Part shown: one piece after another, positions 1 through 64,000 of the stretch
Numbering within the stretch: the first letter of the stretch is position 1
How the letters are laid out: every line of letters begins with the position of its first letter
Source: Escherichia phage LH2
Reading direction: 5' to 3' (one strand)
Length of the DNA stretch: 64,000 nt
Sequence record: OQ378934.1
Translations under genes and position numbers: made by a program
Notes under the pieces: model-generated
Databases searched by the model: none
The model's input: the letters and a program-made list of their open reading frames with translations, nothing else
Told to the model about the DNA's origin: nothing

Positions 1-648
1 TTCGCTACTATTAACTCTGGTATTATGCTTAAATCTGGTCAATTTATTATGACTCGCGCGGTTAATGGTACAACTTATGCAGAAGCAAATATTTCTGACA
101 CTATTGATTTTGATGTAGCAATTTACGATTTGAACGGTTTTCTCGGTATTCTGTCTCTAGTTAATGATGATGCAGAAATTTCCCAGTCAGAAGATGGAAA
201 TATTAAAATTGCTGATGCTCGTTCAACAATTTTTTGGCCAGCAGCCGATCCGAGTACAGTAGTTGCTCCTAATAAACCAATTCCATTCCCGGTAGCATCT
301 GTTGTTACTGAAATTAAAGCGGAAGACCTTCAACAGCTGTTGCGTGTATCTCGCGGTCTGCAGATTGATACAATTGCTATCACAGTAAAAGAAGGTAAAA
401 TCGTAATTAACGGTTTTAATAAAGTGGAAGATTCTGCTTTGACCCGTGTTAAATATTCTTTGACTCTTGGTGATTATGATGGTGAAAATACATTTAATTT
501 CATTATCAATATGGCAAATATGAAAATGCAACCAGGAAATTATAAACTTCTGCTCTGGGCAAAAGGTAAACAAGGCGCTGCTAAATTTGAAGGTGAACAC
601 GCGAATTATGTAGTAGCTCTTGAAGCTGATTCTACCCACGATTTTTAA
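1..648 (+). CDS. 45: sliding clamp gp45, 5' end outside window
   Basis: In frame from base 1 to TAA 646-648; translation recognised as T4 gp45 C-terminal ~216 aa; no start codon in window. Confidence 0.93.
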   Translation, partial: FATINSGIMLKSGQFIMTRAVNGTTYAEANISDTIDFDVAIYDLNGFLGILSLVNDDAEISQSEDGNIKIADARSTIFWPAADPSTVVAPNKPIPFPVASVVTEIKAEDLQQLLRVSRGLQIDTIAITVKEGKIVINGFNKVEDSALTRVKYSLTLGDYDGENTFNFIINMANMKMQPGNYKLLLWAKGKQGAAKFEGEHANYVVALEADSTHDF

Positions 649-651
649 TAG

Positions 652-668
652 AGGGCTTCGGCCCTTTA
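652..668 (+). terminator. hairpin plus T-tract after gene 45
   Basis: agggc-ttcg-gccct stem-loop followed by tttata. Confidence 0.5.
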
Positions 669-699
669 TAATTTACATTAAAACTTGAATGAGGAAATT

Positions 700-1659
700 A
701 TGATTACTGTAAATGAAAAAGAACACATTCTTGAACAGAAATATCGTCCATCTACTATCGATGAATGTATTCTTCCCGCCTTTGATAAAGAAACCTTTAA
801 ATCTATTACAAGTAAAGGTAAGATTCCACATATTATTCTTCATTCTCCTTCTCCAGGAACAGGTAAAACAACTGTAGCAAAAGCGTTGTGTCATGATGTA
901 AATGCTGATATGATGTTTGTGAATGGGTCAGATTGTAAAATTGATTTCGTTCGCGGTCCTTTGACTAATTTTGCTAGTGCAGCTTCATTTGATGGTCGTC
1001 AAAAAGTAATCGTTATTGATGAATTTGACCGTTCAGGGTTAGCAGAGTCTCAGCGACATCTTCGTTCCTTTATGGAAGCTTATAGTTCAAACTGTAGTAT
1101 TATTATTACTGCTAACAATATTGATGGTATTATTAAACCGCTTCAGTCACGCTGCCGAGTTATTACGTTCGGTCAACCGACCGATGAAGATAAAATTGAA
1201 ATGATGAAGCAGATGATTCGTCGATTGACTGAAATCTGTAAGCATGAAGGAATTGCTATAGCTGATATGAAAGTTGTAGCAGCTTTGGTTAAAAAGAATT
1301 TTCCTGATTTTCGTAAAACTATTGGCGAGCTCGATAGTTATTCGTCTAAAGGTGTTTTGGATGCTGGTATTTTATCACTGGTTACTAACGATCGTGGTGC
1401 TATTGATGATGTTCTTGAGTCTCTCAAAAATAAAGATGTTAAACAACTCAGAGCTTTAGCACCAAAATATGCGGCTGATTATTCGTGGTTCGTTGGTAAA
1501 CTTGCCGAAGAAATCTATACACGCGTAACTCCACAAAGTATTATTCGTATGTATGAAATTGTTGGTGAAAATAACCAGTATCACGGAATTGCGGCTAATA
1601 CGGAATTACATTTAGCATATCTTTTCATTCAATTGGCATGCGAAATGCAGTGGAAGTGA
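700..1659 (+). CDS. 44: clamp loader large subunit gp44
   Basis: ATG at 700 with gaggaa RBS; 319 aa; Walker A GTGKTT; recognised as T4 gp44. Confidence 0.95.
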
Positions 1660-1660
1660 T

Positions 1661-2224
1661 ATGAGCTTATTTGAAGATGATATTCAATTAAACGAGCATC
1701 AAGTTGCTTGGTATTCAAAAGATTGGACAGCTGTCCAATCTGTTGCTGATTCTTTTAAAGAAAAAGCTGAAAATGAGTTTTTTGAAATAATTGGAGCTAT
1801 TAATAATAAAACTAAATGCTCTATTGCTCAAAAAGATTATTCAAAATACATGGTTGAGAATGCATTATCACAATTTCCTGAGTGCATGCCAGCTGTATAT
1901 GCTATGAATTTAATTGGATCAGGTTTAAGCGATGAAGCCCATTTTAATTATCTAATGGCTGCTGTTCCTCGGGGTAAAAGATACGGTAAATGGGCAAAAC
2001 TGGTTGAAGATTCTACCGAAGTATTGATTATTAAGTTACTTGCTAAGCGGTATCAAGTTAATACAAATGATGCAATTAACTATAAATCAATTCTTACTAA
2101 AAATGGAAAACTTCCTTTAGTATTAAAAGAACTAAAAGGTTTAGTCACGGATGATTTTTTGAAAGAAGTGACTAAGAACGTAAAAGAACAGAAACAACTC
2201 AAAAAACTAGCATTGGAATGGTAA
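1661..2224 (+). CDS. 62: clamp loader small subunit gp62
   Basis: 187 aa ORF 2 nt after gene 44 stop; matches T4 gp62 length and position. Confidence 0.92.
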
Positions 2225-2225
2225 A

Positions 2226-2594
2226 ATGATTGAAATTACTCTTAAAAAACCTGAAGATTTTCTGAAAGTAAAAGAAACTTTGACTCGTATGGGAATTGCT
2301 AATAATAAAGATAAAGTTCTGTATCAGTCCTGTCATATTCTTCAGAAAAAAGGACTATACTATATCGTTCATTTTAAAGAAATGCTTCGTATGGATGGTC
2401 GTCAAGTTGAAATGACAGAAGAAGATGAAGTTCGTCGTGATTCAATCGCATGGCTGTTAGAAGATTGGGGACTGATTGAAATCGCTCCCGGTCAAAGAAC
2501 TTTTATGAAAGATTTAACTAATAACTTCCGAGTTATTTCTTTTAAACAAAAACATGAATGGAAACTCGTTCCTAAATATACGATTGGAAATTAA
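2226..2594 (+). CDS. regA: translational repressor RegA
   Basis: 122 aa, position after 62 and before 43 as in T4. Confidence 0.92.
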   Translation: MIEITLKKPEDFLKVKETLTRMGIANNKDKVLYQSCHILQKKGLYYIVHFKEMLRMDGRQVEMTEEDEVRRDSIAWLLEDWGLIEIAPGQRTFMKDLTNNFRVISFKQKHEWKLVPKYTIGN

Positions 2595-2596
2595 GC

Positions 2597-2618
2597 AAGG
2601 GGCTTCGGCCCCTTATTT
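2597..2618 (+). terminator. hairpin terminator after regA
   Basis: aaggggc-ttcg-gcccctt 7-bp stem with UUCG loop then T-rich tract. Confidence 0.55.
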
Positions 2619-2636
2619 GGAGTATAATATATCAAG

Positions 2637-2654
2637 AGCCTAATAACTCGGGCT
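2637..2654 (+). promoter_or_regulatory. gp43 autogenous translational operator hairpin
   Basis: 5-bp stem (agccu/gggcu) with 8-nt loop aauaacuc just 5' of the gene 43 RBS aagga; matches the classic T4 gp43 operator. Confidence 0.7.
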
Positions 2655-2672
2655 ATAAACTAAGGAATATCT

Positions 2673-5369
2673 ATGAAAGAATTTTATATCTCTATTGAAA
2701 CAGTCGGAAATAGCATTGTTGAACGTTATATTGATGAAAATGGAAAGGAACGTACTCGCGAAGTAGAATATCTTCCGACTATGTTTAGACACTGTAAGGA
2801 AGAATCAAAATACAAAGACATTTACGGTAAAAATTGCGCTCCTCAAAAATTTCCATCAATGAAAGATGCCCGAGATTGGATGAAACGAATGGAAGACATC
2901 GGTCTCGAAGCTCTTGGTATGAACGATTTTAAACTCGCTTATATCAGTGATACATATGGTTCAGAAATTGTTTATGATCGAAAATTTGTTCGTGTAGCTA
3001 ACTGCGACATTGAGGTTACTGGTGATAAATTTCCTGACCCAATGAAAGCAGAATATGAAATTGATGCTATCACTCATTATGATTCAATTGACGACCGTTT
3101 TTACGTCTTTGATTTGTTGAATTCAATGTACGGTTCAGTATCAAAATGGGATGCAAAGTTAGCTGCTAAGCTTGACTGTGAAGGTGGTGATGAAGTTCCT
3201 CAAGAAATTCTTGACCGAGTAATTTATATGCCATTCGATAATGAGCGTGATATGCTCATGGAATATATTAATCTCTGGGAACAGAAACGACCTGCTATTT
3301 TTACTGGTTGGAATATTGAGGGATTTGACGTTCCGTATATCATGAATCGTGTTAAAATGGTTCTCGGTGAACGTAGTATGAAACGTTTCTCTCCAATCGG
3401 TCGAGTAAAATCTAAACTAATTCAAAATATGTACGGTAGCAAAGAAATTTATTCTATTGATGGCGTATCTATTCTTGATTATTTAGATTTGTACAAGAAA
3501 TTCGCATTTACTAATTTGCCATCATTCTCTTTGGAATCAGTTGCTCAACATGAAACCAAAAAAGGTAAATTACCATATGATGGTCCTATTAATAAACTTC
3601 GTGAGACTAATCATCAACGATACATTAGTTATAACATCATTGACGTAGAATCAGTTCAAGCAATTGATAAAATTCGCGGGTTTATTGATCTAGTTTTAAG
3701 TATGTCTTATTACGCTAAAATGCCTTTTTCTGGTGTAATGAGTCCTATTAAAACTTGGGATGCTATTATTTTTAACTCATTGAAAGGTGAACATAAGGTT
3801 ATTCCTCAACAAGGTTCGCACGTTAAACAAAGTTTTCCAGGTGCATTTGTGTTTGAACCTAAACCGATTGCTCGTCGATACATTATGAGTTTTGACTTGA
3901 CGTCTCTGTATCCTAGCATTATTCGTCAGGTTAACATTAGTCCTGAAACTATTCGTGGACAGTTTAAAGTTCATCCAATTCATGAATATATCGCAGGAAC
4001 AGCTCCTAAGCCAAGTGATGAATATTCTTGTTCTCCGAATGGATGGATGTATGATAAGCATCAAGAAGGTATCATTCCAAAGGAAATCGCTAAAGTATTT
4101 TTCCAGCGTAAAGATTGGAAAAAGAAAATGTTCGCTGAAGAAATGAATGCCGAAGCTATTAAAAAGATTATTATGAAAGGTGCAGGGTCTTGTTCAACTA
4201 AACCAGAAGTTGAACGATATGTTAAGTTCAATGATGATTTCTTAAACGAATTATCGAATTACACTGAATCTGTTCTTAATAGTCTGATCGAAGAATGTGA
4301 AAAAGCAGCTACACTTGCTAACACAAATCAGCTGAACCGTAAAATTCTTATTAACAGTCTTTATGGTGCTCTTGGTAATATTCATTTCCGTTACTATGAT
4401 TTGCGAAATGCTACTGCTATCACAATTTTCGGTCAAGTTGGTATTCAGTGGATTGCTCGTAAAATTAATGAATATCTGAATAAAGTATGTGGAACTGATG
4501 GTGAAGATTTCATCGCGGCGGGTGATACTGATTCGGTATATGTTTGTGTAGATAAAGTTATTGAAAAAGTAGGTCTTGACCGCTTTAAAGAACAAAATGA
4601 TTTAGTTGAATTCATGAATCAGTTCGGTAAGAAAAAGATGGAACCTATGATTGATGTTGCATATCGTGAGTTATGTGATTATATGAATAACCGCGAGCAT
4701 CTGATGCATATGGACCGTGAAGCTATTTCTTGCCCTCCACTTGGTTCAAAGGGTGTTGGTGGATTTTGGAAAGCGAAAAAACGTTATGCTCTGAACGTTT
4801 ATGATATGGAAGATAAGCGATTTGCTGAACCACATCTAAAAATCATGGGTATGGAAACTCAGCAGAGTTCAACACCAAAAGCAGTACAAGAAGCTCTCGA
4901 AGAAAGTATTCGTCGTATTCTTCAGGAAGGCGAAGAGTCTGTCCAAGAATACTATAAGAACTTTGAGAAAGAATACCGTCAACTTGACTATAAAGTTATT
5001 GCTGAAGTAAAAACCGCGAACGATATAGCGAAATATGACGATAAAGGTTGGCCAGGGTTTAAATGCCCGTTCCATATTCGTGGTGTACTAACTTATCGTC
5101 GAGCTGTTAGTGGTTTAGGTGTAGCTCCAATTTTGGATGGAAATAAGGTAATGGTTCTTCCATTACGTGAGGGAAATCCATTTGGTGACAAGTGTATTGC
5201 TTGGCCGTCGGGTACGGAACTTCCAAAAGAAATTCGTTCTGATGTACTGTCTTGGATTGACTACTCAACTTTGTTCCAAAAATCGTTTGTTAAACCGCTT
5301 GCGGGCATGTGTGAATCGGCAGGTATGGACTATGAGGAAAAAGCTTCGTTAGACTTCCTGTTTGGCTGA
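2673..5369 (+). CDS. 43: DNA polymerase gp43 (family B)
   Basis: 898 aa; exonuclease and polymerase motifs (YGG, DTDS); recognised as T4 gp43. Confidence 0.97.
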   Translation: MKEFYISIETVGNSIVERYIDENGKERTREVEYLPTMFRHCKEESKYKDIYGKNCAPQKFPSMKDARDWMKRMEDIGLEALGMNDFKLAYISDTYGSEIVYDRKFVRVANCDIEVTGDKFPDPMKAEYEIDAITHYDSIDDRFYVFDLLNSMYGSVSKWDAKLAAKLDCEGGDEVPQEILDRVIYMPFDNERDMLMEYINLWEQKRPAIFTGWNIEGFDVPYIMNRVKMVLGERSMKRFSPIGRVKSKLIQNMYGSKEIYSIDGVSILDYLDLYKKFAFTNLPSFSLESVAQHETKKGKLPYDGPINKLRETNHQRYISYNIIDVESVQAIDKIRGFIDLVLSMSYYAKMPFSGVMSPIKTWDAIIFNSLKGEHKVIPQQGSHVKQSFPGAFVFEPKPIARRYIMSFDLTSLYPSIIRQVNISPETIRGQFKVHPIHEYIAGTAPKPSDEYSCSPNGWMYDKHQEGIIPKEIAKVFFQRKDWKKKMFAEEMNAEAIKKIIMKGAGSCSTKPEVERYVKFNDDFLNELSNYTESVLNSLIEECEKAATLANTNQLNRKILINSLYGALGNIHFRYYDLRNATAITIFGQVGIQWIARKINEYLNKVCGTDGEDFIAAGDTDSVYVCVDKVIEKVGLDRFKEQNDLVEFMNQFGKKKMEPMIDVAYRELCDYMNNREHLMHMDREAISCPPLGSKGVGGFWKAKKRYALNVYDMEDKRFAEPHLKIMGMETQQSSTPKAVQEALEESIRRILQEGEESVQEYYKNFEKEYRQLDYKVIAEVKTANDIAKYDDKGWPGFKCPFHIRGVLTYRRAVSGLGVAPILDGNKVMVLPLREGNPFGDKCIAWPSGTELPKEIRSDVLSWIDYSTLFQKSFVKPLAGMCESAGMDYEEKASLDFLFG

Positions 5370-5382
5370 TAGAATAAATCTA

Positions 5383-5404
5383 GGGACCTCCGGGTCCCCT
5401 TTTC
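5383..5404 (+). terminator. hairpin terminator after gene 43
   Basis: gggacc-tccg-ggtccc followed by cttttc. Confidence 0.6.
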
Positions 5405-5486
5405 ATACAAGTAATATAAATCTATACTTAAGAAAAATAGATGATTCTAGGACCTTTGAATTCATTAAAAAATTTTTCACAAAGCT

Positions 5487-5516
5487 GTTTACAAGACTGT
5501 TCCTCTGTGGTACTAT
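5487..5516 (+). promoter_or_regulatory. early sigma70-type promoter (repeated cassette copy)
   Basis: gtttac -35 at 5487-5492 and tggtactat extended -10 at 5508-5516; same cassette recurs at 33348, 36971, 54364. Confidence 0.5.
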
Positions 5517-5550
5517 ACAACTATCAACCAATACAAATTTGGAGAATGAA

Positions 5551-5931
5551 ATGAAAATCGCTATTTTGGTTATTGCATTGGGTCTTACTGGTTGTGTAGC
5601 TCAAGGACCGGTAGTAAATCAGTCTGATGTAGGAAAAATTGTAAACTGTTCAAGCAAATTTTATAATCCTAACGTCAAGTGTTATAAAGAAGTTCCAAAA
5701 CAGACAGTAGAACAAATGCAGGCGAATTTTGACGAAGCTATTCGTCCAGATGAATCTGCACAAGCATATCGTAATTCAGATGTGATTACGCGTGAAGAAA
5801 AAATTGAAAACTACTGTGCTGAACTTTGGGCAAATTGGGCTAATAATTACCAATGGCGTACTGGTAAAAATGCTCCGATGGAGTATGTAGTAAATTCTTA
5901 TAATTCATGTGTAAAAAATTTGACTAAGTGA
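5551..5931 (+). CDS. putative lipoprotein
   Basis: ATG 5551 preceded by ggagaa; N-terminus MKIAILVIALGLTGC has signal peptide and lipobox; the listed 5362 start is probably an upstream run-in. Confidence 0.6.
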   Translation: MKIAILVIALGLTGCVAQGPVVNQSDVGKIVNCSSKFYNPNVKCYKEVPKQTVEQMQANFDEAIRPDESAQAYRNSDVITREEKIENYCAELWANWANNYQWRTGKNAPMEYVVNSYNSCVKNLTK

Positions 5932-5938
5932 GGAAAAC

Positions 5939-6190
5939 ATGGAAACTTTAGTAGCAGGTTCAATTTTTATGGTTTTAGTTTCAGGCGTGTTGGCTATTAT
6001 TATATACATGCTTCCATGGTTTATCGCCTTGATGCGCGGGTCAAAATCGACAGTAGGAATCTTTTTCACATCTTTACTGTTTAACTGGTCAATTATTGGT
6101 TGGTTTATTACATTTATTTGGTCAATTGCGGGTGAAACTAAAAAATCCGCACAACCAAATCAAGTAATTATCATCAGAGAGAAGGAATGA
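5939..6190 (+). CDS. imm: superinfection immunity membrane protein Imm
   Basis: 83 aa, two hydrophobic segments, located between 43 and 42 as in T4. Confidence 0.85.
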   Translation: METLVAGSIFMVLVSGVLAIIIYMLPWFIALMRGSKSTVGIFFTSLLFNWSIIGWFITFIWSIAGETKKSAQPNQVIIIREKE

Positions 6191-6336
6191 AAAGCAAAAT
6201 TTTAGCAGTATTGCTTTTAATCTTGATGATTATAATAAGTATATACTATAGCGTAGCAGTTCCTTGTATGATTCCAACGCTTATTATAGGGTGGAGTTTA
6301 TTACTGTTACAAGTTAAATATGAATGTATCAATTGA
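6187..6336 (+). CDS. small hydrophobic peptide (49 aa)
   Basis: ATG overlaps imm stop (ATGA); translation MKSKILAVLLLILMIIISIYY...; below the ORF-track size cutoff. Confidence 0.4.
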   Translation: MKSKILAVLLLILMIIISIYYSVAVPCMIPTLIIGWSLLLLQVKYECIN

Positions 6337-6343
6337 GGTTTAA

Positions 6344-7084
6344 ATGATTAATGACTCTATGACAGTTGAAGAAATCCGTCTTCATTTGGGAATTGCATTA
6401 AAGGAAAAAGATTTCGTAGTTGATAAAACTGGTGTTAAAACTATTGAAATTATTGGTGCATCATTTGTAGCAGATGAACCTTTTATTTTTGGCGCTCTTA
6501 ATGACGAATACATTCAGCGTGAACTTGAATGGTATAAATCTAAAAGTTTGTTTGTTAAAGATATTCCGGGTGAAACACCGAAGATTTGGCAGCAGGTAGC
6601 ATCTTCTAAAGGCGAAATTAACTCGAATTATGGTTGGGCCATCTGGTCGGAAGATAACTATGCTCAGTATGACATGTGTTTAGCTGAACTTGGTCAAAAT
6701 CCTGATTCTCGACGTGGTATCATGATTTATACTCGTCCATCCATGCAGTTTGACTACAATAAAGATGGCATGTCAGATTTCATGTGTACGAATACAGTGC
6801 AGTACCTGATTCGTGATAAGAAAGTCAATGCAGTGGTTAACATGAGAAGCAATGATTGCTGGGCAGGCTATCGTAATGATTATGCATGGCAAAAATACGT
6901 ATTAGATAAATTAGTATCTGATTTGAATGCAGGCGATTCAACTCGTCAGTATAAAGCAGGTTCTATTATATGGAATGTTGGAAGTCTTCATGTATATTCT
7001 CGTCATTTTTACTTGGTTGATCATTGGTGGAATACTGGCGAAACTCATATTATGAAAAAAGATTATAACGGTGAGTGGAAATGA
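6344..7084 (+). CDS. 42: dCMP hydroxymethylase gp42
   Basis: 246 aa; thymidylate-synthase-like fold protein recognised as T4 gp42. Confidence 0.95.
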   Translation: MINDSMTVEEIRLHLGIALKEKDFVVDKTGVKTIEIIGASFVADEPFIFGALNDEYIQRELEWYKSKSLFVKDIPGETPKIWQQVASSKGEINSNYGWAIWSEDNYAQYDMCLAELGQNPDSRRGIMIYTRPSMQFDYNKDGMSDFMCTNTVQYLIRDKKVNAVVNMRSNDCWAGYRNDYAWQKYVLDKLVSDLNAGDSTRQYKAGSIIWNVGSLHVYSRHFYLVDHWWNTGETHIMKKDYNGEWK

Positions 7085-7923
7085 TTCAATTTGTAATTCC
7101 AAGTTATCAACGTGTAGGGGCAGTTTCTGCCCTTGATATGTTTCCGACTGATTATGAACCTCATATTGTAGTACGTGAACACGAAGAAAAAGCTTATTAT
7201 GATGCTTATGGGTCTAGAGCTAAAATTATAACTATTCCTGATGATGTTAATGGAATTGCTGGTACTCGTAAAGCAATTACTAATATGTATGCAGGTCAAC
7301 GAATCTGGATGATTGATGATGATACTACTATTCGTATGAGTTCAATGCGAAAGAAAGATGATCGTCGCTGCGTAGATAAAATTAATCAATTAACTCGTGA
7401 ACAGTTCTATGAATTGATTCAATACGTTGAAGATGCCATGGATTGTGGGTATTATCACGGTCATGCTCGTCTACCTATTTTTAAAATTACTTCATCTTGG
7501 GGTAATTATCGTGAAAATTCATATGGATTCACGAATACCTGGTATGACCTCGGAAAACTTACAACAGAACAAATTGGGTATGGAAAAATTGATTTATGCG
7601 AAGATATGTATGCATTTCTCAATTTAATTAATCAAGGTTATCCGCATTTGGCCTTGTTCAAATATCTGGTTGTATCTGGAAAAGCACAAGCTCCAGGCGG
7701 ATGTAGTTCAATTCGTAGTAATTCAAAACATAATAGAGCTCTTGAGCAAATCAATAGAGAGTTTCCGGAGCAAGCTCGTTGGAAAACTTCTAATATTGAA
7801 AAACGAAAATCATTAGGTGAAGAAGACGAGCCATTAAAGGTTCTTCGCATGTGTGTTTCACGCAAAGAAAAATCAGAAGCGTTTCATAAGTTTAATGCTA
7901 TTCATCCAATAGCGGTTGATTAA
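7081..7923 (+). CDS. putative DNA glycosyltransferase (DxD motif), non-T4 beta-gt
   Basis: ATG overlaps gene 42 stop (ATGA); 280 aa; hydrophobic run then DDD (IWMIDDDTT) typical of GT-A DxD; sits where T4 has beta-gt but is not T4 beta-gt by sequence. Confidence 0.5.
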   Translation: MIQFVIPSYQRVGAVSALDMFPTDYEPHIVVREHEEKAYYDAYGSRAKIITIPDDVNGIAGTRKAITNMYAGQRIWMIDDDTTIRMSSMRKKDDRRCVDKINQLTREQFYELIQYVEDAMDCGYYHGHARLPIFKITSSWGNYRENSYGFTNTWYDLGKLTTEQIGYGKIDLCEDMYAFLNLINQGYPHLALFKYLVVSGKAQAPGGCSSIRSNSKHNRALEQINREFPEQARWKTSNIEKRKSLGEEDEPLKVLRMCVSRKEKSEAFHKFNAIHPIAVD

Positions 7924-7927
7924 TGAC

Positions 7928-8593
7928 ATGAAAAGACATAAAGAAAAGAAATATAATTATACTTATGTTATAACTAATTTAGTTAATAATAAAATTTACT
8001 ATGGAACTCATTCAACCGATGATTTAAATGATGGTTATATGGGATCAGGAACTTTATTAGCACAAGCCAAGAAAAAGTATGGTAAGAAAAATTTTAATTT
8101 AAGCATTCTTGGGTTTTATAAAGATTTTAAATCAGCCCGTGATGCTGAAAGAGAATTAGTAACAATAGATGTGGTAAATGATCCTATGACTTATAATTTA
8201 AAAATTGGTGGAGAGGGTGGTAGAAGAATTGGTTATAGAGTTTCATCAGAAACCAAAGAAAAAATTTCAAAAGCTCAAAAAGGAAAACCAAAACATCTTG
8301 GATTTAGTGATGTTTGCCGGAAAGCCCAGCTAGGCAAAAAGCAGTCAGAAGAAACTAAAGCAAAACGAAAAGAAGCTTTGCTTAATAATCCATATGGTTA
8401 TAATAGAAATAAACCATCACATAAACGTGACCCAATAATGTGGGATAACATTGAAAAGATTAAAGAAATATGGGAAAACTCTGGAAAACCCGGTGCTATT
8501 AAGCTTAAAAAATTAGCAATTGAAGCTGGATTTCCAAATAAATCTTATGCAAGAATGCTCGAAGTATTTCGTGGAACAAGAACACTACTATAA
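7928..8593 (+). CDS. GIY-YIG homing endonuclease (seg-like)
   Basis: N-terminal YVITNLVNNKIYYG GIY-YIG motif; NUMOD3-like repeats (SSETKEKISKAQKGK, SEETKAKRKEA) in C-terminal half. Confidence 0.75.
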   Translation: MKRHKEKKYNYTYVITNLVNNKIYYGTHSTDDLNDGYMGSGTLLAQAKKKYGKKNFNLSILGFYKDFKSARDAERELVTIDVVNDPMTYNLKIGGEGGRRIGYRVSSETKEKISKAQKGKPKHLGFSDVCRKAQLGKKQSEETKAKRKEALLNNPYGYNRNKPSHKRDPIMWDNIEKIKEIWENSGKPGAIKLKKLAIEAGFPNKSYARMLEVFRGTRTLL

Positions 8594-8601
8594 GGTATTA
8601 T

Positions 8602-9777
8602 ATGTCTGATTTAAAATCTCGTTTGATTAAAGCTTCTACTTCTAAATTGACTGCAGAATTAACAGCATCTAAATTCTTTAATGAAAAAGATGTAGTTCGA
8701 ACAAAAATTCCTATGATGAATATTGCACTTTCTGGTGAAATTACTGGTGGTATGCAATCTGGTCTGTTAATTTTGGCAGGTCCATCAAAATCATTTAAAT
8801 CAAACTTTGGATTAACAATGGTGTCATCTTACATGCGTCAATATCCTGATGCAGTATGTTTGTTTTATGATAGTGAATTTGGTATTACTCCTGCTTATTT
8901 GCGGTCTATGGGAGTCGATCCAGAACGAGTAATTCATACTCCGGTTCAATCACTTGAGCAATTACGTATTGACATGGTTAATCAATTGGATGCAATTGAA
9001 CGCGGCGAAAAGGTAGTCGTTTTTATCGATTCACTTGGTAACTTAGCTTCTAAGAAAGAAACTGAAGATGCTTTAAATGAAAAAGTTGTTAGTGATATGA
9101 CTAGAGCTAAAACAATGAAAAGCTTATTTCGTATCGTAACTCCCTATTTTAGTACTAAAAATATTCCATGTATTGCTATTAACCATACATACGAAACACA
9201 AGAAATGTTTAGTAAAACAGTTATGGGAGGTGGTACTGGACCGATGTATTCGGCTGATACTGTATTCATTATCGGTAAGCGCCAGATTAAAGATGGTTCT
9301 GATCTTCAGGGGTATCAATTTGTTCTAAATGTAGAAAAATCTCGTACCGTCAAAGAAAAAAGTAAATTCTTTATTGATGTTAAATTTGACGGTGGTATCG
9401 ATCCTTATTCTGGATTGTTAGATATGGCTCTTGAATTAGGATTTGTAGTAAAACCTAAAAATGGCTGGTATGCTCGTGAATTTCTTGATGAAGAAACCGG
9501 CGAGATGATTCGCGAAGAAAAATCTTGGCGTGCAAAAGATACCAACTGTACTACATTCTGGGGTCCTTTATTTAAGCATCAACCATTCCGAGATGCTATT
9601 AAACGCGCTTATCAGTTAGGTGCTATTGATAGTAATGAAATTGTTGAAGCTGAAGTTGATGAATTGATTAACTCAAAGGTTGAAAAATTTAAATCTCCAG
9701 AAAGTAAAAGTAAATCAGCAGCTGATTTAGAAACTGACCTAGATCAGTTAAGTGATATGGAAGAATTTAATGAATAA
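8602..9777 (+). CDS. uvsX: recombinase UvsX (RecA-like)
   Basis: 391 aa; Walker A GPSKSFKS; recognised as T4 UvsX. Confidence 0.96.
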   Translation: MSDLKSRLIKASTSKLTAELTASKFFNEKDVVRTKIPMMNIALSGEITGGMQSGLLILAGPSKSFKSNFGLTMVSSYMRQYPDAVCLFYDSEFGITPAYLRSMGVDPERVIHTPVQSLEQLRIDMVNQLDAIERGEKVVVFIDSLGNLASKKETEDALNEKVVSDMTRAKTMKSLFRIVTPYFSTKNIPCIAINHTYETQEMFSKTVMGGGTGPMYSADTVFIIGKRQIKDGSDLQGYQFVLNVEKSRTVKEKSKFFIDVKFDGGIDPYSGLLDMALELGFVVKPKNGWYAREFLDEETGEMIREEKSWRAKDTNCTTFWGPLFKHQPFRDAIKRAYQLGAIDSNEIVEAEVDELINSKVEKFKSPESKSKSAADLETDLDQLSDMEEFNE

Positions 9778-10114
9778 AGATGATTTAGATTTAGATCTAG
9801 AAATTATCGATGAATCCCCCTCTTCGGAGGGGGAAGAAGAAAGAAAAGAACGTCTTTTTAATGAATCTCTTAAGATAATTAAATCTGCTATGGAAAATGT
9901 TATCCAGGAGATTGTCATTAAACTAGAAGACGGTTCTACACACATTGTGTATGTGACAAAATTAGATTGGGTTGATGGAAAAGTCGTAATGGACTTTGCT
10001 GTTCTTGACCAAGAAAGAAAAGCTGAGTTAGCTCCTCATGTAGAAAAATGTATTACAATGCAACTACAAGATGCATTTAATAAAAGGTCAAAGAAAAAAT
10101 TTAAATTCTTTTAA
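9770..10114 (+). CDS. 40: gp40 head vertex assembly chaperone
   Basis: ATG 9770 overlaps uvsX 3' end; ~114 aa; position between uvsX and 41. Confidence 0.75.
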   Translation: MNKDDLDLDLEIIDESPSSEGEEERKERLFNESLKIIKSAMENVIQEIVIKLEDGSTHIVYVTKLDWVDGKVVMDFAVLDQERKAELAPHVEKCITMQLQDAFNKRSKKKFKFF

Positions 10115-10123
10115 GGAGTAAGT

Positions 10124-11551
10124 GTGGTAGAAATTATTCTTTCTCATCTCATATTTGATCAAGCTTATTTTTCAAAAGTTTGGCCATATATGGATTCAGA
10201 ATATTTTGAAAGTGGTCCAGCTAAAAATACATTCAAATTAATTAAATCTCATGTCAATGAGTACCATAGCGTTCCATCTATTAATGCGTTAAATGTTGCG
10301 TTAGAAAATAGTTCATTTACTGAAACAGAATATTCTGGTGTAAAAACACTTATTTCGAAACTAACCGATTCTCCAGAAGACCACAGCTGGTTAGTAAAAG
10401 AAACAGAAAAATATGTTCAGCAAAGGGCGATGTTTAATGCTACGTCTAAAATAATTGAAATTCAAACTAATGCTGAGCTTCCTCCGGAAAAACGAAATAA
10501 GAAAATGCCAGATGTAGGTGCTATTCCTGACATCATGCGCCAAGCATTATCAATTTCATTTGATAGTTACGTTGGTCATGATTGGATGGATGACTACGAA
10601 GCACGTTGGCTATCTTATATGAATAAAGCTCGTAAGGTTCCATTTAAACTCAAAATTCTAAATAAAATTACTAAAGGCGGAGCTGAAACTGGAACACTGA
10701 ACGTTTTAATGGCTGGTGTTAACGTCGGTAAGTCATTAGGTCTGTGTTCATTGGCAGCAGATTATTTGCAGCTCGGACATAATGTTCTTTACATTTCCAT
10801 GGAAATGGCTGAAGAAGTTTGTGCTAAACGTATTGACGCTAATATGCTTGATGTTTCTCTTGATGACATTGATGATGGGCATATTTCTTACGCTGAATAT
10901 AAAGGAAAAATGGAAAAATGGCGTGAGAAATCTACTCTTGGTCGTTTAATCGTTAAACAGTATCCTACTGGTGGAGCAGATGCTAACACATTCAGGTCTC
11001 TCTTGAATGAATTGAAGCTCAAGAAGAATTTTGTTCCAACAATCATTATTGTCGACTATCTAGGTATTTGTAAATCTTGCCGCATTAGAGTTTATTCAGA
11101 AAATAGTTACACAACTGTTAAAGCTATTGCAGAAGAATTGCGTGCTCTGGCTGTTGAAACCGAAACTGTTCTTTGGACTGCAGCACAGGTTGGTAAACAA
11201 GCTTGGGATTCTTCTGATGTTAACATGAGTGATATCGCAGAATCTGCCGGTCTTCCAGCAACAGCTGATTTTATGCTTGCGGTCATTGAAACCGAGGAGC
11301 TAGCAGCTGCTGAACAACAACTCATTAAGCAAATCAAATCACGATATGGTGATAAGAATAAATGGAATAAGTTTTTGATGGGTGTTCAAAAAGGAAATCA
11401 GAAATGGGTAGAAATTGAACAAGATTCTACTCCAACTGAAGTGAACGAAGTAGCAGGTTCACAACAGATTCAGGCTGAACAGAATCGCTATCAAAGAAAT
11501 GAATCTACTCGAGCCCAGTTAGATGCTTTGGCAAATGAATTAAAATTTTAG
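10124..11551 (+). CDS. 41: replicative DNA helicase gp41 (DnaB-like)
   Basis: GTG start as in T4; 475 aa; Walker A GVNVGKS; recognised as T4 gp41. Confidence 0.95.
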   Translation: MVEIILSHLIFDQAYFSKVWPYMDSEYFESGPAKNTFKLIKSHVNEYHSVPSINALNVALENSSFTETEYSGVKTLISKLTDSPEDHSWLVKETEKYVQQRAMFNATSKIIEIQTNAELPPEKRNKKMPDVGAIPDIMRQALSISFDSYVGHDWMDDYEARWLSYMNKARKVPFKLKILNKITKGGAETGTLNVLMAGVNVGKSLGLCSLAADYLQLGHNVLYISMEMAEEVCAKRIDANMLDVSLDDIDDGHISYAEYKGKMEKWREKSTLGRLIVKQYPTGGADANTFRSLLNELKLKKNFVPTIIIVDYLGICKSCRIRVYSENSYTTVKAIAEELRALAVETETVLWTAAQVGKQAWDSSDVNMSDIAESAGLPATADFMLAVIETEELAAAEQQLIKQIKSRYGDKNKWNKFLMGVQKGNQKWVEIEQDSTPTEVNEVAGSQQIQAEQNRYQRNESTRAQLDALANELKF

Positions 11552-11609
11552 TTTACAAGCTGACAAGACTATGGTATAGTAGTCTTGTTGGTTAAATGAG
11601 GAGATCGTT

Positions 11610-11792
11610 ATGGAATTGGTAAAGGTAGTTTTTATGGGGTGGTTTAAGAATGAAAGCATGTTTACTAAAGAAATCACAATGATGAAAGATGACGTTCAAT
11701 GGGCTACTACTCAATATGCTGAAGTTAATAAAGCATTAGTTAAAGCTTTCATTGATGACAAGAAAGTATGTGAAGTGGATTGCCGAGGATAA
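11610..11792 (+). CDS. dmd: Dmd, antitoxin against host RnlA/LsoA
   Basis: 60 aa ORF immediately after gene 41, as T4 61.5 (dmd). Confidence 0.8.
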   Translation: MELVKVVFMGWFKNESMFTKEITMMKDDVQWATTQYAEVNKALVKAFIDDKKVCEVDCRG

Positions 11793-11793
11793 T

Positions 11794-12051
11794 ATGCATA
11801 TTGTTTTATTTAAACCTACTCCGTATAACGTCAGGAAAAATACTCAATTCAAAGCACTTATTGCAGATACGTGGGAATTGGTGCTAGATATTCCAGCAGA
11901 AGAAAGTCCTCCATTTGGTCGAGTGGAATTTATTAAGTTTGCTGTGCGCCCTACGAAGCGACAGATTCGTCAATGCAAAAGATACTTTCGTAAAATCGTC
12001 AAGTTAGAGAAACAGTTTGTAACATGTGATTATGCAGAAGTTTTAAAATAA
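11794..12051 (+). CDS. hypothetical protein (T4 61.4 position)
   Basis: ATG 11794 right after dmd stop; 85 aa. Confidence 0.5.
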   Translation: MHIVLFKPTPYNVRKNTQFKALIADTWELVLDIPAEESPPFGRVEFIKFAVRPTKRQIRQCKRYFRKIVKLEKQFVTCDYAEVLK

Positions 12052-12109
12052 GTGTTTACTTTTGTTGAAAATTGAGATACTATAAACATAAACTACTGAG
12101 GAGATTATC

Positions 12110-12403
12110 ATGAAAAAATTTGTTTTTGCTGCAATTTTTGCTTTGACTTCTTGTGCTGCTCAGCCTGCTATGGCAGGTTATGATAAAGATTTGTGTGAAT
12201 GGTCTATGACAGCAGATCAGACTGAGGTTGAAACTCAGATTGAAGCAGATATTATGAATATCGTTGAGCGTGATCGCCCTGAAATGAAAGCTGAAGTACA
12301 AAAACAGCTTAAGTCTGGTGGTGTAATGCAGTATAATTACGTTCTGTATTGTGATAAAAACTTCAATAATAAAAATATCATCGCTGAAGTGGTAGGTGAA
12401 TAA
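12110..12403 (+). CDS. sp: spackle periplasmic protein Sp
   Basis: 97 aa with signal peptide MKKFVFAAIFALTSCAAQPAMA; matches T4 sp length and position. Confidence 0.8.
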   Translation: MKKFVFAAIFALTSCAAQPAMAGYDKDLCEWSMTADQTEVETQIEADIMNIVERDRPEMKAEVQKQLKSGGVMQYNYVLYCDKNFNNKNIIAEVVGE

Positions 12404-12415
12404 TTAGAGGTTAAT

Positions 12416-12772
12416 ATGTATAGTTCTGAATTTCCATATTTAAAAATGGAAAAAATTTCATACGATTTTATAGATGAAAAGGTTTATTACAGTTTTCATG
12501 AGCCGCGTTTTAACAGTGAAGTCGGTTTTATTGTAGTAAAAGACAATTTCATTTTAAAGATATATTCGGCATTAAAGGATTTTCACTACGAAAATATTAA
12601 CCTAAAATTTGATAAAGAAAACGTTCGTAATTGCGCAGTAACAATTACAGGAAATAAAGGTACATGCGTTATGCTATCTGATGAAATTAATGATTTGCTA
12701 AATGATGCCGAAAAGGTTGTTATTCCATCGATTGATGACCAAATTTTTAATGCTTTTATGAATAGAGGTTAA
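12416..12772 (+). CDS. hypothetical protein (T4 61.2 position)
   Basis: 118 aa ORF. Confidence 0.55.
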   Translation: MYSSEFPYLKMEKISYDFIDEKVYYSFHEPRFNSEVGFIVVKDNFILKIYSALKDFHYENINLKFDKENVRNCAVTITGNKGTCVMLSDEINDLLNDAEKVVIPSIDDQIFNAFMNRG

Positions 12773-12773
12773 T

Positions 12774-12938
12774 ATGAAAACATATAAAGAATTTATCAAA
12801 GAAGATATGGTCGCTGGAGATTCAGGTGGTAGTCCTGAAAATATCTCTACTGGAACAACATCAGGCGCTGTAGTAAATAAAGGCCCTGAACAGATTCCTA
12901 AAAAGAAAAAAGAGGAATCTAAAGAAAAAGAAGAGTAA
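12774..12938 (+). CDS. hypothetical small protein (T4 61.1 position)
   Basis: 54 aa; ATG 2 nt after previous stop; lysine/glutamate-rich C-terminus; ends just before gene 61 ATG. Confidence 0.45.
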   Translation: MKTYKEFIKEDMVAGDSGGSPENISTGTTSGAVVNKGPEQIPKKKKEESKEKEE

Positions 12939-12940
12939 AA

Positions 12941-13969
12941 ATGTCATCAATACCTTGGATTGATAATGAGTTTGCATACCGTGCATTAGCTCATTTACCT
13001 AAATTCACACAAGTAAATAATAGTTCAACTTTTAAATTGCGGTTTAGATGTCCTGTTTGTGGAGATTCAAAAACCGACCAAAATAAAGCCCGTGGATGGT
13101 ATTATGGTGATAATAATGAAGGAAATATTCATTGTTATAACTGTAACTATCATGCACCAATCGGAATATATCTAAAGGAGTTTGAACCTGATTTATATCG
13201 TGAGTATATCTTTGAAATAAGAAAAGAAAAAGGTAAAAGTCGTCCAGTAGAAAAACCTAAAGAACTTCCTAAACAACCTGAGAAGAAAATAATTAAATCT
13301 CTTCCGTCATGTGTTAGATTAGATAAACTGGCGGAAGGCCATCCAATTATAAAATATGTAAAAGCTCGCTGTATTCCAAAGGATAAATGGAAATATCTTT
13401 GGTTTACAACCGAATGGCCTAAATTAGTTAATAGCATAGCACCAGGAACATATAAAAAGGAAATACCTGAGCCTCGTCTTGTTATTCCAATTTATAATGC
13501 TAATGGAAAAGCTGAGTCTTTTCAAGGACGCGCATTAAAGAAAGATGCTCCTCAAAAATATATTACCATCAAAGCTTATCCTGAGGCAACAAAAATCTAT
13601 GGTGTTGAACGGGTTAAAGATGGTGATGTATATGTTCTAGAAGGACCTATAGATTCACTTTTTATTGAAAATGGTATAGCTATTACAGGTGGTCAATTAG
13701 ACCTAGAAATTGTTCCATTTAAAGATAGACGTGTATGGGTTTTAGATAATGAACCTCGTCATCCTGACACTATTAAACGAATGACTAAATTAGTTGATGC
13801 AGGAGAAAGGGTTATGTTTTGGGACAAATCTCCCTGGAAATCAAAAGATGTTAATGATATGATTAGAAAGGAAGGTGCAACCCCTGAGCAAATTATGGAA
13901 TATATGAAAAATAATATTGCGCAGGGGTTGATGGCTAAAATGCGGCTATCTAAATATGCTAAGATTTAA
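12941..13969 (+). CDS. 61: DNA primase gp61
   Basis: 342 aa; zinc ribbon CPVCGDS...CYNC at N-terminus; recognised as T4 gp61. Confidence 0.93.
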   Translation: MSSIPWIDNEFAYRALAHLPKFTQVNNSSTFKLRFRCPVCGDSKTDQNKARGWYYGDNNEGNIHCYNCNYHAPIGIYLKEFEPDLYREYIFEIRKEKGKSRPVEKPKELPKQPEKKIIKSLPSCVRLDKLAEGHPIIKYVKARCIPKDKWKYLWFTTEWPKLVNSIAPGTYKKEIPEPRLVIPIYNANGKAESFQGRALKKDAPQKYITIKAYPEATKIYGVERVKDGDVYVLEGPIDSLFIENGIAITGGQLDLEIVPFKDRRVWVLDNEPRHPDTIKRMTKLVDAGERVMFWDKSPWKSKDVNDMIRKEGATPEQIMEYMKNNIAQGLMAKMRLSKYAKI

Positions 13970-14166
13970 ATTAACCCAACTAAAGCAAATGCTAAATCTA
14001 CGAATGTATCAAGAGTAATTACTGGAATACTAACGCCATGAGCAATAGCAACTGGCGATAAAACAAAATTCCAAAGTAAAATTCCTATCATAGCAGAAAT
14101 AGTAAAAGCTATACGTTTTTTATTACCTTTGATGGCATTAACAAGTGCCATTAATTTTTGTACCAT
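13966..14166 (-). CDS. small membrane protein (66 aa), antisense to early genes
   Basis: Strong SD aggagg 4 nt upstream of ATG on minus strand; two hydrophobic segments; 3' end overlaps gene 61 stop convergently. Confidence 0.5.
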   Translation of the reverse strand: MVQKLMALVNAIKGNKKRIAFTISAMIGILLWNFVLSPVAIAHGVSIPVITLDTFVDLAFALVGLI

Positions 14167-14236
14167 ATGTCCTCCTTATTGCTTTATATATTTATTGTAT
14201 AATTAATCTACTAACCAATGAATTGAAAGGATATAT

Positions 14237-14887
14237 GTGAATTACCAAAAAATTTACTCGGCTTTAATTACAAAAGCTAAATGCCGGCATCTTGGCGGAT
14301 ATAAAGAACGCCATCATATAATTCCTAGATGTATAGGAGGAGCAGATGACAAAAACAATCTTGTTGAGTTAACTGCGCGTGAGCATTTTATAGCTCATAG
14401 ATTATTAACTAAAATATATCCAGATGTGAGAGGATTGCATTATGCTGTAAATTTAATGCGATATAATAAAGGTGTTAAATTAACAAGTAGATTAATAGAA
14501 ACTCTTAAAATCCAAAACTCTGTTCTTTTCTCGGGTGAAAATAATCCTAGATATGGCAAGCCGTCATGGATTAAAGGCAAAAAGACCCCAGAAGAAACTA
14601 AAGCCAAAATGCGTCTAGCTCATAAAGGTAAAATTATATCCGATGAAGCCAAGGCTAATATGAGTAAAGCCCGAAAAGGAAGATTTAGCGGTAAAAATTC
14701 GCCTCGATACGGTTTACCAAATCCTAGGCGAGGAGAAATATGGAATAGTTATGATGCGCTTTATGAATTATGGGTTTATAATAATAGACCTAAGCGCACA
14801 AAATTTAATAAAATAGCTGTCAAGGCAGGTTATCCTAATATCTGCTATAGACATATGATAGAAAACTTCATAAGAAAGGAAAAATAA
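14237..14887 (+). CDS. HNH homing endonuclease (mob-like)
   Basis: GTG start with aaagga RBS; HNH core ERHHIIPRCIGGADDKNNLVELTAREH; NUMOD-like repeats; paralogue of the 27738 HNH ORF. Confidence 0.75.
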   Translation: MNYQKIYSALITKAKCRHLGGYKERHHIIPRCIGGADDKNNLVELTAREHFIAHRLLTKIYPDVRGLHYAVNLMRYNKGVKLTSRLIETLKIQNSVLFSGENNPRYGKPSWIKGKKTPEETKAKMRLAHKGKIISDEAKANMSKARKGRFSGKNSPRYGLPNPRRGEIWNSYDALYELWVYNNRPKRTKFNKIAVKAGYPNICYRHMIENFIRKEK

Positions 14888-14888
14888 C

Positions 14889-15407
14889 ATGCCACATTTC
14901 AACGAATGTAGTCATCTGATCGAAGGCGCTGATAAAGCTCAAAATGAATACTGGGATATTCTCGGTGATGAAAAAGACCCGCTGCAGGTTATGCTTGATA
15001 TGCAGAAATCTTTGCAGGTTCGTTTAGCTAAAGATAAACCTGAATATAACCGTCATCCTGATGATTTGGCTACTGCAGGTGAAGTTGTTGATTGGCTGCG
15101 TAATCAGAAAGATTATATTGACGATGAATTCCGTGAACTTCTAACTTCTCTTGGCGGTATGAGCAATGGCGAAAAAGATGCATCTGCTGTATGGAAGCCT
15201 TGGAAGTCACAGCATGGTGAACGCCGTGAAACTCTAATTACTGATTTGTCTCCACAAGACCAGTTGGAAATTAAATTCGAAATGATTGATATTCTTCATT
15301 TCGTTCTGAACATGTTCCAAGGTCTCGGCCTTACTGCTGAAGAAATCTTTAAACTTTATTATCTGAAGAATGCTGAAAACTTCGCTCGTCAAGACCGAGG
15401 TTATTAA
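14889..15407 (+). CDS. 56: dCTPase/dUTPase gp56 (MazG-like)
   Basis: 172 aa; recognised as T4 gp56. Confidence 0.88.
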   Translation: MPHFNECSHLIEGADKAQNEYWDILGDEKDPLQVMLDMQKSLQVRLAKDKPEYNRHPDDLATAGEVVDWLRNQKDYIDDEFRELLTSLGGMSNGEKDASAVWKPWKSQHGERRETLITDLSPQDQLEIKFEMIDILHFVLNMFQGLGLTAEEIFKLYYLKNAENFARQDRGY

Positions 15408-15451
15408 TAGCTCGTTTATTTAAACGACGACTTAAAAGCCGCGAGAATTAT

Positions 15452-15459
15452 TATAAATA
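15452..15459 (+). promoter_or_regulatory. T4-type late promoter TATAAATA upstream of soc
   Basis: Exact TATAAATA about 30 nt upstream of soc ATG. Confidence 0.55.
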
Positions 15460-15489
15460 ATCATGTAATTTAAATAAAAGGAGAATTAC

Positions 15490-15735
15490 ATGGCTAGTAC
15501 TCGCGGTTATGTTAACATCAAAACATTTGAGCAGAAATTAGATGGAAATAAGAAAATTGAAGGAAAGGAAATTTCTGTAGCTTTCCCTCTTTATTCTGAC
15601 GTTCACAAAATTTCTGGCGCTCATTACCAGACATTCCCTTCAGAAAAAGCAGCATATACTACTGTATATGAAGAAAATCAACGTGATGCATGGATTGCTG
15701 CAAACGAAGATTTGTGGAAAGTAACTGGTGAATAA
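15490..15735 (+). CDS. soc: small outer capsid protein Soc
   Basis: 81 aa; MASTRGYVNIKTFEQ... recognised as T4 Soc. Confidence 0.9.
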   Translation: MASTRGYVNIKTFEQKLDGNKKIEGKEISVAFPLYSDVHKISGAHYQTFPSEKAAYTTVYEENQRDAWIAANEDLWKVTGE

Positions 15736-15740
15736 ATTCA

Positions 15741-15766
15741 AGGACTCCTTCGGGAGTCCTTTTTTC
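15741..15766 (+). terminator. rho-independent terminator after soc
   Basis: aggactcc-ttcg-ggagtcct then tttttc. Confidence 0.7.
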
Positions 15767-15775
15767 ATTTTACCG

Positions 15776-15805
15776 GTTTACTTTCCAAAATGAGTATGGT
15801 ATAAT
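15776..15805 (+). promoter_or_regulatory. early sigma70-type promoter
   Basis: gtttac at 15776-15781, tggtataat at 15797-15805. Confidence 0.55.
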
Positions 15806-15831
15806 AGAATTATCTTATAGAGGAGAACACT

Positions 15832-16044
15832 ATGTTAAATCGTTGGATTAAACCAAATGAAGACCTCCAGAAGGTTCTTGATAAAGCTATCTCTGATAAA
15901 TGGGGTATGAAAAGCTGGGATTGTGATATCGTCACGCATTCATTCATGATGCATGCAGATGGTTCAGTCGAGTTCAATGCTGAAATGCGATATACTGACT
16001 GGGGTGGATTTCAAAGAGTCGAATTTCAAAGAGGATTTTTGTGA
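15832..16044 (+). CDS. hypothetical protein
   Basis: 70 aa ORF downstream of early promoter. Confidence 0.5.
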   Translation: MLNRWIKPNEDLQKVLDKAISDKWGMKSWDCDIVTHSFMMHADGSVEFNAEMRYTDWGGFQRVEFQRGFL

Positions 16045-16385
16045 TGTTTATCTTTAATTGGTTTAAAAATTTCTTTACGGATTTTTTCTTTACAGCTCCT
16101 GGAGAAGGTGTAGTTCCTATTTCAAATGACTACCTTCCTTTAACTGTAGTTGAATATGTTTATATGGGAGATGGAACAGTAGAAGCGGTTACTATGACTT
16201 ATGAAGAAGCCCAGGAATATTATAAAAATCCTTGGCGCTGGTCAACACCTACTGCATCATCTAATACGCAGAATACACAATCTAGTTCTGATTCATATGA
16301 CACTAATGTTCCTGTTCATGTATGGACGGGCGATTCGTGTGGAAGTTCTTGTGATTCTAGTTGTTCATCTACATCTTGTGATTGA
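16041..16385 (+). CDS. hypothetical protein with Cys/Ser-rich C-terminal tail
   Basis: 114 aa; hydrophobic N-terminus, C-terminal [19 protein letters not shown]. Confidence 0.5.
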
Positions 16386-16393
16386 GGAAAATT

Positions 16394-16879
16394 ATGGAAG
16401 CGATTTTGTTTGAAATGTATATTAATAGCGATAGCATGTCGTTTGCTAAAGATGTTCCAATTACAGTAGCAGTAATGATTGATAAGGGTTATTGTGACCC
16501 AATGTATCTCGTAGAAAATTTCGTTTCAATGCCAGTTCCAGAAGATGCTGAAATAAAACTTAAAAAGATTGGTATTATTGAAACTGTACCAAATATTCCG
16601 TTTAGAGCAATTGAAGCATTTACTAAATCCGAATACATTAATGTTAGCGCAGAACAATATAATGATAAGCCTTTATCTTTCTATTCATATGATTCAATAT
16701 ATGACTGGAAAGTAGATAAGGGAAATAAATTTATAATTGTGAGTGAAGATGCTTTATCATACTTTATTTCTTCTGTATGGAATAGTTTACATCCAAATTT
16801 GCTAAAAATTCATGAATTTGATGATGCTCCTACTGTTGTTTTAGGTAAAACAAATGAAAGTTCTGAAGAAAATGTTTGA
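16394..16879 (+). CDS. mrh: Mrh-like protein (modulator of host rpoH phenotype)
   Basis: ATG 16394; 161 aa; position relative to soc and modB as in T4. Confidence 0.55.
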
Positions 16880-17057
16880 ATGGTTCAATAGACCAAACTC
16901 AATGTACATTGATGATGGTTGGGTTGAACAGGCAAATAAAGAAATGCAGAACGAATCAGAAGAATGGATGAAATCAATGATTAGCATTGAGAAAGAAAAG
17001 AAATTAGAACGCTCAGCGCTTAAATTGATGAGAGACATCTATGGGGATAAATCATGA
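16854..17057 (+). CDS. hypothetical protein
   Basis: 67 aa ORF overlapping neighbours. Confidence 0.4.
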
Positions 17058-17218
17058 ACAGAGATATGACGTTAGAAGAGGCTAAAGCTAAAGCAAATGA
17101 AGCACTGGATTTGCTTCTTAAAATTGGCAGTAAAATGATGGAAGAAAATGAGAAACATATCCAGGAAAACAAAATTCCTGACGGCCCATTAGTAGGCAAG
17201 AGGAAATCGCATGATTGA
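17054..17218 (+). CDS. hypothetical small protein
   Basis: 54 aa; ATG overlaps upstream stop; below ORF-track cutoff. Confidence 0.3.
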
Positions 17219-17681
17219 AGTAGCAAAACTATATTCAATAGAATTTATGTCTAAAGAAGGTAAATCAGTAAATACACTTGATAAAGAGTGCTCATTAATT
17301 ATTCCTTTAGCAGAAAATCCGGATATTTTAATTAAAGATATAAAAGAAAGAAAATATCCAGAAAATGTTATTCTAATTATAAAGCATACTGAAGATATTT
17401 TGCAGAATACTGATTCACCATTTTCTTCTTCTGAAGCTTTAACTATTAAAGGCTATAAAAGAGCTCATGAATATGGTCTTTTTGACCTGTTTGAAGACGA
17501 TAAAGTTAAATTAGCGAGTCAACCTTCTAAAAGTAAAACATTCATTATTGAAGATATTAAAGATATAAATGCATTTGTTAAGATGGTCTGGGCTCATTTT
17601 GATGTTGGACTGCGCTGGAGAATGTCCGAAGAAGAAAGAAAAATTATTGAAGCTAATCGTTATTTTGGTTTTTATCGCTAG
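17211..17681 (+). CDS. hypothetical protein
   Basis: 156 aa ORF. Confidence 0.5.
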
Positions 17682-17689
17682 GAATTAAT

Positions 17690-17872
17690 ATGGATTTATT
17701 TGAGATGTTAGAAGATAATCATTCTACGAATATCCAGAATGATTCTAGTGATTATAAGAAAGAGTACCGTATAGTATTACAGAATTATGGAATTGAAGCC
17801 CCAGATGCTCTTCTAGAAGAACTAGCTTCATACCATCTTGACCCTCCGCCCTGGGCTCCCTGGGCAAAATAA
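17690..17872 (+). CDS. hypothetical small protein
   Basis: 60 aa ORF. Confidence 0.35.
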   Translation: MDLFEMLEDNHSTNIQNDSSDYKKEYRIVLQNYGIEAPDALLEELASYHLDPPPWAPWAK

Positions 17873-17939
17873 TTCAAAAAGTTGTTTACTTTCCTTTCTA
17901 ACGATGATATGATAGCTTCTGAAGTATATGGAGGCTATC

Positions 17940-18563
17940 ATGATTATTAATCCTGCAGATGTTGAACAGTTATCTATAAAAGCTGAAAGTGTCGATTTTC
18001 AATATGATATGTATAAAAAGGTCTGTGAAAAATTTACTGACTTTGAACAGTCAGTTCTTTGGCAATGTATGGAAGCCAAAAAGAATGAAGCTCTTCATCA
18101 GCAGTTGAATAAAATCGTTAAAAAGCATTTAACTGAATCACCTTATCAGTTATATCGTGGTATATCAAAATCGACAAAAGAACTCATTAAAGATTTACAA
18201 GTCGGAGAAGTGTTTTCAACGAACAGAGTAGATTCATTTACTACTAGTTTGCACACAGCATGTGGTTTTTCTTATGTTGAATATTCCACTGAAATAGTAC
18301 TTCGCTTAAAAACTGATAAAGCTTTTAATTACTCTGACCATATCAGCGATATTATACTTTCTTCTCCTAATACTGAATTTAAGTATACATATGAAGATAC
18401 TGATGGATTAGATTCAGAACGTACTGATAACTTAATGATGATTGTACGTGAACAAGAATGGATGATTCCAATTGGAAAGTATAAAATAACTTCTATTTCA
18501 AAAGAAAAATTACACGATTCATTTGGAACATTTAAAGTGTATGATATTGAGGTAGTTGAATGA
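17940..18563 (+). CDS. modB: ADP-ribosyltransferase ModB
   Basis: ATG 17940 after ggagg; 207 aa; R (YRG), S-x-S (FST) and E-x-E (EQEWMIP) ART motifs. Confidence 0.8.
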   Translation: MIINPADVEQLSIKAESVDFQYDMYKKVCEKFTDFEQSVLWQCMEAKKNEALHQQLNKIVKKHLTESPYQLYRGISKSTKELIKDLQVGEVFSTNRVDSFTTSLHTACGFSYVEYSTEIVLRLKTDKAFNYSDHISDIILSSPNTEFKYTYEDTDGLDSERTDNLMMIVREQEWMIPIGKYKITSISKEKLHDSFGTFKVYDIEVVE

Positions 18564-19162
18564 AATATTCAGCAATGCAATTAAAAGATTTTAAAATCAA
18601 ATCAATGGATGCATCGGTGCGTGCTTCTATTCGTGAAGAATTACTTTCTGAAGGATTTAATTTATCCGAAATTGAACTTTTAATTCATTGTATTACTAAT
18701 AAGCCAGACGATCATTCTTGGTTAAATGAAATAATCAAATCTCGTTTGGTTCCAAACGATAAACCTCTTTGGAGAGGTGTTCCAGTTGAGACTAAGCAGG
18801 TGTTAAATCAAGGAATTGATATTATTACATTTGATAAAGTAGTATCAGCTTCATATGATAAAAATATAGCTCTACATTTTGCTTCTGGTTTAGAGTATAA
18901 CACACAAGTTATTTTTGAATTCAAAGCTCCTATGGTATTTAATTTTCAGGAGTATGCTATAAAAGCTCTACGTTGTAAAGAATATAGTCCAAGTTTTAAA
19001 TTTCCAGATAGCCATCGCTATCGTAATATGGAATTAGTTTCAGATGAACAGGAAGTAATGATACCAGCTGGAAGTGTATTTAGAATTGCGGATAGATATG
19101 AATATAAAAAGTATTCAACATACACTATCTATACTCTTGATTTTGAAGGATTTAATCTATAA
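18560..19162 (+). CDS. modA: ADP-ribosyltransferase ModA
   Basis: 200 aa; R (LWRGV), SAS and EQEVMIP motifs; tandem paralogue of ModB. Confidence 0.8.
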   Translation: MKYSAMQLKDFKIKSMDASVRASIREELLSEGFNLSEIELLIHCITNKPDDHSWLNEIIKSRLVPNDKPLWRGVPVETKQVLNQGIDIITFDKVVSASYDKNIALHFASGLEYNTQVIFEFKAPMVFNFQEYAIKALRCKEYSPSFKFPDSHRYRNMELVSDEQEVMIPAGSVFRIADRYEYKKYSTYTIYTLDFEGFNL

Positions 19163-19278
19163 TGGAAGGACTTAGATTCATTATACCATGAAAGTTTTAA
19201 AGCATTTTTCATAAAGTTGTTTACAAGCTGAAGTAAAAATGTTATAGTATAAGTAGTTAACCCGTCCGTGAGAAAAAT

Positions 19279-20028
19279 ATGAAACTGTCTAAAAATCAAA
19301 TTCGTAAAATTACACGTCGCTTAGAGCATACTCAGGCATCTGCCAAAAGACGTTCTAAGGATTTTAACTTAGACTTTAATTACATTAAGAACATTTTAGA
19401 TCAGAAAGTTTGCGCTTACTCGGGAGAACCTTTTGATAATCGTATTGAAGGAGAGAAATTATCATTAGAACGTTTTAATAACGATATAGGCTACATTAAA
19501 GGTAATGTTATCCCAGTTAAGAAAAAATATAACACAGCTCGTTCTGATTTAACATTAGAAGAACTTATTGAAAAACGTGATGCCATTGCAAGACGTATCG
19601 CTAATCCTTCTGCCCGTAAAGTAGAGAAACTTAATCTCGACGAGAAGAAATGGGCCCAAATTAAAAAGGTTTATGGCACTATTTTAAAAATCCGAGCAAA
19701 ACGTGAAAATCGTGTTAAGCATATGGCGAACATGATGAAAAATCAGCCTTTATCTAACGAATCTAAACTTAAAATTGCTGCTTTGAAAGCACGCATTAAT
19801 GGCTCACATCAAGCAGAAGGCCATGAACTTACTAAACTCAACGTTCTTCTTAAAGGCTCTGACTGGAAAACTAAAACTAAATTAACTGACGCTGAATCGC
19901 TTTTCGATACATATGATAAAGTTATCCAAGGTCTGCAACGTTTTGAAAAGATTGGTTTCATTGGTAAATTAAAATTGAAACGTGGCTTACCACTTAGCGC
20001 ATCATTATTCCAACTGATTAAAGGTTAA
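19279..20028 (+). CDS. srd: Srd-like protein
   Basis: 249 aa; position between modA and dda as in T4. Confidence 0.55.
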   Translation: MKLSKNQIRKITRRLEHTQASAKRRSKDFNLDFNYIKNILDQKVCAYSGEPFDNRIEGEKLSLERFNNDIGYIKGNVIPVKKKYNTARSDLTLEELIEKRDAIARRIANPSARKVEKLNLDEKKWAQIKKVYGTILKIRAKRENRVKHMANMMKNQPLSNESKLKIAALKARINGSHQAEGHELTKLNVLLKGSDWKTKTKLTDAESLFDTYDKVIQGLQRFEKIGFIGKLKLKRGLPLSASLFQLIKG

Positions 20029-20030
20029 TT

Positions 20031-20342
20031 ATGGTTTATGTATATGCAATAGTTTATCGAGATATGGAAGGATTTACTGTCCCGGTTCCACTTGATGAGC
20101 ATCGTCCTGCAGTATTTTTTAGAAAGGATATTGCAGATAAAGTTTTCGATACTTTGAAAACACAGTATAAAACAGATTTAAAAATGGGAGTTCTAAGAAT
20201 GGTCGAAACTCCGCGTAAGTTCTGGTTTAATAAGCTTGAAATGAAACACGTTAAACTAGATGCGGAGACGCAAAGATTATATCGGCGAATTTTAGATACT
20301 GGGCGTATTGTTAGTATACCAATTGCAGGGAATTTACGATGA
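20031..20342 (+). CDS. hypothetical protein (T4 dda.1 position)
   Basis: 103 aa ORF immediately upstream of dda. Confidence 0.5.
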   Translation: MVYVYAIVYRDMEGFTVPVPLDEHRPAVFFRKDIADKVFDTLKTQYKTDLKMGVLRMVETPRKFWFNKLEMKHVKLDAETQRLYRRILDTGRIVSIPIAGNLR

Positions 20343-21658
20343 CATTTGATGATTTGACCGAAGGTCAGAAAAATGCCTTTAACATCGTTATGAGGGCTAT
20401 TAAAGAAAAGAAACATCATGTAACTATTAATGGACCTGCCGGTACTGGTAAGACTACTCTTACTAAGTTCATCATTGAAGCCTTAATATCTACGGGCGAA
20501 ACTGGCATTATTTTAGCAGCTCCTACTCATGCAGCTAAAAAGATTCTTTCAAAACTATCAGGGAAAGAAGCGAGTACTATTCACAGTATTCTCAAAATTA
20601 ACCCAGTAACATACGAAGAAAACGTTCTTTTTGAACAAAAAGAAGTACCGGATTTAGCCAAATGTAGAGTATTAATCTGCGACGAAGTATCAATGTATGA
20701 TAGAAAGCTATTTAAAATTTTGCTTTCAACTATTCCACCTTGGTGTACTATAATTGGAATAGGTGATAATAAGCAAATTAGACCCGTTGACCCAGGAGAA
20801 AACACTGCTTATATCAGTCCATTCTTTACACATAAAGATTTTTATCAGTGTGAACTCACTGAAGTTAAACGCAGTAATGCTCCTATTATTGATGTAGCTA
20901 CTGATGTTCGCAACGGTAAGTGGATTTATGATAAAGTTGTTGACGGGCATGGAGTACGTGGATTTACTGGTGATACCGCTTTACGCGATTTTATGGTAAA
21001 TTATTTTTCAATCGTCAAATCACTAGATGATTTGTTTGAAAATCGCGTAATGGCATTTACGAATAAATCTGTTGATAAGTTAAATAGCATTATTCGTAAA
21101 AAGATTTTTGAAACTGATAAAGATTTTATTGTCGGTGAAATTATTGTAATGCAGGAACCATTAATTAAAACATATAAAATTGATGGAAAGCCTGTGTCAG
21201 AAATTATTTTTAATAACGGACAATTAGTTCGTATTATAGAAGCAGAGTATACATCAACATTTGTTAAAGCTCGTGGTGTTCCTGGAGAATATCTAATTCG
21301 TCATTGGGATTTAACAGTAGAAACTTACGGCGATGATGAATATTATCGTGAAAAGATTAAAATAATTTCATCTGATGAAGAGCTGTATAAGTTTAACTTA
21401 TTTTTAGGTAAAACGGCAGAAACTTATAAAAATTGGAATAAAGGTGGAAAAGCTCCGTGGAGTGATTTTTGGGATGCTAAATCACAGTTTAGTAAAGTGA
21501 AAGCACTTCCTGCGTCAACATTCCATAAAGCTCAGGGCATGTCTGTAGATCGTGCTTTCATCTATACACCTTGTATTCATTATGCAGATGCTGAACTAGC
21601 ACAGCAGCTTCTTTATGTTGGTGTCACTCGTGGTCGTTATGATGTGTTTTACGTATGA
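20339..21658 (+). CDS. dda: Dda DNA helicase (SF1B)
   Basis: 439 aa; Walker A GPAGTGKTT; recognised as T4 Dda. Confidence 0.95.
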   Translation: MTFDDLTEGQKNAFNIVMRAIKEKKHHVTINGPAGTGKTTLTKFIIEALISTGETGIILAAPTHAAKKILSKLSGKEASTIHSILKINPVTYEENVLFEQKEVPDLAKCRVLICDEVSMYDRKLFKILLSTIPPWCTIIGIGDNKQIRPVDPGENTAYISPFFTHKDFYQCELTEVKRSNAPIIDVATDVRNGKWIYDKVVDGHGVRGFTGDTALRDFMVNYFSIVKSLDDLFENRVMAFTNKSVDKLNSIIRKKIFETDKDFIVGEIIVMQEPLIKTYKIDGKPVSEIIFNNGQLVRIIEAEYTSTFVKARGVPGEYLIRHWDLTVETYGDDEYYREKIKIISSDEELYKFNLFLGKTAETYKNWNKGGKAPWSDFWDAKSQFSKVKALPASTFHKAQGMSVDRAFIYTPCIHYADAELAQQLLYVGVTRGRYDVFYV

Positions 21659-21664
21659 TTAAAT

Positions 21665-21925
21665 TTGAGGAAGCTATTCGTGGAAATAACTAAAGACCAG
21701 TTTTATCTACTTCAAGATAAAGTGAGCGAAATTTATGAAATAGCTTATAGTAAAAATCGCAAAAACGTGAAAATTGAATCAGGCAAGTTAATGCTTCAAT
21801 TGGAAGAAATTGAACGAGATTTGATTGCATTAGAATTCTTTTGCGGTGAAGTGAAAACTGTTACAATCAGTGATTATGTTTTAGGTGAAATTAGCCATCT
21901 TTATAAGGCGGTTATTAATGATTGA
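21665..21925 (+). CDS. hypothetical protein (T4 dexA.2 position)
   Basis: ORF track; true start uncertain, possibly GTG 21680. Confidence 0.4.
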   Translation: MRKLFVEITKDQFYLLQDKVSEIYEIAYSKNRKNVKIESGKLMLQLEEIERDLIALEFFCGEVKTVTISDYVLGEISHLYKAVIND

Positions 21926-22160
21926 ATTAAGTTTGCATCAGTTTAAATCTCTTGTGGCAAATGTTAAAGCTGTCATTCAAGAAAATTCAGGACCTGATAA
22001 TGTTACTATTCGCGAAAAAGCTTTAAAGATAGTATACAGTCTTGAAGAGATACAAAAAGATATTGAATCTATGGCAAAATTTATTGATGAGCCCATTAAT
22101 AAAGTTTATATCCAAGATTATACTGTAGGTCAAATTCGCGATTTAGCGAGGAAAATTTAA
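21918..22160 (+). CDS. hypothetical protein (T4 dexA.1 position)
   Basis: ATG 21918 within listed ORF; ~80 aa; sequence-similar to preceding ORF (paralogous pair). Confidence 0.4.
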   Translation: MIELSLHQFKSLVANVKAVIQENSGPDNVTIREKALKIVYSLEEIQKDIESMAKFIDEPINKVYIQDYTVGQIRDLARKI

Positions 22161-22843
22161 TGTTTGATTTTATTATAGATTTTGAAACAATGGGAAGCGG
22201 TGAAAAGGCAGCTGTTATTGATTTGGCTGTTATTGCCTTTGACCCTAATCCAGAAGTAGTTGAAACATTTGATGAATTAGTTTCACGTGGCATTAAAATC
22301 AAATTTGATTTAAAAAGTCAAAAAGGACATCGTCTTTTTACTAAAAGCACTATCGAATGGTGGAAAAATCAGTCTCCTGAAGCTCGAAAAAATATTGCAC
22401 CATCAGATGAAGATGTAAGCACTATCGATGGTATTGTAAAATTTAATGATTACATCAATGCACATAATATCGATCCTTGGAAATCTCAAGGCTGGTGCCG
22501 TGGAATGTCGTTTGATTTTCCAATTTTAGTCGATCTCATTCGCGATATTCAACGTCTTAATGGCGTTTCTGAGAATGAACTTGACACATTTAAGTTAGAA
22601 CCATGTAAATTCTGGAATCAGCGTGATATTCGTACCAGAATTGAAGCACTTCTGCTTGTTCGTGATATGACCACATGTCCTCTTCCAAAGGGAACTTTAG
22701 ATGGATTCGTTGCACATGATTCTATTCATGACTGTGCGAAAGACATCCTGATGATGAAGTATGCTTTGCGATATGCTATGGGTCTTGAAGATGCTCCATC
22801 AGAGGAAGAGTGCGATCCTCTTTCTCTTCCAACAAAACGATAA
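22160..22843 (+). CDS. dexA: exonuclease A DexA (DnaQ-like 3'-5' exonuclease)
   Basis: 227 aa; DFETMG exo motif near N-terminus. Confidence 0.85.
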   Translation: MFDFIIDFETMGSGEKAAVIDLAVIAFDPNPEVVETFDELVSRGIKIKFDLKSQKGHRLFTKSTIEWWKNQSPEARKNIAPSDEDVSTIDGIVKFNDYINAHNIDPWKSQGWCRGMSFDFPILVDLIRDIQRLNGVSENELDTFKLEPCKFWNQRDIRTRIEALLLVRDMTTCPLPKGTLDGFVAHDSIHDCAKDILMMKYALRYAMGLEDAPSEEECDPLSLPTKR

Positions 22844-22906
22844 AAAGTTGTTTACTTCCTCGGTTAGTTGTGGTATTATAACACCATAGCTACTGAGGAT
22901 AATAAA

Positions 22907-23407
22907 ATGAAAATTTATCGTGTTGAATCATCTTTTAGTATTCTTAATTATGAAGATGCTATAACAATACGTCGAAATCTTTGTGTTCAAATAACGCCGT
23001 ACAGGAGTATAATAGATTCATGGAGCGAAGAGTGGCTATTACACGTAGGTTATGACAGACCTAATTTTATGCATCATAGTGATAATAATAAAAGAATTCC
23101 TTTACCACACGAAGATAAACTATTAGTTAAAAACGCTAATATAGTAATTAATACTAAGTTCAAGAAAGATTATGTTGGAGTAGAATATCATATTCCAGGA
23201 TGGTTTATAGCTCTTTATCATTTTGCTTTCGCTAGTGAATATGATATGATGAGATGGTTCACACGAGAAGAGCGGGAAGAATTATCTTCTAAAGGATTTT
23301 ATCTCGCTGTATACGAAGTTCCTGAAGATGAAGTTATCATTGGCGGGCACCAAGTAATGTTCCGCAAATCGCATGCTGAACTCGTAGATTTTATTGAAAT
23401 GAGATAA
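22907..23407 (+). CDS. hypothetical protein (motB region)
   Basis: ATG 22907 with gagga RBS downstream of early promoter; ~166 aa. Confidence 0.5.
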   Translation: MKIYRVESSFSILNYEDAITIRRNLCVQITPYRSIIDSWSEEWLLHVGYDRPNFMHHSDNNKRIPLPHEDKLLVKNANIVINTKFKKDYVGVEYHIPGWFIALYHFAFASEYDMMRWFTREEREELSSKGFYLAVYEVPEDEVIIGGHQVMFRKSHAELVDFIEMR

Positions 23408-23409
23408 TT

Positions 23410-23952
23410 ATGAAATTTAATTATAATCCTGAATACATACCAAATCCGGTAGCTAAACTGATTGATTTTGATGTTGTAAGCACTTATGTATGCCCTGTTA
23501 AACCACTGGAAATTAAGGAACCTACTATGACTACCGCTATTGAAATCGGCAAAACCTACAAACTAGTTGAACCTGAAATTAAAACTAATGCCTTGATTTC
23601 CGGCCATAAAACTTTGACTGATGTTTTTGGCGAAGGCGAATTTACCGTTGAAGACTTTGAAAAAAGTAAATGGTTTACTAAATCTTATATTGTCCACGGT
23701 CGTCGTTTAGACAACAACAAAATAGAGAAAATCCTAGTTTATGAAGCAGAGTTCATCCTGTTCCAAGAAGTTGAAGAACAAGACCCTACCGACCTTCTAA
23801 CTCGTGCAGTAGCTATTAAGACCCCATTTATTTCGGTCTGTGGTTGGGTAACAGACCAGTGGATTGAAGATGGTGTTGAACTTCTGAACGTTGTTCATGC
23901 AGGTGATTTTAGCGTAGTACCTCGTAGTGCAGTGGTAGCTATTTTGAATTAA
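23410..23952 (+). CDS. hypothetical protein, paralogue of next ORF
   Basis: 180 aa; shares C-terminal CGWVTDQWIEDGVELLNVV block with the 24029 ORF. Confidence 0.55.
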   Translation: MKFNYNPEYIPNPVAKLIDFDVVSTYVCPVKPLEIKEPTMTTAIEIGKTYKLVEPEIKTNALISGHKTLTDVFGEGEFTVEDFEKSKWFTKSYIVHGRRLDNNKIEKILVYEAEFILFQEVEEQDPTDLLTRAVAIKTPFISVCGWVTDQWIEDGVELLNVVHAGDFSVVPRSAVVAILN

Positions 23953-24028
23953 TAGTTTACAAACTCTTGGGACCAGAGTATAATGGTCCCGTGGAGTATA
24001 AAATCTTTTTAACAAGTGAGAGATAACT

Positions 24029-24517
24029 ATGATTATTAATATTGGTGAAATTGCTCGTGTATCTGATAAATCCCGTTCTAAAGCAGCAGGAAAATTGGTC
24101 GAAATTGTAAGCATTCAGCTTAAACACGGTGTTAAAGATGAAGATTCTGAAGTAAAAGTTCGTATCATTCCTAAAGATGGAAAGTCTAAACCTCAGTTTG
24201 GTTATGTTCGCGCGAAATTTCTTGAATCTGCGTTTTTGAAAGCTGTTCCTGCTAAAGGAATTGAAACGATTGATACTTCGCATGTAGGTGTAGACTTTAA
24301 GTGGAAACTCGGTCAAGCTATTAAGTTCGTTGCTCCTTATGAATTTAACTTTATCAAAGACGATGGAAGGGTTGTTTATACTCGTGCTATGTGTGGATAC
24401 ATTACCGATCAATGGGTAGAAGATGGTGTTAAGCTGTACAATGTGGTATTTTTAGGAACATACAAAGTCATTCCTGAAAGTTGGATTAAACACTATAGCA
24501 ATGCTCTCTATGCATAA
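24029..24517 (+). CDS. hypothetical protein, paralogue of previous ORF
   Basis: 162 aa; C-terminal MCGYITDQWVEDGVKLYNVV block. Confidence 0.55.
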   Translation: MIINIGEIARVSDKSRSKAAGKLVEIVSIQLKHGVKDEDSEVKVRIIPKDGKSKPQFGYVRAKFLESAFLKAVPAKGIETIDTSHVGVDFKWKLGQAIKFVAPYEFNFIKDDGRVVYTRAMCGYITDQWVEDGVKLYNVVFLGTYKVIPESWIKHYSNALYA

Positions 24518-24687
24518 AGTTTAAATTTTTTCATAAAACTATATACATCAGTAGTTGATTATGGTACTATATCAATATCAACTACTGATACAGAAAACAA
24601 CTTGGAGAATAAAATGGAAATTCGCTAAAGGTGCTGATACTCTTCTGAAACGCATCGCTCCAATGTTCAATTAATGAGGAAATTGTA

Positions 24688-24903
24688 ATGAAACGTAAAA
24701 TTGTTCAGAATTGCACTAATGATGAATTTGAAGATGTATTATTCGATCCAGATTTGGTAGTAGTTCAAAAGGAACATACTAGCAAGTTTACTCACTTGAC
24801 TTCGGTTTATGTGTATGAGAAAGTCGGTGATAAACAGCCAATTTATGGTGTATTTCGTGAAATTACTGAAGATGGCACAACTTACTGGAAGGAAATTTAT
24901 TAA
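24688..24903 (+). CDS. cef: Cef-like small protein
   Basis: 71 aa; matches T4 cef length and position. Confidence 0.45.
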
Positions 24904-25322
24904 TGGCTATTAAATTTGAAGTTAATAAATGGTATCAATTTAAAAATAAACAAGCTCAAGAAAATTTTATTAAAGACCATACTGATAACGGAATCTATGC
25001 ACGACGTTTAGGTATGGAGCCTTTTAAAATTTTAGATGCTGATTATCTTGGGCGTCCTACTAAAATTATGACATCCATAGGTGTGCTCAAACGTTGTGCC
25101 GGCGGTGATATCCTTGATGAAAACTTTATCTGGCTCTCTACTAACGAAGCTGGGTTCTTTGATGAAGTTGAAAATCCATATCAGGCTGCTGAAGAACAAG
25201 AGCAGGAAGAGCAAGAACAAATAGAAGATTTCACAGAATTCCCGGTAATGAAAGTTACTATTGAAAATAATGAACAAGCATGGTCTTTGTATCAGATGTT
25301 GAAAGCTCACTTTAAGGAATAA
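24903..25322 (+). CDS. hypothetical acidic protein (T4 goF position)
   Basis: 139 aa with [10 protein letters not shown] acidic tract. Confidence 0.45.
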
Positions 25323-25324
25323 TT

Positions 25325-25501
25325 ATGCCTCTTTATGATTATAAATGTCAATCCAAAGACTGCGCAAAAGAATACGAAAAAATCAAGAAAATTTCTGAAA
25401 GGGATACTGATGTATGTCCTGATTGTCATCGGATTGCTATTCGGTTAGTTTCCGCTCCTAAGCATGTGAATGGTGGATTTTACGACTTACTTAAAGGGTG
25501 A
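25325..25501 (+). CDS. zinc-ribbon small protein (FmdB-like)
   Basis: 58 aa; CxxC...CxxC (YKCQSKDC ... CPDCH); below ORF-track cutoff. Confidence 0.45.
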   Translation: MPLYDYKCQSKDCAKEYEKIKKISERDTDVCPDCHRIAIRLVSAPKHVNGGFYDLLKG

Positions 25502-25503
25502 TT

Positions 25504-25875
25504 ATGTTTAAAATCGGTAAGAAATATCGTGTTCGCGAAGGTGAAGAAAAGAAATATCTACTTTCTTCTATTTATAGGAATGGTTCTATTAATGCCGTAA
25601 TATCTACAAGTGAATTTATCGTTGAAGATATGAAAGGTAATAATGTTACAATGATTAGTACATCATCTGGAAATGATGGAAAAATTCTTCACAGTTTTCA
25701 GAGTAATGTTCTAATTTATGATGAAGAATTTGACTTCTTCGAAGAAGTTCCTGAAGATTTTGATTTTGGATGCACCATCACTATGAAATCTGGCGACCCT
25801 CTTTCTTTTACAGTTAAAGATGAAAGAAGTCGCTTGAGAATTATTAGTCTCCTTCAAGCCATTAAATTTGAGTGA
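25504..25875 (+). CDS. hypothetical protein
   Basis: ATG 25504; 123 aa. Confidence 0.5.
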   Translation: MFKIGKKYRVREGEEKKYLLSSIYRNGSINAVISTSEFIVEDMKGNNVTMISTSSGNDGKILHSFQSNVLIYDEEFDFFEEVPEDFDFGCTITMKSGDPLSFTVKDERSRLRIISLLQAIKFE

Positions 25876-25879
25876 AATT

Positions 25880-26140
25880 ATGAAATATGTTAATCGTTCT
25901 ATCGCGGCATTAGTATTAGCAGTATCTTTAGTAGGATGTACTGATGCTGATAACGCAACCAAAGTTTTGTCTTCAAGCGGTTTTACTAATATTGAAATCA
26001 CTGGATACAATTGGTTCGGTTGCTCTGAAAATGATTTCCAGCATACTGGATTTCGTGCTATTGGACCTACTGGGCAGAAAGTAGAAGGAACAGTATGTTC
26101 TGGGCTGTTCTTTAAGGATTCGACTATCCGTTTTAAATAA
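25880..26140 (+). CDS. putative lipoprotein
   Basis: ATG 25880; signal peptide and lipobox LVGC. Confidence 0.5.
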   Translation: MKYVNRSIAALVLAVSLVGCTDADNATKVLSSSGFTNIEITGYNWFGCSENDFQHTGFRAIGPTGQKVEGTVCSGLFFKDSTIRFK

Positions 26141-26164
26141 AAGGCCTTCGGGCCTTTAGCTTTA
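26141..26164 (+). terminator. hairpin after lipoprotein gene
   Basis: aaggcc-ttcg-ggcctt; weak T-tract. Confidence 0.4.
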
Positions 26165-26209
26165 TGATTACCGGAGTATAATATTCCCGAAACCAAACGA
26201 GGATAAGTG

Positions 26210-27760
26210 ATGATTAAGAATGAAATTAAAATTCTGAGCGATATTGAACATATCAAAAAGCGTAGCGGCATGTACATTGGTTCTTCTGCTAATGAAATGC
26301 ATGAGCGCTTTCTGTTTGGTAAATGGGAAAGTGTTCAGTATGTACCTGGTCTTGTTAAGCTTATTGATGAAATTATCGATAACTCAGTAGATGAAGGTAT
26401 TCGTACTAAGTTTAAATTCGCAAATAAAATTAATGTTACCATTAAAAATAATCAGGTAACAGTTGAAGATAACGGTCGTGGTATTCCACAAGCGATGGTT
26501 AAAACACCTACCGGTGAAGAAATTCCTGGTCCAGTTGCTGCATGGACTATTCCAAAAGCAGGTGGTAACTTTGGTGATGATAAAGAACGCGTCACTGGCG
26601 GTATGAACGGTGTTGGTTCTAGTTTAACTAACATTTTTTCTGTGATGTTTGTCGGCGAAACTGGCGATGGTCAAAATAATATTGTAGTTCGTTGTTCAAA
26701 TGGCATGGAAAATAAATCGTGGGAAACTATTCCTGGAAAATGGAAAGGAACTCGTGTTACTTTCATTCCTGATTTTATGTCATTTGAAACTAATGAGCTA
26801 TCTCAGGTTTATCTTGACATTACATTAGATCGTCTCCAGACACTTGCAGTAGTTTATCCTGATATTCAATTTACCTTTAATGGTAAAAAGGTTCAGGGTA
26901 ATTTTAAGAAATACGCACGCCAATATGATGAGCATGCTATCGTTCAAGAACAAGAAAATTGTTCTATTGCGGTTGGTCGTTCACCGGATGGTTTTCGTCA
27001 ATTAACATACGTCAATAACATTCATACTAAGAATGGTGGCCATCACATTGACTGTGTTATGGATGATATTTGTGAAGACCTTATTCCACAAATCAAACGT
27101 AAATTTAAAATTGACGTAACTAAAGCACGTGTTAAAGAATGTTTGACTATCGTTATGTTTGTTCGTGATATGAAAAACATGCGATTTGATTCTCAAACTA
27201 AAGAGCGTTTGACTTCTCCATTTGGTGAAATTCGTAGTCATATTCAGCTTGATGCTAAAAAGATTTCACGTGCTATTTTAAATAATGAAGCAATTTTAAT
27301 GCCAATTATTGAAGCTGCCTTAGCTCGTAAATTGGCGGCAGAAAAAGCAGCAGAAACTAAAGCAGCTAAAAAGGCCTCTAAAGCTAAGGTTCATAAACAT
27401 ATCAAAGCGAATCTTTGTGGTAAAGATGCTGACACGACTCTTTTCTTGACTGAGGGTGATTCTGCTATCGGATATCTTATTGATGTTCGTGATAAAGAAC
27501 TTCATGGTGGTTATCCATTGCGTGGTAAAGTTCTTAACAGTTGGGGTATGTCATATGCTGATATGCTTAAAAACAAAGAACTGTTTGATATTTGCGCAAT
27601 CACTGGATTAGTTCTTGGTGAAAAGGCATTTGAAGAAAAAGAAGATGGCGAGTGGTTTACTTTCGAACTAAATGGCGATACAATTATCGTAAATGAAAAT
27701 GATGAAGTACAGATTAATGGTAAATGGATAACAGTAGGTGAATTACGAAAAAATCTATAA
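26210..27760 (+). CDS. 39: topoisomerase II large subunit gp39 (GyrB-like ATPase)
   Basis: 516 aa; recognised as T4 gp39; ends where mobA insertion begins. Confidence 0.95.
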   Translation: MIKNEIKILSDIEHIKKRSGMYIGSSANEMHERFLFGKWESVQYVPGLVKLIDEIIDNSVDEGIRTKFKFANKINVTIKNNQVTVEDNGRGIPQAMVKTPTGEEIPGPVAAWTIPKAGGNFGDDKERVTGGMNGVGSSLTNIFSVMFVGETGDGQNNIVVRCSNGMENKSWETIPGKWKGTRVTFIPDFMSFETNELSQVYLDITLDRLQTLAVVYPDIQFTFNGKKVQGNFKKYARQYDEHAIVQEQENCSIAVGRSPDGFRQLTYVNNIHTKNGGHHIDCVMDDICEDLIPQIKRKFKIDVTKARVKECLTIVMFVRDMKNMRFDSQTKERLTSPFGEIRSHIQLDAKKISRAILNNEAILMPIIEAALARKLAAEKAAETKAAKKASKAKVHKHIKANLCGKDADTTLFLTEGDSAIGYLIDVRDKELHGGYPLRGKVLNSWGMSYADMLKNKELFDICAITGLVLGEKAFEEKEDGEWFTFELNGDTIIVNENDEVQINGKWITVGELRKNL

Positions 27761-28556
27761 TGACTTAATAGTGCGGGGTAAAACCCGCGTTTCTAAATTT
27801 AAGGGTGAAATTCATCATATCCTTCCAAGATCAATGGGAGGTTCTGATGATAAAGAAAATTTGGTGAAACTGACTTTTCGTGAACACTTTTTAGCACATT
27901 TTCTACTATATAAAATTCATCGTAATCGTGAAATGGCATATGCGATGAATAGAATGTTAAACACTGAAAAATATTTACGTTCTAGTAAATTATATGAAAT
28001 TGCTAGAATTTACCATCAAAGAGCAGTATCTGAATGGTCAAAAAACTTTATGAAAGATAAAGTTTTAATGAGAAGTATTAAATCGGGTAAATGCGCCTTA
28101 TTAATTAAAGGATCATTTAACCCAAAGGAATGGTGCGGTGTTAATAAAGGTGTTAAGCTTCCTGGAATTAAAGGCATGACATGCTTTAAAAATGAAAAGG
28201 GCGAAGTTTTTCGTCTTCATGTTAATGATCCACGCATTAAAGCTGAAAAATTAGTTGGTATTGGAAATACTGTTGCTGCTACTGCAAAAGCAGCTGAACT
28301 TGAAAAAGCGAAACCATGGTATAATAAATCAGCGACAAATCCAGAGGCTGTAAAATTAATACCAAATTTATATGAATGGTACGTCACGAAATATGACCCC
28401 GATCATTATAAACGAACAGGAGTTGCTAAATGGAAATCAGTTAATAATATAACTGTGAATTCAAAATTATTCGGCCGAGCATTTAATGAATTTAAACGCG
28501 GTTGGATTCCTGATGAAAAGTTCTATGAGGTGTATAATGAAATTTGTAAAAATTGA
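27738..28556 (+). CDS. mobA: HNH homing endonuclease MobA
   Basis: GTG start overlapping last 23 nt of gene 39; HNH core EIHHILPRSMGGSDDKENLVKLTFREH; sits between 39 and 60 as T4 mobA. Confidence 0.85.
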   Translation: MNYEKIYNDLIVRGKTRVSKFKGEIHHILPRSMGGSDDKENLVKLTFREHFLAHFLLYKIHRNREMAYAMNRMLNTEKYLRSSKLYEIARIYHQRAVSEWSKNFMKDKVLMRSIKSGKCALLIKGSFNPKEWCGVNKGVKLPGIKGMTCFKNEKGEVFRLHVNDPRIKAEKLVGIGNTVAATAKAAELEKAKPWYNKSATNPEAVKLIPNLYEWYVTKYDPDHYKRTGVAKWKSVNNITVNSKLFGRAFNEFKRGWIPDEKFYEVYNEICKN

Positions 28557-28674
28557 TTCTTCTAGCGTTGATATGAAAAAATATAAATTGCAGAACAATG
28601 TTCGTCGTTCTATTAAATCCTCTTCAATGAACTATGCGAATGTCGCTATTATGACAGACGCAGATCACGATGGA
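28537..28674 (+). CDS. 60: topoisomerase II subunit gp60, codons 1-46 up to take-off GGA
   Basis: MKFVKIDSSS...DADHDG then UAG; matches T4 gene 60 before the bypass. Confidence 0.9.
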
Positions 28675-28724
28675 TAGCCTTCGGGCTATCCATAGAAATA
28701 CCTCATAATTAAGAGATTATTGGA
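28675..28724 (+). other. gene 60 translational bypass (50-nt coding gap)
   Basis: take-off GGA 28672-28674, UAG stop, tagcc-ttcg-ggcta hairpin, landing GGA 28722-28724; segment lengths sum to 160 aa. Confidence 0.9.
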
Positions 28725-29069
28725 TTAGGTTCTATTTATCCTTCTTTGCTCGGATTTTTTAGTAATTGGCCAGAACTGTTTGAACAAGGAAGAATTCGCT
28801 TTGTCAAAACTCCTGTAATCATCGCTCAGGTCGGTAAAAAACAAGAATGGTTTTATACAGTCGCTGAATACGAGAGTGCTAAAGATGCTCTACCTAAACA
28901 TAGCATCCGTTATATTAAGGGACTTGGCTCTTTGGAAAAATCTGAATATCGTGAGATGATTCAAAACCCAGTATATGATGTTGTTAAACTTCCTGAGAAC
29001 TGGAAAGAGCTTTTTGAAATGCTCATGGGAGATAATGCTGACCTTCGTAAAGAATGGATGAGCCAATAG
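28725..29069 (+). CDS. 60: topoisomerase II subunit gp60, codons 47-160 after landing
   Basis: Resumes LGSIYPSLLGFFSNW...; listed ORF 28746 is the in-frame tail. Confidence 0.9.
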   Translation, partial: LGSIYPSLLGFFSNWPELFEQGRIRFVKTPVIIAQVGKKQEWFYTVAEYESAKDALPKHSIRYIKGLGSLEKSEYREMIQNPVYDVVKLPENWKELFEMLMGDNADLRKEWMSQ

Positions 29070-29123
29070 TTTACTTTACCACAAGGATGTGGTATAATTA
29101 ATTGGGCAAATGAGGATATTGAA

Positions 29124-29327
29124 ATGAAATCATATAAAGTAAATTTAGAACTATTTGATAAAGCAGTTCATCGAGAATATAGAATCATTCAACGCTTTTT
29201 CGATATGGGAGAAGCCGAAGAGTTTAAAAACCGCTTTAAGGATATTAGAGATAAAATTCAATCCGACACTGCAACTAAAGATGAACTACTAGAAGTTGCT
29301 GAAGTTATTAAACGCAATATGAATTAA
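29124..29327 (+). CDS. hypothetical protein (T4 rIIA.1 position)
   Basis: 67 aa ORF after early promoter. Confidence 0.5.
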
Positions 29328-29337
29328 TGAGGAAATT

Positions 29338-31515
29338 ATGATTATCACCACTGAAAAAGAAACAATTCTTGGTAATGGTTCTAAATCAAAAGCATTTAGC
29401 ATCACAGCGTCTCCTAAAGTATTTAAAATTCTGTCATCTGATTTGTATACAAACAAGATTCGCGCAGTGGTTCGTGAATTGATTACCAACATGATTGATG
29501 CCCATGCTCTTAATGGAAATCCTGAAAAATTTATCATTCAAGTTCCAGGACGATTAGATCCGCGATTTGTTTGCCGAGATTTTGGTCCGGGTATGAGCGA
29601 TTTTGATATTCAGGGTGATGATAATTCTCCTGGGTTGTATAATTCATACTTTAGTTCATCTAAGGCTGAATCTAATGATTTCATTGGTGGATTTGGTTTA
29701 GGTTCTAAATCTCCGTTTAGTTATACTGATACATTTAGTATTACTTCGTACCATAAAGGCGAAATTCGTGGTTATGTAGCTTACATGGATGGTGATGGTC
29801 CGCAGATTAAACCTACATTCGTAAAAGAAATGGGTCCAAATGATAAAACTGGTATTGAAATCGTAGTTCCAGTTGAAGAAAAAGATTTTAGAAACTTTGC
29901 TTATGAAGTTTCTTATATCATGCGACCGTTCAAAGATTTGGCTATCATTAATGGTCTTGACCGCGAAATTGATTATTTTCCGGATTTTGATGACTATTAC
30001 GGTGTAAATCCAGAAAGATATTGGCCAGATCGTGGTGGATTGTATGCTATCTATGGTGGTATTGTTTATCCTATCGATGGTGTTATTAGAGACCGTAACT
30101 GGTTAAGCATCCGCAATGAAGTGAATTACATTAAGTTTCCAATGGGTTCACTTGATATTGCTCCATCGCGTGAGGCTCTTTCATTAGATGATCGTACTCG
30201 TAAAAATATTATTGAGCGTGTTAAAGAGCTCAGTGAGCAGGCATTTAATGAAGATGTAAAACGATTTAAAGAATCTACATCTCCTCGTCATACATACCGT
30301 GAATTGATGAAGATGGGATATTCTGCTCGAGATTATATGATTAGCAATTCAGTCAAATTTACGACTAAAAATCTGTCATATAAAAAGATGCAGAGCATGT
30401 TTGAACCTGACAGTAAGTTATGCAATGCAGGGGTTGTGTATGAAGTAAATCTTGACCCTCGACTGAAACGCATTAAGCAAAGCCATGAAACTTCAGCCGT
30501 TGCGTCAAGCTATCGTCTGTTTGGTATTAATACGACAAAAATTAATATTGTTATTGATAATATTAAAAATCGTGTTAATATTGTCCGTGGATTAGCACGT
30601 GCATTAGATGATAGTGAATTTAATAACACTTTAAATATTCATCACAATGAGCGTCTTCTGTTTATTAATCCGGAAGTAGAATCGCAGATTGATTTGCTTC
30701 CTGATATTATGGCAATGTTTGAAAGTGATGAAGTTAACATTCATTATTTGTCAGAAATTGAAGCTTTAGTTAAAAGTTATATTCCAAAGGCAGTAAAAAG
30801 TACAGCTCCTCGTCCTAAAACTGCCACTGCGTTTAAGTTTGAAATTAAAGACGGGCGCTGGGAAAAAGAGGAACTGTTTACGCTCACATCAGAAGCAGAT
30901 GAAATTACTGGTTATGTAGCATATATGCATCGTTCTGATATTTTCTCTATGGATGGTACTACATCGCTTTGTAATCCATCTACGAGTATTTTGACCCGTA
31001 TGGCTAATCTTATTGGCATTAATGAATTTTATGTTATTCGTCCACTTTTGCAGAAAAAGGTAAAAGAACTTGGTCAGTGCCAATGTATTTTTGAAACTCT
31101 GCGTGATTTATATGTAGATGCTTTTGATGCTGTAGATTATGATAAGTATGTAGGTTATTCGAGTTCAGCTAAACGATATATTGATAAAATTATCAAGTAT
31201 CCTGAACTAGATTTTATGATGAAGTACTTCAGTGTAGATGAAGTTTCCGAAGAATATACTCGCCTTGGTAATATGGTTAGTTCATTGCAGGGTATATATT
31301 TCAACGGTGGAAAAGATACCATCGGTCATGACATCTGGACAGTAACTAATCTTTTTGAAACACTATCATATAATGCTTCAAAAAACAGTGATAAAATGGT
31401 TGCTGAGTTTACCAAGAAATTCCGTATTGTTTCCGATTTCATCGGTTATCGCAACTCTTTAAGTGATGATGAAGTTTCCCAAATCGCTAAAACTATGAAG
31501 GCCCTTGCGGCCTAA
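29338..31515 (+). CDS. rIIA: rIIA membrane-associated protein
   Basis: 725 aa; recognised as T4 rIIA. Confidence 0.95.
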
Positions 31516-31526
31516 TAAGGAAAATT

Positions 31527-32465
31527 ATGTACAATATTAAATGCCTGACCAAAAACGAACAAGCTGAAATTGTCAAACTGTATTCAAGTGGTAATTACAC
31601 CCAACAGGAATTGGCTGATTGGCAAGGTGTATCGGTTGACACAATCCGTCGTGTTTTGAAAAATGCTGAAGAAGCTGAACGCTCTAAAGTTACCATTAGC
31701 GGTGACATTACAGTTACAGTTAATAGCGATGCAGTTATTGCTCCAGTTGCTAAATCTGACATTATTTGGAATGCATCTAAAAAATTCATTTCAATTACTG
31801 TTGACGGCGTAACTTATAACGCAACTCCTAATACTCATTCAAACTTCCAGGAAATTCTTAATCTGCTTGTAGCGGATAAGTTGGAAGAAGCGGCACAAAA
31901 AATTAACGTTCGTCGCGCTGTTGAAAAATATATTTCCGGTGATGTTCGAATTGAAGGTGGAAGCTTGTTCTATCAAAATATTGAATTACGGTCTGGTTTA
32001 GTTGATCGTATTCTCGATTCGATGGAAAAAGGCGAAAACTTTGAATTTTATTTTCCGTTCCTGGAAAATCTGTTGGAAAACCCGAGCCAAAAAGCGGTAT
32101 CTCGACTCTTTGATTTCTTGGTAGCAAACGATATTGAAATTACAGAAGACGGCTACTTCTATGCTTGGAAAGTAGTTCGCAGTAATTACTTTGACTGTCA
32201 TTCAAATACTTTTGATAACAGTCCTGGTAAAGTAGTTAAAATGCCACGTACTCGTGTGAATGACGATGATACACAAACTTGTTCTCGTGGTCTGCATGTG
32301 TGTTCTAAATCTTATATTCGTCACTTTGGCAGTTCAACCAGTCGAGTTGTAAAAGTTAAAGTGCATCCGCGTGATGTAGTATCAATTCCGATTGATTACA
32401 ACGACGCTAAAATGCGTACCTGCCAATACGAAGTAGTTGAAGACGTTACTGAACAATTTAAATAA
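31527..32465 (+). CDS. rIIB: rIIB protein
   Basis: 312 aa; matches T4 rIIB length and position. Confidence 0.92.
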   Translation: MYNIKCLTKNEQAEIVKLYSSGNYTQQELADWQGVSVDTIRRVLKNAEEAERSKVTISGDITVTVNSDAVIAPVAKSDIIWNASKKFISITVDGVTYNATPNTHSNFQEILNLLVADKLEEAAQKINVRRAVEKYISGDVRIEGGSLFYQNIELRSGLVDRILDSMEKGENFEFYFPFLENLLENPSQKAVSRLFDFLVANDIEITEDGYFYAWKVVRSNYFDCHSNTFDNSPGKVVKMPRTRVNDDDTQTCSRGLHVCSKSYIRHFGSSTSRVVKVKVHPRDVVSIPIDYNDAKMRTCQYEVVEDVTEQFK

Positions 32466-32492
32466 GGGCTTGGCCCTTAAATAAGGAAAATT

Positions 32493-32687
32493 ATGTTAGG
32501 TTATCAAGCACGAGTAAAAGAAGAATACGAACAATTAATGCTCAAAATTAATGCATTGAGCAAATTTTTAGAAAGTGAAAAGTTTTCAACGGTTAATGCA
32601 GTTGAGCAAGAATTACTGCTTTCGCAGTTTATCTCAATGAAATCTTATGCAGATTGTTTAGAGAAAAGAATTGCACAATTCAAATAA
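32493..32687 (+). CDS. hypothetical small protein
   Basis: 64 aa ORF flanked by hairpins. Confidence 0.45.
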   Translation: MLGYQARVKEEYEQLMLKINALSKFLESEKFSTVNAVEQELLLSQFISMKSYADCLEKRIAQFK

Positions 32688-32691
32688 AATA

Positions 32692-32714
32692 AAGGGCTTC
32701 GGCCCTTTTGTTTT
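32692..32714 (+). terminator. hairpin terminator
   Basis: agggc-ttcg-gccct then tttgtttt. Confidence 0.6.
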
Positions 32715-32773
32715 AAGGGAAACTATGATTTATTATACGAACATCAGTGATTCCGACGTAAAAGGAAAGTTTA

Positions 32774-33331
32774 ATGCAGAAAACGAATCCGGGTTTACAG
32801 AGACTATTTCAGATTCCGACATTTACCCTATCGAACAGTGACTTGACTAGTGAAATGAAGGCTAAAATTGCTGATACAGCAAGATACTCTTTAAAACAAA
32901 ATCCAAATCAGGATAAAGCAGAAGTTATTGAAAGATGCCGTATCGCTGTGTATGCAGAGTTTTTTGTAGCAGATTGGCTGAGCGGGTATGTTAATAAAGG
33001 TCAAGAGGATGTTAATGACCCGTATACATATGCGTGGGATGTACTGGCGCATCCAAAATACTGCGGGCTTCGTGTAGAAGTCAAAACACATCAAACTGAC
33101 TCACGTTGGATTTCGGTAACAACCGGATGCAGCGGAGAATATCCATACGGTTCTGGAATAAATCTAGGGCCCATTCTGAATCATCAGGTCGCTGACTGTA
33201 TAATTATATTCAACACTAAAGAAATTCATCCAGGTGTCATCCAGTACACTCCGAAGTTCATCGGTGATAGAGAAGACCTTCGTAAGGTTGTAAGAAAAAG
33301 CAACTACAACGGATGGTATCTTTCCATTTAA
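32774..33331 (+). CDS. denB: endonuclease IV DenB
   Basis: 185 aa; position after rIIB as in T4. Confidence 0.8.
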   Translation: MQKTNPGLQRLFQIPTFTLSNSDLTSEMKAKIADTARYSLKQNPNQDKAEVIERCRIAVYAEFFVADWLSGYVNKGQEDVNDPYTYAWDVLAHPKYCGLRVEVKTHQTDSRWISVTTGCSGEYPYGSGINLGPILNHQVADCIIIFNTKEIHPGVIQYTPKFIGDREDLRKVVRKSNYNGWYLSI

Positions 33332-33347
33332 AAATTTTCACAAAACA

Positions 33348-33377
33348 GTTTACATACCACAAGGACTGTGGTACTAT
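33348..33377 (+). promoter_or_regulatory. early promoter (repeated cassette copy)
   Basis: gtttac 33348-33353, tggtactat; conserved leader actatacaactatcaact. Confidence 0.5.
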
Positions 33378-33411
33378 ACAACTATCAACTGATACGGATT
33401 TGGAGAATAAA

Positions 33412-33618
33412 ATGTTTACTACAGCTGAACTAAAACGAGCAAAAGCTAAGAAAGGGCAAGGAAAATATAAAGCTGAATTAGTTAAAGAACTTCAGTTTGC
33501 TGAGGCTGAATTGAATTCAATGATTATTCAAAATGCTCCAGAAACTGAAATTGCTCTTAAACGTATTGCGAATAAGTGTCTTCGTGATGCAATCGTCGAT
33601 CTTTTAGCGGATTATTGA
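33412..33618 (+). CDS. hypothetical protein
   Basis: ATG 33412 after ttggagaataaa leader; 68 aa. Confidence 0.45.
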   Translation: MFTTAELKRAKAKKGQGKYKAELVKELQFAEAELNSMIIQNAPETEIALKRIANKCLRDAIVDLLADY

Positions 33619-33835
33619 GTAAAATGAAAATCGTTGAGATTGAACTATGAGTTCATTATGGTGGTGTTTCGTTTGGTTAATTAGTATTCCATTAATTTGT
33701 TTAACATTTACTTTTGTGATGAGGTTATTATGAAAATTTTTAATTCTGTACTTATTGCTTGTGCGTGGTGGGTTGCGCAAGTTTCGGCAGTAGTGATTGG
33801 TATTCACATTTATTACGAATATTTTTAAAAAAGTT

Positions 33836-33865
33836 GTTTACAAGACTGTTCCTCTGTGGTATTAT
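33836..33865 (+). promoter_or_regulatory. early promoter (repeated cassette copy)
   Basis: gtttacaagactgttcctctgtggta identical over ~25 nt to the copy at 5487. Confidence 0.5.
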
Positions 33866-33893
33866 TACCCTATCAACTACGGAGGAACAGAAA

Positions 33894-34007
33894 ATGAAAA
33901 AGATTGTTAAAGCTATATGGAATGTAGTTATAATACTAATAGTTTTGAGTATATTCCCAATCGTTTTAATGATTGATGTATTAAACGCTTACTTTGGATT
34001 TATGTGA
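33894..34007 (+). CDS. small membrane peptide (37 aa)
   Basis: MKKIVKAIWNVVIILIVLSIFPIVLMIDVLNAYFGFM after ggagg RBS. Confidence 0.4.
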   Translation: MKKIVKAIWNVVIILIVLSIFPIVLMIDVLNAYFGFM

Positions 34008-34014
34008 GGAAAAT

Positions 34015-34212
34015 ATGAAGCGTAAACGCAGTGCTTTTACATTTATGGAATGGTTTTTCGATAATATTTTTCCGGCTTTATTCATTTTCATGCTGATTTT
34101 CGCCTTGGGGTCAGTTGTGGTTGGAATCTATTTGATGGCGGTTGTCGGAATGGATATTCACCAAAATGGTTTAAAATCTGTGGTTGAAACAATTTGGAAT
34201 GGTGTAAAATGA
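34015..34212 (+). CDS. small membrane protein (65 aa)
   Basis: Hydrophobic segments; ATG 34015 with gagga RBS. Confidence 0.45.
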   Translation: MKRKRSAFTFMEWFFDNIFPALFIFMLIFALGSVVVGIYLMAVVGMDIHQNGLKSVVETIWNGVK

Positions 34213-34327
34213 TGAATTTGCTGAGTGGTTGGTTTTATATTCTCATGTTTTACATTGGTGCAAATTTCCCATATTGGATGGGATGGTCAACAACTGCATT
34301 TGGATTTTATACTCCCTGAGGTGAATT

Positions 34328-34543
34328 ATGAAAATTTTTAAAGATGTAAAGGTCGGTGAAATTTTTTGCTTAGATAATGGTGATCAGTTAATTCGTATTT
34401 CACCTCTTAAGAGCACTAGCGAGAAAATGACAGTTAACGCTACTTTAGCAAATAACAGTAATGAACGTTTCTGTATTGAAAATGATACTGAAACTTATAC
34501 TGTAGAAGAATTCTGGGAATTAAGTGTCGACTGCGACGATTAA
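34328..34543 (+). CDS. hypothetical protein
   Basis: 71 aa ORF with gaggtga RBS. Confidence 0.5.
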   Translation: MKIFKDVKVGEIFCLDNGDQLIRISPLKSTSEKMTVNATLANNSNERFCIENDTETYTVEEFWELSVDCDD

Positions 34544-34602
34544 TTTATCGGCCGTATGTATTCATGCGGCCTTGGAGTAGAAAATAATTAGAGGAAATTA
34601 AC

Positions 34603-35058
34603 ATGAAATATATGACTGTTACTGATTTGAATAATGCAGGTGCAACTGTTATTGGTACAATCAAGGGCGGTGAATGGGTTTTTGGAACTCCGCATAAAGA
34701 CATTTTGTCTAACCCTGGATTTTACTTTTTAGTGAGTAAATTTGGTGGTCCATTTGATAGTCCGTGTGTATCTGCACGATTTTATGTAGGTAATCAGCGT
34801 TCTAAGCAAGGATTCAGTGCAGTTCTAAGTCATATTCGTCAACGTCGATCTCAGCTTGCGCGTACTATTGCAAATAACAATGTTCCATACACGGTATTTT
34901 ATCTACCTGCTTCTAAGATGAAACCTCTGACGACGGGATTTGGAAAGGGTCAGTTAGCTTTAGCATTTACTCGTAATCATCATTCTGAGTATCAAACACT
35001 TGAAGAAATGAACCGTATGTTGGCTGATAATTTTAAATTTGTTTTGCAGGCATATTAA
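34603..35058 (+). CDS. ndd: nucleoid disruption protein Ndd
   Basis: 151 aa; matches T4 Ndd length and position. Confidence 0.8.
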
Positions 35059-35138
35059 TGAGCAATTTCCATAACGAACACGTGATGCAGTTCTATCGTA
35101 ACAATCTTAAAACTAAAGGCGTCTTCGGACGCCAGTGA
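35058..35138 (+). CDS. stp: Stp peptide (26 aa), activator of host PrrC anticodon nuclease
   Basis: ATG overlaps ndd stop (TAATG); translation [26 protein letters not shown] recognised as T4 Stp. Confidence 0.75.
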
Positions 35139-35145
35139 GGAAAAT

Positions 35146-35295
35146 ATGAATATCGCAAAATTATTAGGAGTTATTTCATTTATTTGTTGGATAGTAGCAT
35201 GTGTTTTAACTATCTGTATTGATGTCAGCAGCGTGTTTTCGCAAGCTTTAGCTCAAGGGTATGTGTGCATGTTTAACATTTGCGTTGTTATCTAA
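35146..35295 (+). CDS. small hydrophobic peptide (49 aa)
   Basis: MNIAKLLGVISFICWIVACVL...; gagg RBS. Confidence 0.4.
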   Translation: MNIAKLLGVISFICWIVACVLTICIDVSSVFSQALAQGYVCMFNICVVI

Positions 35296-35435
35296 TGATT
35301 AAGAAAATCTTGGGCTACTCAGTAGCCCTTGCTGCTTTACTGGTAGCACTATATTATGGAGTAATGTTCGGATTAATTCAAGTCGTGCTTTTCATTTCTG
35401 ATGTTATTATGGCACTACATTCACTAGTATGGTAA
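35295..35435 (+). CDS. small hydrophobic peptide (46 aa)
   Basis: ATG overlaps previous stop (TAATG); MIKKILGYSVALAALLVALYYGV... Confidence 0.4.
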   Translation: MIKKILGYSVALAALLVALYYGVMFGLIQVVLFISDVIMALHSLVW

Positions 35436-35439
35436 ATTT

Positions 35440-36768
35440 ATGCAACTGAATAATCGCGATTTAAAAAGTATCATTGATAATGAAGCATTGGCTTATGCTA
35501 TGTACACGGTTGAAAATCGTGCTATTCCAAATATGATTGATGGATTTAAGCCAGTTCAACGATTTGTTATCGCTCGAGCTCTTGATTTGGCACGAGGAAA
35601 TAAAGATAAGTTTCACAAACTCGCTTCTATTGCAGGTGGTGTAGCTGACCTTGGATATCATCATGGTGAAAACTCTGCGCAAGACGCGGGGGCTTTGATG
35701 GCTAATACTTGGAATAATAACTTTCCTTTGTTAGATGGTCAAGGAAACTTTGGTTCTCGTACCGTTCAAAAAGCAGCAGCAAGTCGTTATATTTTTGCTC
35801 GTGTAAGTAAAAATTTCTATAGTGTATATAAAGATACTGAATATGCTCCGGTACATCAAGATAAAGAACACATTCCGCCTGCTTTCTATTTGCCTATTAT
35901 TCCTACTGTTCTTCTTAATGGTGTTTCCGGTATTGCAACTGGTTATGCAACTTATATTCTTCCTCATAGTGTTTCTTCTGTCAAGAAAGCTGTACTACAA
36001 GCTCTTCAAGGAAAGAAAGTAACTAAACCGAAGGTAGAATTCCCAGAATTTCGTGGTGAAGTCGTTGAGATTGACGGGCAATATGAAATTCGTGGAACAT
36101 ATAAGTTTACTTCACGAACTCAAATGAATATCACTGAAATTCCGTATAAGTATGATCGTGAAACTTATGTGAGTAAAATCTTAGACCCGCTTGAAGATAA
36201 GGGCTTCATTACATGGGATGATGCTTGTGGTGAGCATGGTTTTGGCTTTAAAGTTAAATTCCGTAAAGAATATTCTTTGAGTGATAACGAAGAAGAACGC
36301 CATGCAAAAATCATGAAAGACTTCGGGTTGATTGAGCGTCGTTCCCAAAATATTACCGTTATTAATGAGAAAGGCAAGCTGCAAGTTTACGATAACGTAG
36401 TTGATTTAATCAAAGACTTCGTTGAAGTTCGTAAAACTTATGTCCAAAAACGAATTGATAACAAAATTAAAGAAACTGAATCAGCATTTCGTTTAGCCTT
36501 TGCCAAGGCGCATTTCATTAAGAAAGTAATTTCAGGTGAAATTGTTGTGCAGGGTAAAACTCGTAAAGAACTGACCGAAGAACTTTCTAAAATTGAGATG
36601 TATTCTTCTTATGTTGATAAACTAGTCGGAATGAATATTTTTCATATGACTTCTGATGAAGCAAAGAAACTTGCTGAAGAAGCTAAAGCTAAAAAAGAAG
36701 AAAACGAATATTGGAAAACTACTGATGTAGTTACAGAATACACCAAAGATTTAGAGGAAATCAAATGA
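35440..36768 (+). CDS. 52: topoisomerase II medium subunit gp52 (GyrA-like)
   Basis: 442 aa; recognised as T4 gp52. Confidence 0.93.
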   Translation: MQLNNRDLKSIIDNEALAYAMYTVENRAIPNMIDGFKPVQRFVIARALDLARGNKDKFHKLASIAGGVADLGYHHGENSAQDAGALMANTWNNNFPLLDGQGNFGSRTVQKAAASRYIFARVSKNFYSVYKDTEYAPVHQDKEHIPPAFYLPIIPTVLLNGVSGIATGYATYILPHSVSSVKKAVLQALQGKKVTKPKVEFPEFRGEVVEIDGQYEIRGTYKFTSRTQMNITEIPYKYDRETYVSKILDPLEDKGFITWDDACGEHGFGFKVKFRKEYSLSDNEEERHAKIMKDFGLIERRSQNITVINEKGKLQVYDNVVDLIKDFVEVRKTYVQKRIDNKIKETESAFRLAFAKAHFIKKVISGEIVVQGKTRKELTEELSKIEMYSSYVDKLVGMNIFHMTSDEAKKLAEEAKAKKEENEYWKTTDVVTEYTKDLEEIK

Positions 36769-36914
36769 GTCCATTCATAGGTATTACAAGCGCGGCATTA
36801 GTATCTGGCGGCATTTTACTAGCGGGGGTAGGTGTTGTTCCAGCCGTAGCAGGAGGTCTTCTTGCATTCGGAATTCAACGTGTTATCATGACAGTTATCA
36901 CAGTCATGCAGTAA
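36765..36914 (+). CDS. small glycine-rich membrane peptide (49 aa), possibly ac
   Basis: ATG overlaps gene 52 stop; MSPFIGITSAALVSGGILLAGVGVV... Confidence 0.4.
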   Translation: MSPFIGITSAALVSGGILLAGVGVVPAVAGGLLAFGIQRVIMTVITVMQ

Positions 36915-36919
36915 TTTTA

Positions 36920-36947
36920 GGGAGAGCCGAGGCTCTCCCTTTTTTAT
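36920..36947 (+). terminator. rho-independent terminator
   Basis: gggagagcc-ga-ggctctccc then ttttttat. Confidence 0.7.
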
Positions 36948-36970
36948 TTCAAAAATTTTTTCACAAAACG

Positions 36971-37000
36971 GTTTACAACCAAAGCATACTGTGGTACTAT
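36971..37000 (+). promoter_or_regulatory. early promoter (repeated cassette copy) for motA
   Basis: gtttac 36971-36976, tggtactat 36992-37000. Confidence 0.5.
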
Positions 37001-37041
37001 ACAACTATCAACTACTGATACAGAATTACGGAGATTAGAAA

Positions 37042-37677
37042 ATGTCTAAAGTAACTTACATCATCAAAGCTTCTAACGATGTTCTGAATGAAAAAACTGC
37101 TGCGATTTTAATTACCATTGCTAAGAAAGATTTCATTACAGCCGCAGAAGTTCGTGAGGTGCATCCAGATTTAGGTAACGCAGTAGTTAATAGTAATATT
37201 GGGGTATTGATTAAAAAAGGCCTGGTGGAGAAATCTGGTGATGGATTAATCATTACGGGTGAAGCTCAGGATATTATTTCAAATGCGGCAACTTTATACG
37301 CACAGGAAAACGCTCCTGAACTGCTGAAAAAACGAGCAACTCGTAAAGCTCGCGAGATTACTTCTGATATGGAAGAAGATAAAGACCTCATGCTAAAACT
37401 TTTAGATGAAAATGGATTTGTTCTTAAAAAAGTTGAAACTTATCGTAGTAACTATCTCGCTATTTTAGAAAAACGCACTCACGGAATTCGTAATTTTGAA
37501 ATTAACAACAATGGAAATATGCGAATTTTTGGATACAAAATGATGGAACATCATATTCAGAAATTTACTGACATCGGTATGTCATGCAAAATCGCTAAAA
37601 ATGGTAATGTGTATCTTGACATTAAACGCTCAGCAGAAAACATTGAAGCTGTAATCACCGTAGCATCTGAACTGTGA
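37042..37677 (+). CDS. motA: middle transcription activator MotA
   Basis: 211 aa; recognised as T4 MotA. Confidence 0.9.
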   Translation: MSKVTYIIKASNDVLNEKTAAILITIAKKDFITAAEVREVHPDLGNAVVNSNIGVLIKKGLVEKSGDGLIITGEAQDIISNAATLYAQENAPELLKKRATRKAREITSDMEEDKDLMLKLLDENGFVLKKVETYRSNYLAILEKRTHGIRNFEINNNGNMRIFGYKMMEHHIQKFTDIGMSCKIAKNGNVYLDIKRSAENIEAVITVASEL

Positions 37678-37687
37678 GGAATAAATA

Positions 37688-38017
37688 ATGAACAAGTTAG
37701 AAATTATCAATGAACTTCGTCGTTGTGCAGAACCCACTCAAGAGGGGTGGGATATCTGGTACCATGGAGCTTATCTTGGAACCATCGTAAAGATTAAGAC
37801 TGGCAAATACATGATTATTCGTGAAAGTAAAGATGCTCCAGTAGGTATTCGCAATAATTTCATGGCAGCGATAAGTTCCTTTACGGATTCAGCTTACGAA
37901 ATTTACCTTGCTGATTATAAAGAATTCCAGGAATCTCAACCAGTTATTCGCTCAATTGGTGTTAACAAAGCTCAACAGAAAACTTTGTGGCAACGTATTA
38001 AAGGATGGTTTAAATGA
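37688..38017 (+). CDS. hypothetical protein
   Basis: 109 aa ORF. Confidence 0.5.
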
Positions 38018-38475
38018 ATCCATTTATTAATCGTTTAAAAATGCTGAATGTTCCTTTATCTCGTGAGACTCCAGAAAGTCTTGCTGAAAAATTTAAAGCA
38101 CACGGTTATAAATGCACAGAAGAAGATATTCTAAAAGAAGTTCCTGAAATCTGTTGGCAGTCTGCATACTGGGATGAAAACCAAAAGTATCAACGACGAA
38201 TTGTCTGCGCAGCCAACCGTTTTAAATTAAAAGATGGACGAACTCTTATTATTCCAGGTGCTCGTCATTATTCTAAAGATATGGCAGAAGTTTTAGATGT
38301 AGTTAAACCTCAATTAGTTACTCAACAAGTTTGTGATGATGACCAAGGGTTTATTGACCAATATAGTAATTATTGGACACGTGAAGAAGCAATGATTATT
38401 GCAACTTACGCTGGACAAGTACGTATTGAACGCGGTGGTAGTGAAAAAGAACTTTACTCTGAGGACCTTTACTAA
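38014..38475 (+). CDS. hypothetical protein
   Basis: 153 aa ORF. Confidence 0.5.
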
Positions 38476-38771
38476 TGAATATTAAAAAGTTTCAAATTGA
38501 TGGAATTATGAATCAAATCCAGGCACTGGAATATGCCAATAAAATGATGTCAACTAATTGGGGAATTTATACCAATGAACCGGGATTTAAATTCTGTGAT
38601 ATGGAATTCACTAAAAAGCTCGTAGGAAAAGATTATGTATGTCCATTTAGTTCTCCAGTAAATGGAATGCTAAAACCTGCTTTGCGTGATCTTTATATTG
38701 CGATGAACGAAGAAATGATAAAAGAATTAAAACGTCAACTGAAGGTGATTCAATTTGGCCAGGGAAATTAA
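38475..38771 (+). CDS. hypothetical protein
   Basis: 98 aa ORF. Confidence 0.5.
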   Translation: MNIKKFQIDGIMNQIQALEYANKMMSTNWGIYTNEPGFKFCDMEFTKKLVGKDYVCPFSSPVNGMLKPALRDLYIAMNEEMIKELKRQLKVIQFGQGN

Positions 38772-38973
38772 TTCAAAATCTGATTATTTTAATTCTCTCA
38801 ATGATAAAGATAAAAATCTAATACGGCATTTTATCGTTGAGATGGGATATACTGATACACGTGATTTAAGAGAACATATATTTGAATGTGGTGTAGCTAA
38901 AAAGTTTTCATTCACATGCAAATGTTTAAGAGAGGTAATTCAGCACTATGAACAATTTAGTCGCAAAACATAA
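38755..38973 (+). CDS. hypothetical protein
   Basis: 72 aa ORF; start uncertain. Confidence 0.4.
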   Translation: MAREINSKSDYFNSLNDKDKNLIRHFIVEMGYTDTRDLREHIFECGVAKKFSFTCKCLREVIQHYEQFSRKT

Positions 38974-39056
38974 TTTTAATAAAGCTTCTGTTCATAAAGA
39001 TAAGAAGAAAGCGTTTAAAGAATCTAATCGCAAACAGAAACATAAGGGGAAGGTCT

Positions 39057-39335
39057 ATGATTATTGATTCTCAATCTGTGGTTCAATATACAATCAAAAT
39101 TGACATTCTAGAAAAGCTATATAAGTTTCTACCAAATTTATACCACTCAATTGTCGATGAATTAGTTGAAGAACTACATCTTGAGAATAATGATTTCTTG
39201 GTTGGAACTTATAAAGATAACTCAAAGGCGGGATATTTTTACGTAATTCCAGCTCCAGGAAAAAGTATTGATGATGTATTAAAAACTATAATGATTTATG
39301 TCCATGATTACGAAATTGAAGATTATTTCGAATGA
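39057..39335 (+). CDS. acidic 92-aa protein, possibly Arn (anti-restriction)
   Basis: 92 aa, net acidic, adjacent to asiA where T4 arn lies; identity not verified. Confidence 0.4.
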   Translation: MIIDSQSVVQYTIKIDILEKLYKFLPNLYHSIVDELVEELHLENNDFLVGTYKDNSKAGYFYVIPAPGKSIDDVLKTIMIYVHDYEIEDYFE

Positions 39336-39484
39336 GTCATAATCTTGAAAAGGTAATCGAGCATAATGTAGCTCAGGAACGCGAGTCGTTCAAGGAATTC
39401 GTAGAAAAAATTTTTGAAGAAAATAACACAGACCAGTTTACAAATCAAGTGTCTGATGATATTATAATAAAGTCAACTAATTGA
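39332..39484 (+). CDS. hypothetical small protein (50 aa)
   Basis: ATG overlaps previous stop; below ORF-track cutoff. Confidence 0.3.
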   Translation: MSHNLEKVIEHNVAQERESFKEFVEKIFEENNTDQFTNQVSDDIIIKSTN

Positions 39485-39496
39485 GTGGTATAGTTA

Positions 39497-39769
39497 ATGA
39501 ATAAAAACATTGATACAGTTCGTGAAATTATTACTGTTGCGTCTATTTTGATTAAATTTTCCAGAGAAGATATTGTTGAGAATCGTGCTAATTTTATCGC
39601 ATTTCTGAATGAGATTGGAGTAACGCATGAAGGTAGAAAGTTGAATCAGAATTCATTCCGTAAAATTGTTTCTGAATTAACTCAAGAAGATAAGAAAACC
39701 CTCATCGACGAATTCAACGAGGGTTTTGAGGGTGTATATCGATATCTAGAGATGTATACAAACAAATAA
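39497..39769 (+). CDS. asiA: anti-sigma70 factor AsiA
   Basis: 90 aa; MNKNIDTVREIITVASILIKFSRED... recognised as T4 AsiA. Confidence 0.9.
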   Translation: MNKNIDTVREIITVASILIKFSREDIVENRANFIAFLNEIGVTHEGRKLNQNSFRKIVSELTQEDKKTLIDEFNEGFEGVYRYLEMYTNK

Positions 39770-40426
39770 TTATTTAGCCCGTCCTAATATTCTGGCCGCC
39801 TGAGAACATATTGATTCAAGGCGGTCATTACTTATATGATCATTTCTATACCAGTACATGGTTATTGTTCCAGCATAGATGTTATCCAAATTAAAATATG
39901 GACAACTGTACATGTAATTTATTTCGGGAGTAGGCTTTTTAGTTGGTAAAAAAGCAAATTTTGAATTGGAATAATAATGACGTCCATTTAAATGGACTGT
40001 ATATTCATCCATAGTTTTATCAACAGGATATCCTCCAAGTGATTTTTCACTTATTGTTGAAGGTAATTTTCCTTCATATGCTATAATATCAACAAAATAG
40101 TTTAAGTTTTTAGGGCGGAAAGAATACACCGCACTAAAGTCTGCCTCAGATGATATATGAACTATCTGGAGTTGTTCCAGGGCGACAGATTCAAAGCGTG
40201 CATTTCTTTCCTTTTCAATAATTTCACTGTATGTTTCATACTTTGATTGCTTATAGTACTCAAAGAAACTATCTCCCCTATACCAAACAATCGCCATTAT
40301 AAACAAAAGAATTACGACAGCTACCCGGGAAGCAAGAACTTTCCCGGTAGCGTTATCTTTGAACAAGCGATCTAGAACACCCAACAGAATATCAGAGGGC
40401 GAAAATGATATTCTAGGTGCTGCCAT
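39770..40426 (-). CDS. t: holin T
   Basis: 218 aa; N-terminal TM segment plus large periplasmic domain; recognised as T4 holin. Confidence 0.9.
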   Translation of the reverse strand: MAAPRISFSPSDILLGVLDRLFKDNATGKVLASRVAVVILLFIMAIVWYRGDSFFEYYKQSKYETYSEIIEKERNARFESVALEQLQIVHISSEADFSAVYSFRPKNLNYFVDIIAYEGKLPSTISEKSLGGYPVDKTMDEYTVHLNGRHYYSNSKFAFLPTKKPTPEINYMYSCPYFNLDNIYAGTITMYWYRNDHISNDRLESICSQAARILGRAK

Positions 40427-40456
40427 AGACCCTCCTTTTAAGGATATTTATTCAAA

Positions 40457-41248
40457 TTATACTCTTGCACCATATATTGTACCAACTTTAGTCCAAGTTG
40501 GAGCATTACCAGTAACAGCTTTACCCGCAGCACCACCCGAGTGAACAGTTCCTCCAGTACCGCCTTGAATATACGAAGACTTGCCAGCAGCTCCCAAATC
40601 TCCACCATTTCCTCCATAGTGAACCCCAGAAACAGTGCCTTTACCAGGAGCAGAAATTGTACCAGCAGATGCTGCCGACGCGCCGCCACCTGCTGCACCC
40701 GCTGCACCAAATGGACGACCTCCGCCGCCACCAAATATCATATCCATTTGAGGGAAAGGATGGTATCTAGCACCAGCGCCACCACCACCACCACCACCGA
40801 TAATACCATTATTGTTTATTCTTAAACGAGTTCCAATTCCGTTATTTATTGCAGTTCCTCCTGCTCCACCAGCAGAGTTACTTCCGCCATTTCCTCCTCG
40901 ACCTAATACATGAACCCCGCTATTAATATTTAAGGTAACGTATGCATTAGTTAATGAGCTAGGAAAATCTAAGCATGGAACACCAGTAGATTGAGAAACA
41001 ATATTTCCTGTAATAGTAACAACAACAGGAGTACTACCTTGAGATTTGAGATAATTTATTAGCGTGTCTTTATTATAAGAATTGCTAGCACCAATACTGT
41101 AATATACTTCTTTAGATTGTCCAGCCATTGAGCTCATCCAACCGGGAACTGAAACACGAACTGCTTTCATTGCAGCGTCCATCCAACGTTGTCCAGTTTC
41201 ATTCACGGCAGATTCACCAATCCAGCCAGGAACACCTACAATTGCCAT
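40457..41248 (-). CDS. 38: gp38 tail-fibre adhesin, T2/T6 type with glycine-rich motifs
   Basis: 263 aa; conserved N-terminus MAIVGVPGWIG...; C-terminal poly-Gly blocks (GGGGGGGAGA, GGGGG) flanking variable segments; unlike the 183-aa T4 chaperone-type gp38. Confidence 0.85.
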   Translation of the reverse strand: MAIVGVPGWIGESAVNETGQRWMDAAMKAVRVSVPGWMSSMAGQSKEVYYSIGASNSYNKDTLINYLKSQGSTPVVVTITGNIVSQSTGVPCLDFPSSLTNAYVTLNINSGVHVLGRGGNGGSNSAGGAGGTAINNGIGTRLRINNNGIIGGGGGGGAGARYHPFPQMDMIFGGGGGRPFGAAGAAGGGASAASAGTISAPGKGTVSGVHYGGNGGDLGAAGKSSYIQGGTGGTVHSGGAAGKAVTGNAPTWTKVGTIYGARV

Positions 41249-41278
41249 TAAAAATCCTTAGAGGGCCGAAGCCCTCTT

Positions 41279-44200
41279 TTACATAAGTTTAGATTCAAGT
41301 TCTTTTACACGAGCAGAAAGTGTTTTCACAGCTTCAACCAGAAGAGCAATCTGGGCTTGAGAAGAAACAGTGAGTATTTTATTACCCTTGCTATCTTCTG
41401 TTTCACGGACAGCTTCTGGTAAAACGTCTTGTAACGTTTGAGCCACAATACCCGCTTCAGTTTCAATTGCCTCTCCACCGATGTATTCAGCTTTATCGTA
41501 AATGACACCGTTAAGTTTTTCAACTTTATCAAGTGCATTTTCGATAGGTTTAAAGTTGGATTTTAAACGAATATCAGAACGAATATAAACGTTTGGAGCA
41601 TTTATATTTTTATATGAGTACAAATCGCCGTTTTGGAAACGGAATACTTGTGCGCTGTTCGCATATATGTCTAATAATCCATCGCCATTTTGCTTAATAC
41701 CAGTATCGTTATCACCAAATGTTATACTATTTCCACCAAGTGCGTTTGATGTATTGACACCGAATGCTCTCGCAGATCCGCATGATAGTATAGGAGCATA
41801 AAATGTTCCATCCATATCAAAAGTCCAACGAGCCTGTTGCCCTGATGTACTGTCACCACGCATGCGAATAATGCCTTGACGCCAAGTACCAGAAACACCC
41901 AACCATCCAAATTCAAACGATTGTCGATAACCCGTGTCAGTTAAAAAACTGTATCCAGAAAATAGCGGGTAATAAGATTGACTTGTCTTGGAAATGCCGC
42001 CTGTATTCACTAAAAATGCAGAACGGTCACGAGTCACATCTGAAATATCAGAAAAGCCAACATTCCACTGTCCAGCAACTTTAACTCGTGAATTAATGTT
42101 TCCATTAATAGTAACATCTTTACCAAAAGAAGTATTTTCGTCAAGACGAACAGTACCAGCAGTCATATCAATTGAAAATGGTCGTTTTCCATTCCAACCA
42201 CCTTCTGTTGCTGTGTTATCGCCGTCTGAAGCGTTTTTGTCGGTCAGTAAAATATAGAAGGTTCCACCATCATTTCGAAATAAAGCAGAATTAGAACCTG
42301 ACCTATCAGAATTACTCGTAATACGAATACCGGTTTGGTTATTAATAGCAATTTCAGATTCTGCTACATAACGCTTAGGCCCGTTAGGCGTTTTTTGCAA
42401 GTTATTCAATATACTTGCAACTTGACCTTGAATTGCCGTCTCAGGAAGTTCAACTGCAGTTTCTGTGGCGCCGGATGAATCTGAAGCAAATATTTGATTA
42501 ACATTAGCGTTCGGTGTGGCATAATATGAAACAGCCAACGCCTGAGCGTATGTACCTACATTCACATAGATATCATAAACATCGCCTGATGTATTAACAG
42601 TGGCAACGTTTTTAATACCTTGAGCAACATCCAACGACCAAACAACAGCATTAATGCCTTTAGGATTGTTGTTAGAAGTTCTTAAAACAATTTGCGAAAT
42701 AACACACTGGTGAGGAGTGGAAACATTATACCCATTCCCGCCTGAAATTTCAAATTTAATAGTTGAGGTTGATTGCGGCATTGTCACCGTTGCTAATTTA
42801 TACCAGCCGCCAGTACCTGAATAAGAAACCATTCGGGTATTGACTTTACGGTCTAATGTCAAGTTCAAGTTAGCAAAGTTGGGTAATGAACCACCGGTGA
42901 TATTACCATCAGTGCCAAGAGTAGCAGCACCGGCAATAATTTTACCTGCCGCGCGGAAATCGCCTGTGCGACGGAATTCCCAACTCAAATCAGTGCCACC
43001 CGTACCGGTGCCTTGGCGGTAATGAACACGGAAATCTCCTTGAGAAATTAAGGTACCAATAGAATAAGTACTATCACCTTGTACGTAACGTTGTTTAACA
43101 ATAGGAATATATTCAGAAGGAGCAGTACGCTCTATATTCATATAAATCGGAGCTCTTACGTTTGCGTCATTCTGGGATGCAAATGAACCACACCCTGCTG
43201 GACGAATGCCGTCAGAAGCTTCAATATCTATATAAGCGTTTTGTCCTAATTGCATTCTAAAATTGGCATTAATGCGAGAGTTACTGTTTATTGTAGTTAA
43301 AGCATTATTTTGATCTACTATAAAAGAATCTCTTCCTAACCCAACCATGCCATCGTTTAATCCTATTCTCACAGGTCTCAAAGAGCTGTGAATGTCTCCG
43401 CTTTCGCCTTCATTTTGATTGGTTGGAATAATATAAAAGTTACCTTCCGAACGACGGAAAATAGCACCATATTCAGCGTTCCAAATTCTTAGTGCGTTTG
43501 CTGTTCCGCCAAATTTAGCTTGTCCATTTACAGACAATCCATTATTTGCAACTAAGCTTGATTCGGTTGTAATAGAACCAGAAGTAACAATATTACCTGA
43601 AGTTAATAAACCACCATTAACTCGGAGTTGAATAGGCCCGACAGTCGAACCAGGTGCAGGAGCTACGCGTTGAGAATAAAAATGGTAACCTTGCCCATCA
43701 GCTACTTCAAAAACGGTTTCACGATTACGATCACCAGATGCGTTAAATGAATTACCCCATGCTTTAACAGTTACATAACTCTTATTCTGGCCTGGTCGAG
43801 TACCGCCTTCCCACATGATTTGCTTAGTGCCGTCAATACCTGAAGCTGCTTTAAAAACTAGAGAAGCATTAGTTCCATCACCATTAAAATATAATCCATT
43901 ATTAAGTTTTAATGTTTGAACAGAAGCGATGGTACCATCAGCACGCAAACTTAATGTATTTGCTCCAGTTTTAATATCTAAAATTCCTGGTTCAACAATA
44001 AGTCCTTCGGCCATACTAACTGACATACGGCCCCGGCCACGGAAATAGTGATACATTTTAGAATTACTGTTATAACCGATATGAGTTTGCCCATCACCGT
44101 TATTATTGCCATCAGCATCGGTGCGTGCGGTAAACATTGCTTGGTTGTTATTTGGGAAATCCCAAGTAGAACCGGAATCTCGACTATAACCAACTGTCAA

Positions 44201-45289
44201 TTTCTTAGTGCTGTTAATACCGTTATTCAAAATGGTAGCAGTTGAAATACCGTTAGCCATCAGGTCATAAACGCCATCGCGAACCCATTTAATACCGGTA
44301 TCGTTATCGCCAATCGCAATACCAATAGAAATTGCAGAATCTAAAGGATAACGCCCATTTACACCATTATCAGGAAGACCTACTGAAATAGATTTACCTG
44401 CAGTAATACGACCAGAGGTATCAAAGGCCCACTGGAAAGACGAAGGTCCTACGCCGGTCCACCAAGAAATTTCTTGTGGCTTTCCCGAACGACAGTCAAC
44501 TATTTCATGGAAAATGCTAGAAGTATTTGAAGCTCGCATTTTACGCATATAGTTCAATCCGTTTGTATCACGGTCAGAACCATCTGCTGGTGGATTATAA
44601 ATCCAAGTAGGTAAAGAAACAATGTCATAACCCGCGTCATTATTCGGGATAAAGGTTTTAGAACTCAAGTTAATATTTTTAGTAACAACCTTTGGACCTG
44701 AAATATAACCGTTACGAGATTCTAAATTGCCGTAGGCCCATAGATTACCGGAACCAACAGCAAGGTCACCGGAATCAACCTGGAAATTACCATTACGATT
44801 AAAAGTCCAATATTTAGATTCACCTGCTTCACCAATGAAGTGAATTTTAAAACTGCCTTCGTTTACTAGTGTACCTGCTGAAAAAGTGCCGTCTTTATAA
44901 CGTTGCTTAATCAAAGGGTGGTATTCAGACACTGAGGTAGTTGAACTCAAATCTGTAAAGATAGGGGCCTTATTAAGATGTTGGTTAGCCCAGGCACCGT
45001 TACCGGCGGTCTTAGGTAAAAATTCAATATATTTACCGGCATAAACAAATTGGTTACCATTAAGATTAAATGTCCCGTTTTGTAAATAACTACCATTTTG
45101 AGTTACATTACCATTAATGTCCCCACCTTTAGCAAAACCAAGATCAATGATATTTCCTAAATCATCTTTAGTAAAAATTGTTCTATCTTTTAAGTTTATA
45201 GCCAATTCACCTTCGGCTAATACCGAAGCAGCAGGACGTGCACCTGCGGTTTTGCTTCTTTTAAATTGTATTTGTTTTAAAGTAGCCAT
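41279..45289 (-). CDS. 37: long tail fibre distal subunit gp37 (T2-like, 1336 aa)
   Basis: N-terminus MATLKQIQFKRSK... as T4 gp37; much longer than T4 (1026 aa) with a divergent C-terminal region. Confidence 0.9.
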   Translation of the reverse strand: MATLKQIQFKRSKTAGARPAASVLAEGELAINLKDRTIFTKDDLGNIIDLGFAKGGDINGNVTQNGSYLQNGTFNLNGNQFVYAGKYIEFLPKTAGNGAWANQHLNKAPIFTDLSSTTSVSEYHPLIKQRYKDGTFSAGTLVNEGSFKIHFIGEAGESKYWTFNRNGNFQVDSGDLAVGSGNLWAYGNLESRNGYISGPKVVTKNINLSSKTFIPNNDAGYDIVSLPTWIYNPPADGSDRDTNGLNYMRKMRASNTSSIFHEIVDCRSGKPQEISWWTGVGPSSFQWAFDTSGRITAGKSISVGLPDNGVNGRYPLDSAISIGIAIGDNDTGIKWVRDGVYDLMANGISTATILNNGINSTKKLTVGYSRDSGSTWDFPNNNQAMFTARTDADGNNNGDGQTHIGYNSNSKMYHYFRGRGRMSVSMAEGLIVEPGILDIKTGANTLSLRADGTIASVQTLKLNNGLYFNGDGTNASLVFKAASGIDGTKQIMWEGGTRPGQNKSYVTVKAWGNSFNASGDRNRETVFEVADGQGYHFYSQRVAPAPGSTVGPIQLRVNGGLLTSGNIVTSGSITTESSLVANNGLSVNGQAKFGGTANALRIWNAEYGAIFRRSEGNFYIIPTNQNEGESGDIHSSLRPVRIGLNDGMVGLGRDSFIVDQNNALTTINSNSRINANFRMQLGQNAYIDIEASDGIRPAGCGSFASQNDANVRAPIYMNIERTAPSEYIPIVKQRYVQGDSTYSIGTLISQGDFRVHYRQGTGTGGTDLSWEFRRTGDFRAAGKIIAGAATLGTDGNITGGSLPNFANLNLTLDRKVNTRMVSYSGTGGWYKLATVTMPQSTSTIKFEISGGNGYNVSTPHQCVISQIVLRTSNNNPKGINAVVWSLDVAQGIKNVATVNTSGDVYDIYVNVGTYAQALAVSYYATPNANVNQIFASDSSGATETAVELPETAIQGQVASILNNLQKTPNGPKRYVAESEIAINNQTGIRITSNSDRSGSNSALFRNDGGTFYILLTDKNASDGDNTATEGGWNGKRPFSIDMTAGTVRLDENTSFGKDVTINGNINSRVKVAGQWNVGFSDISDVTRDRSAFLVNTGGISKTSQSYYPLFSGYSFLTDTGYRQSFEFGWLGVSGTWRQGIIRMRGDSTSGQQARWTFDMDGTFYAPILSCGSARAFGVNTSNALGGNSITFGDNDTGIKQNGDGLLDIYANSAQVFRFQNGDLYSYKNINAPNVYIRSDIRLKSNFKPIENALDKVEKLNGVIYDKAEYIGGEAIETEAGIVAQTLQDVLPEAVRETEDSKGNKILTVSSQAQIALLVEAVKTLSARVKELESKLM

Positions 45290-45297
45290 AAGTCCTC

Positions 45298-45963
45298 TTA
45301 ATAATAGCCGAAATCTTGAACAGAATCCTTAATTACGATTTGGTCAAATCGTGGAACGTGTGAAGGTTGAGATGCGGGATTCTGCGAGAAAAAGTTTGGC
45401 GCGGTTAAATTACCTGTCATAGTGTCGCCAGAACGCAACACTCTAGAGTTCGCATTTGCTGTAACAGTATTTATTGCTCCATCAACATAGTCCTTTCTAG
45501 TAAGGTCATTTGCTGATACAGGAGAAACTGCATTACTTCTTATTTGACCTACTGCTGTCACAACGCCTTTTGTACTAATATCACCATTACGTGCATTAAT
45601 TACAACATTTCGTTCCGCTGAACCTTGTGATGATTTAAAACCAATACCATTCCACGAAACAATATCAATATTTGCTACAGCAAAAGTAGCATTATCACCG
45701 TTACCTGGATAAATACCACATTGGTTTGTGTTGTTTATAGCATACGGAACTTGTACGCCACCGTTAAATGTTACCTTTGATGCATAAGTACCACCATTAG
45801 CTTTAGAAACGAAATCGTTATCAGTTGCCTGTGGTTTATTATATTCTGAATATATTTTAAATGATTTATAGAGTACATCGTCACCGGCTGGATTCAATGG
45901 AAAATTTCCTTGATGCCAAATGACAGAGCCTCCGGATGTTGAACCTACTTTTAAATCAGCCAT
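45298..45963 (-). CDS. 36: long tail fibre distal connector gp36
   Basis: 221 aa; position and length as T4 gp36. Confidence 0.85.
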   Translation of the reverse strand: MADLKVGSTSGGSVIWHQGNFPLNPAGDDVLYKSFKIYSEYNKPQATDNDFVSKANGGTYASKVTFNGGVQVPYAINNTNQCGIYPGNGDNATFAVANIDIVSWNGIGFKSSQGSAERNVVINARNGDISTKGVVTAVGQIRSNAVSPVSANDLTRKDYVDGAINTVTANANSRVLRSGDTMTGNLTAPNFFSQNPASQPSHVPRFDQIVIKDSVQDFGYY

Positions 45964-45986
45964 TGTATGCCCCTTTATTTTAATAG

Positions 45987-45994
45987 TATTTATA
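45987..45994 (-). promoter_or_regulatory. late promoter TATAAATA for gene 36
   Basis: Reverse complement of tatttata at 45987-45994, ~24 nt upstream of gene 36 start. Confidence 0.55.
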
Positions 45995-46002
45995 AAGAAA
46001 AA

Positions 46003-46020
46003 GGGAGCCCGAAGGCTCCC
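46003..46020 (-). terminator. hairpin between genes 35 and 36
   Basis: gggagcc-cgaa-ggctccc; T-tract on minus strand. Confidence 0.5.
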
Positions 46021-46025
46021 TCAAT

Positions 46026-47141
46026 TTATACTTCTCTAAATTCTTGTCCAAACACTTTACCAGTTTTAGACGATGCTTGTGTAGGAAGTACCATTATATC
46101 CGGAGGTGAAGCGGATTCACAGATATAATTAACACGAATACCATTGACGCCAAATTCAGCAGGTTTCGAAATGCCGCCATTTCTTGATACTTCAGAAAAG
46201 CTTAAATTTCGCATACCGCCTTGTCCCGCTTGAGCAGTTCTCTGTGCGTATATCGTAAATCCTACTGCGTTTTCTGGAACAACTACATAATCTTCCTTTA
46301 ATTCCCATGACCCAGCTTGTCCAGTAAATTCAGCCTGCGTTGAAGAAATATATCTGTTAGATGCATCATAAAATCGAATGGATATATTCGTAGTTCCAAG
46401 AGCAAGTAAATCAGCATCGGCGTATAGCTGTGTTTTAAGATAAAGAACATCACCAGGAATTAAATTATAATCAGAGAGTTTACTTATTGCAGCCGAAGTT
46501 GGTAAACGCGCGATTTCGTTATTAGTTCCACCAACCGCTGACATAAATTGCTCAACGCTTTCATACGTTCTTCTTGGAAACCCGGTAGCTCCAACATCTT
46601 CTAAACTGTCAAATACAACATCTAAAATAGTTTGATAATCATCTGTGCTTTTTCTATTACTCAGTTTAACATGCTCTAATGCAATAGCTCTTTTAGAAGA
46701 AGTATAAAAAGCAGCATATGATACGTCAAATCTTGACAATATAGAGTCAGATGGAAAAGCAGACGTTCCTGCGGTTCTTAACCAAGATACTACTTCAGGA
46801 GGAAAATTAACCTTTCCGTTAGTTAATATAGCAACAAGTCTATTGCTTGAAATAGAATTCATGAAGCTAACAAAAGCGGCAGATGTAGTATCATTTGAAG
46901 TCGAAAAAGCATATGACTTACTATCAACTAATGCTCCGGTGGAAGGGTCAAAAACTCTTAAATGAAGGCCTGCGCTAAATGTTTGATTTCCGATAGGATT
47001 ATCCTGAAATTTAACGTATGGTCCTGCTGTAGAAAGCGGGCAAGAACCCGCTATGCTTATTTTGTATCTTACTGAATTGCTTTCCGATAAAAATGGCGTT
47101 TGGACATATCCTTGTCCAAACTCTGCCATAAATTTTTCCAT
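46026..47141 (-). CDS. 35: long tail fibre hinge gp35
   Basis: 371 aa; position and length as T4 gp35. Confidence 0.85.
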   Translation of the reverse strand: MEKFMAEFGQGYVQTPFLSESNSVRYKISIAGSCPLSTAGPYVKFQDNPIGNQTFSAGLHLRVFDPSTGALVDSKSYAFSTSNDTTSAAFVSFMNSISSNRLVAILTNGKVNFPPEVVSWLRTAGTSAFPSDSILSRFDVSYAAFYTSSKRAIALEHVKLSNRKSTDDYQTILDVVFDSLEDVGATGFPRRTYESVEQFMSAVGGTNNEIARLPTSAAISKLSDYNLIPGDVLYLKTQLYADADLLALGTTNISIRFYDASNRYISSTQAEFTGQAGSWELKEDYVVVPENAVGFTIYAQRTAQAGQGGMRNLSFSEVSRNGGISKPAEFGVNGIRVNYICESASPPDIMVLPTQASSKTGKVFGQEFREV

Positions 47142-47149
47142 AATACCTC

Positions 47150-50100
47150 TTATTCAACCCATTCAAATTTAACAGATTTATTCACTGGGTCAGGAACAAT
47201 GCGAACATTACCAATTCGTAAGAAATCACGAATAGTAAGATTCCCCATTGTAGCATTATCAGATGGTAAAGCACCGATATCAGATGGTTGAGGAGGGTTA
47301 CCTCCATCAAATACCTGAACAAAACTCGACCAAGAGTTTTTGGTTTTCTGCCATGTACGTGTCCAACGGGTTGTACGTGCTTCTGGAGTTGTTGGATAAG
47401 TAATCCAATCTTGGTAAAGCGAATCAAGTGTGTTACCAAACTGAGTCAGTGTACCAGGAGATTTAACTTCTTCGCCACGTTCTAAGTATGGAAGCCCAGT
47501 CACTTCATTAGTTTTTTCAACCATTTTAAAATAACCCGGGAATTGGTTATAAGTAGCTGAATCATTAATATCGATTGACCAGAATCCTACTGTATCAGAT
47601 GTTGGCGCACGGGTATATAAATCAGATGTTTTATTACCCTGAGAACGAATTCTCGAGTTAACAGTTAAGCCACCTGAGTTTATAGTAACACCTTTGGCAA
47701 CGATTAAGCCTTCACCAATCGTTACTTGACCAGATGCATTGTTAATAGCTAAAGGACGTAATCCATTAAATCCGCCAGTCTGATCACCAGATGCAGTGAG
47801 CATAAAATATGTGCTAACGCCATCATTCCTGATAAAGAATCCATAATTACCATTTATTGCTCTAAAGGCATTTGCTGATTTACTGGTGAATTCGCCATTA
47901 GCAGTAACTGAACGACCGAATGTTGCAACGCCATTCACATTCATCAAACCGGAAGCATTAATATTTATTGGCATTACAGTACCATTAATGCTAAACGCTA
48001 TATTCCCGTCTTTATTACGTTGAGAATAAAAGTGATAAGATGTTTCATCACCAACTTCAAATACAGTAGAACGTGCTGTATCTGATCCGCCACCAAACTG
48101 ATTTCCCCAAACTTTGATAGCCATCGTCTGCGCTGGGTTAGTTCCAGTCTGAGGTCCTTTCTCAAAAATCAGACGAGTTGCCGTTCCAGTATTAGAAATA
48201 GTTAATGTACTATTTGCCGAAACTGATCCACCAAACGTAGCAGTACTAGATGATACAAGAGGGGCACTCAGATTCATTTGTTGGGTTAAGGTTAGTGAAC
48301 CATTAACCGTCTGTGCAATATCCCTACGAATGAACTGAGATGAATCTAGACCATCCAATAAATTTGTATCAGCAGCTTTTGCTTTTAACGGCAAATAATT
48401 TGCTAATACACGGTTTAATTCATATGGTGATACCGCATAGCTATTTTTCTCATATGATTCTAATGGCTGTGTTGAACCTACCGTATCATTACCAACGAAT
48501 GTAATTGAACCAGATGAAGTTTTAACAAAACCTCTTATCGCAGTAGTAGCTGCCCAGGTAGGTTCACTCTGCACAATCCATTTTAAATTTTTTGGAGATA
48601 CAGCAGTATTTGCTGACGTTCCAGTCACAGTTTCAGACTGAGTTGCAACTTTAATAACACCTTCTTGTGCTTCAGTAGATTTAGTACCTAAAAGCTTTTT
48701 AGGAGTTATTAAAACATTATCTAATTTTCCTGCAGCAGCTTCAACCTGTGTAGCTACACGAAGTGTACCACGCTGTGTCTCATTTGCTTCAAGAATATTA
48801 AGTGTATAATGGTCCCAGAGAGTTCCTGATTCAACTAATCCAGATAGAGCAACAACAGAAGTACGATCAGTACTATTAAATCTAGTTTTAATTTTTAATG
48901 GTGTAGAGATACGAGTATCGTCGACGCCTGCGTCGAATTCAACTTGTGTAGCAATTTCAGCTATACCACTTAAACTTTCAGTTGCTCTACGGTCATTTAA
49001 AGTTTTAGGAGTGACTGCACGAGTATAATCAGTCCCAGCATTAGTTTCTGCTTGCGTAGCAATTTCAATTAAACCAATTCTTCCATCAGTTGATGTCTTT
49101 TTATGTAACGTTTCTGGCGTTACAACAGCATTTGCCCATCCTTGCTGACTTTGTCCAGCAATTACTTCACTTTCAACTGCTAAAATTACTGCACCCTGTT
49201 GAGTAGGCGTAGCTTTATACTGATCCAAAGCTTTAGGCGAAACAACTAAATTATTAGTGTTTTTATTATAAACATTCGTACCATTTAATTCACGGCTAGA
49301 AGCTGGAGTAGCACCTGCAGTAGATACAAAGGTTACAATACCAGATAATGATTCAGAACCTTGTCGAGCTTGAAGCTTTTTAGGAGTAATGATTGTAGTA
49401 TCATCAGTACCTGCATTAGTTTCTTGCTGCGTAGCAATTTCAGCAACACCTCTACGAGTTTCTGTAGCAGTTCTTTCATTCAGCTTTTTAGGAGTAATGA
49501 TAAGATCATCAGCAAAAGAGAATGTGGTGTTCTGATTCACTTGAGCAGTAGTTGCTATTCTTGCAATACCTCTGCGAGTTTCAGTAGCAGTACGATTAGC
49601 TAACGTTTCTGGAGTAATTGCTAATTCTTTTTGTGGAGAATTTTCTAAATCGACATTAGCTTGAGCTTGTGTAGCTAAAGCAATTACGCCTAATCTTGCT
49701 CTAGTAGAATCATTTAAAGAGTCTACTCTTTCTACAGTTGGAACGTTTTGCTGTACTACCCAGTATTTTCCATCAGAATCTTCTATATAAGCAAGTTGTA
49801 AAACTGGAACATAATTAGTTTCACCGTTAAAAACTAATTCTTGAACAGTCACCCATTTAGTTTCAGGCGGATACTCTGAACGTTTTGGGAATTGCAGCAA
49901 TTGAACTGAAGAAGCAATTTTATCTTCACCGGCAGCTTTGATTTTAACTGTTTGTCCTTTTCTCATGTAATTCATGGAAATTTTAACAGTATCACCAACA
50001 GAAATATCAGTCGGAAGCTGAAGTTCAATTGTCTGAGCTGTTCCGTTATTCGCACCAAATACCATAACTTCTTCATTTGGACGAATATTAGAATTAGTCG

Positions 50101-51019
50101 TTATAATGCGTAAACGCGCTTTATTATCCCCGTCAAACAATCTCCACAATTTCTCATTATCATCAAACATCAAGAAACCGTCAATCGTTGTACGGCCTTC
50201 AATGGAATGAGTTCCAACTTCTTGTATTGAAGTCGTTTCATCGTATGTAGTAACAATTGTATGATAAAGCGGATTTAGTTTATCTAAATCGACGAAATTA
50301 ATAATATCGCCATGATTAGCAAATCTTGGAAGTTTAACATTAATTGGTGCAGCAGAAGTAAATCTACGTACGATAAAATCGTTGGATTGCGCTTGATAAG
50401 TATTCGCTGGTGTTACAACTATAGCTTCTCTACTATAATCAGCAACATACATTTGCCACAGACGATTACTAAAAATTAAAACTAGCTGTGACTTTGGATG
50501 AGTCATTAGTACTGAACGTACTTGTTCACCTCTAAAGTTTACAATACTTTGCACTGGAGCTACAATTAAAACTTGGTTAACTCCAGGTTTTCCTCCAATA
50601 TCTTGGAGAATGATAGTATCACCATCAATTGGAGAAGACGGTAAAGTAAACGTAATGTCATTTCCAGCTGCAGTGTTAACCGAAATTGCTTCACCAGATT
50701 TTAATTGATATGAACCAGATGAAACCGTAATCCAGTTTGCATCGGTACGTAATGCTCTCCAGCGTCCGCTATTAAAAGCTCCTGCTGGTTTTGGAATATC
50801 ATTTATAGCAGCCCAAAAGCGGTTATCATAAATGATTACAAAATCTTTTAAATATCCACGAGTTGGATCATATTGTTGAACTGTATTTTCTTGAATTAAG
50901 TAATCAACGTTAACACCGTCAGTTCCTACGGTACGATCAGCTAAAGCTACGTTGATTATTTTATCACCACCTGCGTCCAGACCATCTTCTGCTCTGAACT
51001 TTCTTTTAATCTCGGCCAT
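47150..51019 (-). CDS. 34: long tail fibre proximal subunit gp34
   Basis: 1289 aa; recognised as T4 gp34. Confidence 0.93.
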   Translation of the reverse strand: MAEIKRKFRAEDGLDAGGDKIINVALADRTVGTDGVNVDYLIQENTVQQYDPTRGYLKDFVIIYDNRFWAAINDIPKPAGAFNSGRWRALRTDANWITVSSGSYQLKSGEAISVNTAAGNDITFTLPSSPIDGDTIILQDIGGKPGVNQVLIVAPVQSIVNFRGEQVRSVLMTHPKSQLVLIFSNRLWQMYVADYSREAIVVTPANTYQAQSNDFIVRRFTSAAPINVKLPRFANHGDIINFVDLDKLNPLYHTIVTTYDETTSIQEVGTHSIEGRTTIDGFLMFDDNEKLWRLFDGDNKARLRIITTNSNIRPNEEVMVFGANNGTAQTIELQLPTDISVGDTVKISMNYMRKGQTVKIKAAGEDKIASSVQLLQFPKRSEYPPETKWVTVQELVFNGETNYVPVLQLAYIEDSDGKYWVVQQNVPTVERVDSLNDSTRARLGVIALATQAQANVDLENSPQKELAITPETLANRTATETRRGIARIATTAQVNQNTTFSFADDLIITPKKLNERTATETRRGVAEIATQQETNAGTDDTTIITPKKLQARQGSESLSGIVTFVSTAGATPASSRELNGTNVYNKNTNNLVVSPKALDQYKATPTQQGAVILAVESEVIAGQSQQGWANAVVTPETLHKKTSTDGRIGLIEIATQAETNAGTDYTRAVTPKTLNDRRATESLSGIAEIATQVEFDAGVDDTRISTPLKIKTRFNSTDRTSVVALSGLVESGTLWDHYTLNILEANETQRGTLRVATQVEAAAGKLDNVLITPKKLLGTKSTEAQEGVIKVATQSETVTGTSANTAVSPKNLKWIVQSEPTWAATTAIRGFVKTSSGSITFVGNDTVGSTQPLESYEKNSYAVSPYELNRVLANYLPLKAKAADTNLLDGLDSSQFIRRDIAQTVNGSLTLTQQMNLSAPLVSSSTATFGGSVSANSTLTISNTGTATRLIFEKGPQTGTNPAQTMAIKVWGNQFGGGSDTARSTVFEVGDETSYHFYSQRNKDGNIAFSINGTVMPININASGLMNVNGVATFGRSVTANGEFTSKSANAFRAINGNYGFFIRNDGVSTYFMLTASGDQTGGFNGLRPLAINNASGQVTIGEGLIVAKGVTINSGGLTVNSRIRSQGNKTSDLYTRAPTSDTVGFWSIDINDSATYNQFPGYFKMVEKTNEVTGLPYLERGEEVKSPGTLTQFGNTLDSLYQDWITYPTTPEARTTRWTRTWQKTKNSWSSFVQVFDGGNPPQPSDIGALPSDNATMGNLTIRDFLRIGNVRIVPDPVNKSVKFEWVE

Positions 51020-51053
51020 TCTCCCGGGCTCCTATTGTGTTTTCAATAATAAG

Positions 51054-51061
51054 TATTTATA
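51054..51061 (-). promoter_or_regulatory. late promoter TATAAATA for gene 34
   Basis: Reverse complement of tatttata at 51054-51061, ~35 nt upstream of gene 34 start. Confidence 0.55.
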
Positions 51062-51064
51062 CTT

Positions 51065-51094
51065 GTTTACTTTAAGATTTGGATGGTATATAAT
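51065..51094 (+). promoter_or_regulatory. early promoter for rnh, divergent from the gene 34 late promoter
   Basis: gtttac 51065-51070, tggtatataat 51084-51094. Confidence 0.5.
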
Positions 51095-51123
51095 AGAAAT
51101 CTCACTAATTGAACGAGGTTCAT

Positions 51124-52041
51124 ATGGATTTAGAAATGATGTTGGATGAAGATTACAAAGAAGGAATCTGCTTAATTGACTTTAGTCAAATTGCGCTTTC
51201 AACTGCTCTGGTAAACTTCCCAGATAAAGAAAAAATTAATTTATCAATGGTTCGTCATTTGATATTGAACTCAATTAAGTTTAATGTCAAAAAAGCAAAA
51301 ACTCTTGGATACACTAAAATTGTATTGTGTATTGATAACGCGAAATCTGGATACTGGCGTCGTGATTTCGCTTATTACTATAAGAAAAACCGCGGAAAAG
51401 CACGAGAAGAATCTACTTGGGACTGGGAAGGTTATTTTGAATCCAGCCATAAAGTTATAGATGAATTGAAAGCTTATATGCCATACATTGTTATGGATAT
51501 TGATAAGTATGAAGCAGATGACCACATTGCTGTTCTTGTTAAAAAGTTCTCTTTAGAAGGACATAAAATTTTAATCATTTCGTCGGATGGTGACTTTACT
51601 CAACTTCACAAATACCCAAATGTTAAGCAATGGTCACCGATGCACAAGAAATGGGTTAAAATTAAAAGCGGTTCTGCTGAAATTGACTGTATGACTAAAA
51701 TCCTTAAAGGCGACAAAAAGGATAACGTTGCTTCAGTTAAAGTACGATCTGACTTTTGGTTTACCAAAGTTGAAGGTGAACGAACTCCTTCAATGAAAAC
51801 TTCAATCGTTGAAGCTATTGCTAATGATCGTGAGCAAGCTAAGGTGCTTCTCACAGAATCTGAATATAATCGTTATAAAGAAAATTTAGTTCTAATTGAT
51901 TTTGATTATATTCCTGATAATATTGCTTCAAACATTGTGAATTACTATAATTCATATAAATTACCACCGCGTGGCAAAATTTATTCATATTTTGTAAAAG
52001 CGGGTCTTTCTAAATTAACTAATAGCATTAATGAATTTTGA
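51124..52041 (+). CDS. rnh: RNase H (5'-3' exonuclease, FEN-like)
   Basis: ATG 51124; 305 aa; MDLEMMLDEDYKEGICLIDF... recognised as T4 RNase H. Confidence 0.93.
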   Translation: MDLEMMLDEDYKEGICLIDFSQIALSTALVNFPDKEKINLSMVRHLILNSIKFNVKKAKTLGYTKIVLCIDNAKSGYWRRDFAYYYKKNRGKAREESTWDWEGYFESSHKVIDELKAYMPYIVMDIDKYEADDHIAVLVKKFSLEGHKILIISSDGDFTQLHKYPNVKQWSPMHKKWVKIKSGSAEIDCMTKILKGDKKDNVASVKVRSDFWFTKVEGERTPSMKTSIVEAIANDREQAKVLLTESEYNRYKENLVLIDFDYIPDNIASNIVNYYNSYKLPPRGKIYSYFVKAGLSKLTNSINEF

Positions 52042-52049
52042 GGTGAATA

Positions 52050-52319
52050 ATGGCTAAAAAAGAAATGGTTGAATTTGATGAAGCTATCCATGGCGAAGAC
52101 TTAGCTAAATTTATTAAAGAAGCATCTGATCATAAACTGAAAATTTCCGGTTATAATGAACTGATTAAAGATATTCGAATTCGTGCTAAAGATGAACTTG
52201 GTGTTGATGGTAAGATGTTTAATCGTCTATTAGCTTTGTATCATAAAGATAACCGTGATGTGTTTGAAGCTGAAACTGAAGAGGTAGTTGAACTTTATGA
52301 CACAGTTTTCTCTAAATGA
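52050..52319 (+). CDS. dsbA: dsDNA-binding protein DsbA
   Basis: 89 aa; position between rnh and 33 as in T4. Confidence 0.8.
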   Translation: MAKKEMVEFDEAIHGEDLAKFIKEASDHKLKISGYNELIKDIRIRAKDELGVDGKMFNRLLALYHKDNRDVFEAETEEVVELYDTVFSK

Positions 52320-52635
52320 TATTCGTCCGGTCGATGAGACCGGTCTTTCAGAAAAAGAACTTTCAATTAAGAAAGAAAAGGATGAAATAGCAAAGCTTCT
52401 TGATCGTCAAGAAAATGGATTTATTATTGAAAAAATGGTAGAAGAGTTTGGAATGAGTTATCTTGAAGCTACGACAGCATTCTTGGAAGAAAACTCTATT
52501 CCTGAAACTCAATTTGCTAAATTTATTCCTTCGGGTATAATTGAAAAAATTCAGTCAGAAGCTATCGACGAAAATCTTTTACGTCCTTCTGTTGTTCGTT
52601 GTGAAAAAACTAATACATTAGATTTTCTACTATGA
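52297..52635 (+). CDS. 33: late transcription co-activator gp33
   Basis: ATG 52297; 112 aa; MTQFSLNDIRP... Confidence 0.85.
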   Translation: MTQFSLNDIRPVDETGLSEKELSIKKEKDEIAKLLDRQENGFIIEKMVEEFGMSYLEATTAFLEENSIPETQFAKFIPSGIIEKIQSEAIDENLLRPSVVRCEKTNTLDFLL

Positions 52636-53285
52636 TTAAACTCCGCATGCCTGCTGGTGGTGAAAGATATATTGATGGTAAATCAGTTTATAAATTATAC
52701 TTAATGATAAAACAACATATGAATGGAAAGTATGATGTAATTAAGTATAATTGGTGCATGCGGGTGTCTGATGCCGCTTATCAAAAGCGAAGGGATAAGT
52801 ATTTTTTCCAGAAGTTATCAGAAAAATATAAATTAAAGGAACTTGCTTTAATCTTTATAAGTAATTTGGTTGCTAACCAAGATGCTTGGATTGGTGACAT
52901 CTCTGACGCTGATGCACTTGTGTTTTATCGTGAATATATCGGACGCTTAAAGCAAATTAAATTTAAGTTTGAAGAAGATATTCGCAATATTTACTATTTT
53001 AGTAAAAAAGTTGAAGTTTCTGCTTTTAAAGAAATCTTTGAATATAATCCAAAGGTTCAGTCAAGTTATATTTTTAAACTACTTCAATCGAATATAATTT
53101 CGTTTGAGACGTTTATCTTGCTTGATTCGTTTTTAAATATAATTGATAAACATGATGAACAGACTGATAATTTAGTCTGGAATAATTATTCTATAAAGTT
53201 AAAGGCTTATAGAAAAATTTTAAATATTGATTCACAGAAAGCTAAAAATGTTTTCATTGAAACTGTGAAATCTTGTAAGTATTAA
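52632..53285 (+). CDS. 59: helicase loader gp59
   Basis: 217 aa; recognised as T4 gp59. Confidence 0.9.
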   Translation: MIKLRMPAGGERYIDGKSVYKLYLMIKQHMNGKYDVIKYNWCMRVSDAAYQKRRDKYFFQKLSEKYKLKELALIFISNLVANQDAWIGDISDADALVFYREYIGRLKQIKFKFEEDIRNIYYFSKKVEVSAFKEIFEYNPKVQSSYIFKLLQSNIISFETFILLDSFLNIIDKHDEQTDNLVWNNYSIKLKAYRKILNIDSQKAKNVFIETVKSCKY

Positions 53286-53384
53286 TTGCTTATTATAAAT
53301 AGATTATAATTATCTCACTGACCAGCTATGAGGTCATACATCGTCATAGCACCAACTGTTAATTAAATTAAAAAGGAAATAAAA

Positions 53385-54290
53385 ATGTTTAAACGTAAAT
53401 CTACTGCTGAACTCGCTGCGCAAATGGCTAAACTGAATGGCAATAAAGGTTTTTCTTCTGAAGATAAAGGCGAGTGGAAACTGAAACTCGATAATGCGGG
53501 TAACGGTCAAGCAGTAATTCGTTTTCTTCCGTCTAAAAATGATGAACAAGCACCATTCGCAATTCTTGTAAATCACGGTTTCAAGAAAAATGGTAAATGG
53601 TATATTGAAACATGTTCATCTACCCACGGTGATTACGATTCTTGCCCAGTATGTCAGTACATCAGTAAAAATGATTTGTACAACACTGACAATAAAGAGT
53701 ACGGTCTTGTTAAACGTAAAACTTCTTACTGGGCTAACATTCTTGTAGTAAAAGACCCAGCTGCTCCAGAAAATGAAGGTAAAGTATTTAAATACCGTTT
53801 CGGTAAGAAAATCTGGGATAAAATCAACGCGATGATTGCGGTTGATGTTGAAATGGGTGAAACTCCGGTTGATGTAACTTGTCCGTGGGAAGGTGCTAAC
53901 TTTGTACTGAAAGTTAAACAGGTTTCTGGATTTAGTAACTACGATGAATCTAAATTCCTGAATCAATCTGCGATTCCAAACATTGACGATAAATCTTTCC
54001 AGAAAGAACTGTTCGAACAAATGGTTGACCTTTCTGAAATGACTTCTAAAGATAAATTCAAATCATTTGAAGAACTGAGCACTAAATTCGGTCAAGTCAT
54101 GGGAACTGCTGTGATGGGCGGTGCCGCTGCAACTGCTGCTAAGAAAGCTGATAAAGTTGCTGATGATTTGGATGCATTCAATGTTGATGACTTCAAAACA
54201 AAAACTGAAGATGATTTTATGAGCTCAAGCTCTGGCAGTTCATCTAGTGCTGATGACACGGACCTGGATGACCTTTTGAATGACCTTTAA
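53385..54290 (+). CDS. 32: ssDNA-binding protein gp32
   Basis: 301 aa; zinc site and acidic Ser/Asp-rich C-terminus; recognised as T4 gp32. Confidence 0.96.
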
Positions 54291-54312
54291 TAGATTATAT
54301 TACTAATTAATC

Positions 54313-54339
54313 GGGGACCTCTAGGGTCCCCTTTTTTTA
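54313..54339 (+). terminator. rho-independent terminator after gene 32
   Basis: ggggacc-tctag-ggtcccc then ttttttt. Confidence 0.7.
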
Positions 54340-54363
54340 TTTCAAAAATTTTTTCACAAAACT

Positions 54364-54393
54364 GTTTACATCCTTGTCCTTCCGTGGTACTAT
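54364..54393 (+). promoter_or_regulatory. early promoter (repeated cassette copy)
   Basis: gtttac 54364-54369, tggtactat; same upstream atttcaaaaattttttcacaaaac block as at 36950. Confidence 0.5.
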
Positions 54394-54436
54394 ACAACTA
54401 TCGGCAATACTGCTGATAGTTAAAGAGGAAAATAAT

Positions 54437-54664
54437 ATGGCTAAAGTTGATATTGACATCGTTGATTTTGAATATATTGAAGAAATTATTCGTAATCGTT
54501 ATCCTGAACTTAGTATCACAAGCGTGCAAGATTCTAAGTTTTGGAGTATTCAAATCGTTATTGAAGGTCCTCTTGAAGACCTCACCCGTTTTATGGCTAA
54601 TGAATATTGTGATGGCATGGATTCTGAAGACGCAGAATTTTACATGGGACTGATTGAACAATAA
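54437..54664 (+). CDS. hypothetical protein
   Basis: ATG 54437 with agagga RBS; 75 aa. Confidence 0.5.
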
Positions 54665-54709
54665 TTATCAAGGGGCTATTACAGTCCCGTTAAAATGAGG
54701 AAAATCAAA

Positions 54710-55096
54710 ATGGAAATCGGCAAAAAATATGAGTTAAATCCACACCGTATTAAATCTTTCATTGATATTAGTTCATCAAATGCTAATATGGTCAGCATCA
54801 TTCAAGAAAATGGCGGTTGGTTTGAAGTTAAATCAATATCAAGTTTAGATGGCTTTGATTATGTAACTGAAATCATTTGTGCTAATGGCGAAATCTATTA
54901 TAATGATGGCATAGGTGATGATTATTTTGAACTTAGTGAAGAAGAGTTTTATTGTTTCCGCGAGTATAAAGAACCGACTTCTGAAGAAGATGAAGTCGAA
55001 GACAAGATTTCTGGCGTAACAAAAATTCACTGCATTGTAGACGAAAACAATGTAGATGAAATCATTGAACTTTTGCGAAAAACTTTCAAAAAGTAG
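54710..55096 (+). CDS. hypothetical protein
   Basis: ATG 54710 with gagga RBS; 128 aa. Confidence 0.5.
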   Translation: MEIGKKYELNPHRIKSFIDISSSNANMVSIIQENGGWFEVKSISSLDGFDYVTEIICANGEIYYNDGIGDDYFELSEEEFYCFREYKEPTSEEDEVEDKISGVTKIHCIVDENNVDEIIELLRKTFKK

Positions 55097-55150
55097 TTTA
55101 CAGCAGGGTAGTAGTGTGATACTATTACCCTATCAACTAAGGAGAATAAA

Positions 55151-55393
55151 ATGAGATTACAACGTCAGAGCATTAAAGATTCAGAAGTTAGAGGTAAATG
55201 GTATTTTAATATCATCGGTAAAGATTCTGAACTTGTTGAAAAAGCTGAACGTCTTTTGCGTGATATGGGATGGGAAGATGAATGCGATGGATGCCCTCTT
55301 TATGAGGATGGAGAAAGCGCAGGATTCTGGATTTACCATTCTGACGTTGAACAGTTTAAAGCTGATTGGAAAATTGTGAAAAAGTCTGTTTGA
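55151..55393 (+). CDS. hypothetical protein
   Basis: 80 aa ORF after early promoter. Confidence 0.5.
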   Translation: MRLQRQSIKDSEVRGKWYFNIIGKDSELVEKAERLLRDMGWEDECDGCPLYEDGESAGFWIYHSDVEQFKADWKIVKKSV

Positions 55394-56186
<793 letters not shown>

Positions 56187-56187
<1 letters not shown>

Positions 56188-56735
56188 TGAAACAATACCA
56201 ATTTTTAATTAAAGATATCCTGGAAAACGGTTATGAAACCGATGACCGAACAGGCACAGGAACAATTGCTTTGTTCGGTACTAAATTACGCTGGGATTTA
56301 ACTAAAGGTTTTCCTGCAGTAACGACTAAGAAGCTTGCCTGGAAAGCTTGCATTGCTGAGCTCCTTTGGTTTTTATCAGGAAGCACAAATGTTAATGATT
56401 TACGATTAATTCAACACGATTCATTAATTCAAGGCAAAACAGTCTGGGATGAAAATTACGAAAATCAAGCAAAAGATTTAGGATATCATAGCGGTGAACT
56501 TGGTCCAATTTATGGAAAACAGTGGCGTGATTTTGGCGGTGTAGACCAAATTGTAGAAGTTGTTGATCGTATTAAAAAACTGCCAAATGATAGACGTCAA
56601 ATTGTTTCAGCATGGAATCCGGCAGAACTCAAGCAGATGGCATTGCCACCTTGTCATATGTTCTATCAGTTTAATGTGCGTAATGGCTATTTGGATTTGC
56701 AGTGGTATCAACGATCAGTAGATGTTTTCTTGGGT
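56187..56735 (+). CDS. td: thymidylate synthase Td, exon 1
   Basis: MKQYQ... to ...SVDVFLG; exon ends at U 56735 before intron. Confidence 0.93.
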
Positions 56736-57751
56736 TAATTTAGGCCTGAGTATAAGGTGACTTATACTTGTAATCTATCTAAACGGGGAACCTCTCTAGT
56801 AGACAATCCCGTGCTAAATTGTAGGACTACCCTTTAATAAATACTTCTATATTTAAAGAGGTATTTATGAAAAGTGGAATTTATCAGATTAAAAATACTT
56901 TAAACAATAAAGTATATGTAGGAAGTGCTAAAGATTTTGAAAAGAGATGGAAGAGGCATTTTAAAGACTTAGAAAAAGGATGCCATTCTTCTATAAAACT
57001 TCAAAGGTCTTTTAACAAACACGGTAATGTGTTTGAATGCTCTATTTTGGAAGAAATTCCATATGAGAAAGATTTGATTATTGAACGAGAAAATTTTTGG
57101 ATTAAAGAGCTTAATTCTAAAATTAATGGATACAATATTGCTGATGCAACGTTTGGTGATACATATTCTGTACATCCATTAAAAGAAGAAATTATTAAGA
57201 AACGCTCTGAAACTGTTAAAGTTAAGATGCTTAAGCTTGGCTCTGATGGTCGGAAAGCTCTTTACGGTAAACCCGGAAGCAAAAATGGGCGTTGGAATCC
57301 AGAAACCCATAAGTTTTGTGAATGTGGGGTTCGTATACAAACTTCTGCTTATACTTGTAGTAAATGCAGAAATCGTTCAGGTGAAAATAATTCATTCTTT
57401 AATCATAAGCATTCAGACAAAACTAAATCTAAAATATCAGAAAAAATGAAAGGTAAAAAGCCTAATAATATTAAAAAGATTTCATGTGATGGGATTATTT
57501 TTGAATGTGCAGCTGATGCAGCTAGATATTTTGAAATTTCATCCGGATTAGTTACTTACCGTGTAAAATCTGATAAGTGGAATTGGTTCTACATAAATGC
57601 CTAACGACTATCCCTTTAGGGAGTAGGGTCAAGTGACTCGAAACGATAGACAACTTGCTTTAGCAAGTTGGAGATATAGTCTGCTCTGCATGGTGACATG
57701 CAGCTGGATATAATTCCGGGATAAGATTAACGACCTTATCTGAACATAATG
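56736..57751 (+). mobile_element. td group I self-splicing intron (1016 nt)
   Basis: Interrupts td between ...DVFLG and LPFNIASYA...; exactly 1016 nt as the T4 td intron; contains I-TevI ORF. Confidence 0.9.
56867..57604 (+). CDS. I-TevI: intron-encoded GIY-YIG homing endonuclease I-TevI
   Basis: 245 aa; MKSGIYQIKNTLNNKVYVGSA... GIY-YIG domain, zinc finger and C-terminal HTH. Confidence 0.93.
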   Translation: MKSGIYQIKNTLNNKVYVGSAKDFEKRWKRHFKDLEKGCHSSIKLQRSFNKHGNVFECSILEEIPYEKDLIIERENFWIKELNSKINGYNIADATFGDTYSVHPLKEEIIKKRSETVKVKMLKLGSDGRKALYGKPGSKNGRWNPETHKFCECGVRIQTSAYTCSKCRNRSGENNSFFNHKHSDKTKSKISEKMKGKKPNNIKKISCDGIIFECAADAARYFEISSGLVTYRVKSDKWNWFYINA

Positions 57752-58063
57752 CTTCCATTCAACATTGCCTCGTACGCTGCCTTGACGCATATTGTAGCTA
57801 AGATGTGTAATCTTATTCCAGGAGATTTGATATTTTCTGGTGGTAATACTCATATCTATATGAATCACGTAGAACAATGTAAAGAAATTTTACGTCGTGA
57901 ACCTATGGATTTATGTGAATTACAATTAAAATTTCCAGATGAATTTGATGAATGGGGCACAGAATCTCAGGTATTTTGGTTGAGTCAATTCGCAAAGCCA
58001 CATAATTTTGTTCTTAACAACTATGTATCTCATCCGCCAATTAAAGGAAAGATGGCGGTGTAA
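57752..58063 (+). CDS. td: thymidylate synthase Td, exon 2
   Basis: Resumes LPFNIASYAALTHIVAKMC...; exon 1 plus exon 2 = 286 aa. Confidence 0.93.
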   Translation, partial: LPFNIASYAALTHIVAKMCNLIPGDLIFSGGNTHIYMNHVEQCKEILRREPMDLCELQLKFPDEFDEWGTESQVFWLSQFAKPHNFVLNNYVSHPPIKGKMAV

Positions 58064-58086
58064 TTTTAATTTAATTGAGAGGATAT

Positions 58087-58332
58087 ATGATTTTACGATT
58101 TAAGGATACTTCTGGTGTCGTTCTTTTTACACTTCCTAATCCAAGTGAACTGGAAGTTCCAGGGCCAGAACAGCCTATTATCATTTATGGCAAAAAATAT
58201 TATACTCATAAAATGACTCGTGAGTATTTTGATAATAAAATTTCTACAGTTAAAACTTCTTCTGATTGTTATTATGATATTACTGTTTTAACGGAAAAAC
58301 AATATGACGAATGCAGAACTTTAGCAGTATAA
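58087..58332 (+). CDS. hypothetical protein
   Basis: ATG 58087 with gagagga RBS; 81 aa. Confidence 0.45.
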
Positions 58333-59052
58333 ATATGATTCCCAGCAATCTAGAGCGCATCTTTTAGATATAAGTTTTCTGCTTATTCCGGTTTGACGCA
58401 CAGCTTCTGCTATTGTTGGATATTCTACCCCATCTATACTTACTCTTAGATGGGGTTTCTTTTTACCTCTTTGCGAGTCAGAAATTCGTTTTCTAACTTC
58501 ATTGGTATGTGTCTGTCCATAATATGGGTTATTGATGCCTTTCATATTAAGTGCAGCGTTTCTTTCTTGGAACTTTTTGCTTATTTCTATAGCACGATCT
58601 AACCCATAGTGTTCTTCTATAGTTTTACCTTTGATATCTCTAGGTCTACCATGTTTTTGCTTAAGTTCTTCTGGTGATAATTTTGAATTATTATTTTTAA
58701 TTGCATTTGAAATTTTATTAAGGATTTCTTTCTTTCTTGGGTGATGAGATAAGGTATCCCCAAACGATGCGTCTGCTATATTATACCCATTTTCCTTTGA
58801 GTCATATTCATGCATCCAATAATTTTCACGTTCAATAATGATAGATTTTTCGTATGGAAGTTCTTCTATGATTTTACATACGAAAGCATCTTTCCCATGC
58901 TTATTATAAGAACGCTGCAGCTTTATTGAATGATGATTTCCATTATCTAAATCTTTAAAGTGTCGTTTCCATCGTTCTTCAAAATTAATTGCACTTCCTA
59001 TATAGTGCTTATTGGTTTTAGTGTTTATAATAGCATATATTCCAGATTTCAT
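58321..59052 (-). CDS. free-standing GIY-YIG endonuclease, I-TevI paralogue (antisense)
   Basis: 243 aa; N-terminal ~115 aa closely parallel to I-TevI ([21 protein letters not shown]...RWKRHFKDL...NGYNIADA); SD aggaga; late promoter upstream. Confidence 0.75.
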
Positions 59053-59074
59053 TATATTCTCCTATATAAAATTA

Positions 59075-59082
59075 TATTTATA
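59075..59082 (-). promoter_or_regulatory. late promoter TATAAATA for antisense GIY-YIG gene
   Basis: Reverse complement of tatttata at 59075-59082, ~23 nt upstream of the minus-strand ATG. Confidence 0.5.
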
Positions 59083-59107
59083 TGGGGTAACTTACTATAG
59101 AGGACTT

Positions 59108-61372
59108 ATGCAATTAATTAATGTTATCAAAAGTAGTGGTGTTTCTCAGAGCTTTGATCCACAAAAAATTATTAAAGTTTTATCTTGGGCAGCTGAAGGA
59201 ACATCTGTAGATCCTTATGAATTATATGAAAATATTAAATCATATCTCCGTGATGGAATGACCACTGATGACATTCAAACCATTGTAATTAAGGCTGCTG
59301 CGAATTCTATTTCAGTTGAAGAGCCTGATTATCAATACGTAGCTGCACGCTGTTTAATGTTTGCTCTTCGTAAGCATGTTTACGGGCAATATGAACCACG
59401 TTCATTTATTGACCATATTTCTTACTGCGTAAATGAAGGTAAATACGACCCTGAATTGTTGTCAAAATATTCTGCAGAAGAAATTACATTTTTAGAATCA
59501 AAAATTAAGCACGAGCGGGATATGGAATTTACTTATTCCGGGGCGATGCAATTAAAAGAAAAATATCTCGTTAAAGATAAAACCACTGGTCAAATTTATG
59601 AAACTCCACAGTTTGCATTTATGACTATTGGAATGGCATTGCATCAAGATGAACCTGTTGATAGACTAAAACACGTTATTCGTTTTTATGAAGCAGTATC
59701 TACTCGACAGATTTCATTACCAACTCCTATTATGGCTGGTTGCCGTACTCCAACTCGGCAGTTTAGTTCATGCGTTGTTATCGAGGCGGGTGATTCGCTG
59801 AAGTCTATCAACAAGGCTTCCGCTTCAATTGTTGAATATATCTCCAAACGCGCTGGAATTGGTATTAACGTTGGTATGATTCGTGCTGAAGGTTCTAAGA
59901 TTGGCACAGGTGAAGTACGTCATACTGGTGTTATTCCTTTTTGGAAACATTTTCAGACTGCTGTTAAATCATGCTCACAGGGTGGAATTCGTGGCGGCGC
60001 TGCTACTGCTTATTATCCTATTTGGCATTTGGAAGTTGAAAATCTTCTCGTTTTGAAAAATAACAAAGGTGTAGAAGAAAACCGTATCCGTCATATGGAT
60101 TATGGTGTTCAGCTGAATGACCTAATGATGGAACGATTCGGAAAGAACGATTACATTACTTTGTTTAGTCCGCATGAAATGGGTGGCGAGCTTTATTATT
60201 CTTATTTTAAAGACCAAGACCGTTTCCGCGAATTATACGAAGCAGCAGAAAAAGACCCTAATATTCGCAAAAAGCGTATTAAAGCCCGTGAACTATTTGA
60301 ATTACTCATGACTGAACGATCAGGAACAGCAAGGATTTATGTACAGTTCATTGATAATACGAATAACTATACTCCATTTATTCGTGAAAAGGCACCTATT
60401 CGTCAGAGTAACTTGTGTTGTGAAATTGCTATTCCAACAAATGATGTGAATAGTCCTGATGCTGAAATCGGATTGTGTACCCTTAGCGCATTTGTGTTGG
60501 ATAACTTCGATTGGCAAGACCAAGATAAAATTAATGAATTGGCAGAAGTCCAAGTTCGCGCTCTTGATAATCTTTTGGATTACCAAGGATATCCAGTTCC
60601 TGAAGCAGAAAAAGCTAAAAAGCGTCGAAATCTTGGTGTAGGTGTTACTAACTATGCAGCTTGGCTGGCAAGCAACTTTGCTTCTTATGAAGATGCTAAC
60701 GATTTAACACATGAACTATTTGAGAGACTACAGTATGGACTCATTAAAGCATCCATTAAGCTCGCCAAAGAAAAAGGACCTTGCGAATATTATTCAGACA
60801 CTCGTTGGTCTCGAGGCGAATTACCTATCGACTGGTACAATAAAAAGATTGACCAAATCGCAGCTCCAAAATACGTTTGTGACTGGTCGGCGCTGCGGGA
60901 AGACCTTAAGCTCTTTGGCATCCGTAATAGCACATTATCAGCACTTATGCCATGTGAGTCATCTTCCCAAGTTTCTAACAGTACAAACGGTATCGAGCCT
61001 CCACGTGGACCAGTCTCTGTTAAAGAGTCAAAAGAGGGTTCCTTTAATCAAGTCGTGCCCAATATTGAACATAACATAGACCTCTATGATTATACGTGGA
61101 AATTAGCTAAGAAAGGTAATAAACCTTATCTTACGCAGGTAGCTATTATGCTGAAATGGGTATGTCAATCAGCTTCAGCGAATACATATTATGACCCGCA
61201 GATTTTTCCAAAAGGAAAGGTTCCAATGTCTGTAATGATTGATGACATGCTATACGGATGGTATTATGGCATTAAAAACTTCTATTATCATAATACCCGC
61301 GATGGTTCTGGTACTGATGATTATGAAATAGAAACTCCAAAAGCTGAAGATTGTTCATCCTGTAAATTATGA
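59108..61372 (+). CDS. nrdA: ribonucleotide reductase large subunit NrdA
   Basis: ATG 59108; 754 aa; ATP-cone N-terminus; recognised as T4 NrdA. Confidence 0.95.
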   Translation: MQLINVIKSSGVSQSFDPQKIIKVLSWAAEGTSVDPYELYENIKSYLRDGMTTDDIQTIVIKAAANSISVEEPDYQYVAARCLMFALRKHVYGQYEPRSFIDHISYCVNEGKYDPELLSKYSAEEITFLESKIKHERDMEFTYSGAMQLKEKYLVKDKTTGQIYETPQFAFMTIGMALHQDEPVDRLKHVIRFYEAVSTRQISLPTPIMAGCRTPTRQFSSCVVIEAGDSLKSINKASASIVEYISKRAGIGINVGMIRAEGSKIGTGEVRHTGVIPFWKHFQTAVKSCSQGGIRGGAATAYYPIWHLEVENLLVLKNNKGVEENRIRHMDYGVQLNDLMMERFGKNDYITLFSPHEMGGELYYSYFKDQDRFRELYEAAEKDPNIRKKRIKARELFELLMTERSGTARIYVQFIDNTNNYTPFIREKAPIRQSNLCCEIAIPTNDVNSPDAEIGLCTLSAFVLDNFDWQDQDKINELAEVQVRALDNLLDYQGYPVPEAEKAKKRRNLGVGVTNYAAWLASNFASYEDANDLTHELFERLQYGLIKASIKLAKEKGPCEYYSDTRWSRGELPIDWYNKKIDQIAAPKYVCDWSALREDLKLFGIRNSTLSALMPCESSSQVSNSTNGIEPPRGPVSVKESKEGSFNQVVPNIEHNIDLYDYTWKLAKKGNKPYLTQVAIMLKWVCQSASANTYYDPQIFPKGKVPMSVMIDDMLYGWYYGIKNFYYHNTRDGSGTDDYEIETPKAEDCSSCKL

Positions 61373-61388
61373 TATAATTACCACAAGG

Positions 61389-62981
61389 ATGTGGTTAACT
61401 AAGAATAACGCTATGTTTGATAATATATACAAAAACGGAAAGTTTCTTCCATTTGGAGAAGAAAAACTTAAATCTAGACTAACAGAAGAAGATAAAGCTC
61501 TTCTAACTGATGGAATAGATTTTAAGCTCAATGTGTTCCAAATTATGGAAGGCATTGACATTAACGATCTAAAATGTGCAGTTTGTGGAAATTTCATTTC
61601 TCTGAAAACAGCAAAGAAACGTGTATTTCCAGCAACATGTAGTAAATCCTGCGCAGGGATATTTTTCGCGGATAAGAGAATTCAAAGCCGTGATACAAAT
61701 TTTGGCGGAAAAGAAAAATATAAAAAATATTTGTCTGAACTTCAACACAAAAATTCTTTAGAAAAATATGGAACAACTCATCAAAAAATTTCAAGAAATA
61801 AAAATAGAAAAACTTTAATTGAACGATATGGGGTAACGCATAATTCACAATTAGAAAGTGTGAAAGAAGCGAGAAAAGTTATAGAAAACGGTAAATCAGT
61901 TGATATTCTGCATTCTAGAAAATCTCGCGAAAAATCTAAGAAGACTAAATTAAATTGGACTAAAGAATATAAGGCATCGTTATATTCATCTATAGGAAAA
62001 TCTATTAAAAATAACGGTCATATTAATCATGATATACTAGATAAAATCAATTACAAAATTTCTATAGAAGAACTACAACAATTAGCAAATTGTTCTCGGA
62101 TGACGGCTTATAGAGCTCTTTCATCCAAAGGACTAATTGACGTTCATTATACTCAAAGTTCTATAGAGCAGTTCATTTTAGATCTAGGATTTGATTGCGT
62201 AGAAACTAGAAAAATTATTCCTCCGTATGAATTAGATATTTACATTCCTGAGAAAAAATTGGCTATAGAATACGATGGAATTTATTGGCATTCTAGCGGG
62301 TCAAAGGAAACAGATAAAATTAAAGAAACTTATCATTTGATGAAGACAGAGATGTGTGAAGCACAAGGAATTCAATTACTTCACATCTTCGAAAATGAAT
62401 GGATTGATGATACAAAAAGAGAGATCTGGAAATCCATTATAAAGCATAAATTAGGATTATCAGAAAGAATACCAGCCCGAAAATGCAAAGCACGGTTTGT
62501 TAATAAGGATGAGGCAAAAGAATTTATTAATAAGAATCATCTTCAAGGATTTTGCTCAGGAGCTCATACGTATAAAGGACTTTATTACAATAATGAGTTA
62601 GTTCAAATTATTTCTATCGGTAAATCTAGATATAGCTCAGGTGATGAACTTTTAAGGATGTGTTCAAAATTAGGGGTTTGTGTTGTAGGAGGAGCCTCAA
62701 AATTATTAAAAGGAATTAATTGTCTATCTTATGGCAATCGAAGATGGTGCAGTACATTATCAAATGTTTATGACTCTGTCATGGAATTTAGTCATATCTC
62801 TGAGCCATGTTATTGGTACGTCGATAAAGGAGAGGTATTTCACCGCTCAAGCTATATGAAACATAAGCTTAAAAACAAGCTTAAAAATTATGATGATACA
62901 ATAACTGAAGTAGAAAATTGTTATGCAAATGGTCTTAGAAGAATCTGGGACTGTGGAAATTTAGTTTACAGGACAAAATAA
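61389..62981 (+). CDS. multidomain nuclease-like protein (putative free-standing homing endonuclease)
   Basis: 530 aa; zinc ribbon CAVCGN...CSKSC, KYGTTHQ/RYGVTHN repeats, HTH-like stretch, Vsr/DUF559-like PYELDIYIPEKKLAIEYDGIYWHS; start may be ATG 61413. Confidence 0.55.
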   Translation: MWLTKNNAMFDNIYKNGKFLPFGEEKLKSRLTEEDKALLTDGIDFKLNVFQIMEGIDINDLKCAVCGNFISLKTAKKRVFPATCSKSCAGIFFADKRIQSRDTNFGGKEKYKKYLSELQHKNSLEKYGTTHQKISRNKNRKTLIERYGVTHNSQLESVKEARKVIENGKSVDILHSRKSREKSKKTKLNWTKEYKASLYSSIGKSIKNNGHINHDILDKINYKISIEELQQLANCSRMTAYRALSSKGLIDVHYTQSSIEQFILDLGFDCVETRKIIPPYELDIYIPEKKLAIEYDGIYWHSSGSKETDKIKETYHLMKTEMCEAQGIQLLHIFENEWIDDTKREIWKSIIKHKLGLSERIPARKCKARFVNKDEAKEFINKNHLQGFCSGAHTYKGLYYNNELVQIISIGKSRYSSGDELLRMCSKLGVCVVGGASKLLKGINCLSYGNRRWCSTLSNVYDSVMEFSHISEPCYWYVDKGEVFHRSSYMKHKLKNKLKNYDDTITEVENCYANGLRRIWDCGNLVYRTK

Positions 62982-63656
62982 TGAGTACAGTTTTTAATAC
63001 TAAACAGGTCGATGTTTTAAAAGAACCTATGTTTTTTGGTTCAGGTCTTGGTATTGCGCGTTATGATATTCAACGGCATCGAGTATTTGAAGAACTTATT
63101 GAACGTTCGCTCTCGTTTTTCTGGCGTCCGGAAGAAGTAAACTTGATGATGGATGCTGCACAGTTTAATAAGCTTCCTCAGTATCAACAAAATATTTTTA
63201 CTAATAATCTGAAGTATCAATCATTACTTGATAGTATTCAAGGTCGTGCGCCGTCTGCTGTACTTATGCCATTGCTTTCAGACCCAAGCCTTGATACATG
63301 GGTTGCTACATGGACTTTTAGTGAAACTATTCACAGTCGTTCATATACTCATATCATGCGAAATCTTTATACTGATCCGTCAAAGGTATTTGATGAGATT
63401 GTATTAGATGAAGCTATTATGAAACGCGCTGAATCCATTGGGCGTTATTATGATGATGTTCTGATTAAAACCCGTGAATGGGAAAATGCTAAAGAATTTG
63501 TAGAACTAGCTAAAGAATCTCCTGATGCCGACTTTCGTTTAAACCGAGCTATTAAACAAGAAGCCGAAGCTAAACGTGCTTTAATGAAATCTCTTTATCT
63601 CTGTTTGCACGTTATTAATGCCTTAGAAGCTATTCGTTTTTATGTATCTTTTGCGT
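62981..63656 (+). CDS. nrdB: ribonucleotide reductase small subunit NrdB, exon 1
   Basis: MSTVFNTKQVDVLKEP... to ...FYVSFA then in-frame stop where the intron begins; exact 3' boundary not verified. Confidence 0.8.
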
Positions 63657-64000
63657 AAAATGCGCCTTTAAACGGTAACGTTTATCGAAAACTCCTTTAA
63701 TTGCTGGAAAGTCCTTTATAGGAAAACTAGCAGCCAAGGTTTTGCTTGCACCTTTAATTAGTATAATATGATTATACTTTTAAGAGGATGCACAATTGAA
63801 CTATAGAAAAATTTGGATAGATGCTAACGGACCTACCTAAAGATTCTGATGGAAGACCATAAGAAAAGAACATCAGCAAAAACATTAGAAATGGTTAAGA
63901 ATGGGACCCATCCTGCACAAAAAGAAATCACATGTGATTTCTGCGGTCACATTGGTAAAGGTCCTGGATTTTATCTAAAACATAATGACAGATGTAAATT
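63657..64000 (+). mobile_element. nrdB group I intron, 5' part (runs off window)
   Basis: nrdB frame terminates mid-domain after FYVSFA; downstream holds HNH-like endonuclease coding remnants typical of the T4 nrdB intron. Confidence 0.55.
63796..64000 (+). pseudogene. I-TevIII-like HNH endonuclease ORF with frameshifts, partial
   Basis: LNYRKIWIDANGPT* in frame 1, PKDSDGRP* in frame 2, MEDHKKRTSAKT...CDFCGH in frame 3; N-terminus resembles the mob HNH genes in this window. Confidence 0.45.

Follow-up and report, generated by a model that had tools for sequence, protein, structure and literature searches.

As judged from sequence, Escherichia phage LH2 (OQ378934.1) carries between gene 42 and uvsX the known beta-glucosyl-HMC-alpha-glucosyltransferase gene (ba-gt, ORF1), ortholog of the gene for the T2/T6 enzyme, followed by the segA gene of phage T4 (ORF2) at T4's own position upstream of uvsX. 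We explain the locus as a whole by LH2 being a T-even phage with a T2/T6-type sugar locus and T4-type SegA homing, a reading to which we assign a probability of about 0.93. Both genes and their functions are already in the literature, and so are the transferase fold and the synteny of its gene with T4 beta-gt; the finding is real but known.

The window, by which we mean the entire 64,000-nucleotide stretch analyzed, is a T-even (Tequatrovirus) segment in which the plus strand reads, in the same order as T4, 43, imm.1, imm, 42, ORF1, ORF2, uvsX, 40 and 41 (Table 1). No record was identical to the window overall, and the best 25-kb match reached ~95%. The coordinates, lengths and motifs that an earlier sequence-only reading had given for the two ORFs were confirmed on the sequence, as was the overlap of ORF1 with gene 42, where the ba-gt ATG (7081-7083) and the gene 42 TGA (7082-7084) overlap as ATGA. 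This arrangement implies that the two genes would be translationally coupled. ba-gt is separated from segA by a 4-nt spacer, and segA from the uvsX start by an 8-nt spacer that is identical in LH2 and T4. On the minus strand, 7081-8593 holds only short ORFs (54-78 aa), all of them inside the two genes. A sigma-70 promoter scan of 6200-9000 returned 12 sites where 14.5 are expected by chance, no exact late promoter (TATAAATA) was present in 6001-9200, and Rfam gave no match in 6000-10000. The MotA-box-like sequence inside segA probably represents the middle promoter of uvsX, embedded in the endonuclease gene.

Table 1 Features of the gene 42 to uvsX locus of LH2, in window positions
Feature	Position	Strand	Basis
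Gene 42 (dCMP hydroxymethylase)	6344..7084	+	ORF list; syntenic with annotated gene 42 in T4, T2, T6 and 235Ecol030PP
ba-gt (ORF1), beta-glucosyl-HMC-alpha-glucosyltransferase, TAGT family, predicted GT-A fold, 280 aa	7081..7923	+	
ATGA start/stop overlap, gene 42 / ba-gt	7081..7084	+	Sequence; T2 annotation with the same 4-nt overlap
DDD codons, D79-D80-D81 (DxD-type motif), GATGATGAT	7315..7323	+	Conservation across the family
Junction, last 23 nt of ba-gt plus 2 nt	7901..7925	+	BLAST end-points, direct comparison
Near-T4-identical tract, segA plus first ~650 bp of uvsX; putative homing / co-conversion unit	7915..9260	+	Mismatch list, 100-nt identity table
segA (ORF2), free-standing GIY-YIG homing endonuclease, 221 aa	7928..8593	+	Identity to T4 SegA
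MotA-box-like sequence TGCTTAATAATCCATATGGTTATAAT inside segA	8379..8404	+	
uvsX recombinase	8602..9777	+	segA-linked T4-type allele at 8608 to ~9243

The assignment of ORF1 is carried by direct comparison with the T2 and T6 enzymes. The protein is identical to T2 BBC14657 at 275 of 280 residues (98.2%) and to T6 AXN58083 at 255 of 261, and it matches the Pfam family PF20691 (TAGT) over model positions 2-205 of 205 with 38.3 bits (cut-off 27.5) and PHROG 842 with E=2.7e-88. It had no match in NCBIfam and none in PADLOC. The sequence-only reading had stated that T2 and T6 lack beta-gt between 42 and uvsX and carry a beta-glucosyl-HMC-alpha-glucosyltransferase gene there, which is correct, and its suggestion that ORF1 might be that enzyme was borne out. 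A gene encoding ORF1 at ≥95% identity occurs in 471 phage records (tblastn), nearly always adjoining gene 42. The family is much larger than close matches indicate: a word-indexed homologue search with ORF1 returned only 11 proteins, and an exhaustive profile search retrieved 2163 cluster representatives at E ≤0.001.

Across 101 diverse TAGT representatives, down to ~18% identity, five residues (R11, D80, D175, G186 and G207) never vary, and D79 and D81 are conserved in at least 90%. In nine closer homologues of ORF1 the entire DDD motif is invariant. It is directly preceded by the hydrophobic residues IWMI, so that the hydrophobic-DDD motif reported earlier is indeed present. For neither the ORF1 nor the ORF2 protein did a sequence search of the PDB return a relative of solved structure, and the fold of ORF1 was thus taken from a predicted model of moderate confidence in which two loops have pLDDT <50. 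This model has a GT-A (nucleotide-diphospho-sugar transferase) fold, and ORF1 thus combines a predicted GT-A fold with a conserved DxD-type motif. The TAGT of T6 has likewise been placed in the GT-A fold, as a sister group of GT2 (PMC13216743, 2026). The DDD motif probably holds the metal and the UDP-sugar, and the invariant D175, part of an ED pair, is a candidate for the catalytic base. Relative to the T2 enzyme, the LH2 protein carries five substitutions (LH2 residues R11, N68, K92, I101 and P251), and all family-invariant residues are present in it. N68 was found in LH2 alone among nine proteins compared; the family as a whole is variable at this position.

The other T-even glucosyltransferase genes were searched for in the same DNA. 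Neither T4 beta-gt nor T4 alpha-gt had a match in the 64-kb window; tblastn with T4 beta-gt gave nothing below E=2.5, and ORF1 does not match PF09198. We considered whether ORF1 could be a beta-gt orthologue and ruled this out, as the two are unrelated in sequence and fold. By T4 gene order, alpha-gt would lie just beyond the start of the window, at a distance of about 4-5 kb, and the closely related 235Ecol030PP, which shares the 42 / ba-gt / segA / uvsX locus, does have it.

The hmC precursor is the product of the gene 42 enzyme. In the pathway that we propose, gene 42 would supply hydroxymethyl-dCMP, and an alpha-glucosyltransferase, which gene order and relatives lead us to assume is encoded outside the window, would place alpha-glucose on hmC in the DNA. 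ORF1 would then add a second glucose from UDP-glucose in beta-1,6 linkage, giving gentiobiosyl-hmC. Given a set of alpha-gt and TAGT genes, LH2 is predicted to have gentiobiosyl-hmC DNA and to behave like T6. Alpha-GT with TAGT is the common combination, and the alpha-GT with beta-GT of T4 is rare (PMC13216743). Deletion of ba-gt in T6 leaves alpha-glucosyl-hmC only and increases sensitivity to the Brig1 glycosylase (PMC11078745). Phage Solly, whose enzyme is 98.9% identical to ORF1, has DNA with about one third hmC and about two thirds alpha-gentiobiosyl-hmC and no beta-glucosyl-hmC; the same study states that TAGT is syntenic with T4 beta-gt (PMC13390438). The pattern of sugars on hmC matters because it determines which defences of the host, among them Brig1 and the GmrSD/BrxU and McrBC types, a T-even phage evades. 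The gentiobiosyl-hmC prediction itself is a routine inference, and many related genomes already have ba-gt and segA annotated.

The second ORF encodes a protein identical to T4 SegA at 220 of 221 residues, the one change being P188 in LH2 for S in T4, and its DNA is 99.6-99.7% identical to T4 records annotated as segA. The earlier identification of a GIY-YIG protein holds, with the catalytic domain at the N-terminus (PF01541, residues 10-90, 37.4 bits, cut-off 22.6). NUMOD3, representing the DNA-binding C-terminal region, matches two further stretches (28.7 bits, cut-off 20.4, best at residues 102-123), TIGR01453 is matched just above its threshold (56.4 bits, cut-off 56.05), and the PADLOC HEase model gives 515 bits. 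A new member of the Seg family was considered and rejected, as ORF2 is SegA itself. The sequence-only reading had described the two ORFs together as a non-T4 module. This description stands for the transferase gene alone, which differs from that of T4. It fails for ORF2: the T4 order is 42, beta-gt, segA, uvsX, and because T4 has segA at the same position, ORF2 is not a non-T4 element, a point that had been overlooked. SegA is a characterized free-standing GIY-YIG homing endonuclease with an insertion site between uvsX and beta-gt and uvsX as target gene; its cut leaves a 2-nt 3' overhang (PMC2988022, a review citing Sharma and Hinton 1994). Site-specific cleavage of segA-less uvsX and preferential inheritance in mixed infection are reported for the T4 protein (PMC2988022).

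The distribution of segA is sporadic. Full-length segA was found in 25 records, while a query with the 5' part of uvsX matches 1191. Most phages with ba-gt match LH2 6300-9800 at 81% coverage, with the segA stretch alone absent. The same 42 / ba-gt / segA / uvsX arrangement occurs in seven phages in GenBank (ESh36, 235Ecol030PP, 215Ecol030PP, Manna, CJY920, PD112 and CE1), all of which match LH2 6300-9800 over its full length at 96.6-97.3% identity. In Salmonella phage Manna (2276-2917) and in 215Ecol030PP, gene 42 and ba-gt are separated by an extra ORF of 213 aa with no more than a weak NUMOD3 match (E=0.0027), perhaps a further gene for a free-standing endonuclease that inserted on the other side of the transferase gene.

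Identity to T4 changes sharply around segA. Across 7915-9260, LH2 and T4 differ by a single mismatch, at 8489, and the flanks of this tract are ~95-97% identical to T4. Over 8608 to ~9243, the first ~640 bp of uvsX, the T2 and T6 genes are only 73-78% identical to LH2, and beyond ~9243 their identity returns to ~98%. Of the first 220 uvsX codons, 71 show synonymous differences and 35 show amino acid changes. The allele is bimodal across the database: 28 records have the LH2 version at ≥95% identity and 1163 are at ≤80%. All 25 records with full-length segA carry the T4-type uvsX allele, and the other three of the 28 are one partial T4 clone and two records of phage SG1. Salmonella phage SG1 (NC_054936, 3125-3260) lacks segA and combines the T4-type uvsX 5' allele (99.6%) with a spacer of T2 type; the crossover falls between the positions equivalent to LH2 8619 and 8637. 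It is the only phage found that has the segA-linked allele without the endonuclease gene.

We read the segA/uvsX tract as a homing and co-conversion footprint that points into uvsX. In this mechanism SegA would cut the uvsX of segA-less phages during mixed infections, and repair from the segA-bearing genome would copy segA together with the adjoining diverged 5' part of uvsX. The T4-type 5' allele, in LH2 as elsewhere, is presumably resistant to SegA cutting. The tract would then be what a homing endonuclease gene is expected to leave when it moves together with a diverged, presumably resistant target allele. The modest added value of LH2 is that it offers a very clean natural footprint of SegA: the 1.3-kb tract contains one mismatch to T4, linkage to the diverged uvsX allele is complete, and a single phage has that allele while lacking segA.

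Could SegA also carry the transferase gene with it? The sequence-only reading had named the adjacent endonuclease as a possible mobilizer of the module, such that a cut beside the locus drives co-conversion of the glycosyltransferase gene and the two move as one. Homing endonucleases do co-convert flanking markers (PMC2988022, PMC2330249), and segA directly abuts ba-gt. Against this, the T4-identical tract takes in no more of ba-gt than its last ~25 nt and runs from there downstream into uvsX. In the body of ba-gt, identity to T2 per 100 nt is 93-98%, which is ordinary backbone divergence. The two genes also differ in their occurrence (471 records for ba-gt at ≥95% identity, 25 for segA), and in T4 the same segA haplotype is joined to an unrelated beta-gt. 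Because the footprint stops at the last 25 nt of ba-gt, the evidence says no, and we consider mobilization of the transferase gene by SegA very unlikely. It is a shade less likely still that the LH2 copy of segA is an inactive passenger and that the identical tract came from ordinary recent recombination with a T4-like phage rather than from homing. Tequatroviruses are highly mosaic, the window has several other patches of altered identity, and SG1 has the T4-type uvsX allele without segA. However, the segA ORF is intact and one residue away from a biochemically active T4 protein, the tract has segA and the gene known to be its target at its centre, and the linkage between segA and the uvsX allele is complete.

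The least probable of the alternatives concerns the sugar chemistry, namely that ORF1 differs in specificity from the T2/T6 enzyme and, for instance, takes over the role of T4 beta-gt by acting on hmC itself or transfers another sugar. TAGT homologues also occur with beta-GT or without any other GT, and specificity varies across the wider family (PMC13216743). Nevertheless, none of the five substitutions that separate ORF1 from the T2 enzyme departs from a family-invariant residue in the LH2 protein, and gentiobiosyl-hmC without beta-glucosyl-hmC was measured in phages with 98.9%-identical enzymes. A T2/T6-type transferase beside an independently homing T4-type SegA remains our preferred reading of the locus.

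The junction between the two genes bears on the history of the T4 locus. By BLAST end-points, homology of the T2 type extends in LH2 as far as 7925 and that of the T4 type begins at 7901, and 7901..7925 is the only stretch common to the T2-type and T4-type loci. Directly upstream of segA, T4 has TTCATCGAATAGCAGTTGATTAATG, which is identical at 24 of 25 positions to the 3' end of the T2 TAGT gene, stop codon included. This suggests that beta-gt replaced a TAGT gene in T4. Given such a 25-nt remnant, segA would first have inserted beside the TAGT gene, and the rare beta-gt of T4 would have displaced that gene later, in an ancestor already bearing segA. In PD112 and CE1, the segA/uvsX tract is present in a form with 96-98% identity, as opposed to 99.9%, and the segA haplotype thus has some age among phages that have a TAGT gene. 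Alternatively, the 25 nt mark the upstream crossover point at which segA entered a T2-type genome. That the order 42 / TAGT gene / segA / uvsX is the ancestral state of the T4 locus is a tentative proposal, which we would place just short of an even chance. Taken as a remnant, the 25 nt are a clue to how T4 gained its unusual pair of alpha-gt and beta-gt.

Several other patches of the window differ from T4, T2 or both. Between the primase gene 61 and the dCTPase gene 56, in a stretch without T4 or T2 homology, a 216-aa ORF (14237-14887, plus strand) matches NUMOD3 with 29.3 bits and has a sub-threshold HNH match; it probably encodes an HNH homing endonuclease of the free-standing kind. Unlike T4 and T2, LH2 showed no dam gene between genes 61 and 56. 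A 118-aa ORF (12416-12772, plus strand) matches the Pfam family AdfA (anti-DarT factor A) with 34.1 bits (cut-off 27) and lies in a stretch absent from T4. The region 19400-20000 is a locally diverged patch, ~68-73% identical to both T4 and T2 and ~95% identical on either side.

Among known systems, the T2/T6 beta-glucosyl-HMC-alpha-glucosyltransferase is the closest to ORF1, with the same length of 280 aa, the same slot between gene 42 and uvsX and, in T2, the same ATGA overlap with gene 42. The loci differ downstream of ba-gt, where T2/T6 have a 77-nt spacer and LH2 has segA. The T2 enzyme also differs from that of LH2 at the otherwise invariant R11 (LH2 7111-7113): T2 (LC348380) alone has His, and LH2, T6, Solly, EL, SG1, PD112, Manna and 235Ecol030PP have Arg. 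The gentiobiosyl-hmC content of T2 DNA is ~5%, versus 72% in T6, and the His at this position might explain the low value in T2. In T6 (MH550421), codon 10 of ba-gt is TAG (amber), where LH2 (7108-7110) and seven other phages compared have CAA. The T6 gene is thus annotated from Met20 (261 aa), without the invariant I6-P7-S8-Y9-R11 strand. An amber codon is unexpected in the phage whose gentiobiosyl content is highest; a sequencing error or a mutation particular to the stock may account for it.

T4 SegA resembles LH2 SegA in its distance to uvsX, its orientation and the linked uvsX 5' allele. The upstream neighbour differs: in T4 it is beta-gt followed by a 164-nt spacer, whereas in LH2 it is the TAGT gene, 4 nt away. 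Besides the 25 nt shared with the TAGT gene, this T4 spacer (T4 locus 3864-4027) contains ATCTTTAACCGGTG, a sequence that recurs as ATCTTTAACCAGTG in the spacer preceding uvsX in T2/T6, and an unannotated hydrophobic ORF of 24 codons (MLGPLLLIIGLGLFAFWDFFCYID). T4 beta-glucosyltransferase (PF09198) shares with ORF1 the syntenic slot downstream of gene 42 and action on hmC-containing DNA. In contrast, it is unrelated in sequence (16% identity in a forced global alignment), has a GT-B fold where ORF1 has a predicted GT-A fold, and glucosylates bare hmC rather than alpha-glucosyl-hmC.

Follow-up and report, generated by a model that had tools for sequence, protein, structure and literature searches.

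The small membrane proteins that phage T4 makes late in infection are few and all are important (T, RI and the spanins). Mutants of T4 in the holin gene t do not lyse. The antiholin RI, a protein of 97 amino acids with a releasable signal-anchor and a periplasmic domain of roughly 70 amino acids, acts by binding another membrane protein, its target being the periplasmic domain of T. In bacteria, MgrB, AcrZ and MgtS are membrane micro-proteins that act as modulators. The ORF analysed here lies on the minus strand of a 64,000 nt stretch of Escherichia phage LH2 (OQ378934.1), the whole of which is referred to below as the window. Its relatives in other phages carry the names RB69ORF029w (the first annotation), RB32 ORF030w, VR7ORF033w or 'hypothetical protein'. 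A literature search found no paper naming RB69ORF029w, ORF030w, VR7ORF033w or phrog_2024, and returned nothing relevant on ribosome profiling of T4, on small proteins or on ORFs missing from the annotation.

Position and conservation of the reading frame

The ORF listing confirmed the minus-strand frame of 66 aa described in an earlier note on this DNA, with the same coordinates, ATG start and translation (Table 1). The plus strand reads CAT at 14164-14166 and TCCTCC at 14170-14175, corresponding to AGGAGG, ACAT and ATG on the minus strand, and the Shine-Dalgarno sequence that had been reported 4 nt from the start codon is therefore present. The convergent overlap with gene 61 had also been read correctly. 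The plus-strand ORF at 12941-13969 encodes T4 gp61 (primase), and its stop codon (TAA, 13967-13969) has 2 nt in common with that of the minus-strand ORF (TTA on the plus strand, 13966-13968).

Table 1. Coordinates of the ORF and associated sequence features in the window.
Feature	Position	Strand	Basis or remark
CDS, PHROG 2024 / RB69ORF029w-type membrane micro-protein	13966..14166	-	66 codons plus stop; ORF list, family match, dN/dS
Tail-to-tail overlap of the stop codons of the ORF and gene 61 (TTTAAA-type)	13966..13969	.	4 nt shared by the two CDSs
Hairpin followed by a T-run, resembling an intrinsic terminator, on the strand of gene 61, inside ORF codons 3-13	14129..14159	+	dG -12.4, z -3.8
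Shine-Dalgarno AGGAGG, 4 nt before ATG	14170..14175	-	Sequence; conserved in homologues
MotA-type middle promoter (TTGCTTTA ... TATAAT) for the next plus-strand gene	14179..14203	+	Read from sequence
Predicted late transcription start, 6 nt past the box, 17-nt leader	14183..14183	-	Inferred only, from the -13 to -6 position rule
T4 late-promoter-like box AATAAATA, positions -13 to -6, ending 22 nt before ATG	14189..14196	-	Conserved; resembles known late promoters

A length of 66 codons is not beyond chance by itself, spurious ORFs of up to 95 aa being found antisense to gene 61 within the same 5 kb. The ORF stands above chance because of its Shine-Dalgarno sequence, its conservation across genera and a dN/dS well below 1. 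The product matched the PHROG 2024 profile with an E value of 1.9e-30 (residues 2-66 aligned to all 65 profile positions), and each of 25 aligned relatives also matched the profile. A tblastn search yielded 703 records, with at least 80% of the protein covered in 690, and the family extends over approximately 700 GenBank phages of 10 genera. Conservation of the reading frame in related phages, on which the earlier note had made its proposal depend, was thus observed in about 700 phage records. An identical protein (100%) occurs in 26 GenBank phage records and is annotated in all but one of them. Searching 1.84 billion representative proteins with a profile recovered only 21 clusters, all of small proteins with the same architecture. 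Fold searches gave family members only in BFVD and nothing meaningful in the PDB, Pfam and NCBIfam gave noise only, and a search for related loci with P0132 gave no match. The alignment of the distant members contained no segment conserved enough for such a search.

In all of these phages the gene converges on gene 61, and orthologues in this position were found in Tequatrovirus, Mosigvirus, Gaprivervirus, Jiaodavirus, Moonvirus, Gelderlandvirus, Dhakavirus, Marfavirus, Kanagawavirus and Carettavirus. The 4-nt stop overlap is annotated in RB69 (Mosigvirus), Moonvirus, Gelderlandvirus, Marfavirus, Kanagawavirus (Entb_45) and Carettavirus, and could be deduced in Dhakavirus JS10, where the ORF is unannotated; a gap or hairpin separates the two genes in Jiaodavirus and Gaprivervirus. 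Gaprivervirus carries a second, divergent copy that is decaying, which suggests that the two subtypes are redundant. The gene is missing at the gene 61 position in Roskildevirus, Acinetobacter phage 133, Pseudotevenvirus, Klebsiella phage Roth88 and an Aeromonas phage, and is therefore dispensable for the T4 plan.

Across members the protein measures 61-69 aa, and only the frame of the ORF is stop-free among the six. Subfamilies share no more than 18-28% identity yet keep the invariant residues, and the frame, Shine-Dalgarno sequence and motif are retained even between members of 18-50% identity, whose DNA has diverged almost to saturation (pS 0.6-0.8). An (A)GGAG(G) sequence was present 4-6 nt ahead of the ATG in all 15 homologues examined. 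Over all pairs dN/dS ranged from 0.04 to 0.28, with values of 0.10-0.28 for diverged Tequatrovirus pairs, 0.22 for Moon-S16, 0.07 for Dhaka-Marfa and 0.04 for a Kanagawavirus pair, in which 20 changes are synonymous and 4 non-synonymous. These comparisons of sequence show that the ORF is a genuine gene under purifying selection in 10 genera, with a strong Shine-Dalgarno sequence throughout. In the GenBank and RefSeq records of T4 itself the ORF is unannotated, at T4 coordinates 17738-17938 (+).

Promoters and the timing of expression

Almost every sequence from the 10 genera has a late-promoter core, (N)ATAAATA, 12-22 nt ahead of the ATG. The box takes the form NATAAATA in 13 of 15 sequences and ATTAAATA in the other two, while the flanks diverge. 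Both the late consensus and variants with A at -13 have been described; among 50 T4 late promoters, 9 have A at this position, and relatives show little conservation of T at -13 (PMC2988020, PMC1524935). At the present locus the -13 position is G or C in T4, Gaprivervirus and Jiaodavirus, and the ATTAAATA form carried by Moon and S16 departs from the late consensus at two positions. Nolan et al. (2006) predicted 31 late promoters in RB69, none of them upstream of RB69ORF029w, and a preprint on T4 dRNA-seq reports 150 phage start sites (bioRxiv 10.1101/2024.04.04.588121).

Within the window ATAAATA is depleted, with 17 occurrences against 37.5 ± 6 in shuffles, and seven of the 17 sit 18-34 nt before a Shine-Dalgarno sequence and ATG. 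The genes concerned are soc, t, 36, 34, I-TevI, another GIY-YIG gene and the ORF. The AATAAATA form found at the ORF recurs ahead of t, and soc, 34 and 36 have TATAAATA; the ORF thus has the arrangement of a T4 late gene, a TATAAATA-type box at -13 to -6 just before the leader and Shine-Dalgarno sequence. The conserved box, the depletion of the motif and its presence before t, soc, 34 and 36 point to gp55-dependent late transcription, and the product is probably made late in infection. No conserved sigma-70-type (early) promoter was found upstream of the ORF, where the late-type element is the only conserved one. Transcription would be late only, by RNA polymerase with gp55, gp33 and gp45, starting from the (N)ATAAATA box some 20 nt ahead of the ORF.

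The hairpin within the 5' end of the ORF is the sole terminator-like site in 13700-14500. It is kept in Tequatrovirus only, and is an annotated terminator in Yersinia phage fPS-2. A gene 61 terminator was considered as the cause of the conservation of the ORF and rejected, the hairpin being specific to Tequatrovirus. The middle promoter is likewise annotated in fPS-2 and was predicted in RB69 as Pm:16038; the late box sits in its spacer, on the opposite strand. On the strand of the ORF no intrinsic terminator was found 3' of the gene for approximately 4 kb. Early and middle transcripts of gene 61 would run antisense across nearly the whole ORF, as far as the terminator in its 5' end, and late transcripts of the ORF would run antisense into gene 61. 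This convergent arrangement would reinforce the late timing of the ORF.

The predicted protein and its possible functions

An AlphaFold2 model built from a 25-sequence alignment (mean pLDDT 82) has helices at residues 2-12, 16-42 and 52-63. The first membrane helix, at approximately residues 19-42, has a Kyte-Doolittle 19-mer value of 2.0 (residues 23-41) and a summed Hessa-scale insertion energy of about 0 kcal/mol. The last 19 residues include two Asp and sum to +6.2 kcal/mol, with +7 to +12 in other subfamilies. Where two hydrophobic helices had been described in the earlier note, the first is a clear membrane helix and the C-terminal one is only marginal. The broader proposal of a small membrane protein gene was borne out by the Shine-Dalgarno sequence, the conserved frame and the membrane helix. 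Net charge is +1 to +7 before the helix and -2 to 0 after it. Among the 25 sequences W32, N33, P38 and A40 are invariant and G44, P48 and G64 are at least 90% conserved, and the window ORF has the core motif W-N-[FYL]-x4-P-x-A-x3-G-x3-P-x4-[DE] after a basic N-terminus.

Judged by simple hydrophobicity scales and the AlphaFold2 model, the product would insert as a single-pass micro-protein of the inner membrane, N-in, with a basic cytoplasmic N-terminus and a helix at about residues 19-42. The short C-terminal helix would be periplasmic, interfacial or re-entrant, although the T4 subtype may form a two-helix hairpin (N-in, C-in). W32, N33, P38, A40, G44, P48 and D/E53 are grouped at the predicted periplasmic end. 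As none of the invariant residues falls outside the juxtamembrane segment and the outer half of the helix, the most likely activity is binding, rather than that of an enzyme or pore, and the partner would be a larger phage or host membrane protein engaged at the periplasmic face.

Several explanations of the locus itself have to be set against this. That the frame is open by chance, the DNA being kept because it carries the gene 61 terminator and the divergent promoters, might be argued from the omission of the ORF from the curated T4 annotation, from the hairpin and two promoters in or beside it and from the frequency with which ORFs of this size arise here by chance; with the frame, length, Shine-Dalgarno sequence and motif maintained in diverged members, dN/dS falling to 0.04 and the terminator confined to Tequatrovirus, we regard it as extremely unlikely. 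Even less credible, and refuted by its distribution, is a selfish cassette in which the ORF would be the toxin, immunity or addiction partner of the HNH homing endonuclease whose gene adjoins it divergently in the window, a pairing that the earlier note had put forward. Although 526 records match window positions 13700-14400, only 28 reach the HNH gene, against some 700 that have the ORF, and the homology of the other records ends at query position 532 (window position ~14231), beyond the ORF, its Shine-Dalgarno sequence and the shared promoter region, and before the HNH start. Elsewhere the ORF adjoins other genes on that side, dam in T4, dam plus a 186-aa ORF in UTI-E4 and gene 56 directly in FelixPlatter, RB69 and Shf125875, and proteins 100% identical to it occur in HNH-free genomes (e.g. 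KIT06, EcNP1), with no distinct co-inherited allele. On this comparison of genomes the constant partner of the ORF is gene 61, not the endonuclease. A role at the level of RNA, with late convergent antisense RNA shutting down gene 61 and upstream early genes and the peptide secondary, would suit the stop-to-stop overlap kept in most genera, the terminator-free 4 kb on the ORF strand and the known cases in T4 of sites transcribed from both strands, though not at the same time. The amino-acid sequence, however, is under purifying selection, the invariant residues and the strong Shine-Dalgarno sequence are conserved, Jiaodavirus and Gaprivervirus have their gap or hairpin between the genes, and non-T4 homologues come after an Endonuclease VII gene of the same orientation and have no primase gene in the vicinity; we consider such a role very unlikely. 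The reading that we favour, and hold to be reasonably probable as a whole, is that of a bona fide accessory gene of a T4-like subclade, inherited vertically beside the primase gene and independently of the HNH gene, and encoding a micro-protein that would be made late.

As to the function of this micro-protein, identification as a holin, antiholin, exclusion protein or toxin amounts to guesswork. We do not think that it is the holin itself. A holin or pinholin would accumulate late in the inner membrane and form holes that release or activate lysozyme, and the ORF product is small and membrane-embedded, has at least one predicted transmembrane domain and comes from a gene whose late-type promoter has the form seen at t. 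One homologue is called 'Holin' in UniProt (phage OE5505), two distant members match the holin family phrog_3427 (E 5e-4 and 2e-3) and two of the 25 members match phrog_11161 (E 0.012), but these sporadic PHROG matches are at the level expected between hydrophobic helices, and at E values up to 1 none of the 25 members matched a Pfam or NCBIfam holin model, the only hits being weak ones to unrelated families. A hydrophilic, highly charged cytoplasmic tail, as in holins, is lacking in all subfamilies, and the C-terminus of the window product (...DLAFALVGLI) is hydrophobic and uncharged. The window moreover has its own holin T (PF11031, E 8e-118), encoded at 39770-40426 and 26 kb away, and in the T4-like genomes seen the ORF never adjoins an endolysin gene or clusters with spanin genes, its neighbours being gene 61 and HNH or 56. 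We judge a holin about as improbable as the role in RNA. Only slightly better placed is superinfection exclusion or immunity, in which the protein would, like Imm, block DNA entry by later phages at the inner membrane. The small inner-membrane product, its conserved residues predicted to be periplasmic, and a location in the genome block that holds sp, and that in some relatives holds imm as well, are in keeping with this, but neither Pfam nor PHROGs gave an Imm or Sp family match, exclusion requires early expression whereas the conserved upstream element is of late type, and these phages already have imm and sp.

The distant members of the family hint weakly at a function in the envelope or in lysis. 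They occur in uncultured non-T4 phages (phrog_2024, E 1e-9 to 2e-11), at the end of the tail or late region and 0-3.5 kb from a T4-type lysozyme gene where one was seen; in one contig (L018) the member is the first gene of a tightly packed operon ending in lysozyme, a position that would also suit a holin. Clustering with endolysin genes is thus partial and limited to these contigs, which are related to each other and so are not independent. They also encode, beside the lysozyme, a 92-98-aa protein with a membrane helix and coiled coil that fits a holin better, and the genes of 180 aa and 109 aa that accompany the family there have no homologue in the window. A long distance separates the ORF from e, t, rI and the spanin genes in T4-like phages. 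Our best specific guess, a tentative one that we would expect to fail more often than not, is an accessory of the late envelope programme acting in lysis timing, lysis inhibition or envelope protection. The narrower proposal, that the protein is a missing accessory of T4 lysis, lysis inhibition or envelope protection at the periplasmic face, with interchangeable subtypes, as the decaying second copy in Gaprivervirus suggests, appears rather unlikely; candidate partners would then be holin T, RI, the spanins or a host envelope protein.

Significance and comparison with known systems

The ORF is an ordinary hypothetical gene of modest interest, and there is nothing new in its existence, since hundreds of T4-like genomes already list it. 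T4 is probably the phage studied in most depth, yet its reference annotation lacks this gene, which is under clear purifying selection in 10 genera, and gene-level screens and omics based on that annotation will therefore miss it. The late-promoter core, the back-to-back middle promoter and the overlap with the primase stop codon would together represent a neat temporal control by genome architecture. Given how few and how important the late membrane proteins of T4 are, a new envelope-directed function could emerge from the ORF; if nothing further emerges, it remains an ordinary accessory gene.

Within the PHROG 2024 family the window ORF is an ordinary member, with the same length, the same site convergent with gene 61 and a full-length HMM match, and no difference was apparent. 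Holins such as T4 T (class III), the S21-68 pinholin (class II) and T7 gp17.5 are small, late, inner-membrane phage proteins, as the ORF product is predicted to be, but it differs from them in matching no holin model, in lacking a charged C-terminal tail and carrying its charge at the N-terminus, in having no adjoining endolysin gene and in occurring together with T. The antiholin RI, like the predicted product, has a membrane segment in its N-terminal portion and a C-terminal part in the periplasm, but in the ORF product the tail is only about 20 aa, and no sequence similarity to RI was detected. T4 Imm is also small, resides in the inner membrane and is encoded in the same neighbourhood of the early region, but it is an early gene product from the other strand and gives no sequence match, and the promoter of the ORF is of late type only. 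MgrB, AcrZ and MgtS have no homology to the ORF product and resemble it in the mode proposed here, that of single-pass proteins of fewer than 70 aa which, through conserved helix and juxtamembrane residues, bind a larger membrane protein.

Coding status of the frame opposite gene 61

The genome in the window is that of a Tequatrovirus (T4-like), with the gene order 41, dmd, sp, 61.1, 61, the ORF, an HNH endonuclease, 56 and soc. The ORF at the T4 61.2 position has 118 aa vs 208 aa in T4 and so represents a different allele or gene. The earlier note had described a 66-aa minus-strand ORF with AGGAGG 4 nt from its ATG and a stop overlapping that of gene 61; all were confirmed in the sequence, the two stops having 2 nt in common within a TTTAAA-type sequence. 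Antisense to gene 61 there are spurious ORFs as long as 95 aa; a 66-codon frame is unremarkable in itself here, and the case for a gene must therefore rest on cross-genome comparison.

The product matches PHROG 2024, a family of unknown function, over its full length (E 1.9e-30). By tblastn it was found in 703 GenBank phage records, with 80% or more of its length covered in 690 of them; the frame is conserved in related phages, and the refuting condition set in the earlier note does not hold. Identity was 88-100% for Tequatrovirus copies and about 50% for those of Mosigvirus and Gaprivervirus; RB69ORF029w, RB32 ORF030w and VR7ORF033w are long-standing annotations of homologues. Klebsiella phage Boboto (Jiaodavirus) gave a match with E = 0.9 that turned out to be a positional orthologue. 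A further search seeded with the Boboto sequence yielded homologues in Moonvirus, Gelderlandvirus, Dhakavirus, Marfavirus and Kanagawavirus, and a later one seeded with a distant metagenomic member added Carettavirus. Throughout these genera the homologues comprise 61-69 aa and lie immediately downstream of gene 61 on the opposite strand, the stops overlapping in most. The ratio dN/dS was 0.10-0.28 for diverged Tequatrovirus pairs, 0.04 for a Kanagawavirus pair (20 synonymous vs 4 non-synonymous differences), 0.07 for Dhaka-Marfa and 0.22 for Moon-S16, and the ORF frame alone of the six lacked stops. Residues W32, N33, P38, A40, G44, P48, an acidic residue at 53 and G64 were kept across subfamilies of only 18-28% identity. 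On this comparative evidence the ORF is a real, conserved gene.

The gene was not at the post-gene-61 position in Roskildevirus, Acinetobacter phage 133, Pseudotevenvirus, Klebsiella phage Roth88 and one Aeromonas phage, where same-strand genes directly follow gene 61; this absence marks it as an accessory gene belonging to a single subclade. A frameshift-split ORF occurs in a few records, namely phages ERS-1, T4_ev240 (search match H71) and Shinka (H101). These probably reflect sequencing errors and not natural knock-outs, because the ERS-1 record is flagged UNVERIFIED.

The 309-bp dam-61 gap of T4 (NC_000866.4 / AF158101.6) carries no annotation. Within it lies the T4 ORF, preceded by an AGGAGG SD and a box of the form GATAAATA; tblastn with other T4-strain records gave 93.9% identity, and the T4 product differs from that in the window at 5 of 66 residues. 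As the family is already catalogued, little here is novel, and the chief gain is the gene that the T4 GenBank and RefSeq records miss at 17738-17938.

Coordinates of features in the window and in compared genomes and contigs
Feature	Coordinates	Strand	Remarks
ORF, 66 aa	13966-14166	-	Translation matches the protein quoted in the earlier note exactly
SD AGGAGG of ORF	14170-14175	-	4 nt before ATG
Late box of ORF	14189-14196	-	Within spacer of + strand middle promoter, back-to-back overlap
MotA-type middle promoter	TTGCTTTA 14179-14186; TATAAT 14198-14203	+	Drives whichever gene comes next
Hairpin and T-run, gene 61 strand	14129-14159	+	dG -12.4, z -3.8; inside ORF codons 3-13
HNH/NUMOD3 homing endonuclease, 216 aa	14237-14887	+	phrog_655, E 1.3e-59
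ORF at T4 61.2 position	12416-12772	+	118 aa
T4 copy of ORF, 66 aa	T4 17738-17938 (locus L001 3739-3939)	+	Unannotated in GenBank and RefSeq records
Split ORF, phage ERS-1	L010 1501-1701
Second Gaprivervirus copy, VR7	L004 about 1700-1900		Frameshifted near 3' end
Second Gaprivervirus copy, TH40	L005 about 1700-1850		Deletion remnant
Non-T4 module near T4-type lysozyme	L018 3237-5918; L022 3279-5089; L024 4272-5159; L047 3729-6180

Independence from the endonuclease and expression signals

The pairing of the ORF with a homing endonuclease had been likened to a selfish cassette. Only 28 of 526 records matching window 13700-14400 reach into the HNH gene; the remainder stop at query position 532 (window about 14231). 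The matched stretch thus takes in the ORF with its SD as well as the shared promoter region and falls 6 nt short of the HNH start. Proteins identical to the 66-aa product were found in genomes without the HNH gene, and membership of such a cassette was rejected. On its other side the ORF has a variable neighbour: dam in T4, both dam and a 186-aa ORF in UTI-E4, gene 56 in RB69 as well as FelixPlatter, and different small ORFs in further phages. In the window the HNH/NUMOD3 insertion separates the shared promoter region from gene 56; the slot is taken by dam in T4 and is empty in RB69 and FelixPlatter. Judged from these arrangements, the slot between the upstream intergenic region of the ORF and gene 56 is a variable insertion site.

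A strong SD precedes the ATG in every homologue, with a T4 late-promoter core beyond it and flanking sequence that is not conserved. The box is AATAAATA in this window, FelixPlatter, Mosigvirus and Dhakavirus (ending 21-22 nt from the ATG), GATAAATA in T4 and UTI-E4 (19-21 nt), CATAAATA in Gaprivervirus, Jiaodavirus and PEi20 (12-16 nt), TATAAATA in Marfa and Entb_45 (15-19 nt) and ATTAAATA in Moon and S16 (14-15 nt). T4 late promoters have the published consensus TATAAATA from -13 to -6, with A at the first position in 9/50 T4 late sites and poor conservation of the T there among relatives of T4 (PMC2988020, PMC1524935). ATAAATA is about 2.2-fold depleted in the whole window (17 observed vs 37.5 ± 6 in dinucleotide-preserving shuffles), and seven of these copies are followed 18-34 nt downstream by an SD and ATG, those of soc, holin t (preceded by AATAAATA at 18 nt), 36, 34, I-TevI, a second GIY-YIG gene and the ORF. 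Since the late-promoter core is conserved upstream of the ORF and no conserved sigma-70-type promoter is present there, we infer a late gene with a predicted start near 14183 and a 17-nt leader. Two weaknesses are that the boxes of some genera deviate from the late consensus and that the in-silico survey of RB69 (Nolan et al. 2006) called a middle promoter on the opposite strand but no late promoter at the homologue.

The hairpin is the sole terminator-like site nearby and is Tequatrovirus-specific; it lies inside the ORF, so that gene 61 transcripts from the early and middle periods would cover almost all of the ORF in antisense. No intrinsic terminator for late ORF transcripts was found for about 4 kb, and these would run on, antisense to gene 61. 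This mutual arrangement would sharpen late-only expression. An RNA-level antisense effect is plausible as a secondary one; as the main function it is ruled out by the protein-level constraint.

Protein architecture and possible role

An amphipathic N-terminus followed by two hydrophobic helices had been proposed. The former is specific to the T4 subtype, the N-termini of Moon, S16 and Jiaodavirus being simply charged. One strong membrane helix spans residues about 19-42; the second is less clear, as the last 19 residues are just marginally hydrophobic (summed insertion energy +6 kcal/mol here, +7 to +12 in other subfamilies) and carry a conserved acidic residue. AlphaFold2 placed helices at 2-12, 16-42 and 52-63 (pLDDT 82). 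All subfamilies have a basic N-terminus; net charge is +1 to +7 on the N-terminal side of the helix and -2 to 0 on the C-terminal side, which argues for an N-in topology. Every invariant residue maps to the outer half of this helix or to the segment after it, which would place the functional surface at the periplasmic face.

No relatives were found in Pfam, NCBIfam or PDB, and 1.84 billion representative proteins, searched exhaustively with the family profile, yielded only 21 clusters. The most distant members, independently confirmed as PHROG 2024 (E 1e-9 to 2e-11), come from uncultured, AT-rich, non-T4-like phages. There the gene overlaps the Endonuclease VII stop, after a tail-tip gene and a 92-98-aa membrane-helix/coiled-coil protein, and is often accompanied by a gene for a basic 180-aa protein and by a 109-aa gene. 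A T4-type lysozyme gene lies 0-3.5 kb away in contigs where it was seen; in contig L018 the family member, 180-aa, 109-aa and lysozyme genes form, in that order, an abutting operon. The small proteins of this module have no known function. To a limited extent these neighbourhoods, from contigs related to each other, point to a late, envelope-related setting. PHROG holin matches of family members were marginal and one UniProt homologue is labelled 'Holin' without visible basis; the coiled-coil protein is the better holin candidate.

Gaprivervirus has a second copy, of Dhaka/Marfa type, between VR7ORF033w and gene 61. Its state in VR7 and TH40 marks it as a decaying paralogue, which suggests that a single copy suffices and that both subtypes serve the same function.

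The description as a small membrane protein stands; as to its role, the foremost guess, still a weak one, is that of an accessory to the late envelope or lysis programme. The best-supported picture is of a predicted late-transcribed, N-in, single-pass inner-membrane micro-protein that would work by engaging a partner on the periplasmic side. Such a location of the conserved surface is as expected for a micro-protein with a larger membrane protein as its binding partner.

Follow-up and report, generated by a model that had tools for sequence, protein, structure and literature searches.

Positions 25325–25501 of the Escherichia phage LH2 sequence hold a real gene of 58 codons, which comparison with related phages identifies as the ortholog of T4 gene 39.2 (nwgI). 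We put at roughly 85% the probability of the full reading, in which this ortholog encodes a minimal FmdB-type zinc ribbon and, by transfer from its T4 counterpart, would act on the GroEL/GroES chaperonin. The gene is already known: it has been named since the annotation of the T4 genome and was characterised in 2012. Its existence, orthology, family and ligand conservation are established by the present analysis, and the effect on GroEL is taken from the literature.

The analysed stretch (64,000 nucleotides of record OQ378934.1, hereafter the window) belongs to a Tequatrovirus (T4-like) genome. A megablast search with positions 24900–26300 matched 691 phage records, nearly all of them T4-like phages from Escherichia, Shigella or Yersinia, with Escherichia phage N2 as the top match (98.6%), and a 12-kb query showed ~96% identity to several Tequatrovirus genomes. 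The window is oriented in reverse of the conventional T4 map. All on the plus strand, cef, goF, 39.2, an ORF of 123 aa, 39.1 and gene 39 follow one another in this order, and gene 39 closes the co-oriented run that contains 39.2. The features are as follows.

24688..24903, plus strand: cef, from the annotation of relatives
24903..25322, plus strand: goF (comC-alpha) ortholog, 139 aa, from N2 and T4 annotation and PHROG matches
25314..25318, plus strand: Shine-Dalgarno-like AAGGA within the last goF codons, read from the sequence and invariant in T4, T4T and N2
25325..25501, plus strand: gene 39.2 (nwgI) ortholog, 58 codons plus TGA, from sequence, orthology and dN/dS
25325..25432, plus strand: zinc-ribbon domain, residues 1–36, from PF09723, AF2 strands and ligand conservation
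25346–25348, 25361–25363, 25415–25417 and 25424–25426, plus strand: ligand codons for C8, C13, C31 and C34, respectively
25451..25486, plus strand: conserved C-terminal motif SAPKHVNGGFYD, residues 43–54, from the alignment; low pLDDT
25504..25875, plus strand: 123-aa ORF, homolog of RB69 ORF005, from PHROG, N2 annotation and BLASTP
25880..26140, plus strand: 39.1 ortholog with a lipoprotein-like N-terminus, from N2, T4 and T4T annotation
26210..27760, plus strand: gene 39, DNA topoisomerase II large subunit, from the annotation of relatives

The ORF starts with the ATG at 25325 and ends with the TGA at 25499–25501. Its translation, MPLYDYKCQSKDCAKEYEKIKKISERDTDVCPDCHRIAIRLVSAPKHVNGGFYDLLKG, is identical to the one quoted in the earlier note on this DNA, which had also remarked that the ATG comes directly after the upstream stop; the goF TAA occupies 25320–25322 and only 2 nt separate it from the ATG. 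The AAGGA element lies 6 nt upstream of the start codon, and a gap of another 2 nt separates the 39.2 stop from the downstream ATG at 25504, so that the packing is tight on both sides.

Several lines of comparison establish the identity of the gene. The T4 reference record places 39.2 immediately after goF, under the label 'FmdB-like transcriptional regulator', and the slot occupied in LH2 (after goF and before 39.1/39) has the same gene order in T4, T4T, IME08 and RB69. The LH2 protein is 97% identical over 58 aa to gp39.2 of T4T (ADJ39725), from which it differs only by I37L and I39V. The N2 protein is 100% identical to that of LH2, as are those of at least eight other phage records, and in a tblastn search 164 phage records reach an identity of at least 99%. 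LH2 39.2 shares with T4-type gp39.2 the length of 58 aa, the four ligand positions and the C-terminal GGFYD motif; identity falls to 79% with RB69 and to about 45% with the RB43 and RB49 types. The earlier note had thus correctly sited the ORF between a goF-type ORF and gene 39, but the named gene 39.2 had gone unrecognised. Its description of the ORF as unlisted holds for that reader's own ORF track and not for most related GenBank records, where the gene is annotated. The accompanying warning that size-filtered annotation may miss such a gene is borne out by Citrobacter phage IME-CF2 (NC_029013), which has no CDS over the ortholog. In that record (NC_029013.1), the ortholog is found at ~110770–110950, flanked by a hypothetical gene and the gene for the topoisomerase II large subunit.

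The T4 reference itself (NC_000866.4, 5702..5839) gives 39.2 as only 45 aa, and the LH2 protein is 91% identical to this truncated form over its 45 aa. The reference reads GCTTCCTAAG, with one extra T, where the LH2 window, N2 and T4T read GCTCCTAAG; the additional base leads to a premature TAA and hence to the 45-aa form. Several further differences cluster near the extra T, and the re-sequenced T4T record has 39.2 annotated at its full 58 aa. The extra T is probably an old sequencing error that has propagated in RefSeq and UniProt ('Uncharacterized 5.1 kDa protein').

The surroundings of 39.2 include two small genes. The 123-aa ORF is present in N2 and RB69 and absent from T4 and T4T, so that its insertion between 39.2 and 39.1 distinguishes LH2 from T4. 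It is 39% identical to RB69 NP_861695 (E 2e-26). Both goF and the 123-aa ORF match PHROG 622, which suggests that the latter may be a distant goF paralog; compared directly by BLASTP, the two proteins show no significant similarity (E 1.3). The 39.1 ortholog begins with MKYVNRSIAALVLAVSLVGCTDA, a signal peptide with a lipobox-like LVGC, suggesting that it could be a small phage lipoprotein.

Domain searches support the earlier reading of the product as an FmdB-type zinc ribbon. Residues 1–36 match Pfam PF09723 (Zn_ribbon_8) with 42.4 bits (gathering score 34.4; E 7e-11), residues 1–45 match NCBIfam TIGR02605 ('FmdB family zinc ribbon protein') with 43.2 bits against a cut-off of 31.3, and the protein also matches PHROG 1076. 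The cysteine arrangement had been described as CxxC-(n)-CxxC. This is correct for the second pair (C31-PD-C34), whereas the first pair (C8-QSKD-C13) is C-x4-C. The ligand positions, whose conservation in orthologs had been proposed as the touchstone for the ribbon, are kept. Every one of 13 orthologs from annotated phages has C31 and C34, with C8 and C13 almost as constant. In a set of 46 database relatives, C8 and C31 never vary, and C34 shows conservation of at least 90%. At the second ligand position stands Cys, or His in the Krischvirus-type proteins (CEEH), and the spacing of the first pair over the 46 relatives takes the forms C-x1-C, C-x2-C, C-x4-C and C-x2-H.

An AlphaFold2 model of 39.2, built from the 46-sequence alignment, has a mean pLDDT of 77 and values of 84–87 across residues 1–40. 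The predicted strands 3–8/16–20 and 28–30/37–41 form two β-hairpins with a Cys pair at each turn, which in the model is the zinc-ribbon arrangement. Searching solved structures with the 39.2 sequence returned nothing below E 1, and Foldseek of the model against the PDB gave no significant match (best E 0.48). The top non-significant Foldseek matches are RbpA, aRF1, MCM zinc ribbons and the ribosomal proteins bL33/eS27. These solved zinc ribbons (the core, in the case of RbpA) have in common with 39.2 two β-hairpins with ligands at the turns, but at E of 0.48 or above, a TM of at most about 0.5 and without sequence relationship, the resemblance is one of fold class only.

Outside the ribbon, the best-conserved stretch is SAP..V.GGFYD, in which P45 and G51 never vary and G50, Y53 and D54 rarely do. 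Residues 45–58 have pLDDT values of 55–60 in the model, and the predicted tail is probably flexible. In cellular FmdB proteins (60–110 aa), the homologous motif is SAPxFxLKGxGWYxTD(Y/F), and a long low-complexity extension comes after it. The phage protein and the cellular family (PF09723; TIGR02605 CxxC_CxxC_SSSS) are alike in the MP.Y.Y.C N-terminus, the two Cys knuckles and the SAP....G.G(W/F)Y.(T)D motif. They differ in the first knuckle, C-x4-C in 39.2 and CxxC in the cellular family, and in the Ser/Lys-rich low-complexity tail of the 80–110-aa cellular members, which 39.2 lacks. We looked for the Ser-rich 'SSSS' extension and found that 39.2 stops at residue 58, right after GGFYDLLKG, where cellular members continue for 30–50 residues. 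The domain that defines Pfam PF09723 is unaffected by this missing extension. Phage 39.2 is a minimal version of the FmdB family, ending just after the tail motif. We also asked whether the GGFYD tail might imitate the GroES mobile loop as a device specific to phages. We rejected the phage-specific part of this idea, since cellular FmdB proteins have the homologous motif, which thus belongs to the family as a whole.

The function that we assign to the gene comes from work on T4. The T4 39.2 product is described as a 58-aa peptide that subtly modulates GroES/GroEL (PMC5153855, Georgopoulos essay). Gp39.2 moves the open/closed equilibrium of GroEL towards the open conformation, the form to which co-chaperonins of host and phage can bind, and T4 lacking 39.2 fails entirely to grow on particular groEL mutants (PMC5153855, PMC4396842). 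The reported modulation, which includes suppression of groEL/groES alleles, concerns the T4 and RB69 proteins. For the GroEL effect, both articles cite Ang and Georgopoulos, Genetics 2012;190:989. Given 97% identity to the T4 protein, we transfer the GroEL function to LH2 39.2; nothing in the LH2 39.2 sequence itself points to GroEL. In the 2012 study by Ang and Georgopoulos, the gene was reportedly first selected from RB69, the T4, RB43 and RB49 homologs are said to behave alike, and overproduction is said to be lethal. As the deletion phenotype appears on mutant groEL hosts only, the natural role could be broader or different.

In the mechanism that we propose, two β-hairpin knuckles would provide C8/C13 and C31/C34, presumably to one Zn(II), and would be followed by a short flexible tail with SAP..V.GGFYD. 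The protein would act on the host GroEL/GroES chaperonin, for which we infer direct contact as well as the contact residues. GroEL would be pushed towards the open state that binds the co-chaperonin (GroES or phage gp31), which would secure the folding of phage proteins that depend on GroEL, the major capsid protein among them, in hosts with a sub-optimal GroEL.

A transcriptional regulator acting on DNA or on RNA polymerase/sigma, as the database label says, is an unlikely identity for 39.2. The label 'FmdB-like transcriptional regulator' appears in both RefSeq and PHROG, and Foldseek lists non-significant matches to sigma and RNA polymerase binders (E 0.48 for a YdjO-SigA model; E 0.7 and a TM of about 0.5 for RbpA). 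No fold match is significant, however, and Pfam and NCBIfam show no DNA-binding or RNA polymerase-binding domain beyond the zinc ribbon. To our knowledge, the 'regulatory' name of FmdB was inherited from a gene beside the Methylophilus formamidase operon, without functional evidence. The sole reported experimental phenotype of the phage protein concerns GroEL (PMC5153855, PMC4396842). The label thus finds no support for 39.2, and GroEL modulation is the function that we retain.

A wider question is whether the SAP....GG(F/W)Y.D tail is a general chaperonin-interaction element, common to phage and widespread cellular FmdB proteins. We regard this as distinctly improbable; if it were true, the phenotype of phage 39.2 would reveal the function of the cellular family, as small zinc-ribbon GroEL modulators. 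In several metagenomic contigs, a cellular FmdB gene occupies a conserved position immediately before aspS, with yebC and ruvC-ruvA coming next, and a second cellular FmdB gene that we examined adjoins thyX. Neither of these two genes is near groESL, their neighbours being aspS-yebC-ruvCAB or thyX, so that their genomic setting does not speak for a chaperonin role across the cellular family. Literature searches on FmdB function and on 39.2 expression yielded nothing useful, and we know of no determined function for cellular FmdB-family proteins.

The gene is widespread and its position is well conserved. In tblastn searches, 875 phage records encode a relative, 861 of them covering at least 80% of the protein. 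Shortly upstream of the gene for the topoisomerase II large subunit, with either no or one to three small ORFs between, 39.2 is found in six genera (Tequatrovirus, Dhakavirus, Mosigvirus, Kagamiyamavirus, Pseudotevenvirus and Krischvirus), and its upstream neighbour varies among genera (goF, motB.2 or dexA). This persistent proximity despite a changing upstream neighbour would be expected if 39.2 assisted the phage topoisomerase II or DNA replication as an accessory factor and was for that reason kept near gene 39. Such a role, suggested by gene order only, is very unlikely: in one Vequintavirinae phage the homolog lies in a different and unrelated context, near DNA ligase; other small ORFs of variable occurrence (39.1 and the 123-aa ORF) separate 39.2 from gene 39; and the synteny is explained by inherited gene order in a conserved early region.

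The coding sequence is under strong constraint. By the Nei-Gojobori method, dN/dS is 0.048 against IME08 and 0.04–0.06 in the computable RB69-clade pairs (N2 or T4T against RB69/SA79RD), with synonymous sites at or near saturation (19–26 synonymous and 6–14 non-synonymous differences over 57 codons). ORF length alone is no proof of a gene here, since 5 kb of this AT-rich DNA contain 41 ORFs of at least 30 aa. What raises 39.2 above chance is the family match over curated cut-offs, together with purifying selection and conserved synteny. A chance, unexpressed ORF, which the plentiful short ORFs and the frameshift to 45 aa in the T4 reference might seem to favor, is excluded by the 875 phage relatives and by the low dN/dS at saturated synonymous sites, and is further contradicted by the family scores, the coverage of at least 80% in 861 records, the full 58 codons in T4T and the published deletion phenotype (PMC5153855, PMC4396842).

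Promoter scans were carried out around the gene and over the window. The sigma70 scan around 39.2 gave 6 sites, fewer than the 9.8 in shuffled controls, and no plus-strand site with a MotA-box-like pattern occurs between 23250 and 26210; no dedicated 39.2 promoter can thus be assigned. Over the whole window, MotA-box-like patterns (TGCTT, 13–16 nt, TANNNT) number 41 against 19 expected, mostly on the plus strand, an excess that is consistent with T4 middle promoters. On the minus strand, at 25351–25322 inside the 5' end of 39.2, a sigma70 pair (TTGACA-18-CATAAT) matches 11/12 of the consensus. It arises from the conserved YDYKCQ codons and the start region, and is probably incidental, promoter-like sites in the region being below the shuffled expectation. 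An Rfam scan of the whole window at gathering thresholds gave no match.

Further downstream, the window shows two other features. An intact H-N-H endonuclease ORF of 272 aa (27738–28556, plus strand) shares 23 nt with the 3' end of gene 39. In the T4 reference, its place is taken by mobA, annotated there as no more than a 'defective' remnant of 37 aa. Gene 60 (28486–29069, plus strand) contains the classic 50-nt translational bypass, with the gap at 28675–28724. After the take-off GGA at 28672–28674 come TAG and a stem-loop (GCCTTCGGGC); landing is on the GGA at 28722–28724, and reading restarts at the TTA at 28725. N2, the closest relative for the 39.2 region, has an unsplit gene 39 of 605 aa, which, set against the gene 60 of LH2, indicates that the region is mosaic.

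The sighting of 39.2 is correct but ordinary, carrying little weight as a discovery, and its practical points concern annotation. Small ORFs such as this one are lost to length cut-offs, as in at least one RefSeq phage record that lacks 39.2, and in the T4 reference record a one-base frameshift shortens the protein to 45 aa. The propagated label 'FmdB-like transcriptional regulator' hides the sole experimentally supported function of this phage protein, the modulation of GroEL.

Follow-up and report, generated by a model that had tools for sequence, protein, structure and literature searches.

Why does a unit of about 100 nt that lies directly upstream of motA in Escherichia phage LH2 recur, in near-identical form, at six other places, and is it a vehicle for moving genes? 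A preliminary description of the 64,000 nucleotides analysed here (sequence record OQ378934.1; hereafter the window) had listed seven such units upstream of small early genes. All seven are present, on the plus strand, and they align readily. The unit at 24520-24613, which had been set apart as a related copy, does belong to the family and has a variant -35 (ATATAC). We consider it very probable that the units are sigma-70-dependent, T4-like immediate-early promoters that form a paralogous family and double as portable homology for module exchange. The repeats are real and the initial reading of them was mainly correct; both the promoters and their role in shuffling have been described before, in T4 and phages closely related to it.

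The whole window is collinear with T4 at approximately 95% identity over the alignment, which places the phage among the Tequatroviruses, and the 3-kb stretch around the focal repeat is 97-98% identical to many Tequatrovirus genomes. The plus strand of the window corresponds to the T4 minus strand, which carries early and middle genes, and matches T4 from 32.5 kb down to 1 and then from 168.9 down to 138.7 kb. The repeated units lie upstream of imm.1, cef, ndd.6, ndd.4, motA, frd.3 and frd.1, and they occupy the same places in T4, PST and Shfl2. No promoter features are annotated in the T4 records NC_000866 and AF158101; the GenBank record of SA21RB carries, at the orthologous sites, the remark 'similar to phage T4 early promoter GTTTAC(N14)gtggTAttaT (Miller et al. 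2003)', and it labels the hairpin 3' of gene 32 a rho-independent terminator. In other Tevenvirinae genera, with gp32 proteins that are 60-80% identical, gene 32, the hairpin, GTTTAC-N15-TGnTAnnAT and a ..CTATCAA.. start region and leader are all kept in this order. Across 541 phage records the focal 131 nt have 3388 matches, with 5-7 in a typical genome.

Some other features of the window are recorded here as observations in their own right. The td gene is split by an insert of approximately 1 kb (56739-57748) that contains I-TevI (56867-57604), is absent from Shfl2 and is presumably the td group I intron; an Rfam gathering scan of the window reported no group I intron in this insert. An additional, 243-aa GIY-YIG ORF resembling I-TevI lies on the minus strand at 58321-59052, against the direction of the early genes around it; it is located between the ORFs downstream of td and nrdA, at the place of T4 nrdA.1/nrdA.2. 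A second small repeat family consists of terminator-like hairpins, (A)GGGGCTTCGGCCCC(TT), at 641-667, 2588-2614 and 32682-32708, and a PST-specific insertion, ORF046, adjoins the copy at 2588.

The focal unit joins the end of one transcription unit to the beginning of the next (Table 1). Its hairpin (36919-36940) has a folding energy of -17.6 kcal/mol (z = -4.0 against shuffles), and the terminator is conserved in T4, PST, Shfl2 and L037. Transcription of motA is predicted to start near 37007, and the leader is unstructured (minimum free energy of -0.6 kcal/mol, no better than shuffles). Judging from this arrangement, the focal unit would end the gene 52-motA.1 transcript and start that of motA.

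Table 1. Coordinates of the focal unit, the other repeated copies and the non-repeated early promoters in the window; promoters and terminators are predicted.
Feature	Position	Strand	Details
motA.1 stop codon	36912-36914	+	just before the terminator
Focal copy	36919-37044	+	motA.1 terminator and motA early promoter
Intrinsic terminator of motA.1	36919-36946	+	stem AGGGAGAGC/GCUCUCCCU, loop CGAG, T6 tract
A/T-rich UP block of the motA promoter	36941-36970	+	TTTTTATTTCAAAAATTTTTTCACAAAACG; 30-nt string identical to the frd.3 copy
motA core early promoter	36971-37000	+	orthologous to the motA-upstream site of T4
motA -35	36971-36976	+	GTTTAC, followed by a 15-nt spacer
motA extended -10 (TGn)	36992-36994	+	TGG
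motA -10	36995-37000	+	TACTAT
motA start-site block and leader	37001-37041	+	ACAACTATCAACT; SD GGAG at 37030-37033
motA	37042-37677	+	211 aa, conserved regulator, 3' of the focal cassette
imm.1 copy	5383-5553	+	gene 43 terminator hairpin 5383-5398, promoter 5487-5516, ATG 5551
cef-upstream copy	24520-24628	+	-35 ATATAC 24541-24546, TGGTACTAT 24562-24570, RegB-type SD 24604, ATG 24614
ndd.6-position copy	33327-33414	+	downstream of denB; promoter 33348-33377, RegB-type SD 33402, ATG 33412
ndd.4 copy	33815-33896	+	promoter 33836-33865, ATG 33894; 27-nt identical string in common with the imm.1 copy
frd.3 copy	54313-54439	+	gene 32 terminator 54313-54331 and T7 tract, promoter 54364-54393, leader 5' hairpin, ATG 54437
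frd.1 copy	55078-55153	+	promoter 55096-55125, RegB-type SD 55141, ATG 55151
dmd early promoter	11551-11580	+	same class, without the repeated start-site block or leader
mrh.2 early promoter	from 15776	+	non-repeated
modB early promoter	from 17884	+	non-repeated
srd early promoter	from 19219	+	non-repeated
motB.2 early promoter	from 22850	+	non-repeated
rIIA.1 early promoter	from 29069	+	non-repeated
asiA early promoter	from 39436	+	non-repeated

With up to 3 mismatches allowed, the core TGGTACTATACAACTATCAAC has 5 matches in the window and the UP/-35 block AAATTTTTCACAAAACNGTTTACA has 4, with 0.00 expected in both cases, while the exact pattern GTTTAC-N15-TGNTANNNT has 13 matches, all on the plus strand, compared to 0.08 expected. 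A generic sigma-70 scan of the window gave 52 sites versus 66 expected and is uninformative in a genome this rich in A/T. We aligned 14 promoter units on the -35 hexamer, comprising the 13 exact matches and the cef copy. The order of elements in this alignment is an A/T-rich block (AAAWTTTTTCAMAAA), GTTTAC, a consensus-free 15-nt spacer, TGG, TGA or TGT, and TAYWAT. The seven non-repeated early promoters all have an exact GTTTAC, as do six of the repeated copies; the exception is the cef copy, whose ATATAC is kept in T4, PST and Shfl2. In the seven repeated units, the -10 (TACTAT or TATTAT) is followed by (ACAA or TACC)CTATCAAC, a 20-40 nt leader, a GGAG-type SD and the ATG, and the start-site block, ACAACTATCAAC in the window, is conserved to about +6. 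The remaining half of the set (dmd, mrh.2, modB, srd, motB.2, rIIA.1 and asiA) shares the polymerase-contact columns only. The T4 early promoter consensus is reportedly that of Liebig and Rueger 1989, Wilkens and Rueger 1996 and Miller et al. 2003.

Early promoters of T4 are of the UP/-35/TGn/-10 type with further consensus regions (Hinton review, PMC2988021). In T4-like phages, GTTTAC occupies -36 to -31, with an A-rich block at -40 to -44 (Nolan et al., PMC1524935), and both sources describe an UP element for these promoters (PMC2988021, PMC1524935). The units resemble this class in their GTTTAC, 17-bp spacing, TGn, TAnnnT -10, A-rich UP block (of the AAATTTTTCACAAAAC type, upstream of the -35), extra conserved positions and location on the early strand, as well as in their genomic positions (motA, imm.1, frd.3, ndd, asiA, modB, srd, dmd and others). 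Nothing substantial sets them apart, the differences being single-base and spacer-allele changes. Every sequence hallmark of the T4 early promoter class is present, and the units are predicted to be active as promoters early in infection.

The preliminary description also gave each unit a GC hairpin plus T-tract and a common leader, and both attributes apply to part of the family. Hairpins of this kind are found at 5383, 36919 and 54313; upstream of the copies at 24520, 33330, 33820 and 55085 there are weak A/U-rich stems or nothing above shuffles. Segments 36919-36946 and 54313-54338 combine a G+C hairpin, a T tract and a gene end, as expected for intrinsic terminators, whereas 5383-5403 has 4 T only. 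The gene 32 hairpin (54313-54331) has a folding energy of -15.4 kcal/mol, and the terminator 3' of gene 32 is conserved in 5 of 6 T4-like genomes (PMC1524935); the gene 43 hairpin (5383-5398) reaches -12.8 kcal/mol and lies 88 nt upstream of the -35. The composite terminator-promoter-leader appearance of these three copies arises because the upstream unit (gene 43, motA.1 or gene 32) ends just before the promoter. At frd.1, the promoter spacer and -10 (55102-55128) form an imperfect palindrome (GGGTAGTAG..CTATTACCC), a sequence that is annotated in SA21RB as promoter and predicted terminator at once. As to the leader, ttggagaataaaatg is found in 4 of the 7 copies, in one of them with G for A, and the motA, ndd.4 and frd.3 copies have other SD regions.

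Some of the leader SDs also resemble cleavage sites of RegB/S1, for which the consensus GG*AGRAYARAA is quoted in PMC3014915 from Durand et al. 2006. The string GGAGRAYARAA occurs exactly three times in 64 kb (24604, 33402 and 55141), each time on the plus strand and in a cassette leader. The SD GGAGAATAAAA of the cef, ndd.6-position and frd.1 copies fits 11 of 11 consensus positions and the motA SD GGAGATTAGAA fits 10 of 11; the frd.3 and ndd.4 leaders have no consensus match. RegB would accordingly be a candidate for cleaving cassette leaders at their SDs.

The history of the copies can be read from their spacers. We compared these in the window, T4, PST, Shfl2, SA21RB and five Tequatrovirus contigs from IMG/VR; since that database held only about five such contigs, the survey of spacer alleles covers approximately 10 genomes. 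Several 15-nt alleles each precede 2-4 unrelated genes: AAGCATAAAGCTTTA is found at frd.3 in T4 and SA21RB and at two other genes elsewhere, AACCAAAGCATACTG at motA in six genomes and at a different ORF in two others, and AAGACTGTTC.. at imm.1, ndd.4 and a third gene. Within loci the alleles vary, with three at frd.3, four at the imm.1 site and two at frd.1. The identical spacer of the imm.1 and ndd.4 copies, noted previously as 25 nt, is slightly longer at 27 nt (TGTTTACAAGACTGTTCCTCTGTGGTA, at 5486-5512 and 33835-33861), and the motA and frd.3 copies have 30 identical nt of UP element. A derived ..CCTCTG is common to the imm.1 and ndd.4 spacers of the window; both T4 spacers read ..CTTCC[AG] there. 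The likeness of the copies goes beyond the promoter consensus. Because identical spacers occur at unrelated loci and vary within a locus, exchange between copies is probably needed to explain them, although the sharing of alleles could in part come from phages trading orthologous loci instead of from within-genome conversion. Chimeric combinations of spacer, leader and gene are seen as well, together with one module that has 24-nt direct-repeat flanks, and these patterns lend support to past exchange between cassette copies.

To locate gene gains and losses relative to the cassettes, we used chained alignments of the window with T4, PST and Shfl2, and with partial loci around motA and gene 32. 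There are 49 junction clusters in the window with tail-fibre genes left out, of which 8 fall in cassettes covering 2.6% of the window (p = 3e-5 under a uniform null). Under a gene-start null, where 14 of about 94 starts have a cassette, enrichment is absent (p = 0.45), and we therefore make no claim that promoters as such attract junctions. Of the 7 repeated cassettes, 6 carry a junction, whereas the 7 non-repeated early promoters have none (Fisher p = 0.002), a contrast that is inflated because the extra comparators cover the motA and gene 32 regions only; with the whole-window comparators alone, the numbers are 4 of 7 versus 0 of 7 (p = 0.035). The attraction of junctions is real for the repeated subfamily only, and relative to the non-repeated promoters. 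It had been proposed that the units flank exactly the small variable ORFs. As stated this is too strong, since the focal cargo motA is conserved and imm.1 and frd.3 are present in all 4 whole genomes compared; what survives is the link between the repeated subfamily and variability that the contrast with non-repeated promoters reveals. Within cassettes, the junctions are mostly in the leader/SD-ATG part and are spread over leader, SD, ATG and UP segments. At least 12 gene-sized indels (2588, 12404, 21656, 25506, 35136, 55402, 55984 and others) are located at SD-ATG microhomology with no promoter nearby, indicating that the promoter part is dispensable for shuffling, and for approximately two thirds of the window's gene-sized indels the junction lacks a cassette.

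Individual loci illustrate how cargo changes behind a retained cassette. In Shfl2, an extra ORF begins exactly at the ATG of the imm.1 leader, and at the ndd.6 position one identical leader is followed by ndd.6 in T4, by ORF269 both in PST and in the window, and in Shfl2 by a third gene. At the cef cassette, homology between the window and Shfl2 ends directly after ATGGAAA: Shfl2 has a 90-aa ORF there (Shfl2p009), and the window has an ORF of 4 codons (24614-24628; MEIR and stop) right after the cassette ATG, which looks like a deletion scar that would leave an orphan promoter directed into cef. In T4 and PST, a mini-ORF separates the frd.1 promoter from frd.1. At the focal locus itself, three IMG/VR contigs (L035, L036 and L038) carry a 320-bp module between the promoter and motA. 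This module consists of a 75-aa ORF (MKFKIENEIV...) and its own, different early promoter; on either side of it stands one copy of a directly repeated 24-nt leader segment, CTATCAAATAAATGAACTGAAAC. In L038 it is located at 5560-6000, corresponding to window 37011-37030, and the MotA of the genomes carrying it is 99-100% identical to that of the window.

The arrangement has a published counterpart in the promoter-early stem-loop (PeSL) cassettes (Arbiol et al. 2010, PMC2839356; Comeau, Arbiol and Krisch 2014, PMC4122927). The T4/PST pair was analysed for PeSLs, giving the consensus TTTACW-N17-TAYWAT, and the worked example (Fig 6A of PMC4122927), the exchange of ndd.4/.5 versus ORF268/269, is the locus at 33.3-33.9 kb of the window. 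The likeness to T4-type shuffling cassettes that was suggested at the outset is therefore borne out. Both systems have an AT-rich region, an early promoter, an SD and an ATG, preceded in some of the copies here by a stem-loop, the units fit the published consensus and are associated with indels, and the crossovers in the window lie between the -10 and the ATG, as reported for PeSLs (PMC2839356). They differ in three respects. A convincing terminator hairpin is present in 3 of the 7 repeated copies only, making membership full for 3 and partial for 4, and the stems of PST/T4 PeSLs are themselves described as variable (PMC4122927). The focal copy precedes a conserved regulator, motA, though relatives carry a cargo module there. 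Lastly, according to our junction survey, most gene indels need no promoter part. An older parallel is the short-homology modular exchange in T-even phages of Repoila et al. 1994; as presented in PMC4122927, short conserved regulatory sequences bound gene-sized replacements there too, but that work dealt with the internal-protein locus and reportedly put forward no specific element.

Could the copies be alike through independent convergence on the optimum of the host RNA polymerase, with neither common descent nor exchange? The best conserved columns are indeed the functional ones (UP, -35, TGn and -10), and it is those columns alone that the seven other early promoters share. Convergence does not explain, however, why consensus-free spacers are identical at 15 of 15 nt between unrelated loci and wholly different between orthologous loci of 95%-identical phages, nor why identical strings of 27-30 nt join unlinked copies and the imm.1 and ndd.4 spacers of the window co-vary, and we regard it as extremely improbable. 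The opposite extreme, in which the cassettes are active mobile elements or dedicated targets of a site-specific recombinase (the strong PeSL 'mini-circle' idea), appears just as improbable. The module with direct leader repeats on both sides would fit such a process, but junctions are scattered over leader, SD, ATG and UP with no single fixed site, equivalent junctions occur at plain SD-ATG microhomology without a cassette, and no recombinase is associated with the cassette copies. Homologous recombination in T4 is moreover very active, which also speaks against a dedicated recombinase.

Two further possibilities concern the conserved parts downstream of the -10. The start-site block (ACAACTATCAAC; ..CTATCAA.. 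in other genera) might, beyond its contact with the polymerase, serve a phage factor as an operator or as a signal in the RNA, for example in early shut-off. In favour of this, the block recurs in distant Tevenvirinae, with conservation extending to about +6, and reviews describe the shut-off of early promoters as 'not completely understood' (PMC3014915, PMC2988021). Half of the 14 early promoters of the window nevertheless do without it, yet early shut-off is general; the RNA of the block is unstructured and has no Rfam match. In addition, we know of no factor that binds the block, which counts further against an operator, and we consider this reading very doubtful. A role for the block as recognition element in the abrupt shut-off of an early-promoter subclass, or as preferred crossover signal of a dedicated exchange, is similarly a long shot. 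That the repeated leaders fold into a structured element at the 5' end of the RNA, such as a stabilising hairpin or a riboregulator, is almost certainly wrong. The motA, cef and T4 ndd.6 leaders do contain a short inverted repeat, TATCA..TGATA, and the frd.3 leader (54400-54417) does fold into a 7-bp hairpin at the predicted mRNA 5' end (-7.6 kcal/mol, z = -2.9). The other six leaders fold no better than shuffles (0 to -2.6 kcal/mol), several copies have lost the TGATA half while keeping CTATC, and a gathering-score scan of the whole window against Rfam gave zero matches; a conserved TATCA..TGATA hairpin in the leader was rejected on these grounds. In T4, the corresponding stem of the frd.3 leader has two mismatches.

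Our preferred explanation remains a paralogous family of early promoters that also provides portable homology. Unmodified or Alt-modified host RNA polymerase would read the cassettes in the first minutes of infection, with the alpha C-terminal domains contacting the A/T-rich UP element and the remainder of recognition presumably depending on the T4-specific -35 GTTTAC, the 17-bp hexamer spacing, the TGn extended -10 (TACTAT or TATTAT) and the start-site block. A GGAG SD in a short unstructured leader would then give strong translation and, where the SD reads GGAGAATAAAA, may act as a RegB/S1 cleavage site through which the early mRNA is later inactivated. Selection for an optimal promoter, together with ectopic homologous recombination or gene conversion, would keep the copies alike. 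The resulting dispersed, co-oriented blocks of 20-30 nt identity in front of start codons would constitute the portable homology, and promoter-plus-gene modules could be inserted, deleted or replaced at the cassettes, with crossovers mostly in the leader/SD-ATG part.

With crossovers in the leader/SD-ATG part and most gene indels promoter-free, our analysis refines, and tempers, the published claim of PeSL-driven plasticity. For annotation, it provides the simple rule that GTTTAC-N15-TGnTAnnnT on the early strand marks the starts of transcription units in Tequatroviruses. More generally, the family offers a clean illustration of how the strongest promoters of a phage may at the same time provide scattered homology through which accessory early genes move.

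Follow-up and report, generated by a model that had tools for sequence, protein, structure and literature searches.

I-TevI of phage T4 serves as the reference for GIY-YIG homing endonucleases and as a module for genome editing; it cuts its homing site in td at a distance of 23/25 nt from the point of intron insertion, and its catalytic residues are Y6, Y17, R27, H31, H40, E75, and N90. A relative that lacks the zinc finger of I-TevI, the Bacillus thyA intron endonuclease I-BmoI, carries NUMOD3 repeats and a C-terminal helix-turn-helix (HTH). I-TevI is subject to autorepression, with an operator that overlaps its late promoter (PMC2988022). Intronless homing is driven by free-standing GIY-YIG endonucleases such as those of the seg genes, among them segD, which lies antisense to its neighbors, and the free-standing endonucleases of T4 are served by middle or late promoters, never by early ones (PMC2988022). 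Host promoters embedded in endonuclease genes favor retention of the endonuclease (PMC2988022). Finally, collaborative or trans homing pairs a free-standing endonuclease with an ORF-less intron, as for mobE and the nrdB intron (PMC3984707, PMC2790892).

Here, we compare these systems with a minus-strand ORF between td and nrdA of Escherichia phage LH2, analyzed within a 64,000-nucleotide stretch of sequence record OQ378934.1 (the window, to whose numbering all positions refer). This ORF joins a well-known class of mobile cassette and is of moderate interest: it probably encodes a free-standing member of the I-TevI family of homing endonucleases, expressed late and homing into the nrdA.1/nrdA region. 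A literature search found no paper on the ORF or on its orthologues in the same slot, which appear in database annotations only, as "homing endonuclease," "endonuclease I-TevI," or "putative intron endonuclease."

The cassette, its borders, and its distribution

The ORF is not intron-encoded: it lies on the strand opposite to nrdA.2 and nrdA, which flank it, and the td intron has an I-TevI gene of its own (Table 1). All of the neighbors, that is, gp32, frd, the td exons, I-TevI, nrdA.2, nrdA, a Hef-like ORF, and nrdB, are on the plus strand, and the original prediction of a 243-aa minus-strand ORF in an all-plus region holds for strand, coordinates, and signals. Homology with T6-type phages that lack the ORF ends at position 58312 and restarts at 59100. 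The 3' end of the ORF and nrdA.2 overlap convergently by 12 nt, and the C terminus of nrdA.2 is rewritten in the window, its T6 counterpart ending in QYAELSPRGPSMSGSE and a stop. NrdA.1 (DUF4326) is encoded at 17 of 17 ORF-lacking loci and is absent from all cassette-bearing loci and from the entire 64-kb window; nrdA.1 and the ORF are thus mutually exclusive and never co-occur. The cassette leaves nrdA.2 in place in Tequatrovirus; in Jiaodavirus, both small genes are missing.

Table 1. Features of the locus in window coordinates
Feature	Coordinates	Strand	Remarks
Resident intron-encoded I-TevI	56867..57604	+	Comparison partner outside the cassette; has Zn finger PF22635
nrdA.2 (DUF5496)	58087..58332	+	Last 7 codons and stop come from the cassette
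Putative mobile cassette	58313..59099		787 bp; ORF, Shine-Dalgarno sequence, and late promoter; replaces nrdA.1 and the last nrdA.2 codons
Predicted free-standing GIY-YIG homing endonuclease CDS	58321..59052	-	243 aa; ATG start; stop codon included; intact
C-terminal I-TevI-type HTH	58339..58452	-	Residues 201-238; PF20987, 21.4 bits, below the Pfam cut-off of 27 bits; 1I3J matches
NUMOD3 motif	58480..58542	-	Residues 171-191; Pfam PF07460, E 2e-6, two stretches
GIY-YIG catalytic domain	58759..59052	-	Residues 1-98; Pfam PF01541, E 6.9e-15
Middle-promoter-like TGCTT-N15-TATAAT	59006..59031	+	Antisense in the 5' part of the ORF; nrdA ATG 77 nt downstream
Shine-Dalgarno AGGAG	59059..59063	-	6-nt spacer to ATG at 59052-59050
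T4-type late promoter consensus	59075..59082	-	Exact TATAAATA; 30 nt upstream of ATG
Conserved 11-mer TTACCCCATAT, candidate operator	59080..59090	-	Overlaps the late promoter

Presence/absence polymorphism of the ORF among T4-like phages, which the original prediction had suggested looking for, is evident: the cassette is found in 8 of 732 matching records, mostly Tequatrovirus, and in 18 of 169 Jiaodavirus-type records, and 26 phage records carry the ORF at an amino acid identity of at least 80%. A scan of IMG/VR for close relatives returned only two distant matches. The Jiaodavirus KP179 copy shares 93% nucleotide identity with the window over 58320-59102, compared to 72% in nrdA and 68 to 74% in td, which points clearly to transfer of the cassette between the genera Tequatrovirus and Jiaodavirus. 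Judging from its sporadic occurrence and sharp edges, the cassette behaves like a mobile element. The description of the ORF as a paralogue of I-TevI, taken as a local duplicate, is contradicted by this horizontal acquisition (copies in Klebsiella Jiaodavirus phages are 93% identical, the flanks ∼72%). Across 21 loci whose homologues range from 99 to 45% identity, the gene always occupies the interval from td to nrdA and is encoded on the opposite strand, divergently from nrdA, and the promoter geometry of these slots (td/nrdA.2, ORF on the minus strand, nrdA) is kept as well.

Protein architecture and ancestry

Aligned with the resident I-TevI by BLASTP, the ORF product shows 110 identities in 242 positions (45% over residues 1-240, E 3e-70). 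Its catalytic domain matches PDB entries 1MK0/1LN0 with an E value of 1e-39, the fold is predicted with high confidence (pLDDT 88.8), and the modeled domain superimposes on 1MK0 in Foldseek with a TM score of 0.98, an rmsd of 0.6 Å, and 68% identity. Across 57 homologues, residues Y17, G19, R27, H31, H40, E76, and N91 do not vary and Y6 is conserved in at least 90%; the window ORF has every catalytic residue checked, Y6 included. R27 and E76 of the GIY-YIG core, the R and E singled out in the original prediction, are among them. The PHROG match is a "homing endonuclease" family, and, as first proposed, the ORF encodes a second protein of the I-TevI family, free-standing and to all appearances functional, alignable over its full length and predicted to be capable of cleavage.

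The original prediction had drawn a line after the N-terminal ∼115 residues, which were said to parallel I-TevI, and had described the C-terminal half as different. The N-terminal similarity is real, but it is not limited to that part, since the alignment reaches residue 240, and the claim about the C-terminal half finds no support: NUMOD3 and the HTH are homologous according to Pfam, 1I3J, and BLASTP, and the sole absence is the zinc finger. The HTH region matches 1I3J with a phmmer E value of 2.9e-7 over residues 156-239 and a Foldseek E value of 2.2e-4. The linker zinc finger PF22635 has no match in the ORF, compared to an E value of 3.7e-20 in the resident I-TevI; the residues aligned to Cys151/153/164/167 of I-TevI read Q-RA, and all proteins with a CCCC zinc finger form a separate clade in a neighbor-joining (NJ) tree.

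Exchange of catalytic cassettes between free-standing and intron-borne endonucleases, into which the ORF had been fitted, is likewise not what the comparison with I-TevI suggests, given the ∼70% nucleotide identity in the catalytic part, the separate NJ clades, and the whole-gene homology. Because homology spans the whole gene, we favor old common ancestry with I-TevI over a module swap. Members of the free-standing lineage do show a recombination breakpoint where the catalytic domain meets the linker. That the 5' third of the ORF has a low dS because of nucleotide-level constraint was considered and rejected, dS there being saturated against L032; recent recombination is the better explanation.

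Expression signals, target, and proposed mechanism

The ORF's own Shine-Dalgarno sequence and late promoter consensus, both part of the original prediction, can be read directly from the DNA. Exact copies of TATAAATA are not enriched on the two strands of the window (7 observed compared to 10.7 expected), so that the motif by itself is not significant; what is significant is its location, 30 nt ahead of the ATG, since the motif recurs at about -30 to -40 in all homologue loci whose upstream region was read. Where the distance was measured, in 13 loci, it lies between -30 and -36, and 5 further intergenic regions also show it before the ATG; a purine-rich Shine-Dalgarno sequence is also retained in homologues. 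Based on position and conservation of TATAAATA, we predict late transcription of the ORF.

Given a dN/dS of about 0.1, the ORF is not a decaying pseudogene. It is intact in 11 of 11 close copies examined, and dN/dS values of 0.03 to 0.14 show that it is under purifying selection. A silent or decaying remnant, or a chance ORF, would have a precedent of sorts in segD of T4, a seg gene that is likewise antisense, which is thought to be barely expressed (PMC2988022), yet the match to I-TevI (E 3e-70), the intactness of every copy, the well-spaced Shine-Dalgarno sequence, the conserved late promoter, and the high-confidence predicted fold make such a reading exceedingly improbable.

Two further elements may bear on regulation. 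The 11-mer TTACCCCATAT is common to four sub-lineages, whose proteins are 54 to 99% identical to the window ORF, and is found at three positions with respect to TATAAATA; in 2,000 shuffles, no shared k-mer was longer than 7. It may serve autorepression as an operator, like the one of I-TevI. In addition, a middle-promoter-like element is embedded in the ORF, where ORF-lacking alleles instead have an invariant CATGGTGATATAAT within nrdA.1, and this element is a candidate replacement promoter for nrdA. One could therefore imagine a domesticated, non-homing protein that regulates the divergent nrdA promoter region via TTACCCCATAT, or a cassette that supplies the nrdA promoter, inherited chiefly vertically with occasional loss. 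The persistence of slot, strand, and geometry from 99 to 45% protein identity and the conservation of the 11-mer in the shared intergenic region are compatible with this idea, as is the embedded nrdA element, given the retention attributed to such promoters (PMC2988022). However, the nuclease catalytic residues are all invariant, the frequency within species-level groups is very low and patchy (8/732 and 18/169 records), transfer between genera is clear, and most phages thrive with nrdA.1 in the slot, so we regard domestication as very improbable.

In the mechanism that we favor for a homing endonuclease directed at the nrdA.1/nrdA region, the 787-bp cassette, with its own Shine-Dalgarno sequence and T4-type late promoter, sits backwards directly upstream of nrdA in the place of nrdA.1. 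The gp55-dependent late promoter would be the sole expression route for the ORF; read-through transcripts would be unable to express it because it is antisense to the early/middle frd-td-nrdA unit. The enzyme would be present late, during active recombination-dependent replication, and in a mixed infection would cut both strands, in a staggered fashion, within the nrdA.1/nrdA region of a phage without the cassette. Repair of the break off the cassette-bearing genome would copy the cassette in and delete nrdA.1, and this deletion would remove the target too, rendering the carrier immune.

For the target site itself, we infer a position in the nrdA.1/nrdA region; an in silico search for the cleavage site found none. 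Among Tequatroviruses, 8 carriers and 6 non-carriers showed no fixed SNPs or co-conversion tracts outside 58313-59099 in a comparison covering the 5' part of nrdA (59100-59800), nrdA.2, and td exon 2, and immunity of carriers is more likely to arise from loss of the target together with nrdA.1 than from flanking polymorphism. When the promoter region was compared to the replaced nrdA.1 segment, to the cassette-free Jiaodavirus allele, and to the td exons, the best matches (14-16/22) were not above those of shuffles; similarity at this chance level therefore provides no I-TevI-style pair of operator and homing site. The motif GTTACCCCATAT yielded no consistent site in cassette-free loci. An exact second copy of GTTACCCCATAT is present within the Hef-like ORF.

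Alternatively, the ORF product might still have the ancestral specificity for thymidylate synthase known from I-TevI and I-BmoI, cleave td of phages that lack the ORF, and spread by co-conversion of adjacent DNA, serving as a trans-homing helper where the td intron is ORF-less and being a free-standing source or escapee of I-TevI. We consider this target unlikely. Each family clade examined is physically tied to td, be it in td introns or splits (L036, L037), past td on the same strand (L034), or past td on the opposite strand (the ORF lineage), and the 3' end of the ORF abuts or overlaps the td stop codon in most lineages; the td ties of the other clades are no worse a fit to a target in td than to one in nrdA.1. 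The C-terminal DNA-binding domain is homologous to that of I-TevI, but its HTH is only ∼30% identical and the zinc-finger distance determinant is gone, and because of this divergence and loss the specificity of the ORF product has probably changed. The TTACCC beside the ORF late promoter resembles the I-TevI operator CTACCC...AATAAATA. In phages N2 and CJY920, the free-standing ORF accompanies a td intron of 254 nt that has no ORF, and the concept of collaborative homing is on record (PMC3984707), but the cassette occurs alike with an intron encoding I-TevI, with an ORF-less intron, and with an intronless td, that is, with all three td states. An enrichment of ORF-less td introns in carriers was considered and rejected as too weak (among ∼37 records whose intron is shortened or ORF-less, 2 carry the cassette, compared to 8/732 overall). 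In the intronless-td carriers ECO07P5, Ozark, Nispero, KP179, L032, and L033, no allele-specific substitutions relative to cassette-free phages are found around the I-TevI/I-BmoI site (td nucleotides 505 to 600), and such carriers would therefore be self-sensitive; over this segment, carriers, intronless ones included, and non-carriers show mosaic synonymous variation with no association. Hypervariable haplotypes at the td 3' end were also discarded as a correlate of the cassette, the window being of the T6 type and one non-carrier sharing the haplotype common among carriers.

Significance and comparison with known systems

Although a late-expressed endonuclease with a target in the nrdA.1/nrdA region remains our preferred reading, and one that for a simply seg-like gene would amount to ordinary phage biology, the locus offers (i) a natural, full-length, Zn-finger-less relative of I-TevI for comparing the linker architecture that sets cleavage distance; (ii) a test of the logic of late-only expression, achieved here by antisense placement and a late promoter and in I-TevI by sequestration of the ribosome-binding site; (iii) a test case for the relationship of free-standing and intron-borne endonucleases; (iv) a clear-cut case of a cassette that has moved from one genus of T4-like phages to another; and (v) an allele replacement, nrdA.1 versus endonuclease, beside essential nucleotide-metabolism genes. 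It is also conceivable, if doubtful, that the lineage is a free-standing sister or ancestor of I-TevI that recognizes thymidylate-synthase DNA, mobilizes td or ORF-less introns in trans, and, like I-TevI, autoregulates via an operator, here TTACCCCATAT. Were this true, the ORF would be a living example, for the phage homing endonuclease that has been studied best, of the pathway by which a free-standing endonuclease invades an intron, and the zinc-finger distance determinant would be a later addition in the intron-borne clade.

Compared to I-TevI of T4, the ORF product is of nearly the same size (243 versus 245 aa), has a GIY-YIG domain of 68% identity in which the catalytic residues are the same, and shares the long linker, NUMOD3, and the C-terminal HTH; both genes reside next to td and have a late-promoter-type signal with a C-rich TACCC element beside it. 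Unlike I-TevI, the ORF lies outside the intron, on the strand opposite to the host genes, and lacks the zinc finger; its promoter is the canonical TATAAATA whereas that of I-TevI is AATAAATA, and the two fall in separate NJ clades. The same-slot genes annotated as I-TevI-like in Jiaodavirus (KP179, PKO111, and Nispero) and in Acinetobacter phages (AbTZA1 and Meroveus) form an orthologous lineage, and the loci examined share the order td, minus-strand ORF, nrdA, the strand, the late promoter, and the lack of a zinc finger; the Kimel and Ac42 proteins are matched to the ORF by sequence only. I-BmoI is alike by description only, being without a zinc finger and tied to thymidylate synthase, but is intron-encoded. 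The T4 seg genes (segA-G) are, like the ORF, free-standing, intergenic, and sporadic, and their expression at middle or late times (PMC2988022) agrees with that predicted for the ORF; segD shares the antisense orientation, whereas the ORF has a well-placed promoter and Shine-Dalgarno sequence. The seg genes are described as "similar to endonucleases of group I introns"; the ORF is much closer to I-TevI than this description implies, because the homology is full-length, and its self-immunity appears to stem from a deleted or split target slot rather than from point polymorphisms. N2 and CJY920, in which an ORF-less td intron is adjacent to a free-standing I-TevI relative, bear a resemblance to collaborative homing; the window differs in carrying an intact I-TevI.

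A mobile cassette in the td/nrdA slot

The 243-aa minus-strand ORF, encoding a free-standing I-TevI-like endonuclease, lies in a mosaic Tequatrovirus (T4-like) genome segment with the plus-strand gene order gp32, frd, td, nrdA.2, nrdA, a 530-aa Hef-like endonuclease gene, and nrdB. In the alignment with T6-type phages, which lack the ORF, homology ends at 58312 and resumes at 59100; the intervening 787-bp cassette (ORF, SD, and putative late promoter) takes the place of ∼300 bp, which in T6 hold the nrdA.2 end together with the whole of nrdA.1. The cassette supplies a new nrdA.2 C terminus of 7 codons plus stop, which overlaps the ORF 3' end by 12 nt.

Features of the ORF locus (positions in the window)
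Feature	Position	Strand	Remark
I-TevI gene in td group I intron	56867-57604	+
ORF, 243 aa, ATG start	58321-59052	-
MotA-type pattern TGCTT-N15-TATAAT	59006-59031	+	inside ORF 5' end, 77 nt before nrdA
ORF ATG	59052-59050	-	direct sequence reading
SD AGGAG	59063-59059	-	6-nt spacer to ORF ATG; direct sequence reading
Late promoter consensus TATAAATA	59082-59075	-	30 nt upstream of ORF ATG; direct sequence reading

The cassette is mobile, and the presence/absence polymorphism sought among T4-like phages does exist: of 732 matching phage records, only 8 contain it (CJY920, RPN226, TB004, sutha, N2, ECO07P5, and two records of Ozark), and it is also present in 18 of 169 records of Jiaodavirus-type Klebsiella phages. 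In the latter it is flanked immediately by nrdA and a td that lacks an intron, and Jiaodaviruses without it have the order td, 68-aa gene, nrdA.1 (DUF4326), nrdA. Identity between KP179 and the window is 93% across 58320-59102 compared to 72% in nrdA and 68-74% in td, which demonstrates transfer between genera. Lower-identity homologues (78% in L040 and L041; 75% in L032; 54-56% in L031, L033, L038, and L039; 51% in AbTZA1; 47% in Meroveus; 45% in L035) all occupy the interval between td and nrdA; their coding strand is opposite to that of these two genes, and they diverge from nrdA. Each has TATAAATA ∼30-40 nt before its ATG, a conserved promoter geometry, although the remaining intergenic DNA is unalignable. 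NrdA.1 homologues occur in 17 of 17 cassette-free loci, with none in any cassette-bearing locus or anywhere in the window: nrdA.1 and the cassette are mutually exclusive, alternative occupants of one slot.

The Hef-like gene (61389-62981, plus strand; PHROG 3339, E 3e-151, with a weak REase_MTES_1575 Pfam match), annotated in phage N2 as "putative Hef-like homing endonuclease," lies between nrdA and nrdB, a position taken by mobE in T4 and T6. The final ∼170 nt of td (exon 2 3' end, ∼57900-58060) exist in at least three haplotypes: Tequatroviruses with 92-97% identity in the rest of td fall here to ∼58-63% at the nucleotide level, and likewise within Jiaodavirus (KP179 versus Nispero, 62.7%); these haplotypes do not track the cassette. 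In RPN226 (L009, 4509-7677) and L031 (1765-4919), an HNH/NUMOD endonuclease gene splits nrdA in two, much as mobE does in Aeromonas phage Aeh1.

An old relative of I-TevI

The ORF protein aligns over residues 1-240 with the I-TevI of the window's own td intron (BLASTP, 45% identity, E 3e-70). Pfam finds GIY-YIG (6.9e-15) and NUMOD3 (2e-6), with I-TevI_DNA-bd below the cut-off. The I-TevI Zn finger, recognized in the resident I-TevI at 3.7e-20, has no match in the ORF. Comparison with solved structures pairs the catalytic domain with 1MK0/1LN0 (E 1e-39) and the C-terminal part with 1I3J, the DNA-binding domain of I-TevI (E 2.9e-7). Superposition of the AlphaFold model (pLDDT 88.8) on 1MK0 gives a TM of 0.98 and an rmsd of 0.6 Å, and the model also matches 1I3J (E 2.2e-4). 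The original prediction of a differing C-terminal half thus holds for the Zn finger and linker only, the rest being homologous by BLASTP, Pfam, and 1I3J. Decay can be set aside: Y17, G19, R27, H31, H40, E76, and N91, which correspond to known catalytic residues of I-TevI, are invariant in a 57-sequence family alignment and intact in the ORF, and close copies of the ORF are intact in 11 of 11 cases and under purifying selection (dN/dS 0.03-0.14).

A neighbor-joining tree built from 72 homologues groups every Zn-finger (CCCC) protein into one clade, T4-type I-TevI and that of the window among them, and places the ORF in a separate Zn-less clade. Since nucleotide identity between the two genes is moreover only ∼70% over the catalytic part, they appear to share an old common ancestry as whole genes, and the proposed swap of a catalytic module finds no support. 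The same tree and identity speak against a recent duplication of the resident I-TevI.

A different junction is visible between the ORF copies of the window (58321-59052) and KP179 (L005, 4001-4732), which have 4 differences in the first 300 nt, the promoter-proximal part with the GIY-YIG domain, and 50 in the next 415 (nt 300-715). Sequence constraint on the first part is excluded because dS there is saturated against L032, and the comparison puts a recombination breakpoint where the catalytic domain meets the linker.

Putative signals for late expression

Coordinates read in the sequence confirm an antisense ORF with its own SD and an exact TATAAATA. Its ATG is only 55 nt from that of nrdA (59108), which has its own SD on the opposite strand. 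With 7 copies where 10.7 would be expected, exact TATAAATA shows no enrichment in the window; the copy before the ORF draws its weight from position and from conservation among homologue loci. Another of the seven (58328-58335, plus strand), in the last codons of the ORF (YLYC) and oriented toward nrdA, would yield an antisense RNA over the ORF at late times; this copy may be coincidental, as only close relatives keep it. A weak-stemmed (5-bp) palindromic hairpin, GCACT..AGTGC, lies inside the ORF 5' region (58991-59008, both strands), and T-rich tracts come after it on each strand; a scan gave three terminator-like sites in the stretch, with 0.9 expected.

The 11-mer TTACCCCATAT overlaps the late promoter in the window and recurs in three other sublineages at varying distance from TATAAATA: it may overlap that motif, precede it by 8 nt, or fall in the SD-ATG spacer. 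The longest shared word in 2,000 shuffles was 7 nt. By analogy with the I-TevI operator CTACCC...AATAAATA, TTACCCCATAT is a candidate autorepression site. The exact 12-mer GTTACCCCATAT, the conserved element at the ORF promoter (59080-59091), occurs again at 61826-61837 (minus strand), coding within the Hef-like ORF (RYGVT on the plus strand); a second copy in the window has a roughly estimated chance expectation of order 0.01.

Sutha, Nispero, and L032 retain the embedded MotA-type pattern, and middle-promoter-like TGCTT-N13-15-TANNNT is enriched in the window (34 versus 15 expected). Cassette-free alleles have instead an invariant extended −10-like CATGGTGATATAAT within nrdA.1, so a replacement promoter for nrdA may come with the cassette.

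Proposed homing and comparison with known endonucleases

We propose that the enzyme would break the nrdA.1/nrdA region of cassette-free phages and that repair would copy the cassette in, carriers being immune through loss of the target along with nrdA.1. The cassette flanks have no protective point substitutions, consistent with such immunity; we found no co-conversion tract and no operator/homing-site resemblance of the I-TevI kind. A target in td, which would imply collaborative homing with ORF-less introns (PMC3984707), stays a live rival because the entire family is td-associated, although we consider it unlikely; the td intron-insertion region has no carrier-specific changes. The cassette accompanies an I-TevI-bearing intron (window, sutha, RPN226, TB004, L031, and L041), a 254-nt ORF-less one (N2, L004 5302-5555; CJY920, L008 2899-3152), or an intronless td (ECO07P5, Ozark, and Jiaodaviruses), and ∼37 phage records in total have ORF-less or shortened td introns. 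Other family clades are likewise tied to td, with L034 having a member directly downstream on the same strand. In metagenomic L037 (3293-5231), an I-TevI-like gene splits td at residue 176/177, which lies 7 codons before the T4 intron position; in metagenomic L036 (3055-5124), a complete td is succeeded by an I-TevI-like gene, after which td residues 177-286 appear again in a diverged second copy.

The gene belongs to a well-known kind, the GIY-YIG homing endonuclease genes that stand free in T4-like phages; for several phages GenBank labels it either "homing endonuclease" or "endonuclease I-TevI," and literature searches found no paper describing it. Three traits are uncommon, though not without precedent: its full-length kinship with I-TevI, its antisense orientation with a strong predicted late promoter, and the long persistence of its lineage in a single slot. 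Antisense placement would insulate it from early and middle read-through, leaving only the late promoter to express it, which would match the general avoidance of early expression by T4 endonucleases (PMC2988022). I-TevI reaches late-only expression by another route, an RBS-sequestering hairpin, and T4 segD is also antisense but lacks an identified promoter, whereas the ORF has a predicted late one.
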